From the IMG/VR virus record IMGVR_UViG_2695420412_000022, positions 1 to 11,394 of that record: a DNA stretch of 11,394 bases. The stretch is one strand, 5' to 3'. Below are positions 1 to 11,394 of this stretch, one piece after another. The translations under genes and the position numbers were made by a program. The stretch comes from a virus. Its lineage: Duplodnaviria > Heunggongvirae > Uroviricota > Caudoviricetes. Each line of letters starts with the position of its first letter. Position 1 is the first letter of the stretch. The notes below the pieces were generated by a model. The model did not search any database. It was not told where the DNA came from and was given only the letters and a program-made list of their open reading frames with translations.

Positions 1-171
1 TCAATAAATCCCATCATTGCGATCAACCTCATCCTTAACCATTGATGCGAGCAGTTCTTCCAGTTTCTGCGCTGACAGCTTTACCTGGTGATCTTCAGCA
101 TCTTCCCGGGCTATTGTGGTTCGCGCAGTGGCTGATTTTGCTGACATCACCACAGGGGGCAGACGGACCAT
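1..171 (-). CDS. hypothetical small protein (56 aa from the ATG at 171; alternative in-frame starts at 147 and 282)
   Basis: Open frame ending at a TGA at 3..1. The ATG at 171 is preceded by GGAGG about 10 nt upstream. No recognisable motif; it lies downstream of the short Tfa-like ORF on the same strand. Confidence 0.3.
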   Translation of the reverse strand: MVRLPPVVMSAKSATARTTIAREDAEDHQVKLSAQKLEELLASMVKDEVDRNDGIY

Positions 172-235
172 TGAACCATGGCCTCCGGAACAAATAAGGG
201 CAAAAATAACAACCACTATCGAAAGCTCACAAACT

Positions 236-451
236 AACCGCAGCACGTTCCTGTATACGACGTGTCTGCGGCATAATCCCAATGATTACTCCCTGACAGG
301 ATTTGCAGGCCACTCAATATCAGGTGCAGTTGATGTATCAACACGATTCAACAATACCCGATATTTATTCCATGCCTCCAGCAACGATCTTTCTTCCTCC
401 GTTGCGATTTCCAGATCTACAGCATCCTGCAGTGGCGCAATATACTCACTG
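236..451. repeat. direct repeat copy A (~215 bp, roughly 88% identical to 1286..1500): tfa 3' end plus ~50 bp downstream
   Basis: Base-by-base comparison with 1286..1500 shows the same sequence with scattered substitutions and a 1-nt indel. Homology stops abruptly at 451/1500. Confidence 0.85.
238..271. other. conserved stem-loop just downstream of the Tfa-like ORF stop (copy A)
   Basis: ccgcag-cacgt / acgtg-t-ctgcgg inverted repeat (6+5 bp stem with a 1-nt bulge, 11-nt loop). The equivalent hairpin is at 1288..1320. Confidence 0.4.
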
Positions 452-555
452 AATTCCTGGATGTAGAACTGTGTGGTGACGGTCTTCCAGCCATTCGGCT
501 CCTGCTGTATCGAAGCATACCAGGCTATTTCAATATCGCTATGCTGCGGCAGCAT
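286..555 (-). CDS. short tail fibre assembly (Tfa)-like protein, 89 aa; a Tfa C-terminal domain fused to a unique 35-aa N-terminus; possibly a remnant
   Basis: The C-terminal ~54 aa ([45 protein letters not shown]) are near-identical to the C-terminus of the full tfa at 1335..1919. It has its own ATG, an AAGGGG ribosome-binding site and an in-frame stop immediately upstream. Confidence 0.55.
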
Positions 556-582
556 TTAACCCCTTGTAATTCATCGCCATAA

Positions 583-611
583 TTGATTTAATTCACAAAT
601 AAAACTATAAC
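583..611 (+). promoter_or_regulatory. candidate sigma70-like promoter (TTGATT-N17-TATAAC) upstream of the methyltransferase ORF
   Basis: Hexamers read by eye in an AT-rich spacer. The TATAAC hexamer abuts the ATG at 612, so this fits better with the alternative start at 624. Weak evidence. Confidence 0.2.
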
Positions 612-1280
612 ATGGTGAAATTAATGAAAAAAAACACAGATGATGGGGCTAAAATTTACACACCACTTACCCTAAAGCTTTATGACTGGTGGGTTTTGGG
701 AGTATCAAATTGGCTTGCATGGGGATGTCCTACAAAGGAACACCTTCTTCCACACTTTCTGGAACATTTAGGTAACAACCATCTGGATATTGGTGTTGGA
801 ACTGGGTTTTACCTTACTCACGTACCTGAGAGTAGTCTGATATCTTTAATGGATTTGAACGAAGCTAGCCTGAACGCGGCATCTACAAGGGCTGGGGAAT
901 CAAAAATTAAACATAAAATTAGCCATGATGTTTTTGAACCTTATCCCGCGGCGTTACATGGTCAATTTGATTCCATTTCCATGTTTTACCTTCTTCACTG
1001 CCTGCCTGGAAATATAACTACAAAAAGCTGTGTAATACGCAATGCGGCGCAGGCCTTAACTGACGATGGAACTCTATACGGAGCCACAATTCTTGGCGAT
1101 GGAGTTGTGCACAATAGCTTCGGTCAAAAACTGATGCGCATTTACAATCAGAAAGGCATCTTTTCAAACACAAAAGATTCCGAAGAAGGCTTAACACATA
1201 TACTCTCAGAGCATTTCGAGAATGTTAAAACCAAGGTTCAAGGTACTGTAGTAATGTTTTCCGCTTCAGGGAAAAAATAG
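612..1280 (+). CDS. putative class I SAM-dependent methyltransferase (222 aa); phage cargo (moron) gene
   Basis: Rossmann-type motif I LDIGVGTGFY (aa 57-66), an acidic residue about 18 aa later (LISLMDLNE), and a motif II-like FDSISMFYLLHCLPG. The gene is visibly AT-rich compared with the flanking tail genes and runs opposite to them. The ATG at 624, preceded by GGTGA, may be the true start. Confidence 0.6.
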   Translation: MVKLMKKNTDDGAKIYTPLTLKLYDWWVLGVSNWLAWGCPTKEHLLPHFLEHLGNNHLDIGVGTGFYLTHVPESSLISLMDLNEASLNAASTRAGESKIKHKISHDVFEPYPAALHGQFDSISMFYLLHCLPGNITTKSCVIRNAAQALTDDGTLYGATILGDGVVHNSFGQKLMRIYNQKGIFSNTKDSEEGLTHILSEHFENVKTKVQGTVVMFSASGKK

Positions 1281-1285
1281 CATCC

Positions 1286-1500
1286 AACCGTAGCACGTTC
1301 TTGCTTAAGACGTGCTGCGGCATAATCCCAATGATTACTCCCTGACAGGGTTCGTAGGCCACTCAATATCAGGTGCAGTTGATGTATCAACACGGTTCAG
1401 CAACACCCGATACTTTTTCCAGGCTTCCAGCAATGAGGTTTCTTCCTCCGTTGCAATTTCCAGATCTGCAGCATCCTGAAGCGGCGCAATATGCTCACTG
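1286..1500. repeat. direct repeat copy B (~215 bp) matching 236..451: tfa 3' end plus ~50 bp downstream
   Basis: Same alignment as copy A. Begins 6 bp after the methyltransferase stop. Confidence 0.85.
1288..1320. other. conserved stem-loop just downstream of the tfa stop (copy B)
   Basis: ccgtagcacgt / acgtgctgcgg: an 11-bp stem with one G-U pair and an 11-nt loop. The stem is conserved with copy A while the loop sequence differs. Confidence 0.4.
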
Positions 1501-1919
1501 GCTACCTGCATCAGGTTGTTTTTTGTTTCTTCCGCCTCCCGGATCCGGAACAGTTTTTCTGCTTCCGTATCCTTCACCCAGGCTGTGCCGTTCCACTTCT
1601 GAAACTCCCCTTCCGGCGATAACCAGGTAACATTTTCCGGTAACGGACCGAGTTCAGAAATAAATAACTCGTCCCCTGACGCTACGTCATAAACCGTTTT
1701 ACCCCGATGGTCTTCAACGAGATGCCACGATGCCTCATCACTGTTGAAAACAGCCACAAAGCCAGCAGGAATATCTGGTGGTGCAATATCGGTACTGTTT
1801 GCTGGCAGACCTGTATGAGGCGGAATATATGCGTCACCTTCACCAATAAATTCATTAGTTCCGGCCAGCAGATTATAAATTTTTATGGTCCGTGCTTGTT
1901 CACTCATTCTGAATGCCAT
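1335..1919 (-). CDS. tfa: tail fibre assembly protein Tfa (194 aa)
   Basis: The full-length protein ([44 protein letters not shown]...[11 protein letters not shown]) closely matches lambda Tfa as I recall it. Its ATG overlaps the stf TAA stop (TAATG), consistent with translational coupling. Confidence 0.93.
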
Positions 1920-4900
1920 TATGCAAGCCTCACAATATAGTTAAATGCGATGTTTTTGACGGTGTTTTCCGCGTTACCCGCAGCGTTAACGGTGATGGTG
2001 TGTCCATGTGAACCAATCGCAACGGAGTGCGTATGCGCACCAATACCTACAGTATGTGCATGTGCGCCAGAACTTGCTGCAGTACCAGACAGCGAGTGGG
2101 TATGAGCACCTGCTGACTGTGTCTGAATACGTTGATAATACGATCTATAGGAAGAAGTCTCCGGGCTTACTTGATACTGTGAATTCTGGACATAAGTGAA
2201 CCCACCGCCATCATAAAATGCTAACGCAGAACCGCCGCCTCCTGGCCAACGAATACCATTACCATGAGTATGAACACCGGCAGACCCCGTAGAGCCACTC
2301 AGACTGTGCGTATGCGCCCCGGTGTTATTCGTGGATTTAGTGCCGTAATCAAACGACGATGTGGTTTTCGTCCCTAAATCCGTACTGGATGCGCTGGCGC
2401 TGTGGGTGTGCGATTTAATGCCGTCCTGTTCCTGAGACAATATGGCCCGACCACTGGCGGGCTTGCCCTTAATCATCCAGCCACGCATATCAGGGATCAC
2501 GCCTGACGGATAAGCAGCTGCAAGTTTCGGGTAAGCAGATTTGTCAAAAGTCTGCCCCTGCATCAGGGCATAACCAGACGGAACGGTATCTGATGGCCAC
2601 GGGATTGGTGCGCCGACTGGGTAGCTTTCTGGTGGAAGATTTTTCGAGGTATAAACTTCTGCCCAGTCTTCCTCAAAACCATAACCGTCTCTTGAAGAAC
2701 GGTAGAACAGACCACCATTTCTGTAATGCGCCTTCATCTGCAAGGTCCGGCAACTTCCGACTCCGGTATAGAAGTTAACCAGAATATAGCTGTCGCCAGA
2801 GCGAGTGACATTGTAAGCGCCTGATTCGGCATTCCAGGGAACGCCCCCATCCGCATCGGCATACGTATCCGTTGCTCTTCTGGCAAAAGCAGCAACATGC
2901 GCAGCGGTTAAAGTGATATCAGTAGAACCATCAAACGAAACACCAGATATTTTTATTGCTGTCTGAAGTTTCGTAGCTGTATCAGAATTTCCCTTAATCC
3001 CCTTAGGAGAATTAAGTGGTGTATTGATCGTCACTTCACCTGTTGCGTTATTTACTGCAAATGGTCGAAGACCGTTCCAGCCACCGTACTGGTCGCCTTT
3101 ATCAGTCATGAGCAAGTAAGTATTTGCTCCATCATTTCGCCATATGACACCGTAATCACCTGCAATCATCCTTAACGCGTTCTGACTACGGACAATAACT
3201 TCATCATTAGCGTAAATCTTATTCCCGCTAATGTCTGACTTACTCAAAACAGGATACGAACTATAAAATCCATTACCTTGTTTAAAATCTAAAATTAAAT
3301 TTACCGCAACTGATNNNNNNNNNNTCCAGCCGCGCATATCTGGAATAACACCTGAAGGATAGGCAATAGCCAGTTTCGGATATGCTGCCTTATCAAACGT
3401 CTGCCCCTGCATGATTGCATAACCTGCAGGTGGTGTATCTGATGGCCACGGCAGCGGAACACCTGGCGGAAACGCTTCAATATTTGCCGAGCCGTCAAAT
3501 TTTACGCCGTTAATTGTCCTTGCAGTTTGCAATTTGGTTGCTGTGCTTGCATTACCCGATAAAGATCCAGTGATACCACCACTCGCGTTTAATTTAGTTG
3601 CAATTGTAACATTGCCAGTATGGTTACTAATTATAAACGGCCTTAAGCTATTGTGCGTACCAAGACTGTTACCCGAATCTGTCAACATAAAATATGTGTT
3701 TGATCCATCATTTCGGATAAAGAATCCATAGTTGCCATAGGCAATACGCAGACCATTTGCTGACCTTGAAATAACCTCACCAGCAGCAGTTAAACCACCT
3801 GAAAGAGTCCCTCCAGTTAATGCCAATGCCCCAATATTTGAAGGGGTCAATGTGATATTTGCACTACCATCAAATGACACACCGTTAATCGTTCTGGCTG
3901 CCTGAAGTTTCGTGGCGGTCGCAGCATTACCTGTAGTGTTTTGATTACCGGTAGCGTTGACTCCAGGCAAGTTGATATCTGCCGATCCATCAAATGCCAC
4001 GCCCCCAATCTTACGTGCTGTCTTGATCTTGGTCGCAGTATCTGCGTTTCCGGTCAAATTACCAGTAACACTACCACCAACTTTTAGTCCATTACCGATG
4101 GACACCAACCCTGATCTTAAGTTTATAGAGAATGGTCTTAATGAACCGATGTCTCCATTTTCCCCCTCCCCTTCATTAGTCGGAATAAGATGAAGATGAT
4201 CTTCGGAACGCCTAAAAATAAGGCCAAAGGCTTGGTTGAATATTCGAAGAGCATTTATCGTGCTGATTTTTAACTGCCCTCCCATTGTGTCGCCAGTTTT
4301 TTGAACTGAACTATCTTTAACAGTTTTAACTGCCTTTGGCGTTGCCGCCAGCTTTTCACTGGTGCTGTTTGTTGCACTGCTGAGCTGTACTATCCCCTTT
4401 TTCGTCGTGCTCGCATCCTCCAGCGCTACGGCGGATGCAATATCCTCAGCCCGTTTTGCTGCTGTCTCGGCGCGCGTTGCCGCGGATTCAGCAGCAACTT
4501 TGCTCTGAGATGCAGCCGTCGCACTGCCTGCCGCCTCTGATGCTTTCGTTGTTGCTGTCGTGGCACTACCTTTCGCTGCTGACGCTTGTCTGGTCGCCTC
4601 ATCTTTTGAAGCAGACGCAGATGATGCCGATGACGCCGCTGAACTGGCTGACGATGCGGCTGCCGCCTTAGAGGAAGCAGCATTGTCTGCTGAAGTCTTT
4701 GCATTTGTTTCAGAGGTTTTTGCTGCAGAAGCAGACCTCGCTGCTGCAGTGGCTTGCTCAGTGGCTTTGCCAGCCTTCGTTGTGGCTGTTGAAGCGGATG
4801 ATGCGGCGCTTTCTGCCGATTTTCCGGCGGCGGTGGCACTGGCTGAGGCCTGCCCGGCACTTGTTGACGCGGCACTGGCAGATAATGCAGCCGCTGTTTT

Positions 4901-5794
4901 TGAACCTGCCGCAGCTGAGGCGCTCTGTCCCGCTGCTGTTTCAGAAGACTTAGCGTTCGTCTCGGACGTTTTTGCCGCCTTCGCGGAATTTCCTGCCGCC
5001 GTTGCCGAGGAAGCTGCACTACTGGCACTTGATGATGCATTCGTTTCTGAAGATTTCGCTGCCTCTTTTGAGGCCGCCGCACCCCGTGCCGAGGTGGCAG
5101 CTTCTGACGCCTTCGTGGTCGCTGTGGATGCAGAAGTGGCTGCCGATTTTTGTGATGCTGCGGCATTCGTTTCTGACGTTTTCGCGGCACTGGCGCTGGT
5201 AGCTGCCGCGCTTTTTGATGACTCTGCAGCAGCAGCACTTTTTGCTGCTTCACGGGCCTTTGTCGATGCCGTTCCTGCGCTGGAAGACGCTGACTGAGCC
5301 GAGGACGCGGCCTGTCCGGCTGACGTGTTGGCGGCACGTGCTGAGGCTGCAGCATCGGTTGCATGAGTTGCCGCCTCGCTGGCTGATGCACTGGCATCGC
5401 TGGCTGATTTTTTCGCGGCTGCCGTATTCTGTGCAACCGCGGAGGCGTTACGTGACACCTCTTCCACCATCTGCTCAAAGCGGCGCAGTGCCTCCGGTCG
5501 GACATCATCCTCCGTCATGGCACCGAGAAAATCATTCAGCGTACCTGGTCTGGAACCTTCATAGACGGTAATGGTCCCGGCATGTGAAGGCGGAAAACCT
5601 TCAACCAGCAGGGTGACGCTGTACTGACCATGCTCAACATCCATGCTGTAACGTCCGGCTTCATCCGGATTTTCAGAGGCCACCGTGTTCACCACCACCG
5701 TGCTGCTGGTTCGTCTGGCCTTCAGCACAATGGTGCAGTTCTGTACTGATTTTCCTGTGCCATCTTTAAGCACGCCAGAAATTTTTACTGTCAT
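1919..5794 (-). CDS. stf: side tail fibre protein Stf, long form (1291 aa)
   Basis: The N-terminal ~115 aa ([26 protein letters not shown]...) resemble lambda Stf. They are followed by a long Ala/Ser/Thr-rich tract with recurring KTSETNA motifs, four ~28-aa [22 protein letters not shown] repeats, two copies of a PWPSD...GQTFDK...YPKL...PDMRGW module, and a His-rich HxH C-terminus (GAHTHS, GAHAHT, GSHGHT). The frame reads through the 10-N gap. Confidence 0.9.
3315..3324. other. assembly gap (10 N) inside stf
   Basis: A run of n in the sequence, directly beside the first PDMRGW module. Confidence 0.99.
4400..5446 (-). repeat. low-complexity Ala/Ser/Thr-rich coding repeat region of stf (approximate bounds)
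   Basis: The translation is dominated by A, S, T and K with recurring SETNA motifs. GCN-rich codons produce long spurious ORFs in other frames on both strands. Confidence 0.7.
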
Positions 5795-5808
5795 ACTTTT
5801 CCACCAAT

Positions 5809-5840
5809 AAAAAAAGCCCGCAGCAGTGACGCCACGGGCT
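5809..5840 (-). terminator. candidate intrinsic terminator after lom copy 2 (weak)
   Basis: On the minus strand: a GCCCG...CGGGC stem with a 14-nt loop followed by a 7-T run, just upstream of the stf ribosome-binding site and ATG. Confidence 0.35.
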
Positions 5841-5945
5841 TCAGGACAGTGTAACTTTACGTTTCCTCAAACGCAGTTCACCCCATAAGGTGGATGAACC
5901 TGCGTATCATAACAATATTTACAGAAGATAAATCGGCGTCTGTTG

Positions 5946-6545
5946 TCAGAAACGGTATCCGATACCAACAATAAATGCATCCGTTCGCCAGTCGCCACTA
6001 CCGGAACCTTCATAAGCAAGGTCAATGGTCACGGATTCGGTCGGATTAAACTGCACGCCAGCCCCCCACGCCAGAGACGTGTTGCTGTGGCGACCGTCAT
6101 CACTTCCGGTCAGCACGTCGTGCGTTTTCCCCTTGTTGTCAATTACGCGGAGATAATCCCCGGAGAAAGTCGACACACGGCTGTAAGCCACACCCACCAT
6201 CGCATACGCGCTGAACCATTCATTCACGCGTACAGACGGCCCCGCCATCACGCTGAACCAGCGGTTACGCACGGAATCTTCATGCCAGCGGGTATCGCTG
6301 TAGCGCGTTTTTTGCTCATCCTCAGCATTGGCATAACTGAAGGACGTAATCAGCCCCAGCGCGTCCGTAAACTCATAACGGTATTTCACGTTAATCCCGT
6401 TCAGATCATCACTACCGGGAACGTTCGTCGAGGCATGGAGATACCCCGCGCTCAGCGTGGACTGATGTTCTGCTGCACTCGCTGGCGTAGCAGCGGCGAC
6501 CTGCCAGACTACTGCGGACAAAATAACAGCACATAATTTACGCAT
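5946..6545 (-). CDS. lom: Lom/Ail-family outer membrane protein, divergent copy (199 aa)
   Basis: Full-length beta-barrel protein with a signal peptide and the conserved Lom core (GINVKYRYEFTD, RWHEDSVRNRWFSVMAGPSVRVNE, GAGVQFNPTESV). A GAGG ribosome-binding site precedes the ATG. It differs from copy 1 mainly in the signal peptide and the SYANAEDEQKT segment. Confidence 0.9.
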   Translation of the reverse strand: MRKLCAVILSAVVWQVAAATPASAAEHQSTLSAGYLHASTNVPGSDDLNGINVKYRYEFTDALGLITSFSYANAEDEQKTRYSDTRWHEDSVRNRWFSVMAGPSVRVNEWFSAYAMVGVAYSRVSTFSGDYLRVIDNKGKTHDVLTGSDDGRHSNTSLAWGAGVQFNPTESVTIDLAYEGSGSGDWRTDAFIVGIGYRF

Positions 6546-6569
6546 AATTACCTCTCGCTTTTCTGCAAT

Positions 6570-6593
6570 AAAAAAGGCGCCATTTCTGGCGCC
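6570..6593 (-). terminator. candidate intrinsic terminator between the J 3' fragment and lom copy 2
   Basis: Minus strand GGCGCC-AGAAAT-GGCGCC hairpin followed by TTTTTT. Confidence 0.45.
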
Positions 6594-6612
6594 CGTATCT
6601 GGGTTATAAAAT

Positions 6613-7144
6613 TCAGCTAATCGTGATGCCTGCAGTGGCTTTCTTCATCACCACAACCAGCAAATCGCTGATACTTGCTGTGGGATACCAGTTATTTACC
6701 AGCCATGCTGACACCGAAAACTCCAGTGTCATGTGACCGTGACCGGCAGGCATATCAATAACACCACTGTAAATCAACGTATTATCCAGCGCGGTACGGT
6801 TATAAATTTCAGCACCGTTTTTCCGTACTATCAGGCGGCATGACGAATAAATATCGTTATTCTCCCGCTCATGTTTAGCGCCGCTGAATGCCACCGCCGG
6901 AATAACAATCTGCCGGTCAAACGGCTGATCGTCATAAACCCTGACGGTGATGGTCCCTGATGGCCACCGTTCCGGTGCACGGGAGTCCCGGGGGAAAGCT
7001 TTGCCCACTGTTTTAACGAGATCGCCTTCAATCTGGTTGGCGGACAATTTTCCCAGAACCCGACAGTTCTCGTTAATCGTGACGTTGTTGAGCGTCCCGG
7101 AGTTCGCATTCACGTTACCGCTGATATCGGCATTTTTCGCCGTC
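6613..7144 (-). pseudogene. J C-terminal fragment (last ~177 codons), duplicated, with no start codon of its own
   Basis: Nucleotide sequence identical to the J 3' end at 8146..8677. The upstream side is joined at 7145 (an N) to a stf 5' fragment in a different frame. Confidence 0.8.
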
Positions 7145-7145
7145 N

Positions 7146-7414
7146 AGAAAATCATTCAGCGTACCGGGTCGGGAATCTTCATACACGGTGATGGTCCCGG
7201 CATGTGACGGCGGGAATCCTTCCACCAACAGAATAACGCTGTACTGACCGTACTCAACGTCCATGCTGTAACGCCCGGCTTCATCCGGATTTTCTGAGGC
7301 CAGCGTGTTCACCACCACCGTGGTGCTGTTACGTTTTGCTTTCAGCTGGATTGTGCAGTTCTGTACCGGTTTTCCTGTGCCGTCTTTCAGTACACCTGAA
7401 ATCTTTACTGCCAT
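7146..7414 (-). pseudogene. stf 5' fragment (codons 1-89, [26 protein letters not shown]...LNDF), truncated at the joint with the J fragment
   Basis: About 85-88% identical to the 5' end of the full stf and closer to lambda Stf as recalled. The frame runs into J-derived sequence out of frame and stops at 7115. Confidence 0.8.
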
Positions 7415-7425
7415 ATTCACCCCAC

Positions 7426-7452
7426 AAAAAAGCCCGCCTGAACCGGCGGGCT
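7426..7452 (-). terminator. candidate intrinsic terminator after lom copy 1
   Basis: Minus strand AGCCCGCC-GGTTCA-GGCGGGCT hairpin (8-bp GC-rich stem) followed by TTTTTT. Confidence 0.55.
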
Positions 7453-7478
7453 GTCATAACACTGTGTTACCTGGCTAA

Positions 7479-11394: not shown

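Follow-up and report, generated by a model that had tools for sequence, protein, structure and literature searches.

Textbooks already cover morons, the mosaic ends of tail-fibre genes and the loss of DNA through repeats. Morons, i.e., independent transcription units inserted between phage genes, are said to have been described as such by Hendrix and colleagues, while the exchange of tail-fibre/chaperone modules among unrelated phages such as P2, Mu, P1 and lambda was reportedly documented by Haggard-Ljungquist in 1992 and by Sandmeier in 1994. In phage lambda, the pair stf-tfa (orf-401/orf-314 and orf-194) resembles the locus described here in its 194-aa Tfa and in the conserved stem-loop past the stop codon; however, lambda continues from tfa into ea47 and has neither ybcY nor a second tfa fragment. 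The cryptic prophage DLP12 of Escherichia coli K-12 carries tfaD (b0561), ybcY (b0562) and tfaX (b0563), and is like our locus in the three genes, their order, their strands and a direct repeat formed by the 3' ends of tfaD and tfaX. The tfa-ybcY-tfaX arrangement is already known, being annotated in the K-12 reference and present in most E. coli strains, and our search of the literature for ybcY and tfaX returned incidental mentions only and no description of the repeat.

Here, we analysed a stretch of 11,394 nucleotides, hereafter the window, taken from the IMG/VR virus record IMGVR_UViG_2695420412_000022 (positions 1 to 11,394). The window contains the right end of a lambdoid prophage, which has ompW as its integration site and yciE and the trp operon as neighbours. 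Its features are collected in Table 1 together with the parts of the locus that are kept in isolated lambdoid phages and in a P2-like prophage. In addition to the genes listed, two lom genes and one C-terminal fragment of J lie on the minus strand. The outermost prophage segment is the remnant of a DUF4376-domain gene, to which the Pfam DUF4376 profile matched under its gathering score (E=1.9e-4) and of which the TGA at positions 1-3 is an internal stop; it is followed, beyond the window, by the ompW' attachment-site remnant.

Table 1. Features of the window, and extent of the locus in other phage and prophage contexts (window coordinates).
Feature	Position	Strand	Content or evidence
DUF4376-domain gene remnant	1-189	-	pseudogene, N-terminus absent; PGAP annotation in L001 and translations
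Module flank, 22 nt (CACTATCGAAAGCTCAC...)	214-235		accompanies tfa modules in other prophages
Repeat copy A	236-462	-	tfaX 3' end: conserved Tfa C-terminal domain codons, stop codon, stem-loop
Stem-loop A	238-271	-	11 pairs, one bulged T, 14 nt past tfaX stop
Identical block, 35 nt	266-300		copies A and B identical; A-to-B switch of EFF60 empty allele falls here
tfaX-like 89-codon ORF	286-555	-	Tfa C-terminal domain behind ~26 unrelated codons
Identical block, 39 nt (longest)	307-345		copies A and B identical; apparent switch interval of 12 other empty alleles
tfaX-specific 5' part and divergent promoter region	463-611		99-100% identity in 14 phage genomes
ybcY-type class I SAM-dependent methyltransferase, 222 aa	612-1280	+	Pfam Methyltransf_12/23/25/11
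Repeat copy B	1286-1511	-	functional tfa 3' end and stem-loop B (1288-1320)
Lambda-type tail fibre assembly gene tfa, 194 aa	1335-1919	-	Caudo_TAP positions 1-130 of 131, E=1.9e-44; PHROG 105
Side tail fibre gene stf, 1291 aa, partner of tfa	1919-5794	-	Pfam phage_tail_N, Gp34_trimer, Collar
Tail-tip gene J	8146-11361	-	
Phages ev243 and 2G7b	331-1455 kept		cassette without adjoining complete tfa; other fibre module; abrupt junction at 330
Phage Turner	331-1320 kept		~1.7 kb with Pin-type invertase and small ORFs between hairpin B and tfa
Phage PhiR68_2	309-1320 kept		as Turner; small ORFs include a ynaE-family gene
Phage Ayreon	469-585 joined to 1245-1480		ybcY gone by imprecise deletion, 585 to 1245
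P2-like prophage by smpB	214-2056		colinear at 92.9%; block from stf 3' end to 22 nt past hairpin A

Positions 309-1773 of the window matched NC_000913 581,659-583,121, i.e., DLP12, at 96.9%, with gene order and strands alike. The full-length tfa is the colinear orthologue of K-12 tfaD, and the methyltransferase gene is 99.0% identical to K-12 ybcY, a counterpart that was reached through the annotation "YbcY" in phage PhiR68_2. Judged on this alignment, the locus is the DLP12 trio module, intact and in a different prophage. The finding is correct but ordinary, and its value lies mainly in annotation, in that the genes of the window can be named as K-12 tfaD-ybcY-tfaX, and it explains the "second, partial tail fiber assembly protein" that is frequent beside a methyltransferase in E. 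coli prophages.

The methyltransferase gene lies between the two repeat copies, on the strand opposite to tfa and tfaX, with its true start probably at ATG 624 and a GC content of 40.7%, compared with 47-50% in the flanks. It was present in 3832 of 5426 complete E. coli genomes (71%), in each case with at least 95% identity. PHROG 2132, a family of which the function is not assigned, matched the protein from residue 5, and searches for a function gave no match in PADLOC, no sequence match in the PDB and sub-threshold matches only in NCBIfam. The segment at 463-611 is a constant companion of the gene. The promoter-like element TTGATT-17-TATAAC at 578-606 is the ybcY promoter given for K-12, and a scan returned a second promoter-like site, TTAACC-16-CATAAT, at 556-583. 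A genomic SELEX study lists the spacer between ybcY and tfaX of K-12 as bound by RNA polymerase holoenzyme, and also places divergent promoters and an H-NS site there (PMC3946193). The methyltransferase thus apparently carries its own promoter, and ybcY is a typical phage moron, as seen in its divergent base composition and in its absence from otherwise similar prophages, i.e., the empty alleles described below.

The two repeat copies stand in direct orientation and are identical at 199 of 227 positions (87.7%) in a global alignment, with one indel at T265. A repeat search returned 266-462 with 1315-1511 at 89% and 236-264 with 1286-1314 at 83%, the two registers differing by one base, and blastn matched 236-451 with 1286-1500 at 88.9-89.4% identity. 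A preliminary description of the window had placed direct repeats of about 88% identity at exactly these blastn coordinates, on either side of the methyltransferase cassette, and the alignments bear it out. A 227-nt match at ~88% identity is far above chance, and the arrangement is no assembly artefact, because it is present in more than 900 complete genomes. A transposable element with a target-site duplication was considered and rejected, as a repeat of 227 nt at 87.7% identity contrasts with the short, near-identical duplications of such elements, and no transposase is present.

The same description had homology ending sharply at 451/1500 and suggested from it that the cassette arrived by recombination within a conserved tfa 3' box. 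Sharpness was found at the left edge of the repeat (236/1286), but the right edge is not fully sharp, with identity fading across 451-462/1500-1511. According to PMC9608196 (after North et al. 2019), Tfa proteins have a fibre-binding N-terminal domain, which is variable, and a helical C-terminal domain, which is conserved, and the inner edge of homology is the boundary between these two domains and no recombination joint. Copy B contains the last 54-58 codons of tfa, the stop codon at 1335-1337 and 49 nt of downstream sequence, and copy A contains the last ~58 codons of the 89-codon ORF, its stop and the stem-loop. Given the coverage of the Pfam profile and the domain architecture of Tfa, the repeat consists of the conserved C-terminal domain and the stem-loop 3' of it. 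On the left, the tfa module is bounded at position 214, where the homology of other prophages and of the P2-like prophage begins; the L031 prophage, discussed below, was aligned here as well.

The 3' ends of tfa found matches in ~5200 of 5426 genomes, at a median of three places per genome, and the repeat is, by this count, also very common as an independent element. Such standalone occurrence had been named beforehand, together with a lack of empty-site alleles in related genomes, as speaking against recombination at the tfa 3' end; the repeat is indeed common elsewhere, but empty-site alleles do exist.

Both copies include a stem-loop past the stop codon of their reading frame (hairpins A and B). 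Hairpin A folds at -25.9 kcal/mol (z = -2.7), and its stem is retained in lambda and in tfaR-type alleles, where the pair 244:264 is A-T in place of the C-G found here, i.e., a compensatory change. Hairpin B (1288-1320) has 11 pairs and folds at -23 kcal/mol (z = -4.1) on the plus strand, where it lies past the methyltransferase stop without a U-run. An intrinsic-terminator scan called neither stem-loop, and the U-run is absent. The idea that hairpin B is specific to ybcY-linked tfa was rejected, since L031 carries hairpin B without ybcY.

The second, truncated Tfa has a history of its own. Pfam Caudo_TAP (PF02413) matched the 89-codon ORF at profile positions 75-130 only, with the fibre-binding N-terminal part absent, and the similarity of lambda-type Tfa to the 89-aa product begins at residue 27 (~477 in the window). 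The family is PHROG 2341 (88 aa, function not assigned), and the first ~26 codons occur only alongside the cassette. No full-length parent tfa with the tfaX 5' part was found by tblastn in 50,697 phage records, and no longer Tfa containing the tfaX N-terminal part was found among 5.8 billion proteins, in which the relatives all begin MLPQHSD. The last ~25 codons of the K-12 allele, which has a premature stop, differ, and the ev243 allele is cut at 330. Compared with the P2-like allele, the unique part of tfaX shows two synonymous and five non-synonymous codon changes. We infer that tfaX is probably a non-functional remnant; its ORF is nevertheless open in two alleles that are only 83% identical, and so it may still have a function.

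These features bear on how the repeat arose. If insertion of the cassette into one tfa had doubled ~215 bp at the 3' end of that gene, the two copies would have been identical at insertion, and both their direct orientation and their similar extent would follow. However, the copies now differ by 12%, compared with 0.4-1.8% for the sequence between them across lambdoid and P2-like contexts. Furthermore, copy A runs into a non-tfa 5' part that is conserved with the cassette everywhere, and in both DLP12 and the P2-like prophage copy A can still be told from copy B. We consider a duplication in situ very improbable, and the partial tfa duplication that insertion was originally thought to have left gives way to a separate, old remnant, tfaX, which has its own 5' part.

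Cassette-free alleles, i.e., tfa followed directly by the sequence left of 236, were sought with two queries, the first a synthetic "deleted" sequence, which gave single-piece matches in a handful of genomes, and the second a shorter junction query that occupied alleles cannot span. The preliminary description had predicted such empty sites, and the junction query found them in exactly 20 complete genomes, compared with 957 genomes that carry the segment 1-235 (~2%). The methyltransferase gene is an intact item of prophage cargo that is extremely widespread and of which natural knock-outs are rare, and the empty alleles together with the K-12 pseudogene are ready comparators for ybcY function. 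Of the 13 empty alleles examined, 12 occur in diverse prophage backgrounds with differing stf genes, and that of L020 lies at another attachment site (ompN/uspF). A search for an ancestor-descendant or isogenic pair of occupied and empty strains found none; the empty strain Evo1 and the occupied strain JCC-EE 7, which had been submitted in the same batch, were considered as such a pair and set aside, their prophages being unrelated at the locus.

Thirteen of the 20 empty alleles were retrieved and scored at 28 positions that discriminate copy A from copy B. The allele of EFF60 is copy-A-like through 265 and copy-B-like from 301, with no private changes, which places its switch within 266-300. 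Its Tfa is WP_000885577.1, the same protein as in occupied alleles, and the allele couples hairpin A to the exact copy-B haplotype that is elsewhere linked to hairpin B, i.e., in L001, ST95 and L031. The L031 prophage, near yecD, has identical Tfa and Stf proteins and hairpin B, with ybcY absent. As a module of this kind exists, EFF60 could stem from exchange with it and not from deletion within one molecule; under either route, the crossover is inside the tfa box. In O104:H4, copy B carries the copy-A states at 301-306, and this patch looks like conversion between the repeats.

The other 12 empty alleles resemble copy A up to and including 306 and copy B from 346 onward, with an apparent switch in 307-345. 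Scattered "a" states in these alleles are also present in K-12 tfaD, the P2-like tfa, tfaR-type alleles and copy A of O104/ST95, and the tfaR-type alleles share the copy-A states at 301-306. Multi-switch conversion mosaics were considered for the empty alleles and dropped, as the "a" states are ordinary polymorphisms elsewhere. The 12 alleles fit recombination but are not diagnostic of it, and they may be modules that were never occupied or that were replaced. The precise loss of the cassette through its repeats, which had been suggested from the window alone, is thus matched by the clean chimera of EFF60, but not diagnosed by the remainder of the alleles examined.

An explanation in which the repeats are passive has to be weighed here. 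It holds that a single illegitimate event joined a tfa-ybcY segment to mid-tfa and so gave the occupied form, that the empty alleles either lacked the cassette from the start or had their entire stf-tfa module exchanged for another, and that neither gain nor loss is mediated by the repeats. This would agree with 12 of the 13 empty alleles, which carry the tfa haplotypes of ordinary tfa genes in diverse backgrounds, but does not account for EFF60, where hairpin A is joined to the exact copy-B haplotype within a 35-nt identical block, or for the conversion patch between the copies of O104:H4. The cassette borders in other phages also speak for it. Several of them are clearly illegitimate, with abrupt junctions at 330 in ev243 and at 585/1245 in Ayreon, and homologous recombination is therefore not the sole process at work there.

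The divergence of the cassette and its surroundings, with the core less diverged than its flanks in every context, argues against passive repeats. The core (556-1280) is 98.2-99.6% identical across the five phage contexts compared, whereas for the boxes and hairpins the figure is 77-92% in the P2-like prophage, and for copy A of DLP12 it is 91.5%. In the P2-like comparison, synonymous changes were counted in 3 of 223 codons of the methyltransferase versus 25 of 136 codons in the N-terminal part of tfa. With the core so much less diverged than its flanks, its exchange between backgrounds is more recent than the divergence of the flanks, and the contrast suggests crossovers within the tfa homology on either side. 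Taken together, we regard the passive explanation as unlikely, both for the single illegitimate origin of the occupied form and for the empty alleles as modules that never held the cassette or were replaced whole.

Two of the phage contexts raise another origin. In Turner and PhiR68_2, hairpin B is separated from tfa by a stretch with a gene for a Pin-type invertase, and the window has a hix-like core, AAACCAAGGTT, at 1228-1238, as might be expected if the locus descended from an invertible tail-fibre segment of the Din family (Pin/Gin/Cin) and the tfa fragments derived from alternative fibre/chaperone sets. However, the repeats are direct and not inverted, the window contains no invertase ORF, and what the repeats enclose is a methyltransferase gene and no fibre part. 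The hix-like core, moreover, is single in every locus, and at least one match to it was obtained in 49 of 200 shuffles with one mismatch allowed, so that its occurrence is at the level of chance. We find an invertible segment hardly credible.

We think it likely that the locus is an old tfa-ybcY-tfaX unit, in which the repeats are two diverged tfa alleles that serve as recombination substrates and not the scar of an insertion. Two such alleles would have been brought side by side long ago, with the foreign gene ybcY between them. Since they are in direct orientation and share stretches of 35 and 39 nt without a mismatch, they are possible substrates for homologous recombination, and a crossover between the boxes, or with the tfa of another prophage, would remove ybcY and the 5' part of tfaX, its product being a single chimeric tfa. 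The homology shared by the boxes would also let the conserved ybcY core move between tfa backgrounds. We infer both the direction of each event, i.e., loss or gain, and the recombination pathway. Recombination in a conserved tfa 3' box, as first proposed in the preliminary description, is supported by the empty alleles, the EFF60 chimera and the divergence between core and flanks, and on these sequence comparisons it best explains how the core spread and how it was lost at least once. The locus is a small example of how a domain shared by nearly all Tfa proteins supplies homology for the shuffling of cargo beside host-range genes.

A more speculative reading, to which we give little credence, is that the tfa C-terminal box with its stem-loop is a portable homology arm and that tfaX persists as the second arm of the cassette. 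Recombination between the arms would then release a ybcY circle with one hybrid box, and the circle could re-enter any tfa by a single crossover. If true, this would explain the near-invariant core behind differing fibre modules, lambdoid and P2-like, in 71% of E. coli genomes, and it would represent a homology-driven cassette system without a dedicated recombinase.

Set beside the known systems, the old unit that we favour differs from its DLP12 counterpart in its state of preservation and its surroundings. In K-12, ybcY is a pseudogene and tfaX ends at a premature stop, whereas in the window ybcY is intact and tfaX keeps its full 3' end and the hairpin; the DLP12 trio is followed by appY-ompT, and that of the window by the DUF4376 remnant and the ompW attachment site. 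The position past the prophage end (1-234) is a general cargo site. The lambdoid prophages of EHEC (O157:H7, O111:H8) share this end and then carry, past their tail-fibre genes, an OspG/NleH-type kinase effector with IS remnants, but this is another gene with other junctions, flanked by IS elements and not by tfa homology. With phage morons, ybcY has in common its low GC content, opposite strand, promoter-like elements and presence/absence polymorphism among similar prophages. It differs from other morons in being always flanked on one side by tfaX, a piece of a structural-gene family, and because it always carries tfaX it is embedded in homology to its insertion neighbourhood. Finally, the exchange of modules among P2, Mu, P1 and lambda has its likeness here in the block that runs from the stf 3' end through tfa, ybcY and tfaX to the hairpin and is common to a lambdoid and a P2-like prophage, with the difference that, in this case, a non-fibre gene rides inside the exchanged block.

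At the left end of the window, positions 1-189 hold the remnant of a DUF4376-domain gene that runs on to the left of the window and lacks its N-terminus, with an internal stop at positions 1-3 past which the frame continues in related genomes. A version of this gene without the internal stop adjoins an empty tfa, i.e., one lacking the ybcY-tfaX cassette, at another chromosomal site (L020, ompN/uspF). The same prophage end (1-234) was also found in O157:H7 and O111:H8, followed at the 234/235 junction by different cargo: tfaX-ybcY-tfa gives way to remnants of transposase/IS1 and to an effector kinase of the OspG/NleH type. This arrangement is a third allele at one cargo position.

The start of the methyltransferase gene (ybcY) is probably the ATG at 624 rather than position 612, as indicated by three features of the sequence: the PHROG profile aligned from residue 5 of the protein onward, a GGTGA motif lies 6 nt upstream of ATG 624, and the last base of the -10 element TATAAC falls at 606. 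The RefSeq hypothetical protein listed in the table overlaps the tfa stop, stem-loop B and the 3' end of the methyltransferase gene, and is probably a spurious call. In phage Ayreon (4002-4350), ybcY has been lost through an imprecise deletion, with window position 585 joined to 1245 at a 4-nt overlap; both ybcY flanks are retained, and the side tail fibre gene has no complete tfa after it. In O104:H4 2011C-3493, copy B of the direct repeat has the bases of copy A at three neighbouring diagnostic positions, the equivalents of 301-306, a patch that fits a short tract of gene conversion between the two repeats.

Further into the window, a block comprising a J C-terminal fragment and lom occurs as a diverged second direct copy (5526-6630 and 7146-8163, 84-91% identity). 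The occupied relative at ompW (L001) has one J-end/lom block only, which aligns to both window copies. None of the complete E. coli genomes of the collection carried the whole window in one piece, the best covering 90% of it in three pieces. Compared with the allele of strain F5505-C1, which is otherwise 99% identical, stf carries an additional 849 nt (283 codons). A 127-nt repeat within the gene (2476-2602 and 3325-3451, 78% identical) borders this additional segment, which suggests a length polymorphism of the fibre shaft generated by recombination between internal repeats.

Features annotated in the window
Feature	Position	Strand	Length	Remark
Hypothetical protein WP_001309429.1	1225-1362	minus	45 aa	RefSeq annotation
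lom	5946-6545
J C-terminal fragment ORF	6613-7155		180 aa	Ig_GpJ_C the sole domain
lom	7479-8078

Phages Turner (5859-7617) and PhiR68_2 (3945-5703) have an insert of approximately 1.7 kb located exactly between window positions 1357 and 1320. It carries a gene for a Pin-type serine invertase together with further small ORFs, which in PhiR68_2 include a member of the ynaE family. The insert separates the tfa stop region (1357) from stem-loop B (1320), so that stem-loop B keeps with ybcY, not with tfa. In the stem-loop 3' of the tfa stop, window positions 244 and 264 are C-G in copies A and B, as opposed to A-T in lambda and in a tfaR-type allele. Although the stem-loop has no U-run, this compensatory change suggests that the structure itself is under selection.

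Follow-up and report, generated by a model that had tools for sequence, protein, structure and literature searches.

The window, an 11,394-nt stretch of DNA from a tailed phage, carries on its minus strand a short open reading frame (ORF 286–555) that ends like a tail fibre assembly (Tfa) protein and begins like none. The first-pass annotation had proposed for it either a decayed second tfa or a minimal chaperone-like module. The locus raises the questions from where the two parts of this ORF originate, how they came to be joined, and whether the resulting frame encodes a working protein. The features on which the following analysis relies are:

236–285, minus strand: segment behind tfa with a GC-rich hairpin, of which a second copy follows the full tfa at 1286–1334 (direct repeat, RNA fold)
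286–450, minus strand: tfa 3′ end that encodes just the conserved C-terminal helical domain, codons 36–89 plus stop (Pfam, PDB alignment, direct repeat)
286–555, minus strand: chimeric 89-aa ORF, untruncated allele of K-12 tfaX, PHROG 2341 (ORF list, profile match, K-12 identity)
448–456, minus strand: fusion joint, codons 34–36, on a CAGG.A...AG microhomology common to both parents (three-way codon alignment)
451–555, minus strand: 5′ end of a phrog_3893 gene, codons 1–35 (hmmscan, tblastn, BLASTP, Citrobacter alignment)
556–565, minus strand: AAGGGG ribosome-binding site (565–560) and in-frame TAA (558–556), inherited with the phrog_3893 5′ end (sequence)
612–1280, plus strand: ybcY-like methyltransferase (class I, SAM-dependent), oriented divergently to the ORF (Pfam Methyltransf_12/23/25; phrog_2132, E 4e-155)
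1335–1919, minus strand: resident tfa of full length, 194 aa, representing the type from which the repeated 3′ end stems (Caudo_TAP positions 1–130 of 131, E 2e-44)

ORF 286–555 Is an Untruncated Allele of K-12 tfaX

According to the ORF list of the window, ORF 286–555 encodes 89 aa and starts with an ATG at 555–553. The ribosome-binding site, the start codon and the stop codon directly upstream that the first-pass annotation had described are all present, with a spacer of 4 nt between the ribosome-binding site and the start. In a PHROG hmmscan, phrog_2341 covered the 89-aa protein end to end (positions 1–88 of 88, E 4e-61). The 61-aa TfaX protein of K-12 is identical to residues 1–61 of the window ORF (61/61), whereby codon 62 reads TGG in the window and TGA in K-12 tfaX. 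Together with the profile match and the K-12 identity, a divergent ybcY-type methyltransferase gene directly upstream also agrees with membership in the PHROG 2341/TfaX family. Thus, the ORF is not new but belongs to an already named gene family (K-12 tfaX/ylcE, b0563; PHROG 2341).

At least 1000 public contigs carry the exact 89-aa sequence, annotated for example as “tail fiber assembly protein”, and the RefSeq PGAP annotation presents 286–462 as a tfa pseudogene without N-terminus. A screen of 5426 complete E. coli genomes yielded the N-terminal part together with the spacer (463–600) in 3868 genomes and the 2-kb block of tfa, methyltransferase and ORF in 1113 genomes.

Directly downstream of the ORF, PGAP calls a pseudogene that is interrupted by a stop and named “DUF4376 domain-containing protein” (window 1–189, minus strand, continuing past the left edge; L001 5920–6189), which adjoins an ompW fragment at the prophage end. 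The DUF4376 label of this fragment was not confirmed in a Pfam search. Elsewhere in the window, the region 5526–8163 contains a second, diverged copy of the J C-terminus (6613–7155), a duplicated lom (5946–6545 and 7479–8078, 86–91% identity) and a duplicated stf N-terminus (7115–7420 and 5526–5811, 84% identity). The J′/stf′ joint lies on a single N at 7145, and a run of 10 N is located within stf at 3315–3324. No complete E. coli genome contains the J′/stf′ joint in one piece, and the duplication reflects a rare rearrangement or else an artefact of assembly or scaffolding.

The C-Terminal Part Derives From the 3′ End of a tfa Gene

The earlier proposal that the C-terminal half is a tfa-derived module was borne out by three lines of evidence. 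Residues 31–86 match positions 75–130 of the 131 positions of the Pfam family PF02413 (Caudo_TAP; E 6e-25, 88.3 bits at a cutoff of 22.1), residues 32–86 align with residues 123–174 of the Mu Tfa protein (PDB 5YVQ_B), and the nucleotide sequence 266–462 is a direct repeat of 1315–1511 at the 3′ end of the full tfa (89% identity). The repeat extends about 30 nt beyond the ORF (236–264 versus 1286–1314, 83% identity). At the protein level, the C-terminal part shows 86% identity to the window's own Tfa over 58 aa. RNA folding of the segment 236–285 gave −24.2 kcal/mol (z −2.9), and the copy behind the full tfa gave −21.9 kcal/mol (z −2.2). The conserved hairpin of high GC content, CCGCAG(A)CACGU...ACGUGCUGCGG, is located behind both tfa stops (236–275 and 1286–1325, minus strand) and probably represents an end-of-operon terminator-like element, whose duplication went together with that of the tfa 3′ end. 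The possibility that the ORF is left over from an invertible tail-fibre segment was ruled out, since the two tfa copies form direct and not inverted repeats. In the window sequence, neither inverted repeats nor a LexA box nor a terminator-type site flank ORF 286–555.

For Tfa proteins, fibre binding has been attributed to a variable N-terminal domain and trimerisation to a conserved C-terminal helical domain in published structural work (PMC9608196). ORF 286–555 scores above the Pfam gathering threshold for Caudo_TAP but lacks the N-terminal fibre-binding domain. It is also not located where a Caudo_TAP gene is expected, namely directly 3′ of its cognate tail fibre gene and in the same orientation; this slot is occupied by the full tfa (1335–1919), and the opposite-strand methyltransferase gene is situated between the full tfa and the ORF. 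An AF2 model of the 89-aa protein reached a moderate confidence (pLDDT 68), with the best values for a helical hairpin at about residues 31–70, a region contained in the predicted helices H26–47 and H53–69.

The same strand is also matched by the Rfam small-RNA family IS009 (RF02111), so that the region might be read as a copy of this RNA family and not as a coding remnant. A cmscan search found 112.5 bits (E 1e-26) at 329–532 on the minus strand and 225 bits at 1378–1576 in the full tfa. However, the former value falls short of the gathering threshold of 117, model positions 1–63 align poorly, as they meet the phrog_3893-derived part, about a dozen model pairs are broken, and the model coincides with tfa coding sequence. 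We therefore consider a small-RNA origin highly improbable. The match at 1378–1576 (minus strand) falls completely within the 3′ half of the full tfa coding sequence, and the IS009 family itself may describe tfa coding sequence and not an independent sRNA.

The N-Terminal Part Is the 5′ End of a phrog_3893 Gene

It had been stated that nothing in the full tfa corresponds to the first 35 residues. This is correct, and the boundary was placed accurately, as the switch occurs at codons 34–36. In contrast, the view that this N-terminus is novel did not hold. The 35-aa segment was searched by tblastn against phages, by a 40-aa protein search, and by an exhaustive HMMER search, in addition to the PHROG profiles. 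In the PHROG hmmscan it matched phrog_3893 (E 1.6e-7), whereby the match is limited to positions 2–36 of the 79 profile positions; ORF residues 2–35 correspond to positions 1–34 of the family. In BLASTP the link to phrog_3893 was supported by 19/36 identities (E 4e-12). Apart from identical copies, tblastn revealed phage Ayreon with a match of 75%, Klebsiella phages including Kp4882-3 with matches of 54% (E 2e-5), and mEp390-type phages with weak matches close to dinI. At the matched sites a conserved 79-aa ORF was found, which reads MPRNSDIEIAWRQAIVIEPNGRRTVTT... in Kp4882-3 and begins with MPRQ.DIRAAF... in mEp390 and Eeyore. This 79-aa ORF family of Kp4882-3, mEp390 and Eeyore is PHROG 3893. 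Two Citrobacter genomes (L021/L022) carry an 80-aa phrog_3893 member with 77% amino acid identity to the N-terminal part and 75 of 87 identical nucleotides (86%) over window codons 2–30. Among the 1.84 billion representative proteins covered by the HMMER search, the matches were confined to TfaX variants, other fusions, and phrog_3893-type proteins. Neither Pfam nor NCBIfam holds a model for the N-terminal part or phrog_3893. Thus, a search with the N-terminal segment alone, which had been suggested as a check, did find a homologous family, contrary to the outcome “matches nothing” that had been named as one half of a refutation.

Full-length phrog_3893 genes are present in Citrobacter, in Klebsiella phage Kp4882-3, and in mEp390 and Eeyore. 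In their native setting, canonical LexA boxes are located upstream, dinI is divergent, and a umuD′-like Peptidase_S24 gene follows directly downstream; this context was found in the loci L008, L009, and L021. The pN/pS ratio between mEp390 and Eeyore is 0.11, which indicates purifying selection, and judged by this ratio phrog_3893 is a real gene. The phrog_3893 gene (3004–3243 in L009 (mEp390), L006 (Eeyore), L008, and L021) is unannotated or called on the wrong strand in mEp390 and Eeyore, where gp25 of mEp390 runs antisense to it and Eeyore carries an over-long DinI coding sequence, and NCBI records name some phrog_3893 fragments “DNA polymerase V”.

This antisense arrangement also bears on the possibility that the plus strand at 470–538 represents a DinI-family fragment, for which speaks that PGAP calls a partial “DinI family protein” there in strain JNE082640. 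However, the plus-strand translation has no Pfam DinI match and resembles only the spurious N-terminal extension of the over-long Eeyore coding sequence, in which the true DinI domain comprises residues 89–149, and this extension is antisense to phrog_3893, which shows the low pN/pS ratio in its own frame. We regard a DinI fragment as barely conceivable. A DinI origin of the N-terminal part was rejected as well, since the tblastn and PGAP labels pointing to it stem from opposite-strand or over-extended DinI coding sequences; such over-extended sequences antisense to phrog_3893 also account for the recurrent “DinI family” mis-call by PGAP.

The homology between the window ORF and the phrog_3893 alleles begins at the ribosome-binding site. 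In comparison with these alleles, the ancestral start corresponds to the second codon of the chimeric ORF, which is ATG in the Citrobacter, Ayreon, and P2-like alleles (resulting in an ATG-ATG start) and CTG in the window. The ribosome-binding site and the start codon were inherited from a real phrog_3893 gene and thus give no evidence that the chimeric ORF functions. The first-pass argument that these signals mark the ORF as more than a read-through fragment is therefore right about their presence but is no proof of function. No LexA site of the form CTGT-N8-ACAG was detected near the window ORF, and the N-terminal part has lost residues that are conserved in the phrog_3893 parent family.

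The Fusion Joint and the Linked Methyltransferase

In a three-way codon alignment with the Citrobacter phrog_3893 gene and the tfa gene of the window, the chimeric ORF was seen to consist of the first 35 codons of a phrog_3893 gene joined to the last 54 codons of tfa (from tfa codon ~141 on). The methyltransferase gene divergent to it probably starts with the ATG at 624, which is preceded by a GGTGA ribosome-binding site, since the PHROG profile aligns from residue 5. Its GC content of 33–44% is below that of the flanks. Across about 90 loci, which were drawn from genomes, IMG/VR, and phage records, the methyltransferase is 98–100% identical and located at a fixed distance upstream of the ORF, and in most of these loci a tfa 3′ end lies 61 nt past the methyltransferase stop. 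The methyltransferase/ORF pair occurs in lambdoid prophages, in P2-like prophages by gpH/gpG-type genes, and beside a tailspike gene without tfa.

Phage Ayreon carries a tfa 3′ fragment, the last 11 methyltransferase codons, the same ribosome-binding site region, and then a phrog_3893 gene that is retained for 50 codons, running past the position of the chimera joint, and has a stop at codon 33. Since phrog_3893 sequence here extends past the joint beside a methyltransferase remnant, we infer that the adjacency of methyltransferase and phrog_3893 is older than the fusion to tfa. The following order of events would be consistent with these observations. First, a ybcY-type methyltransferase moron would have landed beside a phrog_3893 gene and severed its LexA-controlled promoter. 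Second, illegitimate recombination on the few-base microhomology would have fused phrog_3893 codon ~35 in frame to tfa codon ~141. The resulting cassette would comprise the tfa 3′ end, a hairpin, the methyltransferase, the chimeric ORF, and a second hairpin, flanked by tfa direct repeats of ~230 bp. Third, these repeats would provide homology for recombination of the cassette into lambdoid and P2-like tail-fibre regions, as Tfa C-termini are conserved among many phages. Thus, recombination of the methyltransferase cassette between phages is probably assisted by these repeats of tfa origin.

The divergence between the window and a P2-like allele differs along the cassette. The methyltransferase shows a pS of 0.02, the spacer differs at 1 of 68 nt, and the N-terminal part differs at 7 of 105 nt (5 nonsynonymous and 2 synonymous substitutions), which corresponds to a pN/pS of 0.57 on a number of substitutions too small to tell neutrality from weak constraint. 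The tfa-derived part has a pS of 0.43 and a pN/pS of 0.23. This pattern fits the assumption that the C-terminal part diverged inside working tfa genes and was imported afterwards by recombination. The allele classes part from the window sequence within the tfa-derived part, namely at codons 66, 67, 72, and 79–84, and each diverging class has its own downstream context. Recombination through the tfa repeats would explain why the C-terminal tail of the ORF varies with the downstream context.

Allele Spectrum and Function of the Reading Frame

The ORF occurs in several forms in public contigs, with at least 1000 contigs each for the 89-, 88-, 101-, and 61-aa forms, 998 for the 82-aa form, and 800 for a 66-aa frameshift form that results from a 7-bp deletion. 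The 61-aa form is the K-12 nonsense allele. The 88-aa forms and further 89-aa forms carry different genuine Tfa tails, whereas in the 101-aa and 82-aa forms the last Tfa residues are swapped for unrelated sequence, the 101-aa form being without the Tfa C-terminal motif. Further tfaX alleles include a +1 frameshift, an internal deletion, and fusions to stf or terminase fragments. In a set of 11 phage records, the 89-aa form is present once and the 101-aa form five times, and the remaining five records have a disrupted allele (2G7b and PhiR49_1, 66 aa; PhiR68_2, 61 aa; Kati and Ayreon, 32 aa). A set of 80 IMG/VR loci had been pre-selected for an intact sequence of the first 55 aa and was excluded from the estimate of the intact fraction. 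The plaque-forming phages PhiR68_2 (L123) and Kati (L124) carry a DLP12-type right end with ybcY, truncated tfaX, appY, and ompT and appear to be living relatives of the cryptic K-12 prophage DLP12.

The presence of broken alleles in plaque-forming phages argues that the reading frame is dispensable for phage growth. The second half of the refutation named in the first-pass annotation, frameshifted or decayed variants in close relatives, is thus common, while its first half, an N-terminal segment without any match, did not apply. Between the two proposals of that annotation, the evidence favours the decayed tfa, as the minimal chaperone would be without a fibre-binding domain and without support from conservation; most likely, the 89-aa protein is not a working chaperone. 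We conclude, with a probability of about 0.8, that ORF 286–555 is a dispensable chimeric remnant at a phage mosaic joint. Against this conclusion count, for K-12, the in vitro binding of RNA polymerase to the ybcY/tfaX spacer and the tfaX hits in a macroarray and two overexpression screens, and furthermore the frequency of the intact 89-aa allele itself (at least 1000 contigs), the good ribosome-binding site and ATG, and the fact that diverged ORFs at 82–83% amino acid identity (P0022, P0032) are still open.

The latter observations would also suit a functional small protein, in which a module of only the Tfa C-terminal domain oligomerises with full-length Tfa and either assists fibre assembly or acts as a dominant-negative decoy that targets the fibres of phages co-infecting or superinfecting the cell. 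It would be in line with such a role that the retained Tfa segment is the proposed trimerisation part and that K-12 tfaX was a hit in overexpression screens. However, those hits concern the 61-aa truncated protein. Published work on tfaX comprises only RNA polymerase SELEX and H-NS data for the spacer, a macroarray hit, and hits in two overexpression screens, all of it on the truncated K-12 allele. Moreover, nonsense, frameshift, deletion, and tail-swap alleles are about as frequent as the intact allele and are found in viable phages, the nonsynonymous substitutions outnumber the synonymous ones in an N-terminal part that has lost conserved parental residues, and the confidence of the AF2 model is just moderate. 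The native promoter is also lost, and a sequence scan upstream of ORF 286–555 found no convincing sigma-70-like promoter; for K-12 tfaX, the -10 element of a predicted promoter sits over the start codon (PMC3946193). As the ORF is co-oriented with the late genes, it may be transcribed on the antiterminated late transcript. Taken together, a functional small protein appears unlikely. Still more doubtful is the specific variant that the 89-aa protein is made in lytic growth or in lysogens, co-assembles with resident or incoming Tfa via the trimerisation domain, and poisons or modulates side-tail-fibre assembly. If this were true, a decoy-type interference function would travel with the methyltransferase moron.

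Alternatively, it might be the DNA and not the reading frame that is retained, whereby the 5′ part with the 56-bp spacer would serve as regulatory region of the methyltransferase (promoter and H-NS region) and the tfa-derived part as recombination homology. The methyltransferase start is just 56–68 nt away from the ORF start, and a promoter-like sequence TTAACC-16-CATAAT is located at 556–583. In K-12, RNA polymerase holoenzyme binds the ybcY/tfaX spacer in vitro (SELEX peak) and H-NS binding has been reported there (PMC3946193). Furthermore, the spacer is nearly invariant (1–4 differences per 68 nt) while the frame is often broken, and the ORF is always linked to the methyltransferase. However, the promoter predicted for the methyltransferase is located outside the ORF, which would leave the retention of codons 1–35 without explanation, and Ayreon and the locus L004 tolerate the deletion of large parts of the region. 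A purely cis-acting role therefore seems rather improbable, albeit less so than a functional protein, and we retain the dispensable remnant as the preferred reading.

Implications

The finding is real but ordinary: a named prophage ORF with an N-terminus that is borrowed from another phage gene. Its consequences beyond annotation are small. ORFs of the tfaX type should be labelled as chimeric remnants (phrog_3893 5′ end plus tfa 3′ end) and not as tail fibre assembly proteins. The locus presents a clean, datable case in which illegitimate recombination, followed by homologous exchange, would have moved a ybcY methyltransferase moron between lambdoid and P2-like phages, with conserved tfa 3′ ends as portable homology for moron transfer.

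Comparison With Known Systems

With the Caudo_TAP proteins (lambda Tfa, Mu U/TfaMu, P2 G) the window ORF shares the C-terminal helical domain. It differs from them in that the N-terminal fibre-binding domain (profile positions 1–74) is missing, no fibre gene is adjacent, and the first 35 residues come from another family. The IS009 model (Rfam RF02111) runs on the strand of the ORF and overlaps its tfa-derived part. PHROG 3893, which belongs to a LexA-controlled module with dinI and a umuD′-like gene in mEp390-, HK022-, and N15-like phages, is homologous in the N-terminal part and has the ribosome-binding site region in common with the ORF. In contrast to full-length members of about 79 aa, the ORF lacks the C-terminal 45 residues of this family, and the LexA boxes, dinI, and the umuD′-like gene are absent from its surroundings. 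In the K-12 prophage DLP12, tfaD, ybcY (on the opposite strand), and tfaX follow in the same order as their counterparts in the window, and the ribosome-binding site region and the position after tfa are alike. K-12 tfaX ends with the TGA at codon 62 and is followed by a different tfa-type tail, whereas the window allele is open for 89 codons and retains the complete Tfa C-terminus (WPANPVRE).

Follow-up and report, generated by a model that had tools for sequence, protein, structure and literature searches.

An intact ybcY-type methyltransferase gene in a repeat-bounded cassette beside a lambdoid tail-fibre module

Gene content and layout of the locus

The window analyzed here comprises positions 1–11,394 of IMG/VR virus record IMGVR_UViG_2695420412_000022, a Caudoviricetes sequence (11,394 nt in all). 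Its outer flank is occupied by the remnant of a DUF4376/tail-fibre-type gene (1..282, minus strand; phrog_1141/7703), a pseudogene in RefSeq. Next to it is an 89-aa ORF of the K-12 tfaX type (286..555, minus strand), which matches phrog_2341 over its full length and is labelled a partial tfa pseudogene in RefSeq. This ORF is chimeric, the N-terminal ~37 aa being of the phrog_3893 type (residues 3–37) and the C-terminal ~56 aa being derived from Tfa (Caudo_TAP, residues 31–86). A putative methyltransferase gene follows on the plus strand (CDS 624..1280, 218 aa from its probable start; identified by Pfam, phrog_2132 and an AF2 model) and converges with an intact tail fibre assembly gene, tfa (1335..1919, minus strand; 194 aa; Caudo_TAP E 1.9e-44; phrog_105; WP_000885577.1). 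The methyltransferase gene is therefore transcribed opposite to the tail genes, as the first-pass annotation of this DNA had stated.

That annotation had also placed the gene between two tfa-derived repeats, and both were found. A repeat search delimited copy 1 at 236..462 and copy 2 at 1286..1511; they are direct repeats of ~227 nt, about 88–89% identical and spaced 1049–1050 nt apart, and a blastn self-match between them gave 87.7% identity over 227 nt. Each copy consists of the last ~175 nt of tfa followed by ~50 nt of downstream sequence that includes a stable hairpin, and copy 2 contains the 3′ end of the functional tfa. The unique cassette segment between the repeats (463..1285) holds the 5′ part of the divergent small ORF, an intergenic promoter region and the methyltransferase gene. 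Within the repeats, a stretch of 35 nt (1315..1349, equal to 266–300) is identical in both copies and spans the tfa stop codon. The hairpin of copy 2 (1288..1320) sits between the convergent stop codons; it is stable (dG −21 kcal/mol, z −4.9) and lacks a U tract, and a scan for intrinsic terminators found none for the methyltransferase gene. An Rfam search of 463–1285 gave no match.

The base composition of the methyltransferase gene (GC/GC3 of 0.409/0.356) is below that of the neighbouring genes, namely tfa (0.480/0.441), stf (0.504/0.417), lom (0.545/0.585) and J (0.563/0.668), and the 68-nt spacer upstream of it has a GC content of just 0.265. The AT-richness noted at first reading is thus real, but the contrast with the tail genes is moderate, since the distal part of stf (3000–4300) is about equally AT-rich.

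The longest ORF on the plus strand, 612..1280, encodes the 222 aa originally reported, and RefSeq also starts the protein at ATG 612. The true start is probably ATG 624, which would give a protein of 218 aa, because all of the aligned homologues (32/32) and the phrog_2132 profile begin at M5, because the Citrobacter orthologue has AGG where ATG 612 stands, and because a Shine–Dalgarno-like GGTGA (614–618) lies 5 nt upstream of ATG 624. The phrog_2132 profile covers residues 5–222 with an E-value of 3.9e-155, and the function entry of this PHROG reads 'unknown'.

The gene is the intact form of E. coli ybcY

The region is the intact form of ybcY of E. coli K-12 and is already catalogued and annotated in RefSeq. 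In the DLP12 prophage of K-12, ybcY is annotated as frameshifted and lies between tfaD and tfaX remnants, adjoining appY, ompT and envY; the names ybcY/tfaX for the gene pair at the K-12 locus are those of PMC3946193. The DLP12 gene is 99.0% identical in DNA to the window over 686 nt and has matching promoter hexamers, and the two loci have in common the flanking tfa-derived sequences and the divergent tfaX-type ORF. K-12 ybcY is, however, a pseudogene, in which a 2-nt deletion has removed the last base (G) of ATG 624 and a single A from the A8 run that comes next; the window has an unbroken gene, and its right-hand tfa is full-length and functional, within a complete tail module. It is because the DLP12 copy is near-identical but broken that we identify the window gene as the intact form of ybcY.

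We searched complete E. coli genomes for the 686-nt gene region (at least 98% identity over at least 80% of its length) and found it in 3,798 of 5,426 (~70%), with at most four copies per genome; its annotation there reads 'class I SAM-dependent methyltransferase'. The RefSeq protein of that name, WP_022645610.1, has identical CDS coordinates in strain 203740, and neither it nor phrog_2132 differs substantively from the window protein or names a substrate. The initial remark that no methyltransferase cargo was known here from well-known lambdoid phages is overturned by DLP12 ybcY of K-12 and by the ~70% of E. coli genomes with the gene. The sequence feature is not new, being an annotated gene in most E. 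coli genomes and a pseudogene in K-12. As one of the most widespread cargo genes of E. coli prophages, its value is that of a functional target, and what is added here are the exact boundaries of the cassette, the occupied and empty alleles with their hybrid junction, the recognition of the tfaX-type ORF as a chimera, the probable start codon and the breadth of the family.

Lambdoid phages carry the gene as well: it is present in 14 of their records, among them 2G7b, ev243, Turner, Kati and the PhiR series. When 50,697 phage records were searched with tblastn, these 14 near-identical E. coli copies (at least 98% amino-acid identity) were retrieved together with one partial record; divergent homologues from phages were not found. 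Since the phage copies form one near-identical clade, they point to one capture event and subsequent spread.

Occupied and empty alleles of the same prophage

The occupied allele is represented by a prophage of strain 203740 at the ompW/yciE-trp site, in which the genes run in the order J, lom, stf, tfa, methyltransferase, tfa remnant and DUF4376 remnant. To represent the empty site, we built a hypothetical query by joining positions 1–235 to 1286–1900, and four genomes matched it as one collinear piece at 97.8–99.3% identity. One of these, strain EFF60, carries the same prophage at the same site as 203740, and its tfa runs straight into the DUF4376 remnant, which is found in occupied and empty alleles alike. 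The two prophages encode identical Tfa (WP_000885577.1) and Lom (WP_001228316.1). The synteny comparison proposed in the first-pass annotation has therefore yielded a clean presence/absence polymorphism, and the occupied and empty alleles provide natural isogenic comparisons.

A three-way alignment showed that the single repeat of EFF60 is a hybrid, copy-1-like up to the 35-nt identical stretch, which marks the crossover zone, and copy-2-like beyond it. This junction indicates that homologous recombination between the direct repeats brings the cassette in or takes it out. Judged from sequence, the EFF60 prophage could have lost the cassette by deletion, or it could show the reciprocal configuration that preceded acquisition. 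The repeat-bounded layout shows that tfa ends serve as recombination handles for the exchange of cargo.

Duplicated ends of tail-fibre-assembly genes beside a tail-fibre gene also occur in the invertible tail-fibre segments of Mu (G), P1 (C) and e14 (P), which are switched by the Gin, Cin and Pin invertases. We considered and rejected an invertible segment at this locus: the repeats here are direct and those of Mu, P1 and e14 are inverted, no inverted pair was detected within positions 1–2000, and the annotated neighbourhood contains no invertase gene.

Another parallel is offered by the morons of lambdoid phages, such as bor and lom of lambda and those of HK97 and HK022, and by the exchangeable effector loci found distal to the tail-fibre genes in O157 prophages. 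Like them, the cassette is an extra gene present in some of otherwise identical prophages, deviates in composition, has its own (here putative) promoter and lies on the attachment-site side of the tail-fibre genes. It differs from them in that its borders are 227-bp direct copies of the end of a structural gene, through which gain and loss would occur by homologous recombination, and in that the scan detected no canonical terminator. The proposal that the gene is a horizontally acquired moron is supported by the presence/absence polymorphism, the low GC and GC3, the opposite orientation and the flanking repeats, as well as by in vitro evidence from K-12 for a putative promoter of its own.

The cassette (463–1285) is a self-contained module and is also found in Citrobacter freundii without tfa. 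In that species, a copy of window positions 469–1290 is present at 91.5% identity and without the tfa flanks. The island around it includes a DinI-family gene (Pfam) as well as an ORF resembling, by eye, an S24 peptidase. The divergent small ORF of the Citrobacter copy (79–80 aa) is a full-length phrog_3893 protein and has only its first 37 aa in common with the E. coli ORF. The comparison of this full-length ORF with the E. coli chimera suggests that the ancestral module probably consisted of two divergent genes, a small one of the phrog_3893 type and the one for the methyltransferase. In E. coli, the left end of the module would then have been fused to the 3′ end of tfa, and this fusion would have created the repeat. 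In phage 2G7b, the module stands beside a different set of tail-fibre genes and is followed by an alpha/beta hydrolase gene, ompT and int, an order that echoes ybcY-tfaX-appY-ompT of DLP12.

The location beside stf and tfa, and nothing else, suggests that the enzyme might be a protein methyltransferase acting on the adjacent tail fibre or on the Tfa chaperone. This we consider very improbable, as the gene is opposite in orientation to the tail genes and has a separate putative promoter of the sigma-70 type, an identical Tfa is encoded by the prophage with the empty site, 2G7b pairs the gene with a different tail-fibre module, and homologues occur as solitary genes at non-phage chromosomal loci and in fungi.

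Motifs and predicted fold of the protein

Four Pfam methyltransferase families scored above their cutoffs, namely Methyltransf_12 (37.5 bits against a cutoff of 30), Methyltransf_23 (28.7 against 27), Methyltransf_25 (27.8 against 27) and Methyltransf_11 (24.7 against 21.2). The motif I first read by eye, LDIGVGTGFY, is present at residues 58–67; the motif proper (H57 L58 D59 I60 G61 V62 G63 T64 G65) lies at the end of beta1, and a strict regular expression for motif I missed the protein because residue 57 is a histidine. The spaced acidic residue claimed alongside it is D81, 16 residues past G65, which closes a predicted strand (76–81) and corresponds to the acidic beta2 residue with which class I enzymes typically contact the ribose hydroxyls. 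D59, G61, G63, G65, D81, D106 and H129 are all invariant among 33 homologues.

The unusual Trp-rich N-terminal segment singled out at first reading, YDWWVLGVSNWLAWGC, is indeed present at residues 24–39, and Y24, D25, W26, W27, V28, L29, N33, W37 and C39 do not vary within the family. One of its tryptophans, W34, is found in this sequence alone, the residue being arginine in K-12 and in phage 2G7b.

An AF2 model computed from the 33-sequence alignment (pLDDT 90.1, pTM 0.86) has an N-terminal helix (18–36), a second helix (41–52), a seven-stranded class I core and a terminal beta hairpin. The structure prediction and fold search suggested by the earlier reader thus returned a seven-stranded Rossmann-like class I fold, and both the seven-stranded sheet and the similarity to solved class I members are found in the predicted model. 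Judging from the SAM-binding motifs and the modelled fold, the protein is a predicted class I methyltransferase.

Among solved structures, juvenile-hormone-acid methyltransferase (JHAMT, 7ec0), UbiG (4kdr), PmtA (8ys9) and other class I small-molecule methyltransferases have in common with the model the Rossmann-like fold, GxGxG, the acidic beta2 residue and a histidine after beta4, but their identity to it is just 12–21%. The YDWWVL...W.C helix and the HN.FG..LM..YN.KGIF.N..D segment are specific to the ybcY family. In a profile search against PDB sequences, JHAMT was matched with an E-value of 8.7e-6 and UbiG with one of ~1e-3, and the profile alignment pairs FYLLHC of the methyltransferase family with FYTLHW of JHAMT. 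A histidine directly after beta4 has a catalytic or substrate-binding role in RebM and in phosphoethanolamine methyltransferases, and we infer that H129 is its equivalent.

Comparison with named enzymes led no further. The NCBIfam equivalogs PmtA, RquA and CpaM were rejected, the scores obtained (15.7 against a cutoff of 390, 16.9 against 175 and 17.3 against 180) being at least ten-fold too low. Among the thousands of relatives retrieved by searches of large protein collections, including an exhaustive search of representatives, no characterized homologue was found, close or within the wider family, but only generic names. Literature searches retrieved no functional study of ybcY, tfaX or lambdoid methyltransferase cargo, and no expression or TSS data on an intact copy.

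Candidate substrates

The enzyme would transfer a methyl group from SAM to a small-molecule or lipid-like acceptor and not to DNA. The N-terminal helix with its invariant residues (Y24 D25 W26 W27 ... W37 C39) may form the acceptor pocket together with H129–C130 after beta4, with H129 placed where the aligned histidine of juvenile-hormone-acid methyltransferase stands. The most likely acceptor of the ybcY-type enzyme is a small molecule or a lipid.

DNA had been among the substrates proposed initially, and orphan DNA methyltransferases are frequent in phages, so that an enzyme guarding phage DNA from restriction or marking host DNA had to be considered. The protein contains neither [DNS]PP[YFW] nor PC[QK], the lone ENV (residue 203) being in the region of the C-terminal hairpin, and its 218 aa are too few for a target-recognition domain. 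The top structural matches include no DNA methyltransferases, the nearest being enzymes that act on small molecules, lipids or tRNA, and the Pfam families matched are generic small-molecule types. A search with the PADLOC defence models gave mad2 as the sole match (11.8 bits), which was rejected, its E-value being just 0.019. DNA methylation is excluded as far as sequence and predicted fold allow, and we regard it as extremely improbable. With motifs, target-recognition domain and structural matches all absent, DNA can be struck from the list of candidates with fair confidence.

A more specific form of the lipid-like option is a membrane-peripheral lipid or quinone methyltransferase, whose Trp-rich helix would dock at the inner membrane and whose action, on a phospholipid head group or a prenylquinone, would amount to lysogenic conversion altering envelope or respiratory chemistry. 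The structural and sequence neighbours include the phosphatidylethanolamine N-methyltransferase 8ys9, which is of similar length (TMt 0.65), and UbiG/Coq5; there are weak NCBIfam matches to RquA and PmtA, and helix 18–36 is rich in tryptophan. Those NCBIfam matches, however, reach 15–17 bits where the cutoffs are 175–390, the N-terminal helix is confidently modelled as packed on the core in the manner of a substrate lid and not as a free anchor, and none of the genomes examined has lipid or quinone genes close to it. A lipid or quinone substrate is possible, but nothing lifts it over other small-molecule options, and the membrane-docked enzyme as such seems unlikely to us.

The best reading is that of a cytoplasmic small-molecule or lipid methyltransferase that would serve the lysogen, by analogy with Tam or TehB. 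Both are solitary methyltransferases that detoxify or modify metabolites; no homology with the ybcY-type enzyme is claimed. The host or lysogen would gain by detoxification or modification of a metabolite, with no part for the enzyme in virion assembly.

Promoter and leader signals

The hexamers TTGATT-17-TATAAC (583..611, plus strand) resemble a sigma-70 promoter; the window contains one exact match to them, where chance would give 0. The same TTGATT/TATAAC pair is given as a proposed constitutive promoter for ybcY in Table 1 of a genomic-SELEX catalogue of RpoD-holoenzyme sites, in which the ybcY–tfaX spacer of K-12 binds the RpoD holoenzyme in vitro and is flagged as an H-NS site (PMC3946193). 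This binding was observed in vitro with the spacer of K-12, a strain in which ybcY is a pseudogene. As the −10 hexamer abuts ATG 612, the message would be nearly leaderless and start just before ATG 624. A consensus scan detected an alternative promoter-like site, TTAACC-16-CATAAT (556..583, plus strand), with a putative leader of ~34 nt that includes GGTGA, although the number of promoter-like sites in the region, this one included, is not above shuffle expectation. The structure of the leader region (560–640) is at chance level (z −0.02), which argues against a riboswitch-like element. Transcription in the lysogen may thus proceed from the gene's own sigma-70 promoter, independently of the late operon and damped by H-NS.

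Selection on the gene

Several observations would fit a selectively neutral hitch-hiker in E. coli, kept by the recombination-prone tfa repeats and spread together with tail-fibre modules. The K-12 copy has been inactivated by the 2-nt deletion at the start codon, clusters of truncated proteins exist (one, of 161 aa, has 445 members), empty alleles occur in the same prophage, and H-NS binds the promoter region. The gene is dispensable, given the K-12 pseudogene and the several truncated clusters. Yet the full-length cluster has 6,589 members, 70% of genomes carry the gene in up to four copies each, and the 14 phage records retain it, some of them with propagation hosts such as K-12 and E. coli C. 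Comparison with the nearest relatives gave dN/dS values of 0.22 (Citrobacter), 0.11 (Salmonella) and 0.12 (Enterobacter), indicating that the protein is under purifying selection. Neutrality is for these reasons improbable.

We therefore favour, and consider quite probable, the following joint reading: the locus holds an intact ybcY, a 218-aa single-domain cytoplasmic enzyme of class I that would be carried as a moron-type cassette at the distal end of a lambdoid tail-fibre module, exchanged by recombination between tfa repeats, transcribed from its own promoter, directed at a small-molecule or lipid acceptor and of benefit to the lysogen.

A family in bacteria and fungi

Beyond E. coli, homologues with 55–67% identity are found in Salmonella, Enterobacter and Yersinia as solitary genes at differing, non-phage chromosomal positions. 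Distant relatives retrieved with a fungal profile are likewise solitary in Pseudomonas and Aeromonas. No conserved operon partners were detected in Salmonella, Enterobacter, Yersinia, Citrobacter, Pseudomonas, Aeromonas or Trametes.

It is conceivable, though doubtful, that the ybcY-type enzyme is the founder of a bacterial and fungal methyltransferase family and brings about lysogenic conversion upon relief from H-NS, by methylating a membrane-associated lipid or quinone or an exogenous toxic compound. If so, lysogenic conversion would alter host fitness or phage susceptibility, and this would account for the spread of one near-identical allele to ~70% of E. coli genomes.

The family comprises 1,743 clusters at 50% identity (E<1e-3) and is recognizable by the signature YDWWVL..SN..AW.C, LLHCLPG and HN.FG..LM..YN.KGIF.N..D. 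Members with the invariant motifs extend to basidiomycete and lichen fungi, and that of Trametes is encoded by an intronless gene beside a transposase.

Fungal members of the methyltransferase family

The family to which the methyltransferase gene of the window belongs also occurs in many wood-decay basidiomycetes and in lichen fungi. These fungal proteins share 42-59% identity among themselves and retain every invariant motif, and Pseudomonas proteins are ~45-48% identical to a fungal query (homologue proteins P0133, P0138, P0161 and P0281-P0380). In Trametes versicolor (locus L027, 10001-10684), the gene is intronless and lies adjacent to a Plavaka transposase. Together, the complete set of motifs, the identity to the Pseudomonas proteins and the setting of the Trametes gene suggest transfer of this family between bacteria and fungi.

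Sequence features at the ends of the methyltransferase gene

At the 5' end of the gene, an A8 homopolymer (627-634) begins right after ATG 624, which is probably the start codon. In the K-12 pseudogene, the lesion, a 2-nt deletion, falls at this same spot, and the A8 run may be a slippage-prone site. At the 3' end, RefSeq places a 45-aa CDS on the minus strand (1225-1362) which overlaps the end of the methyltransferase gene, the hairpin and the tfa stop. One genome labels it 'hypothetical protein', and K-12 derivatives label it 'nucleocapsid protein'; this CDS is probably a spurious call carrying a misleading name.

Tail fibre assembly sequences flanking the gene

Upstream, the minus strand carries an 89-aa ORF of the tfaX type (286-555, phrog_2341), which is a chimera of an N-terminal ~37 aa from a phrog_3893-type small protein and a C-terminal ~56 aa from the Tfa C-terminal domain. 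In RefSeq this ORF counts as a partial pseudogene, and its counterpart in the lambdoid phage 2G7b is broken into two short CDS.

On the other side, positions 1378-1576 (minus strand) gave a 225-bit match to Rfam RF02111 (IS009, a candidate E. coli sRNA). As this match lies wholly within the coding 3' half of tfa, RF02111 appears to be a model of tfa coding sequence. In repeat copy 1 of the tfa 3' end (236-462), RF02111 scored below the Rfam threshold.

Assembly of the tail genes

The 1291-aa tail-fibre ORF stf (1919-5794) contains an N10 run at 3315-3324, with a receptor-binding-type segment ending ...DMRGW on one side and a second fibre segment after it. Within stf, 2476-2602 and 3325-3451 match at 78%, and the stf counterpart in E. 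coli strain 203740 measures only 3027 bp. The N10 run is probably a scaffold gap by which two fibre genes were fused in frame. Over its N-terminal third (4400-5500, minus strand), the tail-fibre protein consists of a long low-complexity stretch rich in Ala, Ser, Thr and Lys, with a GC of ~0.6. This stretch gives rise to long spurious ORFs in other reading frames, such as 4426-5508 (minus) and 4560-5297 (plus).

Further along, a segment comprising the stf N-terminus, lom and the J C-terminus occurs twice in tandem at 5526-8677. The one N in this stretch, at 7145, marks the exact joint between a J C-terminal and an stf N-terminal fragment. Positions 5956-7144 match 7489-8677 at 92.9%, and 5526-5821 match 7146-7437 at 84%. 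No complete E. coli genome was collinear with the window, the best covering 90% of it in three pieces over 9.0 kb. The duplication has the appearance of a mosaic, or of two distinct prophage tail regions joined in scaffolding or assembly; positions 1-2000 are unaffected by it.
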